From Lophium mytilinum (taxonomy: Eukaryota), in contig MU004197.1 of the NCBI GenBank assembly GCA_010093605.1, forward strand, positions 310,001-374,000: a stretch of 64,000 nucleotides of DNA, read 5' to 3'. The notes under the pieces are model-generated. The model saw only the letters and a program-made list of their open reading frames with translations, ran no database searches and was not told the DNA's origin. Within the stretch, counting starts at the first letter, position 1, and the number at the start of each line of letters is the position of its first letter. Both the position numbers and the translations under genes were made by a program. Shown here in pieces: positions 1 through 64,000 of the stretch.

Positions 1-857
1 GTACGCACTTGCTAAATTTTCTTAGGCCTGCTCGCCAAAATCAAGCGGAAGCTCAGTGTCTAATGGGAAGACGTCTAGTCTTCGCCACGGGGAGAAGAAT
101 GTGCTCGGATACTAGAGGTACTATAGCACTCGTGGGCTCCTTTAGGGCTTAGCGGCGAGATGAATGGCTGTCTGGTACTATCCCAATCGCTTGGTTTTGT
201 TTTTATTAGGCGTTAGGGTGTGGCGTGGACTCTTTCTAGCGCTGTGTAAGGTGCCACAGTAAGGTTGGCACTCTGTGACTGACCTGTTCTTCTTTCTTTA
301 ATTTCTACTTTGTTCATTGCAACGACTGGTCCTCGGTGGCCTTTTCAATGCTTCCTCTATTATTTGTCCTAGATCTCCTAGCATCTTGTTCGCCATGGTC
401 GGCACCTTTCTTTCTTCATTACGCTCACGCAGGATGGGTGGGGGTCTGCGCTCTAAGGCTACGATGAACGATGCGATGCGATGGTATAGATTAGAGGATG
501 GGTGGCTTTCTTTACTACCGCTCTCGAGGTTTTTGGGGGCGTATTATCCTAGGTACCTGACGCGTTATGCGGAACGAACACGAGTATGCCATTGCCATCT
601 CGTCCCAAGGCTTGTGTGCAAACCGTAGCTATTTGTGACAGCAGTCAACTTTGATGAGAGGGTAACGTGGGGCTGATATGTGCAAGTCATAAAGTTATGC
701 GGCCCGTGCACAAAGACCCCACCATCTTGACTAAGAAAGAAATGCGGCCAACATCCCACCACCACCGCGAGCGCGTGAAGTCGACGCCCACAACAATTGA
801 CCCCTCTTTTCTCCTACACCCTACACATCACCTACAGAATACTCCAGAGTCGCGATC

Positions 858-3197
858 ATGGTACGCAATCCCCCCAAACCTCTTGTTTCCACCCTTCCAA
901 CCGCTCCAATACCTCCCGCTTCCATCTCCACCCTGCCCACGGTCCTCACATCCTAACTTCCGCAACCATTCCTTCCCTTCGACATGCCTCAACCTTTCTA
1001 GTGAATAGATGTGCTAACGTGGATTGGTTCGGATAGCTCGACATCAACGACTTCATCAAAGAGCGCGGCGGCGACGTGGCCAAGATCCGCCAGAGCCAGG
1101 AGAAGCGCCACGCGAGCGTTGAGCTGGTCGATGAGATTATCGAGGGCTTTGAGGTGCATCGGAAGAGTGCGTTATACCCTGCCTACACTACCCTACCTAC
1201 CCACCCCGCTTCCTTGCTCTGGTTCTTCATCGAAATCCTCACGATAGCCATTTGGGGTATACAAAAGACGCAGGCACAAATGGGCTCAACGCGCCAGAAT
1301 TTGAGAACATGCGCTAACATGCTTCCTTTTGAATAGCTCAATACGCATCCACCCAAGTCGGCGCCGCCATCAACCCCATCCAGAAGCAAATCGGCCTCAA
1401 AAAGAAAGCGAAGGAGGACGCGACGGAGCTGCTCGCCGAGGTCGCGAAGCTGAAGGAGGACAAGAAGGCGAAGGAAGAGGAGGCTGCGGAGCTACTCGAG
1501 AAGCTGTTGCGGAAGGTCAAGACGGTGGGGAACTATGTGCATGAGAGTGTGCCGGTTAGCGGGAATGAGGATGATAATGAGACGATTAAGGAGTGGGCAC
1601 CGGAAGGGGTGAAGGTGGAGCACAAGCCGGATGTGCTGCCGCATCATGGAGGTGAGTGGGGATACTGGGGTGGAAGAGGGAAGGGCGGAATGCTGATATT
1701 GGGTAGTGCTCACACGTCTGGATGGGTATGATCCGGAGCGGGGTGTGAAGATTGTTGGTATGTGGAGTCCTCATGATCTCAGAGAAGGGGTAATGATGTG
1801 CTGACTCTTTAAGGCCACCGGGGATACTGCTTGACTGGCTACGGTCTCTTCCTCAACCTCGCGGTAATATTCCTCCCCTTTCAGACCCCCAGAAACCAAG
1901 CTAATGAAAACAGCTCGTCAACTACGGCCTCGAATTCCTCTTCAACCGCGGCTTCACACCAAATCAGCCTCCGTTCTTCATGCTACGAGACGTCATGGCG
2001 AAGACGGCACAGCTCAGCGACTTCGATGAAGAGCTCTACAAAGTCACCGAGTCGAAAGACAAGCCGGAGACTGACAAGTACCTCGTATGTAGCCGTTTGC
2101 CGTTTGCGTAGAAGAAGGAACGTAGGACTATAGCTAACCGAGCATGACGTGTAGATCGCAACTTCAGAACAACCGATCAGCGCTCTACATTCCGATGAGT
2201 GGTTACAGGAGAAGGATCTGCCCATCAAGTATGCTGGCTACTCGACGAACTTCAGGAAGGAGGCTGGATCGCATGGGAAGGATGCTTGGGGTTGGTCTTC
2301 TCCCGACTCCGCTTCGGATTGATACGGGTGCTAAGTCATACAGGCATCTTCCGGATACATCAGTTTGAGAAGATCGAACAATTCCTCGTATGTACCCCTT
2401 CCAGAAGCCGTCTCACTATCCGATTGTGGGGTCTAGCCATCATCGAAAAATGAGCTCTAACCGTTTGTTTAGTTCACAAAGCCTGAGGAGTCATGGAAAG
2501 CGTACGAGGAGATGCTCGAGAACTCAGAAGGTACAAATCCCGTCGCAATTCTTCTCATTGCAAGCTAACACGATTTCAGCTTTCTACCAGAGCTTGAAGC
2601 TGCCATATCGAGTTGTCAAGATCGTCTCAGGTACGCTTAGCGAGAACGTCATCGCATTAAATCCCTCTCTTCAGACCTTACGAAGCGTCCACTAATCCAA
2701 GCCCAGGTGCCCTAAACAACGCCGCCAGCGCCAAGCGCGATCTAGAAGCATGGTAAGACCACCTCACTCCTACCCTAGTGTCGCGGCCGAATGCACATAC
2801 TAACACTACTCCAGGTTCCCCTACACCGGCGAATACAAAGAACTCGTCTCCATAAGCAACTGCACCGACTACCAAACCCGAGAACTTGAGGTCCGCTATC
2901 CCCCCTCAACCACCCTCTTTCTCCCTATCCATCTTACTCACATCCCCCCAGATCCGATTCGGCCCCAAGAAGCAAACCGGCGGCCGCAAGGAGTACGTCC
3001 ACGCGCTCAACGGCACCCTCTGCGCCACCGAGCGCACCCTTTGCTGCCTCATGGAGAACTATCAGACCCCCGAGGGCATGGTTGTGCCCGAGGTGCTGCG
3101 GAAGTATATCCCCGGCCAGCCTGAGTTCTTGCCTTTTGTGAAGGAGTTTAGGCCTGAGAAGGCGCCGGCGGCGGTGATTCCGGATCGGACGAAATGA
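858..3197 (+). CDS. SES1: Cytosolic seryl-tRNA synthetase (about 12 introns; first exon is ATG only)
   Basis: Spliced N-terminus [20 protein letters not shown]; motifs [71 protein letters not shown]; stop at 3195-3197. Confidence 0.96.
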
Positions 3198-3295
3198 GTG
3201 CTGGGTATTGCTGTTGGTGGTTGTGTGGTCTTTGCCTGAGCGGTGATTTCGGATCGGAAGGAATGAGCGCTGGGCATGGTTGTTAGTGGTTTGAT
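3171..3295. repeat. Imperfect tandem duplication (69-bp period) of the SES1 stop region
   Basis: gcggtgattccggatcggacgaaatgagtgctggg (3171) vs gcggtgatttcggatcggaaggaatgagcgctggg (3240). Confidence 0.8.
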
Positions 3296-3803
3296 AGCTG
3301 GAGTTTGGGATGGGGCTGGCTCGCATAAAAGAGCTGTGCATGAGTGTGGTTGCTGGTTGAGTTAGAAATGTCTATGTCGAGTTCATCGTGCATATGCCTT
3401 GACCCTTCGTGGCACAACGTTTGGACCTTCTGCTGAACACACTGTGTAAAGGGACCGTCTGACACAGTTTGAGGTGGCCCACAGAGCTTTTAGTCTTGTT
3501 AAAACTGACCTTTTCCAATCTTTTATAATGGCTTACAGGACCCAGGCGGTGCTAGGCTAGTGTACGAGAAGACTCAAGATTGCGGCATATCGTCAGTAGC
3601 AAATACGCAGTTGATGTGACCTTGTACTAACACATGTGCCGTGAAAGAACCATCCAGCGCAAGTGAGGACCCCGATTCCCGACGGAAGTATGAGCAGTCG
3701 GACGAGGCGGGGCGGGAGCGTTGGGACGGGAAGTTCTGCTAGCTGCGGTGTAGCCACAAGTCTAGGCACACGGACAAGCTCCAATGAGGCTCCAACTTGA
3801 CCA

Positions 3804-4672
3804 CTAGACACCACTGTTGGGAGTTGCCTGGCCGGTGTGCAGGCAATTGGTCAAGAGGTAGTCTGACCTGCGATGTTTGGAACTTGACATTGGGATTGAG
3901 TCTTCGGAATCCTGTGGGGGGTACTGCAAGCAGTGGTAAAGCAGTTTGCGGACTTCTGACCTGTCACTAACTACTGAATTATAAGTCTCGGCCAACGGCT
4001 TTGTCCATGCTTGGTTCGAGTATTGCTCATTAGATACTACTGTAAAGGGAGCCTGGCCACCACGCAGCCAACTAGTCAAGAGGCAGTCTAATATGAACTC
4101 CACCAAACTTCCATGCCTATCTTCTAGCCAGCTTCCTCGCTAGCACACCAATCCAATCCAACCTTTGATCTTACATATCAAGCTCTCACAGCAGTCCATA
4201 CAACCAGTTGGATCCTAATATGGTTTTCAAAATCTTGAAGGGAACTAGTATCATGGTCGGCAAGAATACGGTTAAACTTGGCCTGGATGTCACCTAGAAC
4301 GCGGCTCGAGCACGCCATGCGCACGCTTTGAATCTGTTCCGCCACTTTCCCTAACCCTCTTCTCATCTCAATGCCCCACTGCTGCTCTCCCGACCGTAGA
4401 CCCATGAACTGCAAGACCATAGCGTAAAGTGTGCTGATCGTATTGGGAGGAAAGGGCTCTATGCTATCTATAGAAAGCCAAACCTAAGACACATAGTCCA
4501 TCCCGCCTTGATGCTGACTGAAGACCATAGCGTAAAGTGTGTTGTATCCGTCGGGAGGGAAGGGCTCAGTGTCCACTCTGACTGTGAGGCGGATAAATTT
4601 GACGCATCGTATCCCATCCCGCCGTGATGTTGCGTTGTTGTTGTTGAATGGGAAAGGAAGGGGAGGGAGCAC
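3804..4672 (-). pseudogene. Decayed orphan coding sequence
   Basis: ORF fragments 4484-4672, 4178-4420 and 3804-4106 join via in-frame TAG stops and one frameshift; internal duplication EPFPP....TLYAMV at 108-bp spacing. Confidence 0.35.
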
Positions 4673-7030
4673 TGTGTTGTGATGTCGCCCGTTAGACCTT
4701 CAACCACGAACAATATCGGCTTTCTTAAAGGAAGTCGCAATCCGCTCGGCTTTTCATTGATAGGTGTTCACCCATCTCTCCACACGCGAGTTCATCCGCC
4801 ACTCTCGTGCTCCCGAGCAAGCGTGAGCTTTTGGTAGTTGTCTGCCAGAGAGCTATCCCGTTGACTTGTGTCGCTTTCGCTGAAGATTCTTTTGCTGGGG
4901 TTCTCTAAAGTGTGGCGAGATGGTGAAGTGTCAGTATATATACGATTTCTGCGAAGAGGGCGGCAATAAGAAATGTCTAAGCTCGCAGATTATGGGGCGT
5001 GGGTGGAGATATACTCTTCAGGTTTGAGCGTTTTTCAGCCATCATCAGATGGTTGATTGCACCATCCCAAAGCTCCTTCGCGATACGCCGCATGTCACGC
5101 CGGTTCTCGATCACTTGGTGCAGTAGCTAACGAATCGTTCCTCTATCGCGTTCGCTTTCCTCGATGTTGCGTCAATCCAGGTGCGCGTTCAGTTGTATGG
5201 CGTGGAGTTGATCGGTAAGGGATCGGTCGAGCCCGTGCAAGTCATTGAGCTGTCTAATCCTAGCGAGTCCTAGGCGGTGGGCGTCCATGTTCATTGCGTC
5301 CAGGTTGTGGGATTAAGTTTGCGAGTGGGGTTGCGCGTGCTTGGAGATGGTGGATGATCTTTAACCTTTGGCGTCTCTGGGGTTGTAGAGAGTAGTCCGA
5401 TTGCAGCAGGCTGGAGTTGTGGAAAGGAAAATCGCAACACTTTTATCCCATCTTCCCGGTTTGTTTAGCCCCAGAAAGCTTGTATTCATATTCTAATGAT
5501 TTCATGACAACGCGAATTCATCAGGCTTTGCGACAGGGTGACTTTGATGCGTGGATGGAGAGAGGGTAGTCCGGCGGATGCTGGAATTGTTGCGGTCGAG
5601 GTATGAGCGATTGCTTCCTCAGGCTTGAACTCTCCATTATTTTCAGGAGCTGAGGCGATTCCGTGGTCTAGGTTGTCCGCCCTAGTAACAAAGTATCCCC
5701 TACACGTATCATAGTCCGTCTCCTTCCGAGAGCATCTGGCGCCGTGCACGATGCGAGATATATATGGTGTGAGATGAGTGGGTATATATTCAATAGAGGC
5801 TAAAAGATGTTTCGCGTATAGTCTTTCCCAAGTTCACGCCTCGCATAAGATCTGTAGTGAATTCCAGGGTGTCATGAATGGCACTACACACCCTTCTGCG
5901 AGCTGCCTGTTGTTCCAGTGTGGTTGAAGTTGGTACGTCTCGGGGCTGGAGCGCGCGTCTTCGCGGCAGTCTTTAGCCGCTCCTGAGCTATGAGAGAGAA
6001 GGTTCTGCTGATGATTTCATAGGCATTAGCTAGCTGAAGCCTCTGGGCATCTAGCCCTTCCGCGTACTCTGAATCGCGGAGTGTATATAAATTGGGGTTG
6101 GGAAAGTTGTGGGGTGGAAAACGTGGTGTAACGGGATGAGCGGTCTGTTATAGTCAGTTCAGTATCAACATCAAAAGTTTGGGTTTTAGAATGTATACAA
6201 AGACTACTTGCTTGCCGGATGTTGGGTGGGAGGATGGTTGTTGATTGCGACTTTGTTTATCAGCCATTTCCTCCGTGGCAAAGTTTGACCTCATCCACAA
6301 ACTCCGCAAACATCATGGTTCAGAGCATGAACACCAAAAGCGGAGCTTTGAGAAGAATAGTTGCCACTACTGTAATAAGAAGAATTTGCTTACGTAGGTC
6401 TTGCAAACCTGGAGCGGGTAGGTCAGTGCTAATCTTTGCAGCAGTAAACAAGGTGATCAGAAACAGCGTCGCGATGCGTCAACCCGGTCCAAACACCAAG
6501 CTTCCATCCTCTTTCAGTTTCTTAGACTCAATGCTAAGGACCATGAGCAGTAACAAGAGATTGTAGACTAACCTAAGCTGCATTTTAGCACAAAAATTCA
6601 ATCACGGTTCATCAATCAGAGCAGCAATCCACACAACATCCAATAGAACAAAAGAAACTTGATTCAGGTAGGAGGATACTCTTAGTGTTCGCATCCGGCA
6701 TTCGGCATTTGTAGTGAACAGATCCCAATCTGAGGGTATATGTGGGTATAGTGGTTCGGAGTGAAAGAATGAAATGTATTGAAATTTAGAAGGGTATCGT
6801 ACTCCCATACTCCGCCCAAGCCCAGCAGCAAAACAAGCCAGACCATCCAACAGAAATGTATGAGATGTGTACGCATTGGACCCACACGTATGATGAGATA
6901 ACAGAAAGAAAAGGATACCGTTGAGGCACAGGAAGTTTACCGGTATCAAACCAGTACCCGACAAGCACATATCGCTCCAGGGGATTCCTGCCCACAACAT
7001 CCCCGCACCCGGTGATGTTGCAAGCCAACT

Positions 7031-10000
7031 CTAAACAGCAATCAACCTCTGTACCACCTTCCCCAGCCGCTCCGTAAAGCCGCTCCAAATCTCCCTGCCC
7101 TCGTCCCCTTCCACCATGCGCACTTCTTGGTCGACTCGGAGATTGTACTCGATGAACTCGGTGACGGCGTTGACGAGAATGTCGATTTTCTGGTTTGGTA
7201 GCTGGCGGACGACCTTGCGCTTGACATCCGTGTTCTGACATAGGTTGCCAAGGAGGACGGTGAGGTAGCCATATGCAACGTTGGACCTGGAAGCTTCAAG
7301 CGAGTCGGCCTCCGCAGACCTCTCAGTGCCACTCAAGAAGTGCGTGACCAGACGTTCAAGCATTGCATCTCCCTGAGTACCCTTCTTTTCGCACACCGCG
7401 CCGCGAGCTGCGTCGCTGAACTCGGCGAGATTGATCATGGCGCCCAAGCTTAGATAGAGGCTTTCCAGATTCGTCTCCCTACTCTCCTCGTCCATTTCGT
7501 CTTCGTCTAAGATGTTGAAGAAACGATCGATGGATCGACACAGGGGCAAGACAAGTGCAGTAGATGAGAAGATTTCGCAGGCCCGAGCGTTGTTATTAGT
7601 CAGGTTGATGACAAGTCGGATAGCGAGGCGGTCGAGCGTGACTTTCATCTCCGGGGCAGTATCGGTATCCTTATTCCCCAGGGCGTCCATGAAGAAAGGC
7701 ACCATAGAAGCGACACGCTTTATACTCTTCGAGCTCCAGACTCCGACTTTCACGCTACTGAGAGACAGTGACTCCGTTATGCTAAGGCAAAGTTTGAGTG
7801 CCCTGAAATCTGGTGCTTGCATCTGGTCGGACTTCAGATTCTCGACGTGTGTGTTGGCAATCTCGAGTAGCCTTGACACCACCTGATCGTCCAGTAGATC
7901 GTCTTTACTCCCAGCCTTCCTGAGGCCGCGTACAAGAAGGTCTAGACCGCGAAGGGCTACTAGCTGAGGGGATACCAGGTCCGGCTTGTCATCCTTCCAG
8001 AGAGTAGAGTCGTAGACGACCTTGCGAAACTCGATCACATCCTTTTGTGCTAGCTTTGACAGGTTCGACTTCCGTTCCTTCGCTATGCGTGTAACATCTG
8101 TGTCGCGTTCTAGCAAATTAGCAAAACACGTCGCAGCGCCTGTGTTGTATATGTTCTTAAGCACGCTCCGCGCTACGCCTGCTTTGATGACAAATGCGGT
8201 GGCTGCGGCGGCTGTGAAGTTGAAGATGGGGTCCTCGGAGCTCGATAGCCTCGAGAATAGTTGGCGATCAAGGCCGAGCTCGATGACGCGGTGTACGATT
8301 GCGGCGTCAGACAATTTGGTTGCAAGTTCGAGCATTGCGCTGCGCCGTCGCGCCTTGCCGTAGGATGTCGTGTCTTTGATGTCGTCCAACAGGGCTTCGA
8401 TATCAGTCCTAAATCGGAGGATTTCACCGCCCTTGCGGAGCTCGTGAATACTGCGGACCGTGTTTGTTGGCTGGTCGTCGTCTTCCTCATCAGCTAAGTT
8501 TGGAAGGCCCGATCCTGGTTTGGCGTTGAGCCCGCGTCGCTGGGCTGCTGGAGCTGGGCTCTCCATAGGCAACGAAAATAGAAGTTCAGCTTCAAGATTT
8601 GCTTCGTCCAGGTACGAGCGCTGTTTGGCATAGGTTCTCTTCGGGCCGTCGGCAAGAACAGGAGCAGATTGTGATGACTGGGAAGCTTCCGCTGTGTCAA
8701 TGTCGATGTCCATATCTTCCATGATGTTGTCGATATCTTGCGGCGCAGCGAGTAAAGTTCGCTCAGCTCGGCCGTAAGTCCGCTTCTCGGTTCTATTTGG
8801 GAGACTACGGGGCGCGTCGGCCATTTTCATTTCCACTTCTTCCTCCTCGGATTCTTCTTCATCGTCATCTGATGCAGGCGCTGATTTCATGAGCGAATCG
8901 ATCAGCCGGGGTCGTTTGTTGTGTGTTGTATGTGGAATGTCCGAGGATGATCGTCCGAGCTTAGTAGCTATCTTATCCCCGCGGCGCTCTGACGAGATGC
9001 GTAGGTCTTCTAGCTTGAGGATTCCAGGCGTGGCAGTATTGTCGCCTAGAAGTTTACTCCAAGCCTGTCTCTGGCGAGGAGTAACGGCTCCACTATGCAT
9101 TGGTGATCGGGGTGAATCAGACTGACGAGGTGGGGTGGAGGGCAGCATCTCAGAATACTCGGTGTTCTCCATAGCATGATCATCTCCGGGCGAAGATGGG
9201 AGGCTTGGTACAGGCGAAGGATAGCGAACAGGTCGAGAGTCGCGAACAGCTAGCATGTTGTGTAATTTTGCGGGCGCTGACTGGCCCTTGGACAGAGGGG
9301 CCGTAACTGGAACTGTTCGCATTCGAGTTCGTTGAGGTTTATGGACGGCCACCGCTGCCTTGTCTGGCCTTGGTGCTGGGAAATCGTCATCCGCAAATTG
9401 GATTTTTTTCTTAACGTCTCGCGGAGCGCTTGCTTCCCGTCGCAAGTGTTTCGCGCTCCGTTGATGCTCCACAGGAACTGTATCTTTGTATGCATTTTCC
9501 TGATTTGCAGACCCTTGTGATCCTGCCGATGAGCTCGCAATATATCTTTTTCTCTTCTTCGCGGTAGTAGAAGAGTCGGATTCGGTCAATTGCTTTGGAG
9601 AGGTTATTATATTGGTAGATTTCGATGGGTCCGTGGCTTTGGAGATAGGAGCTTGTTTTGGTCGAGGCTTTAGTGAGGTCTGGCGTTGAGGGGGCCTGTC
9701 ATCGTCCGTTGACGGCACATCGAACATATCATATTCCGCCTTCTTTGCAACCACGGGGCCCTTCTTTTCCAATCGTTTCGTAAGCGGGGATGTCTTCTTT
9801 GGCGTGGTAACAGGGCTTTTCGTGAGAATATCCTCGCCAGACGACGGCAAATCGAATATATCGTACACTGGCTTCTTCGATGCATCTCTCGGCTTTCCTT
9901 CTTGTCGTTTTAGCACTGTGGACTGGGCTTTCGAAGGCACTTGCACCGATTTCCCCAGTTTGGATCTCATCGAGTTGTTTTCCCCAGAGACCCCGAAAAT

Positions 10001-10573
10001 CTTCGCAACCTTCGACAACATCGGTTGCGCAGGCTGCTTCTCGTCGATACGCCCAGTGCTCTTCGCCAGTTGCGCGGGTCGAGATGTACCAAAAGTCTTC
10101 ACAGATGCCTTTCTCGACGCAAGCTTCTTTAGCTCGTCCTCCGAAGACAACGGCACGTCGAAGATCCTGGCTTCTCTCTCTTGTACATCCTGACTCTTCT
10201 GCCCATTACTCGCAGTGTATATCGATTTGGTCGGCCTTGATGCTCCCGCAGGCTTTCCAAATGCCTTCTTCGGCGAAGGCTGCGACAGCTCGTCCTCGGA
10301 AGATGATGGCACGTCGAAAACATCCCCTCCAGACTTTTGCGCATCGATCTTCTTGTCCCCAAAGCCTGGTTTCGACACATTCTTTGGCCCACTCGCGCCC
10401 CAACTCCCGGCAGCTGCCGCGGCCGGTTTCATTTCCGGCTTCTCGGGCGAAAGCAGATCGCTGTTAAAGGCGAAAGGCTTGCTACGCGACTTGCCATAGG
10501 TCGCAAGCCGCTTTCGGCGGGGTGCGGAGGTGGAGGCGAAAGACTGCTGCATGGCCGTCGCAGCAGTCGCCAT
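7031..10573 (-). CDS. WAPL: Wings apart-like cohesin release factor (Wpl1/Rad61 family), single exon
   Basis: Long disordered N-terminus with TYG/TYAKQRSYL motifs, then TVRSIHELRKGG..RF and a helical C-terminal WAPL-type domain; first ATG (MATAATAMQQ) at 10573. Confidence 0.88.
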   Translation of the reverse strand: MATAATAMQQSFASTSAPRRKRLATYGKSRSKPFAFNSDLLSPEKPEMKPAAAAAGSWGASGPKNVSKPGFGDKKIDAQKSGGDVFDVPSSSEDELSQPSPKKAFGKPAGASRPTKSIYTASNGQKSQDVQEREARIFDVPLSSEDELKKLASRKASVKTFGTSRPAQLAKSTGRIDEKQPAQPMLSKVAKIFGVSGENNSMRSKLGKSVQVPSKAQSTVLKRQEGKPRDASKKPVYDIFDLPSSGEDILTKSPVTTPKKTSPLTKRLEKKGPVVAKKAEYDMFDVPSTDDDRPPQRQTSLKPRPKQAPISKATDPSKSTNIITSPKQLTESDSSTTAKKRKRYIASSSAGSQGSANQENAYKDTVPVEHQRSAKHLRREASAPRDVKKKIQFADDDFPAPRPDKAAVAVHKPQRTRMRTVPVTAPLSKGQSAPAKLHNMLAVRDSRPVRYPSPVPSLPSSPGDDHAMENTEYSEMLPSTPPRQSDSPRSPMHSGAVTPRQRQAWSKLLGDNTATPGILKLEDLRISSERRGDKIATKLGRSSSDIPHTTHNKRPRLIDSLMKSAPASDDDEEESEEEEVEMKMADAPRSLPNRTEKRTYGRAERTLLAAPQDIDNIMEDMDIDIDTAEASQSSQSAPVLADGPKRTYAKQRSYLDEANLEAELLFSLPMESPAPAAQRRGLNAKPGSGLPNLADEEDDDQPTNTVRSIHELRKGGEILRFRTDIEALLDDIKDTTSYGKARRRSAMLELATKLSDAAIVHRVIELGLDRQLFSRLSSSEDPIFNFTAAAATAFVIKAGVARSVLKNIYNTGAATCFANLLERDTDVTRIAKERKSNLSKLAQKDVIEFRKVVYDSTLWKDDKPDLVSPQLVALRGLDLLVRGLRKAGSKDDLLDDQVVSRLLEIANTHVENLKSDQMQAPDFRALKLCLSITESLSLSSVKVGVWSSKSIKRVASMVPFFMDALGNKDTDTAPEMKVTLDRLAIRLVINLTNNNARACEIFSSTALVLPLCRSIDRFFNILDEDEMDEESRETNLESLYLSLGAMINLAEFSDAARGAVCEKKGTQGDAMLERLVTHFLSGTERSAEADSLEASRSNVAYGYLTVLLGNLCQNTDVKRKVVRQLPNQKIDILVNAVTEFIEYNLRVDQEVRMVEGDEGREIWSGFTERLGKVVQRLIAV

Positions 10574-11559
10574 GGGTCGCGGAGGAGGTTCGGTGGTGTG
10601 AGGGATGGTCGCGAGAGCGGTGTCGTGAAGGGTGGTGGTGGAGTCAGACGGCGCGCATCGTGTCAGTGAAGGTGGGTGGGTTGAAACGGCAATAACAATG
10701 GGCTGCGCGCAGCCAGACAGTGAATGAAAACAAAAGCTCCCCTGTCTTGAATGCGGCTCGGGCAGCTGCAGAGGGCGAGTAGGGTTAGGGGCGGCGGGTG
10801 TGTGCAGGTCGGCGCGTGGTGGTGCAGATGGCGGCTCGGGTCTGTGCAGGTGTGATGTTGTTTCGAGGTGTGGCGGGAGCGAAGATGGGTGAGGCGCAAG
10901 AGTGCGGTGAAACGTCACTTTCAGATTGCTGATTGGATTGGGAGTTAGGAACACCACACTTTTGACCACGGATTGTTAATGAAAACTTCTGGTTTCCAGG
11001 ACTATAAGAGCTTAGTTGTAAACGGCATCACCGAATCTATCTCCTCCTCTCTGATGCTCGTTACGTGCAAATTCACAGTACTTTGAGAGAATGAAGATCA
11101 CGTGAAAACCCCAGACCTACAGCATTTATAACCTCTCAAAAGTTTGAAGTACTTCAGAAAACCCTCGGTATACCCAAATGCGGCTACTCCAACGCCTTCA
11201 TATTCGACATCCGACAAGACGTGTTCACGAACTCCCTCGGTCCCTGAAAGCGTCTGATTGGCTTCCGTTCACATGAAACGCCATCTTCACCGCTCGCCCA
11301 AAGCGGACTGGTGAAATGGTGGAACTCGCCGAAAGGCTGGAGTGACCTCGACCTCTTCTTCCAACAAGTGGGCTGCGTGCCCGCGCTATATAATCTCTCC
11401 TTCCTTTCCTGAACTCATTCTCTTACCTAGGCCCCCAATCCCCTCGAATGCACCGGTAAAAAGAGCAATTGGGAGTTCCTCACCCCCACCATACCGCACA
11501 CCTATACCTGCAGCTACCCGCAGACCCCTCCTCACACGACCACTTCACCAGCCCTCAAA

Positions 11560-12404
11560 ATGAGCCAGCCAGCACCCTCCCAAAGCGTGGGACCTCTATA
11601 CCGCTCCGAAAGCCAGAAACCCACGGCCACAGTCTCTACGAAACTAGAGCACGACAATGTACACATTCTGCCGCAGACGCCGCAGCTCATCGCCCTGCTC
11701 ACGTACTGCCCCCACTCCCCAATCGCACATTTCAAAGACCATAATACTGACGTACTCACTCGCGCAGTATGATCCGCGACAAAGAGACCAACCGCGCCGA
11801 CTTCATCTTCTACTCCAACCGCATCATCCGCCTCCTCGTCGAGGAAGGTCTCAACCACCTCCCCGTCGTCTCCCAAACCGTCGCCACCCCCGTCCCGGGC
11901 GAGAAGTACGCCGGCGTGCGCTTCGAGGGCAAGATCTGCGGCGTGAGCATCATGCGCGCTGGCGAGTCTATGGAGCAGGGTCTGCGCGATTGCTGTCGGT
12001 CAGTGCGCATTGGGAAGATCTTGATCCAGCGGGACGAGGAGACGTCGCAGCCGAAGCTGTTCTACGATAAGCTGCCGGAGGATATCTCGGAGCGGTGGTG
12101 CTTGCTGCTGGATCCGATGCTGGCGACGGGCGGGAGTGCTTTGATGGCTGTGGAGGTGTTGATCAAGAGGGGTGTGCCAGAAGATCATATTCTGTTTTTG
12201 AATCTGATCGCGAGTCCCGAGGGGGCGGTCAACTTTGCGCAGAGGTTCCCGAAGGTGAGAGTTGTGACGGCGTTTGTGGATCGGGGGTTGAACGAGAAAA
12301 AGTGAGTCTTGTCCTGGAGAGTATGAGGAGATTCGTGCTAACTGGATTGCAGCTACATCGTGCCGGGTCTGGGAGACTTTGGTGACAGATTTTATACCAT
12401 GTGA
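11560..12404 (+). CDS. FUR1: Uracil phosphoribosyltransferase (2 introns)
   Basis: MIRDK.T.RADFIFYSNRIIRLLVEEGL, VSIMRAGESME, LLLDPMLATGGS, YIVPGLGDFGDRFYTM*. Confidence 0.96.
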
Positions 12405-12749
12405 GGGGTTGCGAGAGCGGTATGGTAAAGCTGCTTGGGTCGTATCATCAAGTGCTGGTGTACGAGGCGACGAAATTGATCTGAGGCCATACAAGACAAA
12501 TATAGCGTGCATGGGAAGGAAAAGGGATCTGAAGTACGATCCGGAACAGAACTTATCGTGGAAAGGCCTCGGAGGCGACTGCGTAACCACCACAAAAGAC
12601 TCACTCGAATAAGACACAATCTGATTTTCTCGTGGTATCCGTGAAGCAAACCTAAACGCCTGCAGAGCCAACCAGCCCCCTAATAAATCAAGCCAAAATA
12701 TCCCTCGTAGAACCGAGATCCCTATCTTACACCAGCCTTTCGACCCTCA

Positions 12750-13332
12750 TTACTCATCATACTCCCCTTCAGCATCCATCTCATCATCCACCACGAACCC
12801 ATCACCGCCATCGTATTTGTCATTCTCTCCACCATCGTCTTCCTCATCATCCCCATTTCCGCCTGCCGCAACACCGCTCGCTCTCCGCGCCGGTCCACTC
12901 CCGCGGTATGTCTCCTTCGGTCCCGTATCTGCCGCCGACTCCTTCGCTACGGCATCGCAAGCATCGATCCAGTCTGCATAGACGTCCACACCGGCGGACA
13001 TGACTGCACGTCTTTGTTAGCCAAGGCTCGAGTCGTGAAAGCTACCCCTCTCCGCAATCTAAATAGGAGGTAAAAGAAGAAGGTGCGCATACAGTTGATA
13101 TTTGTTTGGAAATCCTGACCACACACTTTGCAGTTGAGCCTGCCGATACCGAGCTTCTTTTCGAGGGTTACCGAGACCGAGTTCTCGTGGTTGCAGAATA
13201 GGCACTGGAAAGTCGTGGGGAGTTTTTCCTTCTGCAGACGCGAACATGTTAGTAGATTCGCAAGATGATAAGGAGTGAGGACCGTACCTTCTTCGCCGCC
13301 ATGGGCTTTGAGGCCTTCTTGCGTTTGCCCAT
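12750..13332 (-). CDS. ELF1: Transcription elongation factor Elf1 (zinc ribbon, 2 introns)
   Basis: MGKRKKASKP..; LPTTFQCLFCNHENSV..CKVCGQDFQ; VDVYADWIDACD; acidic tail. Confidence 0.95.
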
Positions 13333-13903
13333 GGTGTTTGTGTTGTGAAAGTGAGTTGGTTGCGCACTAGAATAAGGTGGTGGTGGTGGTAGTGGTCAAC
13401 TGCAGTTGATTTCGTTGCGTAAACAAAGACGGGCGCCGCAAATGATGCACCTAATAACGGACGCCTTGGAGTGAATGCGTTCCTGCATCGCCCTCGCTCC
13501 GATCCGGCACGCGCGCCAAGAGCCTCACGCTCACCGCCCGATAAGCAGCTCCAATCAGCTCTCTCCCACTCAGGCCCCTCGCCGACGGAGCTCCCCGCGA
13601 ATGCATCGTGGTGCAACGCTCAGGGCCACCTTCCAATTAGCTACAGGATCACAAATCTCTATTTAACCCGCCCATTCCCGCGCTGCTTCTGCTCTTCTTT
13701 CTTCTTCTTTTTTTTGCCTCTCCCATTTTTCCTTGGAGGGGTCACCACACGCTCAATTCTATCCCACTCTTCCCGTCTATCCTGTGTCTCAAGCTAGCCC
13801 CAGAAGGATTGGCTAAGTGGTCTTTCAGTGTCAGCACATCTCACTTTGTCAATTGTAATCCAGTCGCTTGGGCTTTCTTTGTCTCGACTTCCCAATTGCA
13901 GCA

Positions 13904-16203
13904 ATGGCGTCGGATACAACCGATCCTGTGCTCGGTCAGATATTGGAGGGGTTGGCGGCACTCCGTAAGGACAATGCTACCCTCGCATCAGCTGTTGACG
14001 AGATTAACGGCCGTGTGAACATGTTGGCGGGGGTCAAGCAGCTACATGATGTTGCTGCTGCGGCGAATGGTTCCTCAGCGCCCGTGAAGGCGGAGGAGAA
14101 GCCAGCGGAGACCGTTGCGAGCCTTAGTGAGACATATGAGGGTGCCCCCACTGCTGCTGAAGTGCCCAAGGAACGCCGTGCCAGCACAACCTCCAAGATC
14201 ATTCTCACAAGTTATCCTGGTCAGGCGGGCGTGGACCCGTTGCCTATGGATTGGGGCAATAAGGACCCGAATGTTCGAGGTCCAGTCGTAGTCTCTAGAC
14301 ATCCGAACACCTTTCGTCGACGAAATGGTAAATAAGTTCTCCTTATTCGACCCCTGTCTCTCCCCTCCACTGCTATCACAAATGTCCACAATACTCACAT
14401 GTCCAAGCTCTCGGTGCCCATGGCGGCTCCTACTCCATCTACCACGCCCTCGCCGTCGCCAGCAAAGAGCTCGATGTCTCGCACAAGCCTGATTTCACCA
14501 ACACGGAGCCCGCCGCCGACATAGGACCATTCCCGCAATGGAGTGATAAGAAGAAGATCGTGTCCATGGACCCTCTAGGCCATCTTGCCCCCTGGCTCTT
14601 CGCCGAGACCATCACCAAGGACAACGTCGAGATCCGGCCCACCATCGCCATCACCCGCGCGCACATGAAGCTGCCCGAGCTCGAAGAGAGCGTCCGCAAA
14701 GGACGCCTCGTACCAGACGGCAAGATCTGCCTCAACTCATCCGGCGAGCTAGCAGTCACCAAGTTTGCGGTCGAGCCCGTGTGGTATCTCCCCGGCGTAG
14801 CCGAGCGATTCGGAATCGACGAGGGAACGCTCCGGCGAGCATTATTCGAAGAGACCGGCGGCTCATACCCCGAGCTCATCACCCGCGGCGACATCAAAGT
14901 CTTCCTCCCCCCCATAGGCGGCCTAACCGTCTACTGCTTCGGCGACCCAGCCAAGATGTCCGACCCTAACGTGCGTCTCGCGCTGCGCGTGCACGACGAG
15001 TGCAACGGCTCCGACGTCTTTGGCAGCGACATCTGCACCTGCCGCCCCTATCTCATCTTCGGTGTCGAGGAGGCGGTCAAGGAGGCGCAGAAGGGCGGGT
15101 CTGGCGTCGTGATCTACTTCCGAAAGGAGGGTCGCGCGCTGGGCGAGGTGACGAAGTATCTGGTCTATAATGCTCGTAAGCGTGGTACGGATCGCGCGAG
15201 TGAGTATTTTCAGCGCACGGAGAATATTGCGGGGGTTAAGGATATGCGGTTCCAGGCGTTGATGCCGGATGTGAGTTTGTCCCTACTCCTCCCCATTCTA
15301 CTGCGGCAAGAATGAAGGTTCGACTTGGGATTCGACGTCTCCCTAAAAGAGAGTGCTGGAGATGTATCTCATACGTACCGCTCGCCGCACAACAGGCTCT
15401 CAATTTACTAACCATCATACGCATGCAGATCCTGCATTGGTTGGGAATCACCAAGATCGATCGCATGCTCAGCATGTCCAAGTACGTTGCACCCCTCCTT
15501 TCCACTACATCGCTGCCCCTCAACACCAAGCCGCCCAGCTCGCCACTGCACACACACTTCCCCACTTTACACTCCCCAACATCCTGCACAAAACACGAGC
15601 TTTGCAACACAGCGATCGGCTTCCCCGACCTCGTCCTCCCAAACTACACATCCAATCCTGGTCAATCACTTACTAACACGCCCACAGCATGAAACACGAC
15701 GCCATCGTCGAGCAAGGCATCCCGATCCACGAGCGCGTTCCCATCCCCGACGACATGATCCCCGAGGACAGCCGCGTGGAGATAGACGCGAAGATCTTTG
15801 CTGGCTACTGTACGTTGCCCCCCTCCCTTTCCCTATTTCCCTACTTCCCAACCCTCTCTTTCTTCTAAAAGTGATCGCCCGGCTGGATCGGCACACCCGC
15901 AGCGATAGCCGTTTCTCGGTGTGGAGGGCTAGCAGTTCTAGACGCGCTTGGCTGTGCGCCGATCGGCGCATGCGGGGTGGAGGGGTGGCGATCTGGGCTC
16001 AAGGGTGTTTCATTCTAGACTCACGGGCTTGTTTGTGTGTGTGGGTTTTGGTATATGAAGCTAATGTAACGTAGTCACGACTGGCAAGGTCATGTCGATG
16101 GAGGAGTTGCAGAATGTTAAGGGGAGGGGGTGGGATGATGTTGATGTGAGTATTCTGCTTTCTGTGAGTCTGTATGGGTTGTAGCTGATGTTGATAGCAC
16201 TGA
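13904..16203 (+). CDS. URC1: GTP cyclohydrolase II-like uracil catabolism protein (Urc1/Urg1 family), about 5 introns
   Basis: GAHGGSYSIYHALA; IRPTIAITRAHM; LRVHDECNGSDVFGSDICTCRPYL; FRKEGRALGEVTKYLVYNAR; MSNMKHDAIV; IDAKIFAGYF. Confidence 0.9.
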
Positions 16204-18270
16204 TCACTTCGACTATGATTGTGAGATGGAGAGGTGAGTGTGGTACGGACGATGGAGACAAGACGAAAGCTGTAGGTCCTATACGTGCTTGGTGCGAGAA
16301 TGCGAGAACGTCACGGGCAGTTGCGACGGTGCTGCGGTGTCTTGAGCGATGGGTGCTTAGAATGGGCGGTCCTTGTTTGCGAAAATGTGAATTGAAGAAA
16401 CTGCGAATTGATACAATACTTTCGTGATGTCGCTGCTGAGTCCAGATGAGTGAGGATGATACAAGGATAGCAACGCAACTTGGGTCTTCCGAGCCCTTCA
16501 ACATGTCTCCGACCTTCATGCCGCGACAGGACGCTGAGTGCGGCAGGTTAGGAGTATACAGACGTCGTGGTGGGGCGTACTGATTGGTAGCTGTGCTATG
16601 CTATCGCCGTAGAAGTAGTCTCACGACATCAACGTGGGTGATAGTATGGAGGATTGAAAGAGAGTTTACAAGGCTAGCAGATAAGCTAGGATATACAGAG
16701 ATGTAACTGAGGATTGGATCGCACTCCCGCTAGTAGTGCTCGAGCTCCTTTGGAGATATCCTGCTGGATGAGTGCACTGGATTACGCTCACGCTCACGCT
16801 CCTGATTCTCGAGATTCTGCGCACGACGCCTGCATGTACACTGTTAGGTGAGTGCACACCCACGCCAAATCGTCCGAGGATCAGGATTGAGAGTAAACGT
16901 TAACTAGTGCATGCCGATAGAGCATCTCATCAACCACAACCGAGGCGGAGCCAAGTACGATACTTGGTCACCTACGTTCTATGCCAATGTTGCCTAGAAC
17001 AAGCAACTAAACACCAGGCCTCTACAAAGTAGTTGGCCAGCGCGCGGAGGATAAGCAAAACACCATAGGGTCCGGTTCCTTCCTTCCCCGCACCGTGTCG
17101 CAGCCGTTGTGGAGTCTGACATGCATCTCCACCGCGCACCTGACACTCGCGGTAGCAAGTAAGAAAGCGGTTACAAGGCTGACGCCTCCGACTCTAGGGC
17201 TGGGCAGCCAGTCAACGCGCCGGGAGCCGGAGTGCTCATCGTCGAAGCGGGTGATTCGCTCCGGCGCGGGCCGTTGGCTGCCTGGGGGCGGTTTTGGGAG
17301 CCGTTGAAAGGATTCCCGCTATCGCAGCTAAGCAGGTTTTTGGGCGCGGGTGGGATTCTTGGAGGTGTCGAACGGGTTTTTGCTGCGGTTATCGAAGGGT
17401 GTTAGTAGTGGGGAGGAGCCAGTGGAGAGGGGCGAAGTTGTATACGCCGGAGTCGGCGCTGTAGTGAAGTGCAAGATAGGAAGGGAGCGGCGGTGTTTAG
17501 GTGTGTTAGTAAGGACAGAACGCGTAGACCGTCTATCAATAATGTATCAGACGATGAAATTGTGGAGAGTTGCAGATGGAGGTGATATATAGCAGGGGCT
17601 TGATTGAGGGTCCAGATGCGTCGCATGGTATGGCCTCGTTTGGGCAAAGATATGGACAGAATGTAGAGGTACTTCCCGACTCAGCCAGCACTGTGCGAGG
17701 CTGTCGTGTCTTTTGCGGTACCGGATTCCCGTAGTGGTGTGCAAACCTGTGGCCTCATCACGGCTAGGGCTGCTCGCATATGCCATGCTGCCCGTCGCGA
17801 GGGTGTGCTGCCCGGTAGCGTCGCCAGGGGGTGTGAAGTCCGGACGAGTGGGCTACAGGCACCCTGCGAGCTGGCATTGAAGCCGAGAGACTCGATTGGG
17901 ATGCATTACAGCGCTTCTGAAACCTCCGAAGCACTGGCTGTCCAGGAGGGTAAGTTTCAGCGCCGAGAAGCACGCTGCGGCACCAGTCCACGCGATGCGG
18001 GAGTGGGGTGCAAGGCGTGAGGTGGGCTGGTTTAGGTGGACTGGTGCGAGAGACTGGCGGCCAGCGTGCGTTGCAGGCGCTGTACGTGTCGTGCTCGAAG
18101 TGGTTGTGCTGCGTGTCGGCTGGGCAACGAGAGCACGAGTCGGGAAGAAGAGCGATGACGACAAGACTGTTGGACGAGATGACGGGAGAGGAGCAGCACC
18201 ATGGTGAGAGTGTGGGAGACAAAAGAAACGGCGGCAGTGTGCGGAGGAAGCATCGTGATCGCGGCGTGGG

Positions 18271-18303
18271 TGAGCGATGAGCGATGAGCGATGAGCGATG
18301 ATG
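18271..18303. repeat. (TGAGCGA)n minisatellite, about 4.5 units
   Basis: tgagcgatgagcgatgagcgatgagcgatgatg. Confidence 0.85.
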
Positions 18304-19336
18304 AGAGCGGAGGCTTGCGGCAGCGGGAGACTCATCCGCGAATCCTTCCAGGTTCCTGGACATGCACCATCTCAAAAACCCTTGGAAGCCAGCACGACGA
18401 GATGTACACTTTCCTGTACTGCGTCCATGTATCGTTGTATCCAAGTCTCCCACGCGACTCCCCAAGCACGGCTATTCCTCCCGGAGACGTCTTCCCCTCA
18501 GTCTCGACACCTCCCCCGGCACCCTCGCCGGTGTTGGGACTCGAGGCGCTGACGTCCGGCCATACAAGATGCAATTTGATCCCCAACGTCTGAACTGGCC
18601 CTCGTCCGCAGACTCGAGTCGCGATAGACAGGGAGCGTGGCGGCCAGGCCAGCCCTCCCGCGCTCCCCGTCACCGATGGAGGCCATGATGCCAATCAGGG
18701 ACACATATATGCTGCCCTAACCTCTCCTTAACCACCCATTTCCCTGCCCGCCGACTGCTACTGCAACAACACACGCCTCATGCCTCGCACCATTTTGATT
18801 GAATGAATGACTTGCTCCTGGCCCCGCTCGCCCAAGCCCAGCAGGCCCAGCAGTCCACTTCGCGCTGCATCGCGACCACCCACCGCTCTCCACGCCGCTG
18901 ACTCGCACCCGCTTCCCACGGTACGGCTGACAGCGCAGCGGGCCAGGCTTGCTGCAGCGGAGCGACGGCACAAGCAAAAAAGACAACGGGCCCACGCTGC
19001 ATAACCGCCCTAGTCAGACAACGCATGGGATCCCAGCGGCGGATATATCCCGAGCAGTGAATTGCACCGGCCCTGCTTGTTCTCAGCTCGCCCCGTGGAA
19101 CTCAAATCTCTCGAGACTCGCTGCTGACTGACGTTGCCATTACTTTTACTCTCCACTACAAAACGAAGCCGTGACGCTCTCCTGTTCACGACCCTTTCAC
19201 GACTCGACTACGACTTTACGACTGCGCATTTATTGCTGCCTACGATACCCACTCAACGATTAACGACTCGACCATTCCGACTTACGACCATACCTCACTG
19301 CGTGTTCTCCCATCTACCACCAGACCACTATCCACA

Positions 19337-19804
19337 ATGGCGAACCGCTTCTACATCTCCCTCCCAGCGCCCTGCCCAGCAAAGCCCGCCAACCGCCGCC
19401 CTCCGCTCACTCCCTCCACTGTCTCAGCGCCCTCCCTGAGCGCATGTACACCCACCGTGTCCCGTCGTGACAGTGGCAGCGGCAGTCCCACCAAGGCGAC
19501 GTCACTTCTTGCAAAGGTGGCATCGCACCCTTCAACGCCACGCCGCGGCATGACACCTGCATCCTCGCCACTGCCCTCGCCCTCACCGAAGTCACCAGAG
19601 GAGCACAACTCGCCACTGTACACCCCACGCGAGAAGGACGGAAGGCCAATGATATGGAGACACGACTCGGCACGCCATTTCCACCGCCATCAGTCGCAGG
19701 ACGGCTACATCAGCTTCCCCGACTTCGAGAAGTTCTGCCAGACGCAAGAGTACCAGGCAAGAGAGGAGCATCAAAATGCCCAGAGAACGGCGGTGAAGAC
19801 GTGA
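19337..19804 (+). CDS. Small Ser/Pro-rich hypothetical protein (155 aa)
   Basis: ATG in good context (cacaATGG); disordered S/P body followed by an ordered-looking motif SQDGYISFPDFEKF. Confidence 0.65.
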   Translation: MANRFYISLPAPCPAKPANRRPPLTPSTVSAPSLSACTPTVSRRDSGSGSPTKATSLLAKVASHPSTPRRGMTPASSPLPSPSPKSPEEHNSPLYTPREKDGRPMIWRHDSARHFHRHQSQDGYISFPDFEKFCQTQEYQAREEHQNAQRTAVKT

Positions 19805-20709
19805 AGAGACGCGCGGAGTGAAGGATGGAACGTGCTTCAAGAGGAAGTGCTATGCTGAGACCAGGAAAGTCTCAGCCTAATCAACAAACAAATGTCTTAC
19901 TACGACTTTTATCTCCCGCGTTATCGGAGGCTACACCGTGTTTTGGGATTATCCGGTTGTTAGACGGAGACGGAGTGGTGTGTATGCGATAGGGCGAAGT
20001 CTATCGGGATCGAAGAGCACAGCATCGCCCATCGGCTCCATGGCCCGATTAGAGGCGGCATTCCTTGCAGGACGCCATCGGAAGGAAGTCATCGCCTGAA
20101 TGGTTCCACTCCTACTACAGAGTGTTGAAACGATAGTCACTGGTCATCTTCACGAGACAAGTCTCAGGTCTGATGTCCTCCTCGAGGCCGCTGTCACATC
20201 GTTCCTGAAGCGTACGGCGGCATCAATTAGCATTCATTAGCGAAGTCGTCTCACATGGACAGGCATGACGGGGAAAGCTTGGGAAAGGTCGCATTCGATA
20301 CCCCACCTACAGCTCGTGGTCCTATTATCGAACAGCAGATCGGCATCGATTGCTTCTTGATGCTAGATTGGAGGGACTGTCAGGTCAAAGAGTCTCCCAG
20401 CGCCGGCGTTTGCGGAGTATGTAAATAGACGCTCTTGCTAGCGTTCTTACTCAATTTAATACATGATACCACGACTTTTGAAAACCTATCTTGACAACTT
20501 CGTGATTTCGCCGTGATAAAGTTCTGTGATGCTCTTGCCGGACTCCCAGATCGCGGCTCCAATTGTTGTGAGTGCCAAGGCCGGAAAAACTATGCCGCCG
20601 GACTCGCTTCGGAAGGAGCCCACGACCGCTCCACCCGCAAAATCAATCTTGACGACGACCTCGTGCATCTCCAACCTCACGTCTCTTCCAGCACAACAGT
20701 CTATCCAAC

Positions 20710-21936
20710 ATGGCTGTCGGGTACGTCTAAATCCAATCTCCCCATTACGCTCGTCATTTTGCTCTGGACATTACTTTATGGACAACCCCGCACGGCCAAT
20801 AAATCTTCAATCGACATCGAAGCGCAGACAGTGGCGGCATGGCTTTGAGAAGATCATTGGGATGTGCGAGACTCTGCAAAGTAATCCTAGAGCCTGCACA
20901 TTTAACTTTCAATTGCGCATTTGAAGACCTTAGCTAACATTAATTTTCTACAGCAAGAACAAGGTACATCAAACCAGAACCACCCGCATTACACTCCGTC
21001 GCATACTAAACATCCGGTCAGAGACTTTCCAAGGGAAAGAAGGGCCTCAAGAAGCGAACCGACCCCTTCGCGAAGAAGGACTGGTACAACATCAAGGGTG
21101 AGATTGGCAGACGACTTCGCACTCTTGGATGCCATACTGAAGGAAGTACCAGCACCGGGCACCTTCCAGGTCCGCGATGTCGGCAAAACGCTCGTAAACC
21201 GCACCACCGGTCTCAAGAACGCCAACGATGCCCTCAAGGGCCGGATAGTCGAGGTTTCGCTCGCCGATCTGCAGAAGGATGAGGACCATGCGTTCCGCAA
21301 GGTCAAGCTACGCGTCGACGAGGTGCAGGGCAAGAACTGCCTGACCAACTTCCACGGCCTCGACTTCACCTCGGACAAGCTGCGCTCGCTGGTGCGCAAG
21401 TGGCAAACCCTCATCGAGGCCAACGTCGTCGTCAAGACCACCGACGACTACCTCCTCCGCCTCTTCGCCATCGCCTTCACCAAGAGGCGGCCCAACCAGA
21501 TCAAGAAGACCACCTATGCCGCATCTTCGCAGATCCGTGCCATCCGGAAGAAGATGACCGAGATCATGACGCGTGAGGCGAGCAGCTGCACGCTTTCTCA
21601 GCTTACCCACAAGCTGATCCCCGAGGTCATTGGCCGCGAGATTGAGAAGGCCGCGCAGGGCATCTACCCCCTCCAGAACGTATGTTCACGGTTCTCAAGA
21701 TTGTGATTGTAGTATCAGGCTGACACTTCTCAGGTGCACGTACGAAAGGTCAAGCTGTTGAAGTCCCCCAAGTTCGACCTGGGCGCTCTCCTCGGTCTAC
21801 ATGGCGAGTCTTCGGCGAACGATTCGGGAGAGAAGGTACGTTCCCACCCCCTCCACCACTCAAGCCCTTCGAAACCCATCTTAACAAATTACAGGTCGAG
21901 CGGGAATTCAAGGAGACTGTCCTCGAGGCCGTCTAG
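20710..21936 (+). CDS. RPS1: 40S ribosomal protein eS1 (S3a), 5 introns including a 10-nt micro-exon
   Basis: [74 protein letters not shown]. Confidence 0.97.
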
Positions 21937-22201
21937 ATTCAGCTTCGCACAAAAAGTGTGGGTTGCTGAAGTTTATGACGCTGGTTGTTGGGGCTCGGCT
22001 TCTTTTCTCATTGGCATCGGTCAAGGTGTTTTCTGTTCAAAGGTTATCAACACAATGACCAAAAATCGAATCAAGTAGCTTGAACTCATCACCCGGTTTT
22101 TGCTGCATGTCTTGGAATGAGGAGAGAGATGTCCGGGATGCAGGAGATGTGGAAGAGGTGCAGACGGAATGTTTGCGTGTGTGAGGATAATGAGACGGCT
22201 T

Positions 22202-23099
22202 GCCCAACATGCCCATCCCTTCGATTTTCTTGTGAAACTCGACTACCTCGAACTCTCGATTTTCTCGCCCTATATTCCCGAACTTCTAACCCCTACCAAA
22301 TTACTGCTAACCATGCACTAACCCACCATCTAGACCCTTTCCCCTTCCCAACCCAAAAAGACCCACTCCCACACACCCAACTCCCGTCTCCCCAAAATGT
22401 CCAATATCCCATTTTAACACCCCATCCCCTCCCTTTCAAAACCCTCACACCTACGAGTTAGCGTATCCCCAGTCCAGCATAGCGCCCGCCCCGGCCCTGC
22501 GGCCGCTGCCGCGCCAACACACGTGGCTGTCTGGACACCGCTACATCCCAGATGCGAAAGTGGATCTGGAAATGTGGTTAACTTTGACTTCGGCCGGGGC
22601 CGGGCATGGCGTGGTTAGGGGATGTTGTTAGGGGGAGGTGAGGTGGCGGGGTTCACCGCTGTTTCGGGGGGGAGAGAGTGGGGGACAGAGGAATTGGGAT
22701 GAGTGTTTGAGGCTGATCGGTGAGTGTGATGTTCTGTGAGGAGGAGCGGTGGCATGGTATGATGGGAGGGGAAGTGGGATGTTGGGAGTTGGGAGTTGGA
22801 AGGTCAGGGGGTGGTGGGCATGGGAAGAGTTGGTTGTGGGAGATGAGGGATGACGTTGAGGTTGTGATAACGGGTTCTGCAGGTTCGAACTTTGTGGTTT
22901 GAGTTTGGAAGCGTAGTGTATGCAGGGTGGATGCAGAGTGATTGCAGACGGTTTCGGAGGTGCAGTAGGATGTGGGATGACGTGTCTGTAGAGTTCTAGG
23001 GTCTGTGGTAGTGTGCGTAGGATGCAGTAAGTATGCCGCTACGAAAGCATCGTCCAACGTGTCTTATCTTGCTTTCCATCTTGCTGCGCATGTGCGGGC
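22202..23099 (+). ncRNA. Candidate long structured non-coding RNA of unknown class
   Basis: Nested long-range complementarities, a GC-rich core with a GAAA tetraloop, and no credible ORF (see findings). Confidence 0.4.
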
Positions 23100-23358
23100 T
23101 CTTAGCTTGTTTTGATTACTTTGTCTTGCTTTGTTCACTGATTGGCGGGGAGTAGAGGTTGTAGTGTTCCGCTTTTGATATTTGATATAGTCGGCTTCAT
23201 TTGCGCCTGCAAGTGTTATATGAGCCTTCTCTGCACCCAGGATCCTTACTCTTCGGTCTCCGGACTCGATTCAACCTTCGGAGCATCATCCTCTTCGTCC
23301 CACGTTCCTACTCTCAGCATTCGGACGCTTGGTGTCCTTTCAACAATCGTATACATCG

Positions 23359-24215
23359 CTAATCCCGGGTTCCCTCCAACGACTTCCCCATAAACTTCCT
23401 CTTCGTAAAGCTCAGCCACCATTTACTCGGCGTCGTCGCGCCATCCGCGTACACGCGAGCCAACAGCCGCTGCGCTAGCTCCTGCCGCATCTGCATGATG
23501 TACTGCCGTAGCTGCTCGGCCTGGCTCCGGTCGCGGGGTGCCTCGAAGGCTTGGTTGAGGGGGAAGGAGGCGTCGCCGGGGATGGGGAAGTTGGTGTCTA
23601 GGGCGACGTTTGTGACGGACTAGGTTGAGGTGCGAGTTAGCTTATGTGCTCGAGTATGTGTGTGTTCCGTGATTTGGGTCTTGAGGTGCTGCGAAACTTT
23701 GTCCTTCCCCGTAGTCTATTTTGACGGAATGGAGCATAGATTTTATAGGGAGGAATGTATGGTACCTTCTCCGCATCTCTCCGGCTCATTCCTGGCTTGA
23801 TCTTCCCTAATATCTCGCTCACATACAGGATCCCATAGATGAGCACGCGGTCTGCGGGGCCCTTGATCTCAAAGTTGCGGAAGAAGGTGTTGGCGCGGAA
23901 AAGGGATAAAATCTCGTCTAGGGGATCGTAGGACTCGTGTGCGGCGTCGATGGTGAGGTCGGTTACATCGGCGGGGAGGGGTGGAAGTTGCATGGCGGGG
24001 CCGCGCGTGCGGGTTCGGAGGGGGAGGAGGGCGAAGTTGCCTAGGAATTGTTAGAGGGGTCATTTGAGAGCTCGCGCTGGAAGCTAGGGGAGACAAAGCA
24101 TACCGATTAGCTGCTGATTTGGCTCATCGAGGAAGACGGAGTGGTAGGCCTATTTGTCGTTGTTAGTATTGTGGGAGCAGGGAGAATGAATGAAGGGGTT
24201 AGAGCGTACCGGCAT
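23359..24215 (-). CDS. ARC18: Arp2/3 complex 21-kDa subunit (ARPC3), 3 introns
   Basis: MP|AYHSVFL; LLPLRTRTRGPA; LFRANTFFRNFEIKGPADRVLIYG; FPIPGDASFPLN; SKWWLSFTKRKFMGKSL. Confidence 0.96.
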
Positions 24216-24550
24216 GTTGGGTGTATAGGCCTACAGAAGGCGACAGATTGGGGGAAAGACGAGAATTGGGCAGCGTCTGTTCGTGTTGTGCTTACTGCGA
24301 AGCATTGATGTCGTATGTGGTGGTGAGCTCGTAGGGCTGAAGTGGGAGATTTATTACGCTATGTTAGATTGAGATAAGACCCGTAATCTCTTCTTCCAAT
24401 TTACGCGTCCGAACTTCAGCATGTCGTCCGTATCGACATATCTCGTCTTTCAGCTTCCTCACACATTCCCCGTACAATTTCTCGTAACTCACTTCTTGTG
24501 CGAGAGCTCTCGTCTCCTTTTGTTTCCCCGAAACCTATTAAACCTCAAAA

Positions 24551-25896
24551 ATGTCCGACTACGAGGATGAGATGGACGTTGACGCGCCCGCCATCGACGC
24601 CCCAGTCAAGTTCACCTCAGACAATACCAACTCGAAAGGGAAGAGAAGCGCTGCAAATCTACCAGTAGAAGCTGAAGACTCATTGCCATGGTACTTGTTC
24701 CTATCTCTACGTCGATGCTCTGGCTAATTGGCTTTTAGGGTAGAGAAATACAGACCAAATACTCTAGACGATGTGGAGGGCCACCAAGACATTCTGGCAA
24801 CCATCAACAAGTTTGTAGATACAAATGTGCGTCCGAAGGACTTTCTGTTTCGACAGTAGAAACAATTGCTAACAGGCCTCAGCGACTGCCTCATCTTTTA
24901 CTGTACGGACCCCCAGGAACGGGGAAGACATCGACAGTTCTCGCTCTCGCACGACGGATATACGGGACCAAGAACATGAGGCAGATGGTCTTGGAGCTGA
25001 ATGCTTCCGATGACAGAGGTATCGATGTTGTCCGGTACTGGCCATTCTACCACTACCCTTTGGGGATCCGGCTAATTGTTCATAGAGAACAAATCAAGAC
25101 CTTCAGCAGCACGAAACAAATCTTCTCCGCGGCACCCCAACCAGGTGACCATGTAACGCTTGCCACCTTCAAACTCATCATCCTCGACGAAGCGGACGCA
25201 ATGACATCTACCGCACAGATGGCTCTACGAAGGATCATGGAAAAATACACCGCAAACACCCGCTTTTGCATCATCGCAAACTATACCCACAAGCTCTCGC
25301 CCGCACTACTTTCCCGGTGTACACGATTCCGATTCTCTCCTCTCAAGGAACCTGACATCCGGCGGCTAGTGGACAAAGTCATAATCGAGGAGAACGTAAA
25401 CATCACACAGGATGCTACCGAATCTTTGGTCACATTGAGCAAAGGTGATATGCGGCGAGCTCTCAACGTTCTCCAAGCATGCCACGCTTCAAGCACCCCA
25501 TTACAGATCCCGGGCAAACCAGCGCCAGATCCCAAGACCATTGTCCGGGATCAGATCACGCAAACTACAATATACGAGTGTATTGCTGCACCTCACCCAG
25601 AAGATATCTACCGGATAATGGAGTTGCTCTTAACAACATCGGATGTCACGCAGTGTGTCAAGACAATCGGTTCGCTGAAAGCGGCAAAGGGTTTGGCATT
25701 AGCGGACATTCTAGCCGCGCTAGGAGAGGAGTTGGTCAAACGGGACGTTCCGACGCAAACCATGGTGATGTGGATGGAAGGACTTGCGGAAATCGAGTAC
25801 CGGCTGAGTGGTGGTGGAAGTGAGGCTATCCAGACGGGGGCAGCGATCGGGGTGGTGCGAACGGGTGTTGAATTGATGGCGAAAGGAAGAAAATGA
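24551..25896 (+). CDS. RFC3: Replication factor C small subunit (yeast Rfc3 type), 3 introns
   Basis: LPW|VEKYRP; LPHLLLYGPPGTGKTS; LELNASDDRGIDVV; LIILDEADAMT; LLSRCTRFRF. Confidence 0.93.
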
Positions 25897-26185
25897 AGGT
25901 TTGAAGCTTCTCAGGTGAACTTCAGCGTATGATATCCACGGATCTTTCATGGCGTCATGATTCGGTATCTCATTATGAGAGGTTCAATCAACCAAACTAA
26001 TATACATCTTACGTTATGAAGCTTTGCTGATGACGAGCTGAAGAGTATCCTAGGTGGACACTGCAACGTTTTCTTATTTCACGACGGCCCAAAAGATGGA
26101 TACTACTAACGGTCCGCTTGCAAGATACGATGTTCACTGCTCCTAAAACACTCAAGAAAATAAGTAAATACTACAGGTGCATCAC

Positions 26186-26306
26186 GTCCGGCACCAAGGA
26201 TCGAACTTGGGTCTTGTCAGGCGGGTCAACTTCTATCCACCTTATAGGTGGACCCGAAAAAATCCTCAAAACCTAACACCATGCTAACCAACTACACCAC
26301 ACCGGG
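26186..26306 (-). ncRNA. tRNA-like element copy 1 (121 nt; non-canonical anticodon arm)
   Basis: Minus strand CCCGGTG-TG-GTGTAGTTGGTTAGCAT...CCTGACA-AGAC-CCAAGTTCGATCCTTGG-TGCCGGA-C; A and B boxes; internal T6 run. Confidence 0.75.
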
Positions 26307-26481
26307 TTAGAGACCACGGTGGTATTGACAGGCTTATGTGCCCATGGCCAGATTTTGGGGGGGGGAGTACGTTCTTATCCTATTGTCGCGTAAACTGACT
26401 TTCCTTTTCTCACAGAATGTTAGCTAGCACAGCAATGCTTTGATGAACATGCAGAATGGCAAAAGAATAAGACTCGTGAAA

Positions 26482-26574
26482 GTCCGGCGCCAAGGATCGA
26501 ACTTGGGTCTTGTCAGGCGGATCCTGCAACAGGCTCCTATCCTGACATATTATAACCGACTAAACCACACCGGA
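26482..26574 (-). ncRNA. tRNA-like element copy 2 (93 nt; complete cloverleaf frame, no U33 anticodon loop)
   Basis: TCCGGTG/CGCCGGA acceptor, D arm, TGTCAGG/CCTGACA stem, AGAC variable loop, CCAAG-TTCGATC-CTTGG T arm. Confidence 0.8.
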
Positions 26575-26704
26575 TTAGACTTGCTGCTGAAAGACGAACC
26601 TCTTAAGCACATGACGATATGACAAGCGTTCGTTCACAGCCTTCATGATATACTATCAACGCTTTAGTCGAGGCCTCATGTGGCAGAAACTAGGGGTCGA
26701 AACA

Positions 26705-26798
26705 GTCCGGCGCCAAGGATCGAACTTGGGTCCTGTAGGCGGATGTGGTGGTCATCCGTAGGGACATATCTCATGCTAGCTAACTACACCACACCGGA
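26705..26798 (-). ncRNA. tRNA-like element copy 3 (94 nt)
   Basis: Acceptor and T arm identical to copy 2; internal hairpin CGGATG/CATCCG in place of the anticodon arm. Confidence 0.75.
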
Positions 26799-27268
26799 TT
26801 GGAGAGAGAGAGAAAAGATAACAGACTTGTATTCCCATAGGTATGGTTTCTGTGCTTAGTCGTTTCTTTAGTGTCCAAAACCTGCTATACGATATCTCTT
26901 CTAGTAGCCCCTAGTGGCGATTTGTTTCCGGGAGCGTGGTGAAAGTGGTTCGGTTCCAACAATAGTTTGTCCGAAGTCGTGTGCCTGAGTGCTTAGTTTG
27001 AACAGAATGGCAAGTGATCACCCCATTCAAACACAGTGGTATTCTTTCAAATCACCACAACTATCCTAGTATAGATATAAGTAAGTATCAAGCGGCTTTT
27101 CTTTCGCAATTCAATTAAACTATGTTTCCCTCGTAGATCTTGCTCTTGTGATTTTCTACATAAGCAGCCAGCCTTCCAGACCTGCAAGTATTGCCACAAC
27201 TGCTGAGGGGTTCCTGGTTTCCTCTTATTTCCAAAGGTCGTCCATTAGCTCAAGATTAAGATATTGAG

Positions 27269-28000
27269 ATGGCAGAAGACAGACTTGGACGTACCCTTCG
27301 CTCTCCTCCGGATCAGCCCAATGAGGATGACAAGCCCAAACATGGCATTGGCAAGAGACCTGCTCAGAACCCTCCAGGAAAGCCTGCAAAAAAGCGTGTC
27401 AGGAGGCGTTCCAGGAGGCCCGCGTCATTGAATGCTCATCCGGATGACAAATATGACAGGAGAAAGCGCGAAGAAGGTGTTGAGAATGGTTTACAAAAGG
27501 GAGACATCATCGAGACGGACCTACGCAGTCCTTTCGTTCGCTTCAGCGACCCGTGCTTCGATACCAAAGCGCTCGGAATGCAGAAGGCCGACGACAAAAT
27601 GGTCGGAGTGACGTGCAAAGCCGTCAAATGCTCTCGCGAGACCGCGCTCTATGTGTACGACGAACGACCATACACCTCCCCAGCCAAAGCAGCATTCATC
27701 CGTACCCATCTCTTCGCTCGCCTGCAGAAGATCAACTCTGCCGAGAATAAGAAAGAAAGGTACCTCCAGCGATCGCTAGCCCAGCAGGCTGATGAGTTGG
27801 TAACGTACCACACTCGCGACAATGGTACTCAACACTATGCCGATTTAAAGCCAGATGAGTCTGAAAAGTGGCACGAATGGGCAGTCTGGATTAGGACAGC
27901 CACGCGGTATGGCTTGATTCATAGAAAGGAAGACGGCTGCGAGTGCTGTAAGGTTGAGCTTCAGAAGAGGTGGCTCTATCCATGGTTGATGATGATTTAG
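27269..28000 (+). CDS. Orphan family paralogue A (243 aa, single exon)
   Basis: Basic NLS-like N-terminus (AKKRVRRRSRR); C-terminal CKAVKC...WAVWIRTATRYGLIH.....CECC. Confidence 0.8.
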   Translation: MAEDRLGRTLRSPPDQPNEDDKPKHGIGKRPAQNPPGKPAKKRVRRRSRRPASLNAHPDDKYDRRKREEGVENGLQKGDIIETDLRSPFVRFSDPCFDTKALGMQKADDKMVGVTCKAVKCSRETALYVYDERPYTSPAKAAFIRTHLFARLQKINSAENKKERYLQRSLAQQADELVTYHTRDNGTQHYADLKPDESEKWHEWAVWIRTATRYGLIHRKEDGCECCKVELQKRWLYPWLMMI

Positions 28001-28458
28001 ATAGTCTTCTTTGAAGGAATCTAGAGTCTTTTCCGTTCATTGTGGCAACTCTAGCGGGAATTTAAACAAGTAGATGAACTTCTGGATTTGGGCGGTATTT
28101 TGTTTCCAACTATTAGATGGTGATACAAGTTTGCTTGAACTATTCACACTATGGATGAGGGAATTCTCGGGGCGAGATGTGATGAATCTACTACCTCCTC
28201 CACTTCACTAGTCCCTAGTCTGGAAGAATCATCCGTCTGTGATGCCAAACCTCACAGCGTATCTATTGCATTGAACCTCAGGTATTACGCAAAATGTCTT
28301 TCTCTTCGATCTAACCGCAGTCACCGACATGCCCGAACCTCTGAAAACTTTGAAGGGATATCTCAAAACACCCATGCCGCAATTTAAACCCCAAACATCG
28401 CCTAACCTTAGCAGACTTGGCTCGAAACGCTAGAGATGTTCGCTTTCGCCTCCTCTTC

Positions 28459-29253
28459 TTACTCTCCGAAAGCCCGCTGGACCTGCTTTTGGAAAGATCC
28501 GTACCGCTCATCTGGGCGATGGAAGAGCCCCGAAGCAGCAGAATTCGCAATCCACTTTGCCCACTCTACATTCGCTCTGACAAAATTAGGATCAAAACCA
28601 CGGTACTCAATATCCAGGGTCTGCACCTCCTCCAAATACCCAGCTAAATAAGTGGAAATTTGGTCGATGGAAGGTATGTTTTGGTCGTTCTTGATGGCCT
28701 TAGCCGTCTCTATGTCATAAAAACGTTCTAGACCCTCCAGCATCCTGTTGCGATGAGCGAGGTTCGAGTTCGGAACGGTGGAGCGGAGTCTGGCGACTTC
28801 CTCCTCGCGACAGTGGTTCTCGCATTGCGTATCACCGGTATGAACGTCGAGTCCTTGCTTCGCAGCCTCGTTATGGGAACTTTGAGGTGGTGCCAAGGCG
28901 GTGAGCGTGTTGGTCTCAGCTGCAACCTATATTATACTTAATCAAATCAGCGCTAGACTCACTTTCATTCTCCCCGGGTACCGTAGAGTTAGATTCTCCA
29001 TCTTTTGCTCGGCATCATCGATGTTCTGAGCTAGAAAGTGCAAAAAGGGCTGGTAGCCTTACCTGGAGGCCTTGGGAGTTTGATCCTTTGGCTGATTTGT
29101 TAGTAGACTTGTTACTCTAATTGAGTGGATTGAAGCCTTGCCTTGCTCTTGTGCGGCCTTTTGCGCGGTTGATGGAATGCTCTTTTGATTTTGGTCGGCC
29201 TCTTTCTGCTTCTGAGTTCTTTTTGGGTCAACGCGGAGGCTGTAAGGTTTCAT
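28459..29253 (-). CDS. Orphan family paralogue B (spliced; internal exons uncertain)
   Basis: N-exon MKPYSLRVDPKRTQKQKEA; last exon CENHC..EVARL..LERFY..DIEYRGFD..WAKW..AASGLFH. Confidence 0.75.
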
Positions 29254-29762
29254 GGTGATAATCGCTTTGGTAAAGAGTTGGCTTCCTGGGAGGGTGTGGA
29301 GTGTGTGCTGATGCCGTTTCTGGCGATGATTGGCAGAGTTGATGGAAGATATCGCTTTGAGCAGCTTACACAGAAGACTCATATAGAGCCAGAGAACAAA
29401 CCTAAGTGGCGAACAGAATGTGTGTCCCCAAGCATGTGACAATTCCACACTGGTGCTCACGCTCACGAGCAAACTATCCACGGCGTCGAACTGACTTATG
29501 GTTTAGTGATTGTGGTCTGCGTGGCCGAAATTGTCCAAATAGCAGTATCACGGGCCTGGCTGGCTTTTCGCCTGATAAATCGAACTAGACTAATACTCTT
29601 TTCGCCAGTGCAATCAAGTGTACTCATTGTCTTTGCTACCATTGTGTGAGACAGAAAAGCGAAGCCGAAGTCAAGCCCCCCCCCCCACAGCTCAACAAAC
29701 GATAATGAAACCTCAAGAAAGAACCCAAACCTAGCAGCTCCACCCCATATCTGTCCTCGCTC

Positions 29763-30818
29763 TCACTCTCCGCAAGCTCGCTTCACCTGCTCTCGAAAGG
29801 ACCCGCACTGTTGATTCGGGCTATGAAATAGTCCAGCTGCTGCAGCGGTGGCCACCCACTTCGCCCACTTCAAACGACTTTCCACAAGGTCAGGGTCGAG
29901 GCCACGGAACTCGAGATCGAAGTACTTCATACTCTCTATGGAGCAGACTAGATCAGTGGCGATCTGTCTCGGAAGTAGCATGGGACTATTGTCGCTGGCG
30001 GTTTTGAAGAGCTGTTTCCGATAAAGGCGCTCCAGGTCATCGAGGAGATCATCACGCCGCTGGAGCACCGCGTCTGGTGCGGCTTCATGGAGTCTGGCGA
30101 TTTCGTCGTCCCTGCAATGAAGAACGCATTGGGTGTCGGAAAGTGTTAGCTGTCCTAACAAAATCGTTTGGAGGTCCTCGACATCAGGATAGGTTGTGCC
30201 ATCGTCATCCGCGACGGCATCATCGGTGGCACTGGAGTGAACTGTTCTTTTCGGAGTAGATGTCTCAGCATCCCCCATGGTGAAGTCTGTTTTGTCCATG
30301 TCCATGCGAGATGCATCCGCGCTTGTGGCCTGGGATTCCTCGGTCACCGAGCTTGAGTTCCGAGCTTGGAATAGGGTGATACTAGTGTCATCTTCATCCG
30401 CTACCTGAGAACCAAGGAATCAGCTTTCTTTTCACCCTCGAGCAACTCAGAGGTACTTACTGTGGTATCATCCACTCCTTGAACGGTATCGTCGACGTCC
30501 TGTGATGGAGTAATGTCACGAAACCCGGCGAAGTCGCGTGCTCGGGGTTCTCGAGAAGGTTGTATCTGTCCCAACATCTGAAACGATCATCAAGTTAGGA
30601 TTGGCTTTGATGAGACTCGGAAATACCCGCTTGCTCACCTGAAGAGTCCCATAGTTCGGAGCCTTGAGCAATTGATCACTGGCACTGCTAATCCAGCTGG
30701 TTGAAGTCTTCCCTGCAGAATTGCTAGACGTTCCGGTAGTAGCATCGATCGGCTTGTCCTCAGCTTCCTTGGCCTTTCGAGACTTCTCTGGCGAGCGGCG
30801 AAGATTGTATGGAGGCAT
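29763..30818 (-). CDS. Orphan family paralogue C (spliced)
   Basis: N-exon MPPYNLRRSPEKSRKAKEA; last exon CVLHC..EIARL..LERLY..DLEFRGLD..WAKW..AAAGLFH.P..QCGSFREQV. Confidence 0.8.
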
Positions 30819-30996
30819 GGTAGAATAAGCTTTGGTATATTGATGAGGCTTCGAGGTGTTATAGATTAAGAATGGGCTTGAATGTCGTTGGCGGTTAGTG
30901 AAGTAGGTGGGATGTAGACTCGAGGAAGTTACAGGGCTGTTTATATGGCAATCGATACAAACCAGAAAGGTGAATATAATATCTGCCCCCAGAAAA

Positions 30997-33900
30997 GGGG
31001 AGGGATAAGCGCACACCCCCTAATTCCTCCACGCACGCCCCCTAATTCCTCCACGCACACCCCCCTATTGTCTAATTATTTTACCACCTTCTAATTAGCT
31101 TGGATTACTGCTCCGGAGCCTCTAAGTGGCTCGCTTAGCTTACGTATAGTTTCTAAATGCCCACTCTATATACAGCGTAGCTATAAATAACTATATTCTT
31201 ATTCTATACCTCTATAATATACTTACTATAAACCTCCTACCGCCGCTATAGTAGTTCTATAACTTCTTAAAGAAAGCTAAGCATGCGCTTATAGAGCACG
31301 TAAAGGCGCATGGCTATAGCTTAGTAAAAACCTACTTAAAGAAGGATAAGAAGGGCCTAGAAGTAAAGAAAGTATAGTTTAAATACTACTTTAGAGGTAT
31401 AATAGAGCCTATAAACTATATATATAGTACCTCTACTAATAGAGTAGACTATAAGATAAATAGTATACTTACTTAGTAGCCTTCTAGCTTTAATAGTAAA
31501 TATATATAGCTATAGAAGATAATAAAGGCCTTTTATAATAACTATTCTACTCTACTTAAATTAATAGTAGTTGCATGTAATAGGAAGCGCTTAGTATTAA
31601 TAAACTAGCTTATTTAAGCTAATGTATTAAGCGGAATAAGGCCTATAGAGACGCACGTAAAGCTGCTTAAGAAGGGGGTAACTATTACTCTAATAGATAT
31701 TAGAAACGAGCGTATATAGTAGCGGAAGAAGCTTCTTAATAGCCTTACACCTATCTAGGCGCTCCTTAATATATTAGAAACCTCTATATTTCTAGCATCT
31801 AATAGCTATAATAGAAAGTATATATATAACTTTATAAAGGATAAGTAGAACTAGATTAAATACCTCTTCTTTATACACCTAGATTCTATTAAAATTCTCT
31901 AATTAAACTATAATATTATACTATTAGATTGCACCTATAAGACTAATAGATTTAGTATACCCTTTCTCTATATTACGGGCGTTACCTATATAAGTAATAA
32001 CTTTAAAATTAGTTACTATTTCCTTCTAAAAGAAAAGAAGATAAACTATAACTAGGTAGTATAGTAGCTCTTTAAGCTCTTTAAGTGCTATTCTATTATA
32101 CTATATATTTTTCTAATAGATAAAGAATAAGCTCTAAGAAACGCACTATATAAGTAATAGCCGAGAGTTCCGCGCCTTCTCTATATATAGTATATTAAAA
32201 AGAACATTATTACTAAGCTAGCTAAGGTATATAAGAAGGAACCTAAGTATACTATAGGTAGCGCGCTGCCTGCGCCTACGCCTATATTAGATAAAGAGAA
32301 GAAAGCTATTAAAAAGAAGAAATAAGAGAAAAGGGGCGCCTTTATTACCCGTTAGATAGCTATAATAAAGCTAGAAGTCCTAGCTTAATTTAAAGAGGCT
32401 TAGAATAAGCTACTTAATAACTATAAGAAGCGCCCTAATCTAGTAAAGTATATAGAGGATAAGTAGTAGCTATATAGATAGAATTAGGCTAGCTACTATA
32501 CTTATATAGCGCGGCACTTTAGTACTATATAAGTAATTTTTCTTAATACTAAGATATCTAAATTTAATGCCTAAACTTTACACGGGGTCTATATACATGC
32601 TAAATAAGTAGTACTAAAGAGAATAAAAGTATAGCTTAAAGAATAACTAAGAAATAAAGAAGTAGTAGAGGTATATAATACTAATTTAATTTCTTATAGT
32701 ATTATATTATAGAATAAGGGCGCGCACGGCTAGCTTAAGGGCTTTCTCTAGGTATTAACTAGCTATCTATTTAATATTCTCCTTAATATATAGAACCTTA
32801 TTCTTACTACTAAAGTAAAGTATAAGAACCTTAAGGTAGTATAGCACGCCCGAACTTATTATAAGGTTAATAAAAAGGAGTTCCGTAATCTTATTAAAAA
32901 GGTAACGCTGTAGACACTTATTTACCTTAAGAAGTAAATTAAAAAGGCGAAATTAAATAAATATAACCCGCGTAACTATACCTAGACTTTTACTTCTATC
33001 TATAGTATACTATGCGCTTATACTCTTTATAATTATCTATACTAAGCGGCTACTACTCTTTCTTCTTTAGATCTAGTGCTCTATATATAACTAGAAGAGA
33101 TAAATTACTATTAGTAGTTTATTTAGCCTAGAGTATATTAGCTAGCTATTTCTTTTAGCCCCTTTAATAAGGTACTTAATCCTGCTATTATTAAGTATTA
33201 TTAGGGCCGCCCTGCTATTATAAGAAGAGGTTATTATATATATAATAATACCTAGAGAGATCTATTAAGATTTAAGATTACTATAGGTATAGGTGCGGTA
33301 GCTAGACCTATAGGTATACCTATAGGACGCACGCTAACAGTTCTACTATTAAAACCGCCTAATTCTATAGCCCCCCGTCTACCTTCTATTACTTAGAGTG
33401 CTTCTTAGTTAGCTGCTATACTAGCTATTATAGATTTTAATAATTTACTTACTAATCTACCTAAGTTTAAGTATATAGTAATATATAGGCCCTTTTCTAT
33501 ACCCGCACCTATTACTATACCTATCGCCGCACCTATTACTATATTTAAGAAGCGTAGCCGGCCTCTTAGTTTAAAGAATAAAGTACTAAGGAAGAAGAGA
33601 GTAGTTATAGATTACTAGAATAGTGCTTATCCTAAGCCTTAGCTAGCTCCTTAGCCTTAGCTAGCTCCTTAGCCTTAAGCAGCGCTAGCGCTGCTTTCTA
33701 TTAAGAAGCTTTAATATTAAATAGCATTATATAATTAGTATATAGAGGGGTTAATAGATTAGAATAGCTAGGGAGGCGCGGCGGCAATATAGGGGGGCTA
33801 GGTTTAATGCGGAGAGGCTGTAATAAGGTAAGAATTTAACTATTTTAGTATACTTATAGGTATATAGGTATATAGATAGTAATATAATAGCCTATATATA

Positions 33901-34218
33901 CTATAGGAAATAGAAAGTATATATAGTAAAATAGGTATACTATATAGCCTTACTATAAGTACGGCCTTACGCACGGCCTATATATATAGCCTTATCTATA
34001 GCCTTATCTATAGCCTTACGCGCAGCTAAATATAGGCTGTTAGAAACGGTAAGAATGCACGATAAAATGGGAAGGCTGTGCAGCCTTACTATTTTAAGCG
34101 CCGGAGCAGTGATCCGAGCCCTCCGGGCTAATTAGAAGATTAGATGATAGGGGGGTGTGCGTGGAGGAATTAGGGGGCGTGCGTGGAGGAATTAGGGGGT
34201 GTGCGCTTATCCCTCCCC
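30997..34218 (+). mobile_element. Mutator (MULE) DNA transposon, full length, inactivated by RIP
   Basis: TIRs GGGGAGGGATAAGCGCAC... (about 72 bp perfect, imperfect further in); 8-9 bp TSD (c)ccagaaaa at both ends; residual transposase motif LLDCTYKTNRF..P at ~31921-31986; TpA-rich, stop-riddled interior. Confidence 0.93.
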
Positions 34219-34731
34219 CCAGAAAATGACTGCGTTAGTCGCAGGTTTTAGGTAGCAGGGGGCCGGGAGTCTTTTCCAGTGAATATGTATGCCCAGTCGA
34301 GGTCATGAGAGCGTGTTTCTAGTAAGTTGGTCGTATTTGCGAAGAAGCAGCTGCCTGTTTAACCGCGTTTGCATTGAAGTCATGGGATTTTCTCGTCTTT
34401 CCTACAAACCTGCGAAGCTACTGGTGCGCCGAGGTTGTAAGGGGGTACGCTATCACGTAGTAAGCTGTGAGGTCGCATTGGGAATGGCTGTCCAGTGACA
34501 CTTATCATTGGAAGTGGCGCAGAAAGGAGCTTTAAAACTGCTGCATTTCAGTCGAGATACCTCTCGTTCCTGTATTGAGTAAAAAATTGATAGCTTGACC
34601 CTTTTGATCGAAACTCGGAAGTAGATCGACCCAGACTCCTCACGAAAATGACAGTACCGCTCAGAAGCAAAACAGAACGTGATACTTCCACAGATACGAA
34701 CAATTTGCCTGACCTTGCTCTGAATCTGCTC

Positions 34732-35982
34732 TTATCGAACCTGGTCTCGAATGGAGACGCATTGCTCATTAGGATAATGAATCAGCCCACCTTCCGCCGC
34801 CTTCCATGCCCAATCCGCCCAAGCTAGACGAGCTTCCACGACAAGAGGATCAAGGTATCGGACCTCAATGTCTTCTTCCTTATGGTCTTTGCGGAATTTG
34901 AACAGATCTTCCGCGACTTCGCTCAAGGGAAGAATAGGTCGGCCCCGCTTTGCAGCCCTCTCTTTTTGTATGCAATACGCGCGGTCGAGATCGTCCAATG
35001 CACAGCCCCTGTATGAAAGACTTCTTGCCGGAGAAGCAGCATACAACCGAGCTGCCTCTTCTTTGGTGCAATGGTGGGGGCAAGGAGGTGCGGACTCTTC
35101 TGGTACCGCTGTTGCGGTTGGCGACTCGAAGTCCTCGCCTGGATATGGAACACTGTCTTCTTCCCCATACGAATCATCGATGACCCTGTCGTCCGGGAAC
35201 TTCCTTTTGAAGCGCAATTTTGCTGGAGCTGTTGGAGATTCCACGTCTTTATCCGCATAGACTGAGTCATCTGGTTCGAAATAGGTGTCATCGATGACCG
35301 TGCCGTCCGGGAATTTCCTCTTCGGTGGCAAGGCTACTGTTTCAATTGGAGCGGCGACACCCTCATTTGGGTCGTTGGGTTCGAAAACAGTTTCTTCAAT
35401 GACGCGGCTGTCATCTAGTGCTGTGAAGGACGGTGTGTCCAGAAGCGTTATTGGCGAGAGGTTAAGGGGGTGATCTCCTCCGTCTTTGTCCGTCGCTAGT
35501 TGTACTTCTGAGCCCTCTCCACCGAACGCTCGTCCAGATCGATGCCTTGATTTGACAGCCTGTGTATCTTGCTCTAGAGACGCCTGTAATTAAGTATATC
35601 AGCCATCTGCAGGCATTGCTCACGGTGCCAGCGGCAGCACTACATTGGGTACTCACAGTGGAAAAAGCTCTCGGAGTTTCTGTGCCGTCGCGACTCTCAG
35701 AGGGGAGCTTATCACGGAATCCAGGAATGTTACGAAATCGAAGCTTTCGCGAGTGTTCTCCATGGTCCAGAATCTAGGCTGTAGTGTCAGCGCGAAAAAA
35801 AAACTAGTTAACAATAGTAGAGGTCAATAATTCCCTACCTGTAATTTCCGAGCGTTCGGAAGTGGTTGACTTGGTTGAGATAACGGAGCATGCGCGGGAG
35901 CTTTGCCTTTTCTACGCTTCTTGGATGCCGGAGCTCTCACATCTTGGTCCTTTAGCTTTCGTGATCGAAGCTCAGGTGGCAT
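34732..35982 (-). CDS. Orphan family paralogue D (spliced)
   Basis: N-exon MPPELRSRK..SKKRRKGK; repeated VI(D/E)(D/E)(T/S) acidic units; CPHHC..EAARL..DIEVRYLD..WADW..AAEGGLIH.P..QCVSIRDQV. Confidence 0.8.
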
Positions 35983-36377
35983 GCTTGTGAGTACGAGGAC
36001 TATATAAAAAGTAGCGGGTAGTAAGCCTGCTAATCTAGTGATGTCGTGGGCTGGTTGCCGATGGTTGTCCGGTGGTGGGGGGCGTGAAGAATAAATAGAA
36101 AGCAACGAGAAGAGCGCCCTTTTCCATACGCGAGATATAAGCTTGGAACAATAAAATAGTACAGTAGCCCTGAAAATTTAAGTTCGTGAATGTCGAGCTA
36201 TCAACTTTACGAACGCAAGGAGTGAAGTATTGGAATAGTGTCTACTCTATGTTCATTAGGCGCACAAAGCCATGTAGTCACTGGTTGACCCAAATTCCCG
36301 CAAATAGCAAAACGCTGCCCCGCTTTAGACATCGCTAGAAACTCAGAAGAGATATTAAGTCCTTGGGCTTGCGAACC

Positions 36378-37462
36378 CTAAGGGTCTCGATCCAGAACCT
36401 GATCGCGGAGCGATCCGCACTGTCCACGTGGGAGGTGGAAGAGACCCGCTTTGGCTGCTTTCACAGCCCACTTCGCCCATTCAGTTTGCGAGTCGACGTA
36501 GTACACATCCAAACCACGATGCTCGATGTCGTTATCTCGATCTCGCATGAGATACCTCGCGTGGTCAGTAGCAATAACGACGAGGGGACGAACCACATAT
36601 CCAGCGTACTTCTCCGCCTTCGCTTGCTCAAGGAGGAAGATCCGCTCGATGCCGTCCAAGATGCAGTTTCGGTACGCAATCTCCGTCCGAGGAGCAATAG
36701 CATGAAGTCGGGTCGCCATATCTTCGTCGCAGTGTCTTGAGCACGCGACTTCAGTCTTGGCGAGGCCGTCCGCAGCTGTCTGGAAGTCCTCGTCCGGATA
36801 CTCCTCGTCGTCTGACTCGAAGTACGTGTCTTGAATCTCCACGCCGTCGAACCTCCCCTTCGGCGTGGACTCTGCGTCAGGCATGGTGATATCTGTCCTG
36901 TCTTGCAGATCAATCTGCGAGATACCCAAGGAGATGACCCCTTCGTCCTCTTCAGTTGCAAGCTCAACCGGTCGACCCTGGGCATCGACTAACTGGCTGC
37001 CCTCCTTCCACACTGAGACAACCCGATCGTCCTTTTCAAAAGGAACATCCTGCTACACACGGACATATTAGATTTTGAGTTATCCTGAAAGGGGGGACAT
37101 CGCCACTTACAGAGGACGGTTCTACTTTAATAGTGGTGGTGTTGTCGGCAATATCGAATTGGCTAGGTTTCTCGCGATACCCAGCCCACTTGTTTCGAGC
37201 GGTGGGGTGGACAGTCAGTGGCACTTGGCCAAGCATCTAATGGAGAAGATTAGTAAAACAGGTCTTTCGTCGTTTCTGACTAAAATGAAGCGCTTACGCC
37301 CAGTGTTTGAAAGTTCGGCAGAGCTGGCTGATGCGAAGGAGCCTTGTAAGTATTTGCTGTATGTTTTCCTCGCGTTCCATTGGGAGCGGCGGGTGCGGTC
37401 TTGAATTCTTGCTCCTTGCGCGCCTTGTGGTCTGCGTTGCGGAGGTTGTATGGGGCCGGCAT
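36378..37462 (-). CDS. Orphan family paralogue E (spliced)
   Basis: N-exon MPAPYNLRNADHKARKEQE; IQDTYFE; CSRHC..ATRL..IERIF..DIEHRGLD..WAKW..AAKAGLFH.P..QCGSLRDQV. Confidence 0.8.
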
Positions 37463-38712
37463 GTTATCTGAGTTGAGTGTAGATTATGTGGGAGAAACGG
37501 CTGGTCAGCAAGGTTTGCGGTTTACTAGTTGCGTAGTTTGTGGAGAGCCAGTTGTTGGTGTTGGTTGCGCTAGTAAGTATGTTATGAAGCTGATTGTAGG
37601 GATTAATGGGTTTATATAGGTAAAAGAAACAAGCGAAGGGCAGTGAACGGAGGGAGCGTGCCTGGACTAGTGGGCTCTAGTGTTGTAGCATCTTGAAGTG
37701 TAAAATTCACATCTAAATTGATTTAGTTTTTTGGGACTTCGTCGGGGATTACTGACGAGAGCCTCGCAAAACGGAGCGTGTCCCCGCTGTGAGTTCTCTA
37801 CGAAATCGCACGCTTGGAGGTGGAGAGGATTGGAGCTTTACTCCTACCGGAGAAAGACGAGTGGATTGCAGTTTAGATTTGGCCCTAGAGAGGTATCTTG
37901 AGCAAGCAGGACTGCGAGCCATATGCGTGGTGCTTGATAGTATAGATTAGCGGGTTCCCAATCCTTACTCCTATGGTTCATCGATGGGATTAGGTCTTAG
38001 AATTGCAGTATAACTTGCATTGGGCCGCAAATACGATCAGATGAGGCAATCCTAGAGTCAGGCAACCCAACAGATTGGTAAGTGCCCGGAATACACCCAG
38101 GGGAGACGGTTATATGCATGATTGGTCGACCGGATCTCGACAACAAAGCGTTTGTTCTATATATAACGCGAGTTAGCATACGCGATCTTCCAGCTGGAAC
38201 GTCGGAAGTTCACCGTCAAGTCTGCCGCCGTACGTAGCCCACTCGGTCAGCCTGATGCGACTTGCTTCTTTGTTTATGTCGTTATTCAGTTCACTGTCTG
38301 GTTTTGCCGTCGTTGCTATAGTAAATAGACTGAAATCTCGGCATAACCGTCAGCACATCTATTATGCCCAAAGAATAGATATATAAGAGTGGACTTACAA
38401 GTTCCCCGTTCTCAGGTCGCCACTCCGCAACCTCCACAACTGCAACACCACCGCGCCAGACCTTCCACACCACATCGACTGAATCTCTGTATAGTATTAT
38501 TATATTACATATCCAATACAAAATGTCTCTCGGCAGGCATGAAAGAGAGATGATGAGGAGGTTCAAGATCCTCCAGCAGCAAGGCCTTGTGCCATCCCCT
38601 CCCCTATTCAGCAAAGAGGTAAGCCAAAATTATCGGAGCAGTGAAGCATATCATTACTAAATGAATACGGCAGGATGATCCCATAGAGGCTGCAGAATCG
38701 CAGCAAGATCCG

Positions 38713-39592
38713 ATGCAGATCCCAGCATGGCGGTCGCGAAAGCCGCTGGCCGATCCCGCCGTCAGTCCACCCGGTCGATCTCTTCGCGAGATTCAGGAAG
38801 CGTTGCGGGCCAACGATAACGAAGAACACGAGCACCCACGGAGGGTAGAGTCACCAATCGACTTCGGCCTGGGAGAGGTAAGTCAATATGGGTGGTATGA
38901 ATCGGAGTTCGAATACTTACATCGTCTAGTCCGACAAAGCAAGTCTTTTGGAGCATGCCCCCTCGCCAACCCGCCCTAGTTTCCGGGCATCTCATACCTT
39001 CGATTCTCCACCGAGCTCAGGCTATGTGCCGAGTACAGCTACAAATCGTATCCCCTCATTCCCAGATACGGATTGGAACCAAGCCCCACTGGCTTTATAC
39101 TTCGAGACGATGAGCCACCTGGTTGATCGTCACCTCATATACTCCGAGATCCGTACCGGCTTGCACTCGAAGCCTGCGGTAGATGGACGATCACCGACCA
39201 CGTGCAGTGTACCCAAAGACGTAACCGAGGCGCACCTTGCTGGTGAAGGGCAGGCTATCGCGCACCGGTCGTCCGCCCAGATCGCCGGCTCTATCGTTCA
39301 AAGGATCGAGAGGATGATTTGTATGGATAGGCAACGGGTTGCGCAGGATTCCGCGTGGGTACATCCAAAGCCTCAGCCCAAGCCACTAAGAGAGATTGTG
39401 GCTGATATGTTCCACTACCTAGAGCAGGCCAAGGAAAAGCGCGTCGCAGCCGGAGAGAGCCCATGGTACGTGGTTCACGAGTTGACCTGGGCCGAATGGA
39501 TTCGCGAGGCGGTCTATACTGGAGTGTGGCATCTCGCGGGAGAGCGGGAGGAGTGCGAGTGTCTCGGTGTGGCCGTGTATGAGGCCGACTGA
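38713..39592 (+). CDS. Orphan family paralogue F (one intron, ~38878-38929)
   Basis: MQIPAWRSRK; splice joins the two ORFs in frame; IERMI..WAEWIREAVYTGVWH......CEC. Confidence 0.75.
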
Positions 39593-40090
39593 CTTGAAAT
39601 TTGGTTGACATAAAATCTGTAGATAGGCTCTGAAAGAAACCTAGATTTGTCTTGGCGTTATAGAGATGGTGCGCTTCGCTCCGGTTTAGAGTCCTGGTAA
39701 CGTGTCAGTCTCGGGTCTTATCTATAAAGTCATACACATGTCGGATAAATTGCGCTTCCACATCCTTGAGTGTTCTCCAGGAACTCCGTATTTCTCGCTG
39801 CTAGATCTGCTGTGTCAAATGTCGAGCTCGAGTGTTTTCATTTTCCACTCGTTGGTTTGAGAGGATGGATAACACATGTCAAAAGATATGAACACTTTCC
39901 GCGTACTACTGTCAGTTTTGCTGCTACCGCGGCCACTGACATCAGCAGTAACTCAAGATACTTAGTAATATTTTAGCCAATATTTCCGCATGCCATGTTC
40001 CTCCTCTGATTTTTCATTCCCTTCACGAGAGATCCCTTCGACCCCAGGTATGGTTACCAAGCTAGCGTCCGAACCTGAACCGGTTTCTCC

Positions 40091-42029
40091 TCACTTTCTT
40101 TTAAACTCTGCCAACTTTTCTTCAACGGCCTTCCTGATATCCATCCCAACACTGCCACCCCTCTTCCGCCTCTCTTCAATCTCTTTCCTGACCTCCGCAA
40201 CAATCTCGTCCATCTCCGCCTCTGGATCATCTGGCAGTCCGAGAGTGGGTGCGCGTTGGATTCTCTCCTTTGCTTGCTCGATCTTGACGACTTCCTCGAT
40301 CTTGCCCTTGTTGCGTTTCTTGAGCTGGGCTTGGAGCTGTGGCTTGATAGGAGAATTGAGGGCACCAAAGCACACAGCGACGCCAATGAGGCAGTAAAAG
40401 TAGACACGGGACCAGACGGTGATGGAGCCTGTGAATGAAAGGAAGACAAAAGGTGCGACGGTGAAGGAGAAGGCGAGCTGGGTAATGAGTATCGTGACAA
40501 GGTCATAGTAACGCTTCTTGGGGGTCTCGGAGCCACCGTCGGCGGTAAGGAAGAATGGACGAAGCAGGCGACGGCCATCTGTGGCATGTTAGTCAGTTGC
40601 ACTGAAAGAAGTCGTGGTAGGGTTGAGATGTATACTCTTAGCAATCGTTTGTAGAAGAGATGCGAGGATGAAGGCCATGTAGTATCCTGGGTAAAAGCCG
40701 TGCCAGAATGCGCTGGTAAAGAAGGTGGCCAGAGTTGCCCGGAAGCCTGGCTTCTTGCCCTTTGGTGTTACCCTCAAATATACGTAGTTGCGGAGCCAAT
40801 TGTTGGTATTGATATTCCAGTTTCCAAGGTAAGCTCTCGTATTCTGTGCGGTTTCAATATCCCAGGGTCGGACATTCTGTAAGCGATGCCATGAGGCGCG
40901 CCCCGTCTTGGCGTCAATACCGTTGTAACCAATCCCAGAAAGGATACATGCACCTTCCGTTAACGACCAGACGCCATAGTACTTCATGCGAGTAGTCAGG
41001 CCAAGCATGTGAAGATTCCAAACTCGGCGAATGATCCCGTACTTGAGGAAATCGTCAGAGAGAAGGGCACTGGTGTTATACCAGGCGGAGAACTTGAGAA
41101 ACGCGAGAATCCAGAGGATGCCATAGCCAAAGTTCCAAGCTGCTGGAGTACCGCTGCGGGGAATCTTGCGCTTCTTGCGGGTCGGAGGGGCCTTGGAAGG
41201 ATCTACGCCGGGAGGAAGCTGGAACATACTGGTGCTGATGTATTGACGATAGTCACAGTAGTCGAACGCTGGACCAGCCATCAATCCAGGAAAGAAAAAC
41301 TACATGCCCCATGAGTAATTATGTCGAGAGTGCTGATACAAAAACTTACGACATATCCGGCGTAATCAAGCAGGTCGGGAATTTCTTTGATGGCATGCTC
41401 TTTCTGAAATTCAGAGAGCTCGGTTTCGGGAAGCTTTCCATCATACACATTCCAGCAGAATGCCGTGAGCTTCATGATCAAAACCATTTGGGCACCAGTG
41501 ATATCGATAGACCCAGGGTCATTGATGGTCATCCGGTGGATGTGGTTCACGGACATATGGCCCATGTTGTAGGCGAATCCGATCCACGGCATGTAAGGGG
41601 AATCGACGAACATGGCTATAGCATAAGTTACCCCCGATGCCCATATTAGCGTCCGTAGGCCATCCCAGAGGTCGAATAATCCAATGAGATAAAATAGGGA
41701 CACTCTGCACTGAGTTAGTGTGGTTTCGGAGATAGACATGAAGTGTCACGAACCCCACTATGAACACATTCTTCCGCCAAGGTAAATTATCGGGGATTCG
41801 TTTTAAGATGGCAGCAAGAGGATATGAGAGGAGGAAGGAAAAGATGAGTTTGACTGTTGACAGAAATTAGGTCCAGTACTCGCATAATACTATTGCCAAT
41901 CTTACGCTCATCCACGGAAGCTCCTAGGGCGTTTCCCGCATACTCAAAAGCTACCAGCGGGCAAGTTAGATGGCTTTCTACAAGTCTAGATCCCCAGATA
42001 GACTCACGGGCGTTGATATAGGGAAGCAT
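40091..42029 (-). CDS. ALE1: MBOAT lysophospholipid acyltransferase (multi-exon)
   Basis: MLPYIN..; DITGAQMVLIMKLTAFCWNVYDG; AGPAFDY; WNINTNNWLRNYVYLR; SAFWHGFYPGYY. Confidence 0.93.
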
Positions 42030-42370
42030 GATGAATGTTGAAGGTGCAGGGAAGCGATGTAAGATGCCGAGGGACAGTTTGTGCGAAAAGAAAAGGTGAC
42101 GTATTCAAGCTCGGTTCGTCTTCAAGGAGAGCACAGCATTTTCGAGCTTCGAGGTGGGGACATTGATAGAGATGGATAGTATCCAGCTTCTTAAATGAGT
42201 GAGGTTCTTCACAGGTCGGGAGATTCTGCCCGCTGCTTCCTTGACCTGGTGACGTCGCTTTAGACCCTGTGCAGCTACCAAGTCCAAAATCGCTGATCGC
42301 CGAAAGCGCGCCAAGGCGACACCCAAAAGCTCAACACCACGCCAAAACATCACAATCTCGCTCGCCCGCT

Positions 42371-43885
42371 ATGAGCTCCGTCTACAACCTCGAGCCCCAG
42401 CCGACCGCCAAGGTCCTGCTTCAAACGACCTCAGGCGACATCGAACTCGAGCTCTTCGCGAAGCAGACCCCGATTACCTCCCGAAACTTCATACAGCTCT
42501 GTCTCGATGGCTATTACGATGGCACGATATTCCACCGCCTGGTCCCAGGCTTCATCATTCAGGGTGGCGATCCGACAGGAACGGGATCTGGAGGGGAGAG
42601 CAGCTACGATGGCGAGCCGTTCGTGGACGAATATCACAGCCGGCTGAAGTACAACAGGCGAGGTCTGCTGGGGATGGCAAACTCTGGGAAGAAGGACGAT
42701 AATGCTAGCCAATTCTTTCTCACGCTGGGGAACACGCCTGAGCTCACTGGCAAAAACACTTTCTTTGGGCGCGTGGCTGGAGACACGATCTACAATTTGA
42801 TGAAGATGGGAGAGGCGGACCTGGCAGAGGAGGGAGGGGACAGGCCGCTGTATCCCACAAGAATCACAGGCACAGAGATACTGGTCAATCCCTTTGAGGG
42901 CATGGAGAAGAGGATCAAGACAGCAAAATCTACCGCAGAGGAGGTCAAGCCAAAGAAGAAGCCAAAGCGGAAGGCTGGAAAAGCCCTTCTTAGTTTTGGC
43001 GGAGAGGAAGGCGAGGACGACGCTCCAGCTCCGATAGTCAAGAAGGCGAAGTTCAACCCCAATCTTGTTGACACCGGCGAAGCAAACAAGCCCGCGAAGA
43101 AACCAGCCTCTACACCAGCCGCTGCAGAACCGACAAAAGAAATTCCCATACGACCAACACGCGCTTCTCCATCTCCTGTTTCAGTTTCAGCTCCAGCACC
43201 GGCATCAAAACCGAAATCCCCTCCTCGAACAGCGAAACCACGATCCCCATCTCGATCTCCCTCCCCAGAATCACGCCAGGCCGCCCTCCTCGCCCGAACA
43301 AACGCCCAAATCGCCGAGCTCAAAGCTTCTATGAAACGCACGACTACTACAGCAGCTGCGGCTCCCAAGAAGAAGTCTGTGCTCGAAGCACTAATACCTG
43401 AGACCTCGGTACGGGCGCGCAAGAGGCGACCAGGAGCCACAAACGCGGACACGGACAAGGACACATTGGCACTGCTAGATGCTTTCAAAGCGAAGCTAGA
43501 ATCTGCGCCTGTAATGGAGAAGCCTGCACGCCATGTGCCGGCCGCGGCGAACGGGAACGCAGATGGAGAGCCAAATGGAGCTGCCAATGGCGGCCATGCT
43601 CCGCTAAATGGCAATTCCGCGTCTGCGCCCGATGAGGATGATGAAAAGACGTGCGATCTACACTTCATTGTGGGCTGTCAGTCATGCACAGCGTGGGATG
43701 CGCAACAGGAGGAGGAATCGGAGGACGATGACGGGTGGATGAGCCACGCATTGAGCTTTGCGAAAGACAGGCTTGGGAAGGATCTCGAATGGAAGCGGAA
43801 GAATGAAGAGGAGCTCGTGGTCATCGACCCGAGGGAGAAAGCGAAAGAGATCAAACAGGGGAGGAAAGGTAAGGAGAAGAAATAA
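42371..43885 (+). CDS. CWC27: Cyclophilin-type spliceosomal PPIase Cwc27, single exon
   Basis: MSSVYNLEPQPTAKV..FHRLVPGFIIQGGDPTGTG.GG..DEYHSRLKY; C-terminal WMSHALSF...LVVIDPR. Confidence 0.93.
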   Translation: MSSVYNLEPQPTAKVLLQTTSGDIELELFAKQTPITSRNFIQLCLDGYYDGTIFHRLVPGFIIQGGDPTGTGSGGESSYDGEPFVDEYHSRLKYNRRGLLGMANSGKKDDNASQFFLTLGNTPELTGKNTFFGRVAGDTIYNLMKMGEADLAEEGGDRPLYPTRITGTEILVNPFEGMEKRIKTAKSTAEEVKPKKKPKRKAGKALLSFGGEEGEDDAPAPIVKKAKFNPNLVDTGEANKPAKKPASTPAAAEPTKEIPIRPTRASPSPVSVSAPAPASKPKSPPRTAKPRSPSRSPSPESRQAALLARTNAQIAELKASMKRTTTTAAAAPKKKSVLEALIPETSVRARKRRPGATNADTDKDTLALLDAFKAKLESAPVMEKPARHVPAAANGNADGEPNGAANGGHAPLNGNSASAPDEDDEKTCDLHFIVGCQSCTAWDAQQEEESEDDDGWMSHALSFAKDRLGKDLEWKRKNEEELVVIDPREKAKEIKQGRKGKEKK

Positions 43886-45356
43886 AGCGAATCGAAAATT
43901 CGTTATCTATCTATCCTTCATATAGTAGGATTCTCGTATTACTTCAAACAGCCTTCAAACGTGCTGGGCCGAAACAGATAGCGTTTCTCTACCATCAAAC
44001 CGAATGATGTCCAGGACCCCAAAAATACCTTGGAAAAGCACGTGCAATTACAGACAACTGTATGAACGTCGCAAGACGGCTTGGGAACACAAGAGCGATT
44101 GCCAAGTACGCAGCTGCACGGTCACAAGTGCCACGTGAGTAAGGCTAAGCCTATCTTTCCCCGGGGATACAATACCTCGGCCAAAGAACCAGCAACCTGC
44201 TCACAGAGATAGAGCGCACCGAACCTCGTGGATTGGAATTAGAAGGTAGACCGTGGCCTATGTCCTGGAAGGAAGTAATTAATAAAAGATCTTGCACCAC
44301 GACCATTTCATGAGCTTGTGGTGGGTATCGAAAGCGGATCCACTATGTTCGCCCGCATAAAACGTGGTCCCGGACACTTCATGCTTCTCGCCGAACACTG
44401 GTGGTTTGTTCTGCTGATGCTCGTCGCTGTCGCATATACATACTCCTCGCTATCCTTCTTCGCCATCCAGCAGCATACTTCAGCGAGCGGTGATCAACAC
44501 CGTCATATTTCCGCCCTCCACGCCCTCCACGCCCTCCGCCGCATTCTTCGTCTTCCTCTCCGTAATGTAAACCGCATCAGCTCACTTGCTCACTCCAAAC
44601 ATGAGCTTGTGCGGAGGCTGATATCGAACATGGGGCGGAGTGGCAGGATGTTCTTCCAGACAGTCGTTCTGCTCTACCCCAACCAGCATATCCCTTTCCA
44701 AAAAATGAGAGGTAGAGTGCGGGAGAGGAGTCTTTATACCCGGGCTCTGAGTCCATTGGGTGACTGTCACGTGATTCCTGCCTGAGAATGTGAAAAGTCA
44801 ACAAGGAATGCGTCGTCTGCCGACTCCTTAGTCCTTCCAAGAGAAGCTGACGATCACACGAACCAGCCCCGAGCTAAAGTGTTATTAGAAGGAGCTTGAC
44901 CCCTATTGAAACAGCACCCCGTCTCCTCACTTTATTCGGCAGGAGCCTGGAGTGCGAAGCCATTGTATCACCGAATAAGGGAGATCTCTAAAGGATGTGG
45001 AAAGTGGAGTAAATTACTAGCGCGCACTATCCCTAGTAGTCTTTAGTTCTCCGGCGACTTCAGCCGAGGATCTTCGAAAGCGGGGAGATCGGTGATCTTA
45101 TCGAAGGAGTACAAATGCTGACTGCCGCTGCAGTGATAATGCTTAGTTGTAAATATCTCTGACATAGGAGCGGACCTAACGATACAGTGGCGCCTTGAAG
45201 ACCGTTGACGAACCGGTCGAATACAACTTCATACGGTCGTATAAGCGCAGACTCGTGGGGAATTCGACACGTAGTGAAACGCAGAGACTTTCTTATGAGC
45301 CATGGCATGTATCAGTCAAATGACACTGTTCAAAACTCAAACTTTCTGCATTTGCA

Positions 45357-47717
45357 CTAACTTTGTATTCTTGAAAGATAGCGCAGGTTCAAGTACCTAC
45401 CTAGCTCAAGATCATCCACTTGCCACTTTTTCAGCCACAGGAGCGAGATCTGTGTGTCGAGATGTTGAGGGCCAAGATGCTTTTCCCTTAGCTCGAGGCA
45501 TTTCTTCATCAGTGAGACAGCATCTTTGTCTCGGCTCTGCGACTTCCACGTACACGCCAGGTTGTTCATGCTAATTAGCGTCTCTCTATGCTCCGCCCCA
45601 AGTACTCTTGTCCTTATTTCCAATACCTTCTCCTCTAGCTCTTCGGCCTCCTGCAACCTCCCTTGTTTGCTGTACGTTGACCCCAAATTACCCATGCTAA
45701 TTAGCGTCTCTGGATGCTCCGCCCCAAGTACTCTTGTCTTTGATTCCAACACTTTCTCCTCTAGCTCTTCGGCCTCCTGTAACCTCCCTTGTCTATAATA
45801 CGTTAACCCCAAATTACCTATGCCAGTTAGCGTCTCTCGATGCTCCAGGCCAAGTACTCTTGTCCTTATTTCTAATGCTTTCTTGTCTAGCTCTTCGGCT
45901 TTCTGCAACCTCCCTTGCTCTTTATAGGTTAACGCCAGATTAGTCATGCTTATTAGCGTCTCTGGATGCTCAGGCCCAAGTACTCTTAAGCGCATTTCCA
46001 ATACTTTCGAGTCCAGCTCTTCGGCCTCCTGTAACCTCCCTTGTTTCTGAAGTACTGTCGCCAGCTGACTCATGCTAACCAGCGTGTCACGATGCTCGTC
46101 TCCCAGTATAGCCTTTCTAGACTTTAAAGTTCGGCGGTGCAACTTCTCAGCCCGAGCGTACATTCCTTGCTTGGACAGAACTTCGGCCAGGAGACTGAAG
46201 GCACTAAGTGTGCCGCCTCCATCGTCCCCATCTTGAACTCGGCGACCTTCGATCAATCTGAGAATTACGTCCTCGGCAGACTTATATCTTCCTTGTTGTA
46301 ATAGTACATTGCCTAATTTGAATAGGATTCCTAATGTCATCGAGTCCCTTGCCCCATACATGGTCTCGGCCAAGGATAGTTCTTCTCGCAGTTGCTCTTC
46401 CTCCATTTGTTGGTATCGCTCTTGTACAGCTTCTCGCGGTTGCGAATTCCCATGGAGCTGAGGATCCGCCGACGTGAGTTGGCCTTGGGATACGGGTAAA
46501 GGCGTGGAACCAGGGCGGAAGCCTGGAAGAGATCGATAGGCGATAGCCGGACTTTGGCCAGCGAAAGTGCTGTCTTGCGGCTGAACTATGCTTGAGATTG
46601 AGAGGGTGGGGGATAGGATCGGAGGAGTATGTGCGACAGGCGTACTACCGGCCGGTGAAAAGTATGGAATTACTGCCGAGTACGCAGGGCTTGCAAGCGG
46701 AGAAGCCCGTTCGGAAATAGTTCGATGGCTGGCGGCCGGACTTTGCCCAGCGAAAATGATACCCTGAGGCCGAACCATTCTCGAGGTTGAAACGGTAGGA
46801 GAAGGAAATGGAGGATGTCGTGCGACAGGCGTACTGTTGGGTGGTGATAAGTATGGAGTTCCTGCTGAGTACGCAGGGCTTGCAGACGGAGAACCGCGTT
46901 CGGAGACTGTTCGACAACCCACATCGGATGGTGTAGCTTCGGCATGTCAGTATCATATGTAAATAACACAGATTGACCATCGACTTACGCGCAGCGGGGC
47001 TAAAGACGTACGGGGAGCTTTCGGAAATATCATGCCTTTTCATCCATCTATCGATTTTGTGCGGCTCCACTTCGCTGCCTCTTACTTCAAAGATAAGCTC
47101 GCGTTTTTCGGTTTCGATGAACTTCCTTTTCTGTCGCTTTCTCACTATGGCTTCCATCTCCTTTGTCTTCACGTTCTTGTCCTTCTTCCACTGACTTATT
47201 CGTGTTCTGTATTGTCGCAGCCTTCCAGATGTAAGCTTAGTGCACGAATATACCAGAGATCCCATACCCTCAACCTGGAAGGAAGAACTTACTCAGCGTT
47301 AAATCCAAACTCGTACTCAATCCTCTTCTTCACTTCCGGGAGCGGCAGTTTCAGCGTAATATGGAGCTCTAGAACTCGCGCTTTGTATGGCTCCCAATCA
47401 TCAGCACGCAACGTCGGCGCTTTTCTCTTTCGGGGGTTGGCTGGCGGAGCCATGGACGTTCTGGGCATGGCTGGTGTATTGTCAACCAAGTCAGCGCTTT
47501 GAGAAGCATGGATGGGAAACGCTGTAGAGGGATGAATCAACTGGGGCACGCTTCTTTGACCAGTCGTTGCGTATCCAGTTGTCGGTAGCATCTGTGAGGC
47601 CATGTTATGGGGCACTATGAGACTCCCGTAGCGCCCATATGTTTGCTGTGAGACTAGGGGACCTGGTATGGGATCGAGCCCGCCTAAAATCGGCGGATTG
47701 GGTGTCCAGGGATTCAT
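45357..47717 (-). CDS. Clr5-domain protein with C-terminal kinesin-light-chain-type TPR repeats (at least 2 introns)
   Basis: DWEPYKARVLELH...FGFNAE|LRQYRTRISQWKKDKN (Clr5-like); 42-aa repeats LG.EHPETLISM.NL..TY..QGRLQEAEEL. Confidence 0.85.
45480..46330 (-). repeat. 126-bp TPR-encoding tandem repeats
   Basis: ttagcgtctct and aacctcccttg recur at 126-bp intervals (~45575, 45701, 45827, 45953). Confidence 0.9.
46535..46915 (-). repeat. 189-bp (63-aa) intragenic tandem duplication
   Basis: TVSERGSPSASPAYSA...FAGQSPA and TISERASPLASPAYSA...FAGQSPA. Confidence 0.9.
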
Positions 47718-48489
47718 GTTGACGTTTCTTCGGGACCTCCGCGTGGTGGTAGCCTGACTACGCTGTCCTTGGTTGAAAACTCGCGCTCAATAATATTTTC
47801 TGAGAGGATCAGGTAAATTTTAAAGGGAGTGATGTTGGCGAGTGGCCCATTATATACCACAGCCTGGCCGCGATATCCAGTGGGTGCACACAGACTGCAA
47901 ACCAGGCTGAAGCGCGCGGCGGTCGTAGACGAGGGCTGATTGGAAGAACAAAACTCCTATGCATCGTCACTGCGGCTGAGCATGCATGTGGCGGCATGGA
48001 TCATGGCGGCCAGCCCAGTGCAGGGGCGCGTGCAGCTAGACGCACATCCCGTGTTTTGCAAAAGTCCTATTCTCTCTCACGCGCTAGATTCGCCGCACAG
48101 TCTTCATTCTTTTCTTGATTGGTCGATATGGCCCGTGCATTTGCTGCACTGCTAACGGTGCACCACGCCGCAATCATAGAAGCCTCATTCAAAAGTACTA
48201 TCTTGCTCCTCATGGTGGTTCGTGTTGCACTTTTGGTACCTAGTGCCGGTGAGCCCCGAGTGCGCCACATAGCTTCTGGTCGGCATTCTGTCAACGTTCA
48301 ATGTGACATTTCCTCGCAAAAGTACTAAACTGGATGAATATAAGCTATCGTGTATACTCGTCTTCTTCTCACCAAGTGCGCCGGTTTCTTCGAAGTCCAG
48401 TCTATTCATTCCCTTCGCCCCTGAACATTACGCGTCTCATTGCTCCCCAAAACCATTCATACATCGAATTAGCTTCCACTTTTCGCACT

Positions 48490-48627
48490 ATGGCTCCACA
48501 TCTTCTGCCTGCGCAGGTCATCGTTCCTATCGTCTTTGGCCTTCTCCAGTTAATTATCGGACTTGTGTCGCTCTGGCAACAGCGCTACTTCCGCCCATCG
48601 GATCGTACGTTTTGCTGCACCCTGTGA
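48490..48627 (+). CDS. Possible single-pass membrane micro-protein (~45 aa)
   Basis: MAPHLLPAQVIVPIVFGLLQLIIGLVSLWQQRY: one hydrophobic helix followed by a polar/basic tail. Confidence 0.35.
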   Translation: MAPHLLPAQVIVPIVFGLLQLIIGLVSLWQQRYFRPSDRTFCCTL

Positions 48628-49395
48628 TAATCCACCTATAGACCAACATATCAGCAGGCCCAGCTCTTGAACGAAGACGAAATACTTTCTAAGACGATGC
48701 GAAGTGTGGTGAAGGTCTATTTTGGCTGGGGTCACGTGTCTTGCCTGCGACAAACACTGCAAACACGACAAACCTTCGACTCTCGATTTTCGAAAGCATC
48801 CGAATCTTGTCACCGCACCACGGTACCGTACGAAACAGGCTTGCGTCTACCACCCCTCCCACAACGCAACCTCTAGAGTGGATAGCGTGCCGAACCTCCC
48901 TACCTTAGCACACAATGTGCTTGCTTCAGGCTCTCACTCCAAACCCTGAGCTTACTTCCTCAAAGATTCTTCTTTCCCCCAATATACACTTGTCCATCCA
49001 TTTCCATCTAAACTCCTCTACAATGTATACTAGAGGTTGGTGAGGTTGCGGTAATATACTTGATGTAACCCTAAATGTGGTTACTACCGATGGTTGGGCT
49101 GTTCATCACGTGATACTGCCTTGCCTCATGAACTGTTGACACAGCACCTACTGTATAGTCCTTCTACATACTTCCGCTGAAATACAGCTCACGAGCACCG
49201 GAACTAAAGAAACCATGCATCAGACATTTACTACCCGGTTGTTTCGTAAGTCTTATCTTTTTAAGCGATTTTCTAACTGTGGATGGGAACATGTGGTTAT
49301 GAGAGGGCAAACGGCACAAAAGCTCGTGGGTCTTCCAACGTAATGAGTTCAGCACAAATACAGCGGTATTTACAGATTGAGACTCACGAAGAGAT

Positions 49396-50495
49396 CTAGC
49401 ACCCACACCCACCATCTCCCCCAATTTCTCCATGCCTCACCATCAACGCCACCCTCCCAACCTCATCCCGCCATCCGCTCCTCCCAGTCTCGCTCGCCCC
49501 CTCCCACCCCTTCCACGCTCCAACGCCATCATCCCAAACCGCCACCCTCCCCATCAACGCAACCCCCCCATCAAAATACCCCCTCTTCATCCTCTCCGTC
49601 GCCTCCTTCTTCGCGCCCTCGATCAACCCCTCATACCGATCCAACTCCTTCCCCAGCTTCTTCTCAACAACCTCAACCAACTCATCCTGCGACGCCTGAA
49701 AACTACACGTCCAAACCTCATTCCCCTCCCCTTTCCTCCGCCCAGTCGCCACCTCCACAATACTCTTCGCAACGTCCTTATAAGTCGACACAGCAATCTT
49801 AAGATCCTTATCATGCGGAAACACGACAACACTAGCCCACAAACAATCAATCCCAAGCACCCCATCCGTCTTCATCGCTTCCTCGAGCACGACGCCAGAA
49901 TAAATCGCAGTCCAGCTCATCCCGCTGCTTTTGAGCTTCTGCTGCGTGTCATAGCGCATGCGGTACGGATGCAGCAGTTCTCTGACTTTCGGGTTGCTGG
50001 TGTCCAGCCCGTATTCTGAGGGGATGAAGGTCTTGACGCCGGCGGCGGTTGCGGCGTCGATGAGGTCGGCGGTTAGGTGCAGGTCGGAGCCGGTCAAGTA
50101 GCAGATCAGGGTGTCATTTTCTCTAAGGTGTGTTTGGAGCTCGGAGGCAGAGAAGGAGGTTTCGATGTGTAGGATCTCGGAGTCGTGGGGGTGGTTGGTT
50201 GAGTCATGGGAGTGGTGGCCGGATGAGAGGGGGAGGGAGACGGTGGTTTTGCGGGTGAGGACTGTGACTTTGATGCCGGGTTGGTGGGAGAGTTCGTGGA
50301 GGAGGTGGGCAAGAAGTGGCTCTGTTGGTGTCTACACAGGGTTAGTACTGGTGTTTGAACATCGGATGTTTGGACTTGAAAGGAGGAGTCGGCTGTCACG
50401 TGACATGTCGACGCCGTGGCTGGGAACGTTGTTGGATTGGCTGCACTTACCGCCGCAACAACGACGCTTCTTATGCTATCTCCCGTGGACCCCAT
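49396..50495 (-). CDS. NmrA/isoflavone-reductase-like NAD(P)-binding protein (1 intron)
   Basis: MGSTGDSIRSVVVA; LIDAATAAGVKTFIPSEYGLD; WTAIYSG. Confidence 0.85.
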
Positions 50496-50889
50496 TTTGT
50501 TTGAATGTGCTCTGGAAAAGACGTTCGTTCGATAGACTTGATATGTCTTCTAGAATCGGTCGACCGGAAGCGGGGTAAGTGGCGGAATGATGGATGATTT
50601 TTGAATTTCTATTGGAGCCAACTCTAGACTATTTAGTTTAGGCTTTAGGTACGGGCGAACTTACGGTCTTGAGTCTTGCGGCGGCCTGGTCTTTCAACTA
50701 CTCTTTCCAATTGAGTATCAAGCATGAAACTCGCAGTCCAATTTAACGATATGGATATTGTTACAATATCAAAAGAAGTTTCCGCGATGAAAGGAAATGA
50801 TCTGGGTCTGGTCAATGGCTAGTCTTCTCCATTTGTGGTAACTTTATTCCTCCCATCCCCGGTGGAATTCGTTAGCATCACCGCGGTAT

Positions 50890-51498
50890 CTAAATCTTCC
50901 TCCCCCAACCAACTTGTCTCTCAATCCCATTCTCTTCCTTTCCCTTCCCTAGCACCCTGACCGCCAGGCTCGGCTTCCTTACCAATGTCTGTAGTACGAC
51001 ACAGTACCTCTCCGTCAGCTTACCCAGCTTCTCAACATCATCATCCGTGACCTGTTCACCTCCCTCTTTCAGGCCGAATTGCAGATCAAACGCCAGCCGG
51101 ATATCCGTGATCCCCACCGGCGCTGTCTTATCCACGCCCAACGTTCCCTTGAAATCCATGTCCCCCTCTGCTGTCACCGTGCCGCTTTCTATAGGTATTC
51201 CAAGGGCTGTTGCGACTGCTTTGAGCGTTACGCCGGAGCAAGCCACAAGTGCGTCGAGTAGCATATTACCGGAACATAGTTCGCCAGAGAGTTCGGGGTC
51301 GGGCCCGCCGGCTTTAGGATGCAGGCCTGCGACTTTTGCGGCAGATTTTAGGGCAGAGCCGGTGTCCAGTTTGCAGGTTATCGAGCTGGAGTCAAGGGAG
51401 CCGGTAGATTTGAGGGTTATGAGCGCAGCGTTGGGTGTGTCGCGGTAGGAGGACTTGATCGGGGCTTGCTGCTCGCGGAGGGATTGTGCTTGCGTCAT
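50890..51498 (-). CDS. OsmC/Ohr family protein, intronless
   Basis: AGLHPKAGG..LCSGNMLLDALVACSGVT; EGDMDFKGTLGV; TERYCVVLQT (two conserved Cys). Confidence 0.9.
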   Translation of the reverse strand: MTQAQSLREQQAPIKSSYRDTPNAALITLKSTGSLDSSSITCKLDTGSALKSAAKVAGLHPKAGGPDPELSGELCSGNMLLDALVACSGVTLKAVATALGIPIESGTVTAEGDMDFKGTLGVDKTAPVGITDIRLAFDLQFGLKEGGEQVTDDDVEKLGKLTERYCVVLQTLVRKPSLAVRVLGKGKEENGIERQVGWGRKI

Positions 51499-51928
51499 GA
51501 TTGAGGAGAGGATGGGAAGTGAACCGCCAGCTTTTAATGTTTTGAGACGTGAAGTGAGGAAATTGAAAGTTTGAGATTGACGCGGTGAATGATTGAAACT
51601 TGAAAGCGGATGACGGTGGTTGAGTAGATCTTTGAGAGATGCAGAGAGAAGGAGAGCTAGCTTATATACCTGTACTACTCACACGGGCGGGAGCTTACTC
51701 GAATGACTGAAACTAGGAACATTACTTCTTTTGAGAAACCTTTCTAGACTTTACACTAATATCAACAAACGGCGATGGTTGTCGAATGTGGTAGGCTGGA
51801 GCTGACAGAACCCCGCAAAGGACCAAAGGAGCCGGCGGGGAAGCTCCACATCTTACTACGGACGCCTCCCGCGTTTGTGCTCCATCTCTAGCCATACAAC
51901 CCTTAACCCCCAAACGCCACCAAGCACG

Positions 51929-52402
51929 ATGTCGGAATACACGTCCACGCGCGAGGGCTTCCAGCGCGCTATGAAGTGGAGCCTCACCGGCCCGCCGGAA
52001 GAGGCCAAGCTGTACGCCGAGGGCACCGCGACGCCAACCTTCTACCAGGTTATGAACGGCCAGCGAATTGAGTACGACGACTACGTCAAGGGCATCACTG
52101 AGTGGAGGGCCAAGATTAGTGCCTATGAGCCGATGGTGTGGGTGGAGTCTTCTTCCTTTCTTCCTGTGTAAAGGCACTGCTTCAACCTGACATCCCTTGC
52201 TTACTCTAGTGACGAGTTCCTCCGCGACGGCGACCAGTTGGCGGCGCGCATGACGGGCACCATCAAGGTCGATGGAATCGAAACCGTGTTTGAGAGCTTC
52301 ATGTTTGCCAAGATCGACAAGGAGAGCGGTAGGATGGTTTCGCTGATCGAGCGCTCTGTTTGGGGACCTGCGGGCGCACAGCCAGAGCATGGAGTTAATT
52401 GA
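51929..52402 (+). CDS. Small SnoaL/NTF2-like protein (1 intron)
   Basis: MSEYTSTREGFQRAMKWSL...; exon 2 DEFLRDGDQLAARMTGTIKVDG..FMFAKIDKESGRM..LIERS. Confidence 0.7.
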
Positions 52403-53726
52403 GAGTCAACGGACAAGCACAAGCCTGGTCCCCAGGCACGGGAGAGGGAGATATCTGTTCGCGTCAGTACACCAGCTTCTGAATATATCGTCGACATTCG
52501 ACGCTGCCATGCCTCAGTCGCGGTCATCGTTTTGGTCCCAGTCATCATTTTTGTTCGAGCGATGACTGGATTTTAAACCGAACAATCTGGTGGAAGTAAC
52601 GGCAATGGTAGATGGAGAGGACGGATGTAAGAGTTCTTCCATGGTGGTGGCGGATCAAACAATCCTGTTCCCACGAGACATGTTGGCGCGCGGAGCAAAA
52701 TGACACACTACCCCACCGAATGGAGAGGTGGAGCTGGGCGTGAACCGCAGAGCCAAGGTCTTGCGATGAGCAAATTGAGAGTTCTTATCGCTCATGTGTG
52801 CGGTCCGGGGATTTTGGAAATCTGCAACGGTGGTGTGGTTTCGACTTTAGAACGATGATGGCAAACGTGTGTTTCTGCTGGTGACGTCGATGATAATCAA
52901 AAGCTCTTGACGATTGTGTTCCAGACTGTCTTGATCAACATTATTCAGGGCCGTAGACCGTCGTATAAGGTAGGTGCTGGCCATCACCACCGCCTGTTAG
53001 GCCCTGCACACTACTCACCCCCGAAAGACTCCATGAATGAATCCAATGTACGTTTTTGATCCCCAAACCAACCCACACACCCAACAGAACATGTGTTCTC
53101 ATAATGTTCTGTTTTTGATTCCGCAGACCAGTCCGACACATCGCGCTCTAGGTCTTGATTTTTGATCTGGATTGCAGACTTCGCCCTGGTTCTAGGATAG
53201 TAGAAAACGAACGCTCTTTTATACCCACCGGAAGAAGCGCGCACAGGGGATGCACGTGAACACCAAGAGTGCACGTGAGCTATGCTGATAGGGCAGGGAT
53301 TATCAAGGGCGAAAAACGAGAGAAGAAGATGATGGGTAAGTTAGAAGTTAGGATTAGAGATGTGCGAAGTGTACCAGTATTGCCACCTTTCTAGACACAA
53401 TTTTGCCAGGAACCTCGCGAAGAACAGTGCAATCTCTGAAACTGTAGTGATGAAAGTAGGGAGATACAACGTAGCAGATAACTAATATATCATCAATTGT
53501 GAAGCGCGAAGGCCCGCCGTTTCTAGTGTTTTTGATGGTTACGTCGTAAAGTATGAGCTGTCAAACTTGAGGTCAGCAACGTTTAAGTACCCGCCAAGTC
53601 GTAAAAGAACCTAGCATGATCACTGACTCCTCAAACCTCACTACCTAATTATACTTTTACGATTCGATGAGATCGTCTGGTCCCTTCGATAGTCTTAGCA
53701 ATCCTTCGAACACAAAATAGTCCAAA

Positions 53727-54039
53727 ATGGGCCTCTTCAGCAAGAAGGAGAAATTCAAGACAGACAAGTACGGCCATCCAACCACGGGCAAATATGTCAG
53801 AGTCGATTACCCCACACCGCCCGGCGGAGCCCAGTACCGGGGTCGAGGTTCTTCACGCGGCAATCCCGTGCGGGGTGACTTCGTAGGTGGAGGACGCGGC
53901 GCTGGGTAAGTGAAGTTTGAACTTGCTGTCATTTCTATGTCAATATCTACCACGTAGACGACTACGAGTTGGCCAACAACGAAGAGCCGACAACGCGCAG
54001 CGCCTCCGTGATGTCAAAACAGCACGAGACTTAGTTTGA
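53727..54039 (+). CDS. Small basic Gly/Arg-rich hypothetical protein (1 intron)
   Basis: MGLFSKK start (possible N-myristoylation); GTAAGT..TAG intron gives an in-frame exon 2 RLRVGQQRRADNAQRLRD. Confidence 0.5.
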
Positions 54040-54112
54040 GAATACTCCCCTGTCCTCAACATTTACAACTTTTTGAAGACTAAGCCCTTGCTCTTCTTGA
54101 GAATGAGTCAAC

Positions 54113-55678
54113 ATGGGAAAGCCTCGCAAACTGATACCGGGTCGCGACTATCCCGCACGCGAGCAACAGTCACGGCGTAGCTTGAACGCACCACTAACTC
54201 GTGGCCCTAGGCCTGGACAACAATTCGGCATGCGCGGTGGCATGCGCGGTGGGCCCATGGGATTCGGGGGGCCGAACCCCGTAACCGTGCCCGGTGTTTT
54301 TAATAACGACGACGAGGCGTTCGAGAATATCACATTCGGGGGAGGACCGGGCCTACCAGCGGGACTTGACGTACCAATTCGATTCAATACTAGAGGCGGG
54401 ACGGGCCAAGGCTTCGGTGGACGTGGCGGCGGGGGGATGGGAGGCGCGGTACCAATTCGAGGCGGATTTGGTGGGATGGGTGGGATGGGTCAAGGCTCCG
54501 GTGGAGCTGTGCCTGTACAGGGAGGATTCGGAATGGGCGGACGTGGCGGTATGGGGAGGGGAGGCTTCCGAGGGGGAAGTGGTGGAGGGTACGATAGTGT
54601 TCGACGTGCAACAATTGCTGGCCTAGGGCTGGGAGGCTTCCGAGGTGGTTTTGGAGGTCGTGGAGGACTCGCTGGTGGCGGTCGCGGTGGAGGTGTTGGC
54701 ATGGGCGGCGGCTTTGGGGCATTTCCTGCGGGCTTTGGTGGCTTCGAAGCTCCTGCGGCTGGTGGAGGCACGTTCGGTGGTGTGGGAGGTAGAGGGGGCT
54801 TTGGAGGAGGTGGTCGAGGTGGCGCATTCGGTGCCAACAATTTCGCGACACAGGCTCCAACTCAGTGGGATGGGACTATAGGAGATGATAATGGGGATCC
54901 CCTCGGCTGGATGAACGACAACTTTACTCAAGGAAACCAGAACGCTGGCTCTCAAAACGCAGGATCCCAGCACGGCGGTGATGGAGGCGCTGGACCAGGG
55001 GATCCACTCGCAGGTTGGGGAAACGATAATGTTATGGGAGATGGGGGATCCAGGGCTGGGAGCCAGAGGGCCAGAAGCCGAAGCGAGAGTCAGAGTGCTA
55101 GCAGAGCGAGCCAGAGCGGAACGAGTAGACAATCCTCGGCGGGATCTCGAGCGAGCACAAATGCAAACCAGGGCCAATGGCAGTCGGCAGCCTCAAATAA
55201 CAGGACTGCCTCCAGATCAGCGACTGCCAACACCACCCGAGGCAGTAGCCGAGCACCAAATGCAGCATCAGGATCCGATAGCCGCATACCACCGCCTGGT
55301 ACTGTGGTAACGGGCCCGATCATCTTGCGGGACTCGTCCGGGAACGCACTACACGCGCTATTTTTAACGCTCAAGAATCCAGCCCCGAAAATGGGAGATA
55401 TGGCTGAAGCAGCAAGAAAGAAAGGGAAAGAGAAGAGATCCAAAATCAGAGACACGACGGCGGCTGAGATTGCATTGAATGCGATGATACAAAAGAAGAC
55501 ATTGAGAGAAGTGTCAGATGGACCACGAGGGGCGATCTATGTAATTGAGAAGGATCAACACGAAGTCTATGGAGCGTTGGCAGAGCTTAGGACATGGCGA
55601 GGTGGCCGCTGGGAGTTGCTAGGAGTTGGGACCGACAAAAACGCGGGACGCCTGTTCATGCTGAAAGTTCCCATATGA
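54113..55678 (+). CDS. RGG/FG-rich low-complexity protein with a small ordered C-terminal domain (521 aa)
   Basis: Uninterrupted 521-codon ORF; many RGG/GGF/GGM units, two GDPLxGW motifs, an S/R/Q/N tract and an ordered C-terminus. Confidence 0.8.
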   Translation: MGKPRKLIPGRDYPAREQQSRRSLNAPLTRGPRPGQQFGMRGGMRGGPMGFGGPNPVTVPGVFNNDDEAFENITFGGGPGLPAGLDVPIRFNTRGGTGQGFGGRGGGGMGGAVPIRGGFGGMGGMGQGSGGAVPVQGGFGMGGRGGMGRGGFRGGSGGGYDSVRRATIAGLGLGGFRGGFGGRGGLAGGGRGGGVGMGGGFGAFPAGFGGFEAPAAGGGTFGGVGGRGGFGGGGRGGAFGANNFATQAPTQWDGTIGDDNGDPLGWMNDNFTQGNQNAGSQNAGSQHGGDGGAGPGDPLAGWGNDNVMGDGGSRAGSQRARSRSESQSASRASQSGTSRQSSAGSRASTNANQGQWQSAASNNRTASRSATANTTRGSSRAPNAASGSDSRIPPPGTVVTGPIILRDSSGNALHALFLTLKNPAPKMGDMAEAARKKGKEKRSKIRDTTAAEIALNAMIQKKTLREVSDGPRGAIYVIEKDQHEVYGALAELRTWRGGRWELLGVGTDKNAGRLFMLKVPI

Positions 55679-56222
55679 GGGATGTATTGAGTGACTGTTG
55701 ATGGTATTGCGGCACCAGGAGCAAAGAAAGGTAAACGGGTCAATGTAATGTTTGTAGTGTAGATAGCTTCTTTCTTTCATCGGGCAATTCAACTATGGCA
55801 TTATTTTGATAGCATGATCTGTGTGCTTCGTCCATGACTCGTGCATATTTGCCCCGGCACTTCCGGGATGTTTGAGGAAGAGGAATGAGGTGCAGGTAAG
55901 GGTTCTGATGCAAGCAAGCAGATTCGGGTGAGTTGAGGAGTATTGCAGGTCGTTTAAATGGCAAGATTGATGAATGGAAGTGTAGAGAAAGTGGTGATAG
56001 AAGCTTGGTGTTGACCTCGGGTCAAGGGCCTTGCATTCGCCGGTGGCCTGTGCGGCATTCTCGATTCTTCTGCAGCCGATCGTGAAGTTTTTATCGACGA
56101 GACATCAACAACCCAGCATCTCCTCCATCCATCGTCTTCTTCCCACCGTCTTTCAATCGGAGTACAGGAGCAAGGCTTGACTTTCTCTCTTCCTCTGTCT
56201 CTGTATACTACCACCTATCACA

Positions 56223-58099
56223 ATGCAGCGAACACTGGCATCGAGAGCGCGGACTTCGGTTCTATCTTCGAGCTCGAAGCTACGCACATCCAGTTTCAAC
56301 CTCCAACAGCAGCGGTTTGCGCACAAGGTATGTTACTCTATGAATATCAATACCTTACATAGCTCTGAGTCCCATCTAACAATCTCTACAGGAGCTTAAG
56401 TTTGGTGTCGAGGGCCGGGCAGCTTTACTGAATGGCATCGAGACTCTCGCAAAGGCCGTTGCCACAACACTAGGTCCCAAGGGCCGGAATGTGCTAATCG
56501 AGTCTCCTTATGGCTCACCGAAAATCACAAAGGGTATGTGAGGGCAAAAGTCTAGAATTGTTGGACCACGCTGACAAACAAATAGATGGTGTCACCGTCG
56601 CGAAAGCCATCACCCTCAAGGACAAGTTCGAGAACCTGGGTGCTCGTTTGATCCAGGACGTTGCTTCCAAGACCAACGAGGTCGCTGGTGATGGAACTAC
56701 TACCGCCACTGTCCTCGCCCGTGCCATTTTCTCCGAGACCGTCAAGAACGTCGCCGCTGGATGCAACCCCATGGATCTGCGGAGAGGAACCCAGGCTGCC
56801 GTTCAGGCTGTGGTGGAATACCTACAAGCGCATAAGAAGGACATCACTACCAGCGAGGAGATTTCCCAGGTTGCCACTATCTCTGCCAACGGCGACACCC
56901 ACATTGGCAAGCTGCTGTCGAATGCGATGGAGAAGGTCGGCAAGGAGGGTGTTATCACCGTGAAAGAGGGAAAGACGACCGAGGATGAGCTCGAGGTTAC
57001 CGAGGGCATGAAATTCGACCGTGGATTCATCTCGCCCTACTTCATCACCGATACCAAGACTGCAAAGGTGGAATTCGAGAAGCCCCTGATCCTTCTGTCG
57101 GAGAAGAAGATCTCGGCTGTGCAAGACATCGTCCCTGCTCTCGAGGCTTCCCAGCAGCTCCGCCGACCCCTCGTCATTATTGCCGAGGACATCGACGGCG
57201 AGGCTCTTGCCGTCTGCATTCTCAACAAGCTCCGTGGCCAGCTTCAGGTCGCTGCCATCAAGGCCCCCGGCTTCGGTGACAATCGCAAGTCTATCCTCGG
57301 TGACCTCGGCGTTCTCACCAACGCTACCGTCTTTACTGATGAGCTTGACCTCAAGCTCGAGAAGGCTACTGTCGACCATCTTGGATCCACTGGCTCGATC
57401 ACCATCACGAAGGAGGACACCGTCATTCTCAATGGTGAGGGTAGCAAGGATGCTGTTGTTCAGCGCTGCGAGCAGATCCGCGGTGTGATGGCTGATCCTA
57501 CCACCTCCGAGTACGAGAAGGAAAAGCTCCAGGAGCGTCTTGCCAAGCTCTCTGGTGGAGTTGCGGTTATCAAGGTTGGTGGCGCCTCCGAAGTCGAGGT
57601 TGGTGAGAAGAAGGATCGGATTGTCGATGCTCTCAACGCCACCCGCGCTGCCGTCGAGGAGGGTATCCTCCCCGGTGGTGGAACCGCTCTCCTCAAGGCC
57701 GCTGCCAATGCGCTCAAGGACCTCAAGCCCGCCAACTTCGACCAGCAACTCGGTGTGAGCATCATTAAGAACGCCATCACCCGTCCCGCACGAATGATCG
57801 TTGAAAACGCTGGTGCTGAGGGAGCCGTCATTGTTGGCAAGCTTATGGACGAGTTCGGTGCCGACTTCAACAAGGGCTTCGACAGCGCCAAGGGTGAATA
57901 CGTTGACATGATTTCTGCCGGTATCCTTGACCCCTTCAAGGTCGTCCGCACTGCCCTCACCGACGCTAGCGGTGTTGCGTCCCTACTAGGAACGACTGAA
58001 GTAGCCATCGTAGAAGCACCAGAAGAGAAGGGCCCGCCACCAGGAATGGGTGGTGGAGGTATGGGCGGCATGGGTGGCATGGGCGGAGGCATGTTCTAG
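56223..58099 (+). CDS. HSP60: Mitochondrial chaperonin Hsp60 (2 introns)
   Basis: Presequence [41 protein letters not shown] tail. Confidence 0.98.
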
Positions 58100-58755
58100 A
58101 TGGAAAGCGAGGCTCCCTACTCCGACATCTCAATCCCTCCCTGCATTGCGCCTCTCTTGTATACCCCTTCCCTCTCCCGACTCTCCTCACTGCTCTCGTA
58201 TATGGCATCAGGATTGCTCAGCTCTCCACTCTCTTCACCCTACCTGATTCACAAATCCTTGCAAGCGGAATCTTGTTTTGGGATTGTTCTGGTACTGTAC
58301 CACATCATGTTTACATAAACGAATGGGGAAAATGAGAGGATAGATACAAAAGCAAAATGAAATCAAGAATAAACACTCAAACAGGCCCATGATTATGCGT
58401 GAAATGACCGGGATGCACTGATCTTGGTAATTGCTCACCAGCTGTGAATATTGACAGCCCGACTGACGGCGGTGGTCTGTGCGCCCCCACCACCAAAGCC
58501 TTCGACGAGGGGCATTTGCGGTCGCCTACTCAACTCTCCCCACGGCACCTTCGTACTCTCCTCCCTCACACTCCTCCAACCCGACCGTCGCATACTCGGA
58601 TCTATGTGGGTATCCTGTCGTAATCCTCTAGGCACCTGCGCGCAACAGGACTGGAACCTAGTACGAGCACGAGCTGACAGTGGCGATGCAGATAAGTAGG
58701 CTGCCTGCTGTAACAACACAACACCAACTCTCTTCCTCTTCACAGTAGCGATATT

Positions 58756-59633
58756 ATGGTGAGTTTGTCAATTTGGATGCGCTTTGTGGAAATTTACTAA
58801 CATGTGTAGGCTTCATCCGGGTACGTACATCTCCTACACGATCGCATCATTACAGCCCTCCCCGGTCTTTCAGGCCCTTATGCCCCTTCCGCCCCCTTTC
58901 CTCCTTCCCTCGACACATACACACAAACCCTCGCATCGAATCGGCGTCTGCGTATCGATAATGGTCTATTCCCTGAGCCCATACTCGAAGTCAGACTAAC
59001 AGGACCCCCCTCGATAGTGTCACCGTCGCCCCCGAGTGCATTCAGGCCTTCAACGACCTCAAGCTTGGCAAGAGCGTCAAATGGATCATCTTCAAGATTA
59101 GCGATGACTGGAAGGAGATTGTGGTTGATGAGCAGTCGACCGAGGACGACTACTCCACATTCCGCGAGAAGCTGCTCAACGCCAAGAGTACATGGAAGGG
59201 CAAGGAGGGCCTCGGTGGGCGATATGCCGTTTACGATGTTGCGTACGACTCGGGCGAAGGCCAGAGGTGAGTGTCGTAATACCCAACACCACGCATTGAG
59301 AATGCGGTCTCGGGACCGCATCTAAGAGTGGAATATCAGGACGAGGCTGATATATATACAGGAACAAGATCGCCTTCATCTCTTGGGTCCCGGATGATTC
59401 GCCACAGCACGTAAGTTAAACCCTACAATTGAACCCTACAGGTTCTATCATTGTTTAGTACCTTATTACTCGAACCGCAATACTGATCTCGACGAATACA
59501 GCCCCGCATGATGTACTCGTCCTCCAAAGAGTCCATCAAGCGCTCCCTCAACGGCTTCCACGCCGATATCCAGGCCAATGATGCCGACGACATCGAGTAC
59601 GACAACATCATCACGCGCGTGTCCAGGCGTTAA
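58756..59633 (+). CDS. COF1: Cofilin/ADF (ATG-only exon, 11-nt micro-exon, 4 introns)
   Basis: M|ASSG|VTVAPECIQAFNDLKL..WIIFKI; RYAVYDV; NKIAFISWVPD; MMYSSSKESIKRSL. Confidence 0.95.
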
Positions 59634-60155
59634 ATCGGCCTACTCTGCAAGCGCATAACGTCCTGCCCCTCCTTTGGTCGCATGAGGAGCAGAAAAGGAC
59701 TTTCTACAATTGGGCTGGCTTTCTTTTGTGTTGATGCGATGATTGATGACGAATTGGCGGGTGGGTGGTAGCGGGGACATTCAGGAGCCCTTGAGCGGGG
59801 CGGTAGATGTGCTCACCAGAGCAGTTGCAGAGGGCGGTATATATCTACTGCCGAGAGTATGAGCGGTTGCAGGCATATTGAGGATGTGGGCGTCGGATAG
59901 AGAATGCTAAAACTGTCGTATCTGGCATATCACTCAGTCTCTTATATGTTGCAATGGACGAGCATGAACACATCTGATCATTATCTTTATACCTACAGTC
60001 GTCGCTGCCCGCTTGATTGCACTAGAAGAATGATCGACTCCTAATCGAAGTCGCCTAGAAATGAATATGTGCCCGGCATGTATGCGCTCAACTGTACAAG
60101 CCACACCAATCAACCCAATTTCCACTCCACCCCTCCCTCTACTCTCCCTCCACCC

Positions 60156-60903
60156 TCAACCCTCCTTTTCCCAAACCCCCCTAAACGCCTTCGCCCACCT
60201 CTCCCCCTCCCCCTCATCCCTAAGCCGCTGCACCAGAAACCCCTTCAAATCCCCCCAAAACTCCTCCGTCTTCAGTTCCTCCGCCCCACTCGGCCCCTGC
60301 GCCACCGCGCCCACCTCCTTCTCCTCTCCCATCACCGGCTGCGGTATCTCCACCGCCGGCGACCCCACCGGCGTGCCCCCCAACGCACCCATCACCATAA
60401 CCCCAAACTCCAGCCCTGCCTCCCCGCCATCGCCCGCGAAGTCGGATAATGTCTTCGAGTCCGGCGCTGGTTTCTTTTTGTATAGCACCTTGATCTTCGC
60501 GACGTCGGTGGAGGTCTGGGCAGCGTAGGCGGCTTTGAGGTCGTAGACGGAAGTGGAGAGGGGTTGGGATGGGAGCGAGATGGTGGGGTGGGAGGCTTTG
60601 AGGGGTTTGAGGGTGATGGTGAGGCCGCTCGTTGCGGAAGTGGGCGACTTGCGGCGGGGTTTGGAGGGGTGGTTTGAGGGGAGGCGGGGGAGGGTGTACT
60701 TCGGATGTGTTAGTTTGGGGGTGGTAATACGATGAGGGAGGCAGAGAATAGAGGAAGTTCAGAGGGTATGGGGAGGGGTGGGAACTACGTACGGCGTTTG
60801 AGGCGGGATAGGAGCGCGGGTCGGCGATGTGGTCGCTGGAGAGTTTAATGGGGCGCGAGTCGAGGGCTGTGAGGAACTGTTTTGCGAAGACGAGTTCGGA
60901 CAT
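60156..60903 (-). CDS. GET5: Get5/Mdy2-like ubiquitin-like protein (1 intron)
   Basis: MSELVFAKQFLTALDSRPIKLSSD; UBL-like ..KIKVLYKKKP..DSKTL; C-terminal EFWGDLKGFLVQRL. Confidence 0.75.
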
Positions 60904-61036
60904 TTTGGCGGTTGGGAGTCGGACTCTATGGTGTGGTGTTGAGGCGTTTTGGTGGTGTGTATTCAGTCTGGCTTCGAGACTGGGAACTCGAATCGATGGA
61001 TGACGATTTAGCTATTCTATATGAGCAGGGGTTCAT

Positions 61037-61072
61037 CGAGCCGAGTCTTGGCACAAAGGCGGTGAGTGAATT
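61037..61072. repeat. 36-bp direct repeat, left copy
   Basis: CGAGCCGAGTCTTGGCACAAAGGCGGTGAGTGAATT, identical to 63790-63825. Confidence 0.95.
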
Positions 61073-61749
61073 ATCGATTGGCCTTAGCACATAAATAGGT
61101 AAATAAACTTTCTAACTTTATCTTGAGATACTACTAGTAATACGTACTAGAGTACCTGTAAGTGCAAAGATACACTTGCGAATGTTTATAAGATATGGCG
61201 AGTTCAAATGTACACCTCAACAGTGTAGCACTGTAATCTATCAGCCAAAGCGTCGGACAACGTGCTAGTTTATTCTACTATCGCTCCTGCAAACATCGCC
61301 ACCTTTCTCTATTTTGACTAAGACAATTCCTCCGTCCTTACTCTATGGGCGCCTCGAATTTCCATCACCCAGCTTCCAACCTCCATTGTTGCCAGCCTCA
61401 ATGATACCTTCAACAAAAGGCCATTACTCAAATTCTTCGACTCGCTGCCAGTCTACTAATGTACTGCCCTTGAAATCCTTCTCCAGGTGGCACCCAACGT
61501 GTTCTATTCGCTACCTTCCACGAAATTGCGATCGCGAAATCTATAACTCAACTTTGATAATGTATCTCAAGTAGAAGGATGATATGCTACTGCCTCATGC
61601 TTTCGACTGCTTGTATAGTAATGCCCTGGAACCAAACGAGAACATAGTCCCTTCCCTACATCCGCGTTGGTGTTGCAGGTCACCCTCAGTCGTTTTTACT
61701 AGAACGAGCATGCAGCTTCTATTCCTTCCCTCCCGGCGGTCAGTGCTCA

Positions 61750-61965
61750 CACCTTCCATCCATCTCTTCTCTTCCCCTCCATCCACCTTCTCTTCTCCTT
61801 CATCCATCCTCCATTCATCTTCCCTTCATCCCTTCATCCATCTTCTCTTCATTCATCTTCTCTTCATCCACCTTCTCGTCATCCACCTTCTCGGCCATGC
61901 ATCTTCCCGGCCATGCACCTTCTCGTCCATGTACCTCCTCGTCCGTCCACCTTCTCGTCCTCGTC
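61750..61965. repeat. Degenerate ~15-bp minisatellite (catccaccttctc..)
   Basis: Recurrent tcatccaccttctc / tcatcttctct units; minus strand reads EKVDDEKVDEEKMNEEKMD. Confidence 0.75.
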
Positions 61966-62358
61966 CAGGCATCTTTCTGCCATCTGTCTTCTCTGTCTTC
62001 GCCATCGTTCTCTTTGGCATCATTCGACCTCAACGCCAACCTTACTCGTCCACACCGAAACATGCTGGCACTGAATGGATAAGGTGAGAACCCTCCCGAC
62101 ATGTTGGGCGTAGACTTGCAGCTGGTTGCAGCGTTTCCCATATGGTCCCTGTGGCTTCGGCTGCAGTAGTGGCGGAGCTACGGCAATGATGCTGCAAGGG
62201 TTTCGCGAGGGGTTCGATTCCTTGAGGGGCCGCTGCATTGACACTAGGGGGGGTCGGGTTAGAGGTTCTTCGGATCCACCACACCGCATCTCCTCAGCTT
62301 AGGCACACAGCTGACGAAGTGGAAAACGGGCATGAGCATGCTTCTAGGAATCGGTCGT

Positions 62359-63414
62359 TCAGTCTTGCTTCGAACTCCTCGGTCTTCGTACGGTACCATG
62401 ACTTCTTGTCCTCGTCCCCATGCCAACCGTACATACGCGATGTACGGTTCCGGCCCGGCCTGTCGACGTTCTTTTCCGTTTACACCGGTGTCTTGGGCGG
62501 ATCGGAGGATTGGCTGAGCCTGATAATACCTTGCTGGCTTTTTTGTTTGGTTGACGACTGGCTTTTGCTATTCTGTTGGAGCGTTTGCGGCGTTGGTGGA
62601 TGACTTGGCTTGAAGGATTTGGCAGCTGAATTGGAGGTTCTGCAATCATTCCGCCTGGCGTTCCCTGATTAGTGTTAGATACTCGTGGTTTCACAAGTTT
62701 GCTTCAACTTGTTCTTACTTGTTCTTCTGATTTTAGCTGAGCTTCTTGAAGTATAAATTGACGAAGCAATTCTTCCGAGCATGGTGTGATGGTGACGTGA
62801 CGCAAAATGAGATCTGGTTGTTCTTTGGCCAGAATGAATGCTGCAGCTCGCCTAAAACGCTTTACAAGCTCGTCCACTCGTTCGTTTCCTTCGACAGAAG
62901 AATGGGCGGGAACCCATCGAAGCTCAACAGTAATTCCGACATCGTAAAGCATATTTGCGTATGTCAACAAGCTCTTCATCCAATCTGGGTTGGATAGAAA
63001 GCTGAAGATCGATCTTGATTGTATGCCTTGAAGTAATGACTGACAGTCAGTAAGTATCAGTAGACGGTCGAAATCGTTCATTAGTTCGCAGGCCTTGCGG
63101 AATGCTTCGTGAATGGCTATCATCTCTGCTTCAAGGGCAAATCTACTACCGTATGGAAGGGTGTTGAACGTGACGAGCTCCACCCAGTCCTTGGATGAAA
63201 AGTCCAGATACCTAACTGCGGCCGCAGTAAGTCTTTTCGCCCCTTTGACGCGAGGAGATCTTTCTACAGATCCATCGACCCATAGAACAAGGCAGCGCTT
63301 AATCAAACCTTGCTCATATATTTGATGACCATATTGAATTGCTGATGACCTATCCTGGATAACGATGTTGTCGGGAAACGGATATAAGGACTCTACGTTG
63401 CTTGGGGCGTCCAT
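62359..63414 (-). CDS. Stand-alone RNase HI-domain protein (probable intron 62665-62718)
   Basis: WVDGS, EAEMIAI, ILTDCQS, LRWVPAH..VEGNERVD (catalytic D/E/D/H/D set); GTAAGA..CTAAC..CAG intron joins a basic exon 2 in frame. Confidence 0.85.
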
Positions 63415-63789
63415 GACGTATACCGGAGCTTTCTAACGGGATGCAAATTTGCGTTATTCGGGGCAGTTTGATGAGAAAAGTAGAAACGAGCTTGGGTCTA
63501 CATCTAGGCTACTGGTGTGAGGAATTGTGCAATGTGTTAACATTTGGGCCGCTGAGTAGTGGCCCAAATTTGAGACAGCTGGCGTCCATGGGTCCAGATT
63601 TGGGCCAAGACTTGGCTTGCTTAATAACTGCTCAGTCTTGAACCCTTTGCATGCTCAGGTTAAAAGAATGAACTTTGGCGAGGTCAGTTCTTCCCTAAGA
63701 GTATTCTTACTTAATGTCGAGACTACCTTTGTAGGACTGGAATCGATAGATGACGGTTTAGCTGTCCAGCTGTCCTGACAGGGATTCTG

Positions 63790-63825
63790 CGAGCCGAGTC
63801 TTGGCACAAAGGCGGTGAGTGAATT
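63790..63825. repeat. 36-bp direct repeat, right copy
   Basis: Identical to 61037-61072. Confidence 0.95.
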
Positions 63826-63932
63826 TTTCCAGCAGGTGGGTCCGGTCTTCGATTTTCGCGAAAGAAAGTTCGGAGCTTCACTCTACATCCAGATACCCTT
63901 TCTTCGACCGTAAACTCGACCCTACCGCGATC

Positions 63933-64000
63933 ATGGGTGTCGGCAATCGCATGAAGAAGCAGGGTCCGCCAGGCCCGCTAGACGAATCGCTCGTTACGCG
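63933..64000 (+). CDS. NOP2: 5' end of a probable rRNA m5C methyltransferase Nop2 (runs off window)
   Basis: MGVGNRMKKQGPPGPLDES resembles the fungal Nop2 N-terminus; only 22 codons visible. Confidence 0.65.
   Translation, partial: MGVGNRMKKQGPPGPLDESLVT

Follow-up and report, generated by a model that had tools for sequence, protein, structure and literature searches.

The window, which is the whole stretch of 64,000 nucleotides that was analysed, shows a cluster of three co-oriented tRNA-shaped elements on the minus strand, contained within 613 bp (26186-26798). The cluster is located in a 1.2-kb spacer flanked by two ORFs on the opposite strand. Long ORFs of the window match WAPL, replication factor C (RFC), cyclophilin, TPR_10/TPR_12 and a Cpn60-type chaperonin, and the RFC ORF lies near the cluster. 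The three elements, named copies 1 to 3, and the two ORFs needed to place them are distributed as follows:

24976-25896, plus strand: ORF directly upstream of the cluster encoding a replication factor C small subunit
26186..26306, minus strand: copy 1, a tRNA-shaped gene of 121 nt, with 23.4 bits on the Rfam tRNA model and an ARAGORN call, Gln(ttg), obtained with -ps only
26482..26574, minus strand: copy 2, 93 nt, the best preserved and with a canonical core, with 40.4 bits on the Rfam tRNA model and an ARAGORN call of Pro(agg)
26705..26798, minus strand: copy 3, 94 nt, with acceptor and T arm intact and no match to the Rfam tRNA model
56510-58099, plus strand: ORF encoding a mitochondrial-type HSP60 chaperonin, with up to 92% identity to proteins of Dothideomycetes and lichen-forming ascomycetes

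Judging by its sequence, the window is eukaryotic and probably belongs to a Dothideomycetes-like ascomycete. Nothing closer than 92% to the HSP60 ORF was found in the protein collection searched, so the host lineage seems to be poorly sampled. Repeats of the TPR_10/TPR_12 types make up nearly the whole ORF located at 45357-46922 on the minus strand; such repeats are characteristic of NLR-like proteins in fungi. About 4 kb from the cluster there is an AT-rich block (30001-34000) with a GC content of 0.32-0.42, a TpA/ApT ratio of 1.3-1.85 and a (CpA+TpG)/(ApC+GpT) ratio of 0.21-0.85; judged by these values, the block is a degraded repeat bearing the signature of repeat-induced point mutation (RIP).

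The T arm, CCAAGTTCGATCCTTGG (17 nt), is identical in the three copies (26194-26210, 26490-26506 and 26713-26729), with 0.02 matches expected by chance and an observed count reached by none of 100 shuffles, and contains in each of them a match to the B-box consensus, GTTCGATCC. It belongs to a 28-nt 3' block, which runs from within the variable loop through the T arm to the 3' acceptor strand and the discriminator, and is present in the three copies with 0-1 mismatch (0.00 expected). At the other end, the 5' strand CCGGTGTGGTNTAGT, which includes the 5' acceptor strand and the start of the D arm, is also exact in the three copies (0.36 expected). Pairwise comparison of the copies shows identity at 20-23 of 26 positions in the 5' block and at 27-28 of 29 positions in the 3' block, and no alignment among the three copies is possible for the middle parts located between both blocks.

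Over the three copies, the 7-bp acceptor stem is paired in 20 of 21 cells: copies 2 and 3 show TCCGGTG/CGCCGGA, and copy 1 has C1 opposite A72, which is the only exception, plus a G7-U66 pair. Read in the register of a 7-bp anticodon helix, the variable loop has 4 nt, AGAC, or GGAC in copy 3. The D arms of copies 1 and 2 contain A14 and G18-G19, and in copy 3 an A replaces G18. As for the parent isotype, the body may resemble Glu/Asp-type tRNAs, by its U1-A72 pair and 4-nt variable loop, and the D arm may resemble Gln-type tRNAs; none of the readings below relies on this likeness. Copies 1 and 2 share a 7-bp helix, TGTYAGG/CCTGACA, and differ in it by a single change from C-G to U-G; in copy 3 this helix is broken, with three of the seven pairs unpaired. 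In copy 1, the D stem is separated from this helix by 2 nt and 49 nt lie between the helix strands; in copy 2 the helix is TGTCAGG/CCTGACA, and the inner hairpin has 23 nt. A cloverleaf drawn with this 7-bp anticodon helix pairs in 92.6% of its cells, versus 32-46% when the partners are slid by 1-3 columns. The whole-element fold of copy 2 has a z of -3.16. With respect to mononucleotide shuffles, the middle parts show z values of -3.1 in copy 1 and -4.1 in copy 2, and that of copy 3 (z -1.6) does not clearly fold better than they do. One D-stem pair is G-C in copies 1 and 3 and U-A in copy 2, with pairing kept; this double change hints at selection on RNA folding, and with 153 of 500 shuffles doing as well, the covariation among three sequences lacks significance. 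The variable parts, compared with the window, give only chance matches of 8-15 nt and therefore show no evident target or source sequence.

This anatomy agrees with the original prediction, made from the letters of the DNA, in most of its elements: a co-oriented triplet with a conserved body (T arm exact in the three copies, acceptor strands and D arms near-identical), an acceptor TCCGGTG/CGCCGGA with a C1 mismatch in copy 1, a 4-nt variable loop, a private hairpin in each copy together with a shared CCGCCT(G)ACA, and a GG at positions 32/33 of copy 2 which extends the helix to 7 bp. The A in place of G18 in copy 3 and the T4 and T6 runs within copy 1, described below, had been overlooked.

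The searches with tRNA models and the scan for intron excisions support the view that none of the three copies is an ordinary decoding tRNA. A default gathering scan of the whole window with Rfam shows no match for any copy. Under less strict filters, copy 2 obtains 40.4 bits with RF00005, whose gathering cut-off is 29 bits, and contains a 27-nt insert replacing the 7-nt anticodon loop; copy 1 stays under the cut-off with 23.4 bits (141-nt scan), and copy 3 gives no Rfam tRNA match at E up to 10 (114-nt scan). ARAGORN, run with default settings, reports copy 2 alone, as Pro(agg), by means of a forced long variable arm. At the relaxed threshold (-ps), copy 1 appears as Gln(ttg) with a 43-nt intron, and at the 80% threshold there is only a poor Gly(ccc) call for copy 3. 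No high-scoring canonical call with a normal intron was obtained, which is one of the two findings that would have spoken against the original prediction.

For the excision scan, every excision between the D stem and the T stem was enumerated, and a solution was accepted if its connector had 1 nt, its stem 5 perfect bp, its loop 7 nt with U33 and a purine at position 37, and its variable loop 4-5 nt. This exhaustive scan gave a canonical anticodon arm after a single excision in none of the three copies. Copy 1 offers the valid-looking loops ttg and ttt, and copy 2 the loop agg, all of them dependent on a connector of 3-4 nt; for ttg and agg the variable loop must in addition have 6 nt, which is equivalent to a 7-bp anticodon stem. 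When the 3-4-nt connector is allowed, a 5-nt variable loop is obtained in copy 1 alone and a 6-nt one otherwise, and copy 3 has no solution. The archaeal bulge-helix-bulge motif (3-nt bulge, 4-bp helix, 3-nt bulge) was not found by eye in the minimum-energy folds, in which copy 2 has a 3-by-1 internal loop and copy 1 has irregular loops. The proposal that the copies are not ordinary tRNAs is thus upheld by the absence of excision solutions and by Rfam, whose cut-off is passed only by copy 2, and with its 27-nt insert. Two other sites of the window, a T-arm-like palindrome with 2 mismatches (16951-16967) and an exact B-box consensus (62211-62221), were considered as further tRNA-like sites and rejected, since their surroundings are not tRNA-shaped.

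A scan for T runs on the tRNA strand shows three features which bear on the transcription units:

26257..26262, minus strand: T6 run inside copy 1
26268-26271, minus strand: T4 run inside copy 1
26461..26464, minus strand: first T4 run downstream of copies 3 and 2, a possible shared terminator

Between copies 3 and 2, the scan of this strand shows no run of four or more T residues, as had been stated, and the first T4 (26464-26461) is located 18 nt beyond the end of copy 2. Pol III terminates in general at T runs, and the T6 of copy 1 is likely a premature Pol III stop. Copies 1 and 3 fail to form an uninterrupted unit up to a downstream T run, with the proviso that the T-run length required by the host may differ.

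Similarity among the copies ends at the discriminator base, no tail is present, and no flanking direct repeats (target-site duplications) were found around the copies. Local alignment of the 130-nt flanks stays at chance level in all six comparisons. Comparison in register shows a pair of upstream blocks:

26326..26347, minus strand: upstream block of copy 1 (-41 to -20), in register with the copy 3 block
26819..26840, minus strand: upstream block of copy 3 (-42 to -21), matching the copy 1 block

These blocks are identical at 16 of 22 positions, a value reached by 3 of 5000 shuffles. Identity in register is 13 of 22 positions both upstream of copies 1 and 2 (reached by 165 of 5000 shuffles) and downstream of copies 2 and 3 (315 of 5000), and the three remaining in-register comparisons are at chance level. 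The earlier statement that the flanks are unrelated does not fully hold, given the upstream block of copies 1 and 3 and the fainter traces in the two pairs with 13 of 22 positions. A (CT)n microsatellite (26799-26816), immediately upstream of copy 3, and a C8/G8 homopolymer (around 26353-26362), about 50 nt upstream of copy 1, fall where the upstream flanks of the copies have diverged. In-register homology that extends at least 40 nt upstream argues for duplication of DNA and not for retro-copying of a transcript, and near-random flanks with one surviving block point to an old DNA duplication with a conserved core. Since the core is 77-97% identical amid almost randomised flanks, it does not seem to drift freely. 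Its alikeness would reflect either constraint or conversion (concerted evolution) among the members of the family, and the conservation of the body relative to the flanks appears to fit constraint and concerted evolution of relics equally well.

The family outside the window was judged from the contigs of two DNA runs, which are possibly the source of the assembly. The 31-mers of the 3' half show a depth of 360-410, versus about 133-160 in the adjoining DNA, depth not being equal to copy number. Contigs with other flanks enter the identical 3' half and then continue with other middle parts. At least two further members can be read from loose contig ends, each with its own hairpin-forming middle part. 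One of them has T4 and T5 runs after it, and both are also contained in contigs of 2.6 and 8.2 kb from a presumed-RNA run. The raised 31-mer depth and the joining contigs indicate a few further members, each with its own middle part, which suggests a family of a handful of members and not of hundreds; no sign of hundreds of tailed copies was found. The presumed-RNA run has coverage at the end of the RFC-like gene and over the repeated 3' half but none over the cluster itself, so nothing follows from it on the expression of the cluster. In the region 25800-26020 of the RFC ORF, its contig agrees with the window without differences and stops at 26020, about 165 nt short of copy 1.

In public collections, exact-pattern scans with the 3' half (T arm and acceptor) gave no match in metagenome contigs, prokaryote genomes and viral contigs, and scans with the 5' half gave none in metagenome contigs; these blanks, which carry limited weight because the scans had no known fungal tRNA as positive control, fit a lineage-specific family and not a widely conserved tRNA. 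A literature string search with pieces of both halves returned unrelated primer matches only. A retroelement primed by the RNA of these elements was also considered, and the idea was rejected, the sole matches to such a primer-binding site being the three genes themselves.

The reading that best explains these data, to which about an even chance is given, is that the cluster contains three old tandem paralogues, duplicated at the DNA level, of a small lineage-specific family of non-decoding tRNA relics in a filamentous ascomycete. The relics are possibly still bound by Pol III/TFIIIC. The observations behind this reading are the anatomy of the copies, the failure of the canonical model and the conservation of the body relative to the flanks. 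Each copy keeps a class I tRNA core: the acceptor has 7 bp, the D and T arms contain the A box and the B box, respectively, and the variable loop has 4 nt. From the way in which type 2 Pol III genes and pre-tRNAs work, the internal A and B boxes and the closed acceptor stem lead to the expectation of recognition by TFIIIC/Pol III and of trimming by RNase P/Z, and a full-length transcript would be trimmed by RNase P and RNase Z in the fashion of a pre-tRNA. In copies 1 and 2 the anticodon helix has 7 bp and continues into an irregular hairpin that diverges between them, and in copy 3 it is broken; because these anticodon arms are non-decoding, the copies are regarded as non-decoding tRNA relics. 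Their core may be kept by constraint on Pol III/TFIIIC recognition and on folding, or by concerted evolution with other members. Copy 2 would be the likeliest source of a stable tRNA-shaped RNA, transcription of copy 1 would mostly end at its internal T6, and transcription of copy 3, which seems the most decayed, would read through into copy 2. We infer transcription and processing, as well as the absence of a specific RNA function. That all three copies are working RNA genes is made less likely by the T6 within copy 1 and by the defects seen in copy 3. Against the relic reading stand the folds of the middle parts in copies 1 and 2, which are clearly better than those of shuffles, and the core, whose identity of about 77-97% amid almost randomised flanks exceeds what neutral decay would leave and could reflect a real RNA function.

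Such a function is central to a rather unlikely alternative, a functional family of non-decoding Pol III RNAs in which the body is the promoter, scaffold and RNase P/Z handle, and the hairpin is carried as cargo, such as a precursor of small RNAs or an arm that binds a protein; this is the main idea of the original prediction. It would account for a core conserved between near-random flanks, for the 7-bp helix common to copies 1 and 2 with its single C-G to U-G change, for the stability of the extended arms of these two copies (z -3.1 and -4.1), for the further genomic members which also combine the same 3' half with different middle parts, and for the compensatory D-stem pair. However, the D-stem covariation is not significant, a T6 lies midway in the supposed cargo of copy 1, and copy 3 shows a hairpin with a z of -1.6, a broken helix and the loss of G18; in addition, the variable parts have no match of at least 15 nt elsewhere in the window. 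That the copies encode lineage-specific Pol III tRNA-like RNAs, whose selectively maintained core displays a hypervariable hairpin as a small-RNA precursor or protein decoy, is judged unlikely.

A role at the level of DNA, with the cluster as a group of TFIIIC/Pol III sites (tDNA boundary or ETC-like) which insulates the RFC-like gene from the next gene and with the RNA being irrelevant, is quite doubtful. TFIIIB binds upstream of the gene, and the only piece of flank still common to copies, at -41 to -20, is located at its predicted position. The B-box region is the best conserved and identical in the three copies, and the cluster sits in a 1.2-kb spacer with the two ORFs on the other strand. 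In yeast, sites bound by TFIIIC alone and tDNA relics with weak transcription have both been described (PMC5356446). Nevertheless, both strands of the acceptor and the 3' side of the D stem, which are outside the A and B boxes, are conserved and still pair, and a purely DNA-level role does not require this pairing.

Genuine decoding tRNAs with fast-evolving introns, originated by duplication and anticodon shift (Gln-UUG or Lys-UUU for copy 1 and Pro-AGG for copy 2), are very unlikely, even if anticodon shifts among eukaryotic tRNA paralogues are documented (PMC3923123, in part). Such tRNAs are favoured by the ARAGORN calls, in which copy 2 is Pro(agg) and copy 1 is Gln(ttg) with an intron of 43 nt, by the score of copy 2 above the Rfam cut-off, and by a register shifted by 2 bp, which gives copies 1 and 2 loops of 7 nt with U33 and a purine at 37. 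However, the shifted register demands a 3-4-nt connector and a 6-nt variable loop, or a 7-bp anticodon stem, and none of the three copies has a canonical solution, copy 3 having no solution of any kind. Furthermore, proline tRNAs typically carry G37, and the agg loop of copy 2 shows A37; copy 1 contains an internal T6 and the C1-A72 mismatch, and two or three amino-acid identities would depend on one common acceptor stem and discriminator. A tRNA-derived SINE or another retro-copied Pol III transcript, or young unconstrained neutral pseudogenes, are highly improbable: the source genome contigs contain the 3' half in multiple copies and a RIP-like degraded repeat is located 4 kb away, but similarity stops at the discriminator base with no tail, homology reaches -41, past any Pol III transcript, the depths suggest a few copies and not hundreds, and a core of 77-97% identity versus near-random flanks does not fit young neutral copies.

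For annotation, the copies are best labelled as pseudo or undetermined tRNAs and should not enter the counts of Pro or Gln genes. If they are relics, a RIP-active fungus would have kept a near-perfect tRNA core long after the loss of the decoding arm. If the core is under selection, they would be a natural tRNA-shaped carrier family with variable arms, the counterpart of engineered tRNA scaffolds; in the literature searched, no such family was found described for fungi.

Among known systems, mascRNA, which derives from MALAT1, is a tRNA-like RNA released by RNase P and RNase Z, and engineered tRNA scaffolds carry inserts. The copies share with both a cloverleaf body and a non-decoding anticodon arm, processing being only expected here, and they differ in their internal A and B boxes, since those systems are embedded in Pol II transcripts or engineered. 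AfuSINE2 of Aspergillus fumigatus is a tRNA-related SINE of a filamentous fungus (PMC5063351) and, like the present family, a tRNA-derived repeated element of an ascomycete genome. In contrast to AfuSINE2, as presented in the part of that report used here, the copies show no tRNA-unrelated body, tail or target-site duplication, and the contig depth gives a low copy signal. Eukaryotic genomes commonly contain tRNA genes and pseudogenes clustered within 1 kb, mostly parallel to one another, and such clusters have a fast lineage-specific turnover (PMC2888827); three co-oriented tDNAs of a lineage-specific family within 613 bp correspond to this type of cluster. A conserved core with replaced anticodon arms is not described in the part of that survey used here, in whose main text a word search shows neither 'fungi' nor 'Ascomycota' (PMC2888827). 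Anticodon-shifted or remoulded tRNA paralogues also show one body with the difference around the anticodon; those shifts, in the portion of PMC3923123 considered, are point changes in a canonical arm, whereas here a segment of 20-47 nt differs and the arm is non-canonical in the three copies. The closest likeness is to ZOD1, derived from a tRNA-Ile gene, and the YGR033C locus, derived from a tDNA-Arg, two budding-yeast relics on which the Pol III machinery is still present and whose transcription is weak (PMC5356446). As in these loci, the copies are tRNA-derived, have lost the decoder, keep the promoter boxes and lie between Pol II genes. The yeast relics, as they appear in the part of that study drawn on, are single and strongly decayed (PMC5356446), whereas the family found here, known from sequence alone, contains at least five members with an almost perfect core and a distinct extended arm in each, and represents a modestly unusual variant of tRNA relics.

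Follow-up and report, generated by a model that had tools for sequence, protein, structure and literature searches.

Six neighbouring genes, here called A to F, in a window of 64,000 nucleotides of contig MU004197.1 of Lophium mytilinum are paralogues of a Dothideomycete protein family without a name. Two of them, C and E, encode proteins starting with a YNLR peptide like those of lamin A and foamy-virus Gag, and, judging from this likeness, they may be chromatin-tethered proteins. We give somewhat less than even odds (roughly 45%) to the reading that the peptide was gained by the ancestor of B, C, D and E and docks on the H2A-H2B acidic patch in C and E as a chromatin tether. The six genes and their main features are as follows.

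27269 to 28000, forward strand: paralogue A, 243 amino acids, with GRTLRS at 27287-27304 and the NLS-like cluster KKRVRRR
28459 to 29253, reverse strand: paralogue B, short linker, starting MKPYSLR, with YSLR at 29244-29233
29763 to 30818, reverse strand: paralogue C, 312 amino acids, exons 30818-30639, 30577-30461 and 30404-29763, starting MPPYNLRRS
29766 to 30134, reverse strand: family domain of C, five helices, probable zinc site
30792 to 30809, reverse strand: YNLRRS at residues 4-9 of C, a putative anchor for the acidic patch, within a 15/15 block identical with the orthologue P0004
34732 to 35982, reverse strand: paralogue D, 370 amino acids, starting MPPELRSRK (without Tyr), followed by the NLS-like KKRRK
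36378 to 37462, reverse strand: paralogue E, 321 amino acids, introns 37297-37237 and 37110-37053, starting MPAPYNLRN
37439 to 37450, reverse strand: YNLR of E, residues 5-8
38713 to 39592, forward strand: paralogue F, 275 amino acids, predicted intron 38878-38929

A preliminary description had proposed that these genes are paralogues sharing a persistent N-terminal motif, and their common C-terminal domain bears out the paralogy. The N-termini that it singled out were all recovered: MKPYSLR at 29253, MPPYNLRRS at 30818, MPPELRSRK at 35982 and MPAPYNLRN at 37462 on the reverse strand, MQIPAWRSRK at 38713 on the forward strand, and GRTLRS as residues 7-12 of the forward-strand gene starting at 27269. 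The presumed start codons are supported for C, D and E, where no earlier in-frame ATG follows the preceding stop, and for F, whose first exon is kept in its orthologue P0015 although a contig of the sequencing run X1 removes an opposite-strand intron there. The start of B is less certain, an in-frame ATG lying 43 codons upstream and 8 splice solutions being possible. X1 is presumed to be RNA, a nature that is not on record, and its contigs do not reach A, B and C and have no bearing on their expression. Both introns of E are removed in an X1 contig, leaving one open frame that joins the first exon to the domain; intron 2 of D (35656-35584) is likewise removed, and intron 1 (35838-35774) is predicted, the contig beginning inside it. 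The position of the first intron is common to C, D and E. The gene model of C corresponds to the first part of the database protein P0001, a 585-residue fusion of C and B that was rejected as a model, the stop of C being at the same place as in its paralogues and B having its own start.

In the genome of L. mytilinum 11 paralogues of the family were found, A to F included; five others, with starts unlike YNLR, are found elsewhere on contig MU004197.1. Signs of decay were observed in this genome, one paralogue bearing many stops and another being frameshifted. Searches with the domain retrieved 87 representatives at E-values up to 0.001, hypothetical proteins of Pleosporales, Mytilinidiales and Gloniales (P0002-P0087, e.g. 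KAF2802650.1, CBY01142.1 and OCL13990.1), in which the same C-terminal domain follows a disordered N-terminal region and of which A to F are members. The family signature (Cys, an RLERM-like helix, W-A-x-W and G-x-x-H-x5-C) is present in the A-F family. Distant members finish with H-x5-C-x-C and show no YxLR at the N-terminus; in most of the Mytilinidiales expansion the domain opens with C-x-x-H-C. In the tree, B, C, D and E form one clade (FastTree support 0.89) with B as sister to C, A is a divergent branch and F, which resembles the widespread form of the family more than any other copy does, a branch separate from this clade.

The layout suggested earlier, an anchor followed by a disordered linker and an effector domain, is mostly borne out: the N-terminal half of A to F is disordered, their C-terminal domain is predicted with confidence to consist of five helices, and AlphaFold2 agrees with a basic N-terminus, a disordered linker and a folded domain, the word effector being a supposition for a domain without known activity. 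In the model of the orthologue of C, residues 1 to about 190 are without secondary structure (pLDDT mostly 43-61), the YNLR motif falling in this disordered terminus, and the domain reaches pLDDT 90-98. The linker of C is acidic and about 180 residues long. Six domain positions are near-invariant (Cys3, Gly78, Trp90, Trp93, His104 and Cys110 in domain numbering), with Trp93 conserved in 83/83 sequences, His104 in 82/83, Cys110 in 81/83 and Cys3 in 78/83, and this conservation of Cys and His indicates that the domain is probably a zinc-clasped helical fold. The domain family search gave no Pfam match, the best E-value against PDB sequences was 1.5 and Foldseek retrieved nothing at E 0.001 among PDB and viral structures. 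One search of the ESM Atlas gave no usable match and another a single ascomycete cluster without a name (0.77). The best structural alignment by VIA-align wide, with YqeY (Z 6.3, rmsd 3.5, 77 aligned), was tied with unrelated bundles. These absent family and fold matches do not prove a new fold.

The distribution of the motif is narrower than first described. Exact YNLR is present only in C and E (2 of the 11 genome paralogues) and YxLR in 3 of the 11, the others having neither; B starts with YSLR and D with ELRSR, and A and F have no YNLR. No [YF]xLR was found in the first 25 residues of the 52 distant relatives, LRS[RG] occurs in one of the 87 representatives, as LRSR, and YNLRP is found internally in P0037, a member of the family. 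The peptide was plausibly gained by the single lineage-specific clade B/C/D/E rather than being family-wide. With the family composition, the chance of YNLR in the first 10 residues of a given protein is about 2e-5, a figure that applies to a motif picked after the fact and with copies in C, E and P0004 related by descent. The peptides of A and F were rejected as instances of the same motif: GRTLRS of A is replaced by PRRALPA in its orthologue P0013, and the conserved IPAWRSRKPL of F is another peptide on a separate branch.

Conservation within the clade was assessed with the Mytilinidion orthologue of C, P0004, which aligns end to end with 180 of 312 residues identical (58% overall). Residues 1-15 of C are identical in 15/15 positions and the next two windows in 6/15 each. 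Such N-terminal conservation is not peculiar to YNLR, as the start of F (13/15) and a second block in the linker of C (14/15) also display it. The 15/15 value comes from one orthologue; the annotated orthologue of E, P0007, starts downstream of YNLR and shows 0/15 N-terminal identity, the motif having been lost or the start miscalled. Length-limited and weak word-index searches for further orthologues of C and E returned the query or nothing. The linkers of C, D and E, described earlier as unalignable, can be aligned: local alignments scored 158 (C/E), 143 (D/E) and 86 (C/D), none of which was reached by any of 1000 shuffles (means 37-39; maxima 80, 64 and 81, respectively).

These data bear on the idea that the peptides have no particular binding function and were simply passed on at the N-termini of duplicates that are young and partly in decay. 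The two damaged paralogues, the ambiguous splicing of B and the loss of Tyr in D fit this idea, as does a genome-wide count of the motif at chance: as DNA patterns, M-x-x-YNLR was found 12 times against 18 for its reversed control and M-x-x-x-YNLR 10 times against 18, other variants giving 2 vs 1, 18 vs 30, 20 vs 30 and 34 vs 38, without excess. However, the 15/15 identity across two genera at 58% overall, the retention of YNLR between C and E despite their distant linkers and the in-frame splicing of E in the X1 contig make it quite improbable.

Similar peptides are known from other systems. In lamin A, Y579, N580, L581 and R582 of YNLRS (residues 579-583) were resolved on the acidic patch by cryo-EM on the nucleosome, with the following Ser bonding H2A E64 (PMC12527912). 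In prototype foamy virus, the chromatin-binding sequence of Gag is GGYNLRPR (PMC12125541, PMC6021111), and Y537 and R540 are required for acidic-patch binding (PMC12125541). A binder of this type would be expected to insert its Arg into the H2A pocket formed by E61, D90 and E92. C and E share with lamin A the Y-N-L-R core in a disordered region, but it is located at the extreme N-terminus, is followed by Arg (C) or Asn (E) instead of Ser, and comes without filament rod, Ig fold or homology. With Gag they share the core, Tyr and anchor Arg being three residues apart, but not the Pro-Arg after it, and they are cellular genes, not viral ones. KSHV LANA, whose N-terminal peptide contains MRLRSG, and cyclin B1, a precedent for a protein not otherwise of chromatin that is anchored by its N-terminus (PMC11445581), likewise carry a peptide with Arg at the very N-terminal end of a disordered arm. 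Membership in the LANA-type MxLRSG group was rejected, LRSG being absent from A to F; no more than 2-3 of its residues recur in ELRSR of D, WRSR of F and TLRSP of A. A survey of solved structures indicates that arginine anchors have no general sequence motif, so LRS and LRSR likenesses carry little weight.

The acidic-patch reading, extended in the preliminary description to all paralogues, narrows to C and E, for which it is plausible. The host H2A keeps the acidic-patch residues, and anchoring appears reasonable for C from its sequence. Modelling of peptide with H2A-H2B, proposed earlier as a check, favours it weakly: ESMFold2 gave residues 1-30 of C with fungal H2A and H2B a score of 0.58, against 0.02 for the best of three controls. 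Unrelated proteins served as controls rather than scrambled or R-to-A versions of the peptide, and peptides lie outside the calibration of the tool. The runs agreed in at least 60% of contacts with a partner pLDDT of at least 46, which the tool grades as weak support, giving no interface. The calibration mark was reached by 51 of 78 solved pairs and 2 of 108 mismatched pairs; passes at 0.60 or under comprised only 5 of the 78 solved pairs and all 4 mismatches that passed, of 180. The pass of C may reflect a memory of solved YNLR peptides.

A possible but doubtful alternative sees in the N-termini basic signals for nuclear import of the ordinary kind, or tails that bind DNA generically, with YNLR as the flank of such a signal and its likeness to anchors incidental. 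NLS-like clusters are indeed a family-wide N-terminal feature, found in 19 of the 52 distant relatives against a shuffle mean of 8.1, and D has KKRRK and A KKRVRRR. To our knowledge, import signals need no Tyr-Asn-Leu in order, and the net charge of the first 30 residues is only +2 in C and in E. In the available portions of the work on plants, the tail motif of NMCP1/CRWN proteins is R/Q/H-YNLR-R/H (consensus RYNLRRS), is needed for nuclear-periphery location and has no partner named; the RR of RYNLRR in carrot NMCP1 overlaps a working NLS, as an import role would have it, but changing YNL left nuclear entry intact and abolished only the peripheral location (PMC3935212, PMC6506774).

The same findings would also fit a real motif with a non-histone partner, such as one at the periphery of the nucleus, where the NMCP1 motif was originally placed, YNLRRS of C being identical to the consensus and lying beside basic residues. 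We regard this as very improbable, since both YNLR peptides with direct binding data bind nucleosomes (PMC12527912, PMC12125541), the periphery effect could itself act via chromatin, and NMCPs are described there as long coiled-coil lamina proteins, whereas the fungal proteins are without a long coiled-coil rod. A lamin-like or NMCP-type lamina role was rejected, the longest helix (24-25 residues) being inside the small domain.

Under the preferred reading of acidic-patch docking, A to F would be old tandem duplicates of a Dothideomycete gene for a nuclear adaptor-type protein without a name, in which a long disordered linker would connect the basic N-terminus with a C-terminal domain that is small, helical and clasped by zinc. 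The ancestor of the B/C/D/E clade would have gained the Y-N-L-R peptide, which in C and E would dock as lamin A YNLRS does, with Arg as anchor and Tyr and Leu packing beside it. This docking would be a weak, dynamic tether, and the acidic linker of 180 residues would then bring a protein partner close to chromatin within range of the domain. The peptide would be present in weakened form as YSLR in B and as ELRSR in D. For A, F and the paralogues located elsewhere, one would expect either basic import signals of the usual kind or no tail.

If so, fungal YNLR would belong to a sub-class that recurs in lamin A, in Gag of foamy virus and possibly in NMCP1 of plants, a lineage-specific gene clade would have gained a chromatin tether after duplication, and the unnamed domain family found through Pleosporales and relatives would receive its first functional handle; if not, this would be another orphan tandem array with basic N-termini. 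A broader and rather unlikely extension is that YNLR with R, S or P as the next residue serves as one convergent nucleosome-docking label, shared by lamin A of animals, NMCP1 of plants, foamy viruses and fungi, and tagging here the B/C/D/E clade and unrelated RYNLRxR proteins. It would provide a searchable acidic-patch motif where none was thought to exist and predict that the plant NMCP1 motif works by nucleosome binding. The open-access literature held no relevant paper on YNLR in combination with fungal and nucleosome, none on filamentous fungi together with the acidic patch of H2A-H2B and arginine anchor, none since 2022 linking CRWN, acidic patch, nucleosome and lamin A, and, by species names, no title on these genes among the matches listed.

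Two further observations concern this genome. Near-terminal RYNLRxR occurs in unrelated proteins of this fungus, including a ubiquitin ligase of the RBR type and a protein resembling F-box proteins. The interval that separates C from D contains a transposon relic, lying some 180 nt upstream of the ATG of C.

30997 to 34218, no strand assigned: relic of a DNA transposon, AT-rich and mutated by RIP, bearing terminal inverted repeats of 80 nt, with a target duplication of 8 bp

The six N-terminal peptides of the paralogues A to F all occur where the preliminary description placed them, and the YNLR/LRSR motif, which it saw persisting across the paralogues, is confined to one clade. This clade, formed by B, C, D, E and their orthologues, has a support of 0.89 in the FastTree phylogeny built from 88 domains (midpoint root; 8 rows excluded as own-genome duplicates or fragments), A and F branching apart. 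The GRTLRS of A becomes PRRALPA in its orthologue P0013, and the IPAWRSRK of F, examined as a YNLR-type motif, is conserved, yet a different peptide. The reading that we favour, with a probability of about 0.45, is that of a family of nuclear adaptor proteins bearing a nuclear localisation signal (NLS), in which the ancestor of B, C, D and E would have acquired a YNLR tag that C and E would use as a weak tether to the nucleosome acidic patch, the versions of B and D being presumably degenerate.

The best-supported start is that of E, on the evidence of X1, a sequencing run guessed to be RNA, in whose contigs seven GT-AG introns are absent: one such contig lacks introns 37297-37237 and 37110-37053 and leaves a single frame from MPAPYNLRN to the C-terminal domain; the annotated orthologue of E is without the first ~17 residues. 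The C model aligns with its orthologue P0004 over the full length (180/312 identical); a TATA-like box precedes it by 127 nt, and the 200 nt upstream contain no ATG. In D, intron 2 is seen in an X1 contig (again, guessed RNA) that starts inside the predicted intron 1, and B has eight open splice solutions and an in-frame ATG 43 codons upstream of its called start. Exon 1 of F is kept in its orthologue P0015. The public 585-aa model P0001, fusing C and B into one protein, looks like a gene-calling error.

Among 87 representatives, YNLR was retrieved in three: this fused model, P0004 and P0037, where it is internal (AYNLRP) and missing from the counterpart in the present genome. Within the distant set (72 members, the near/distant split being drawn by similarity), 52 exceed 200 aa and start with Met; none of these shows [YF]xLR within its first 25 residues and one carries a peptide of the LRSR type (shuffle mean 0.5). 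NLS-like basic clusters are found in 19 of the same 52 (shuffle mean 8.1; 0/2000 shuffles reach 19). That the N-termini are plain import signals, for which these basic clusters would speak, is rather unlikely. Three sister-branch members (P0011, P0037 and C17:290192, the last on the contig of the window) bear T-R-[S/A] peptides (PMTTRAR, MVRTTRAK, MPITRSS), in our estimation reminiscent of other anchor types. The named family members (names were looked up for 30 representatives) belong to genera that we take to be of the orders Pleosporales, Mytilinidiales and Gloniales.

The C-terminal domain common to A-F, of ~120 residues, is predicted to form five helices (AlphaFold2, 83 sequences; mean pLDDT 95, pTM 0.88), and nothing stands out for it in Pfam, PDB-sequence or fold searches. 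Its near-invariant residues (n = 83) are Trp93 (83), His104 (82), Cys110 and Gly78 (81 each) and Cys3 (78). It ends with H-x(5-7)-C-x-C in 75 of 86 representatives and mostly starts with C-x-x-H-C in the Mytilinidiales expansion; from this residue pattern, one zinc site may tie both ends of the helix bundle together. Since no catalytic pattern was seen in it, the domain is probably an interaction module. We infer that the family proteins are nuclear, bind zinc and nucleosomes, and act as adaptors.

The linkers, formerly held to be unalignable, do align among C, D and E (scores 158, 143 and 86, each reached by 0/1000 shuffles), so that the motif is not an island of similarity in otherwise entirely unalignable sequence. 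They have in common a segment spanning the position of the first intron (PNxxTLQ before MLGQ, then G-F/Y-R), and C and E both contain DxTMxDAExSTPK. Beyond a mildly basic start the linker turns acidic, with a net charge of about -21 to -23 in each of C, D and E, and the full-length model of P0004 has no secondary structure before residue 191. D contains an internally duplicated P-K-R-K-F-P-D-x-x-V-I-D-D unit (35331-35120). A linker peptide, D-(I/F)-(S/T)-M-x-D-A, recurs in most Mytilinidiales members, sometimes twice and often followed by S/T-P-K:

Occurrences of D-(I/F)-(S/T)-M-x-D-A
30290-30250, reverse strand, in C
36885-36860, reverse strand, in E
L011, a locus on the contig of the window
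P0006, P0011 and P0037, database members

Residues 1-15 are identical between C and P0004, and the next two 15-residue windows match at 6/15. The unrelated N-terminus of F is nearly as conserved (13/15), and C also has a 14/15 block in mid-linker. A functionless inheritance of the N-termini, to which the presumably degenerate B and D would be suited and the identity of C and P0004 less so, appears improbable.

The tethering principle itself is already known. Lamin A YNLRS has been resolved on the acidic patch, with Arg582 as anchor and named contacts by Tyr, Asn and Leu (PMC12527912); in the foamy-virus Gag peptide GGYNLRPR (PMC12125541; peptide also in PMC6021111), R540Q abolishes binding and Y537Q reduces it about five-fold; the conserved RYNLRRS of plant NMCP1 is required for nuclear-periphery location (PMC3935212, PMC6506774); and an anchor at the extreme N-terminus of cyclin B1 suffices for chromosome recruitment (PMC11445581). 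The YNLRRS of C is identical to that of NMCP1 over six residues; neither this likeness nor that to lamin A was named in the preliminary description. In its available part, a survey of 94 anchor sequences reports no motif (bioRxiv 10.1101/2024.06.26.600687). Our searches of open-access papers returned none on YNLR in fungi or the A-F family, nor any that connects CRWN with the acidic patch.

The host H2A retains the acidic-patch residues. An ESMFold2 prediction that paired residues 1-30 of C with a yeast-like H2B and an intronless fungal H2A, the core of which is the same as in the host exon, gave a score of 0.58 (0.57, 0.58 and 0.63 in the individual runs; best of three controls, which were not scrambled peptides, 0.02), with contact agreement of at least 60% and partner pLDDT of at least 46, peptides lying outside the calibration and no interface being given. 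The tool rates this score as weak: its mark is reached by 51/78 solved and 2/108 mismatched pairs, but passes at or below 0.60 comprise only 5 of the 78 solved pairs and all four passing mismatches (of 180). The pass may reflect memory of solved YNLR complexes. Binding of YNLR to a non-histone partner, which would accord with the NMCP1 likeness and less with the lamin A and Gag precedents, is the least probable of the alternatives to an acidic-patch tether.

As DNA patterns, YNLR variants gave counts at or under reversed controls. RYNLRxR gave 20 matches, 11 encoding the exact peptide, of which 5 lie in open frames of at least 100 codons and 3 have a Met at most 10 codons upstream. One permuted control gave 10/17 exact (two long frames, one with Met, internal to the long frame) and the other 1/19 (one long frame, none with Met). 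Near-N-terminal RYNLRxR was found in four unrelated genes:

C2:1684533 (L202)
C6:1971890 (L050)
C10:1346493 (L201)
C19:1344582 (L029)

They comprise, by eye, an RBR-type RING-IBR-RING protein and an F-box-like protein (a 512-aa frame with no Pfam match), and two small orphans; basic clusters then follow the peptide in three. With counts this small and gene starts as predicted, they are a lead, not evidence.

The array lies between a tRNA-like locus and an MBOAT gene, in a window that is fungal by its content, with intron-bearing housekeeping genes (WAPL, RFC, MBOAT, cyclophilin, TCP-1) and an AT-rich RIP-type block. Just upstream of A are three tandem tRNA-like copies (26186-26805), one called as tRNA-Pro by ARAGORN. 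Five further paralogues occur on the same contig:

C17:15.9-25.6 kb, four paralogues adjoining a telomeric AT-rich block, one domain-only, one frameshifted
near C17:290 kb, a fifth, with many stops

The domain-only paralogue (L012 206-643, C17:25206-25643; P0002), without disordered arm and kept in both genera, is a natural untethered version. A twelfth candidate at C17:292.8 kb (local search E 0.0016) was left out of the count; its 280-codon frame (L017 2819-3661, C17:292819-293658), with a weak domain match (W-x-x-W ... G-x-I-H ... C-x-C), is a possible, very divergent member. The database protein identical to C is annotated as hypothetical, and the nearest relatives are from Mytilinidion resinicola, whose copies are found on two contigs under adjacent accession numbers, so that the array would predate the split of the two genera. 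The array harbours a RIP-mutated DNA transposon (30997-34218; 80-nt inverted repeats, 8-bp target duplication), and a 650-nt miniature transposon with the same ends (L011 8471-9119, C17:23471-24119) is located within the subtelomeric cluster.

At 38869-38929, a 52-nt intron is readable on both strands with a 9-nt offset: an X1 contig removes the minus-strand intron 38920-38869, and the plus-strand intron 38878-38929 is required by F and fits its orthologue. Two further minus-strand introns (38398-38337 and 38213-38157) are situated in the F-E interval, where no long frame is present, and F is therefore probably crossed by a spliced RNA, either antisense or a long leader.
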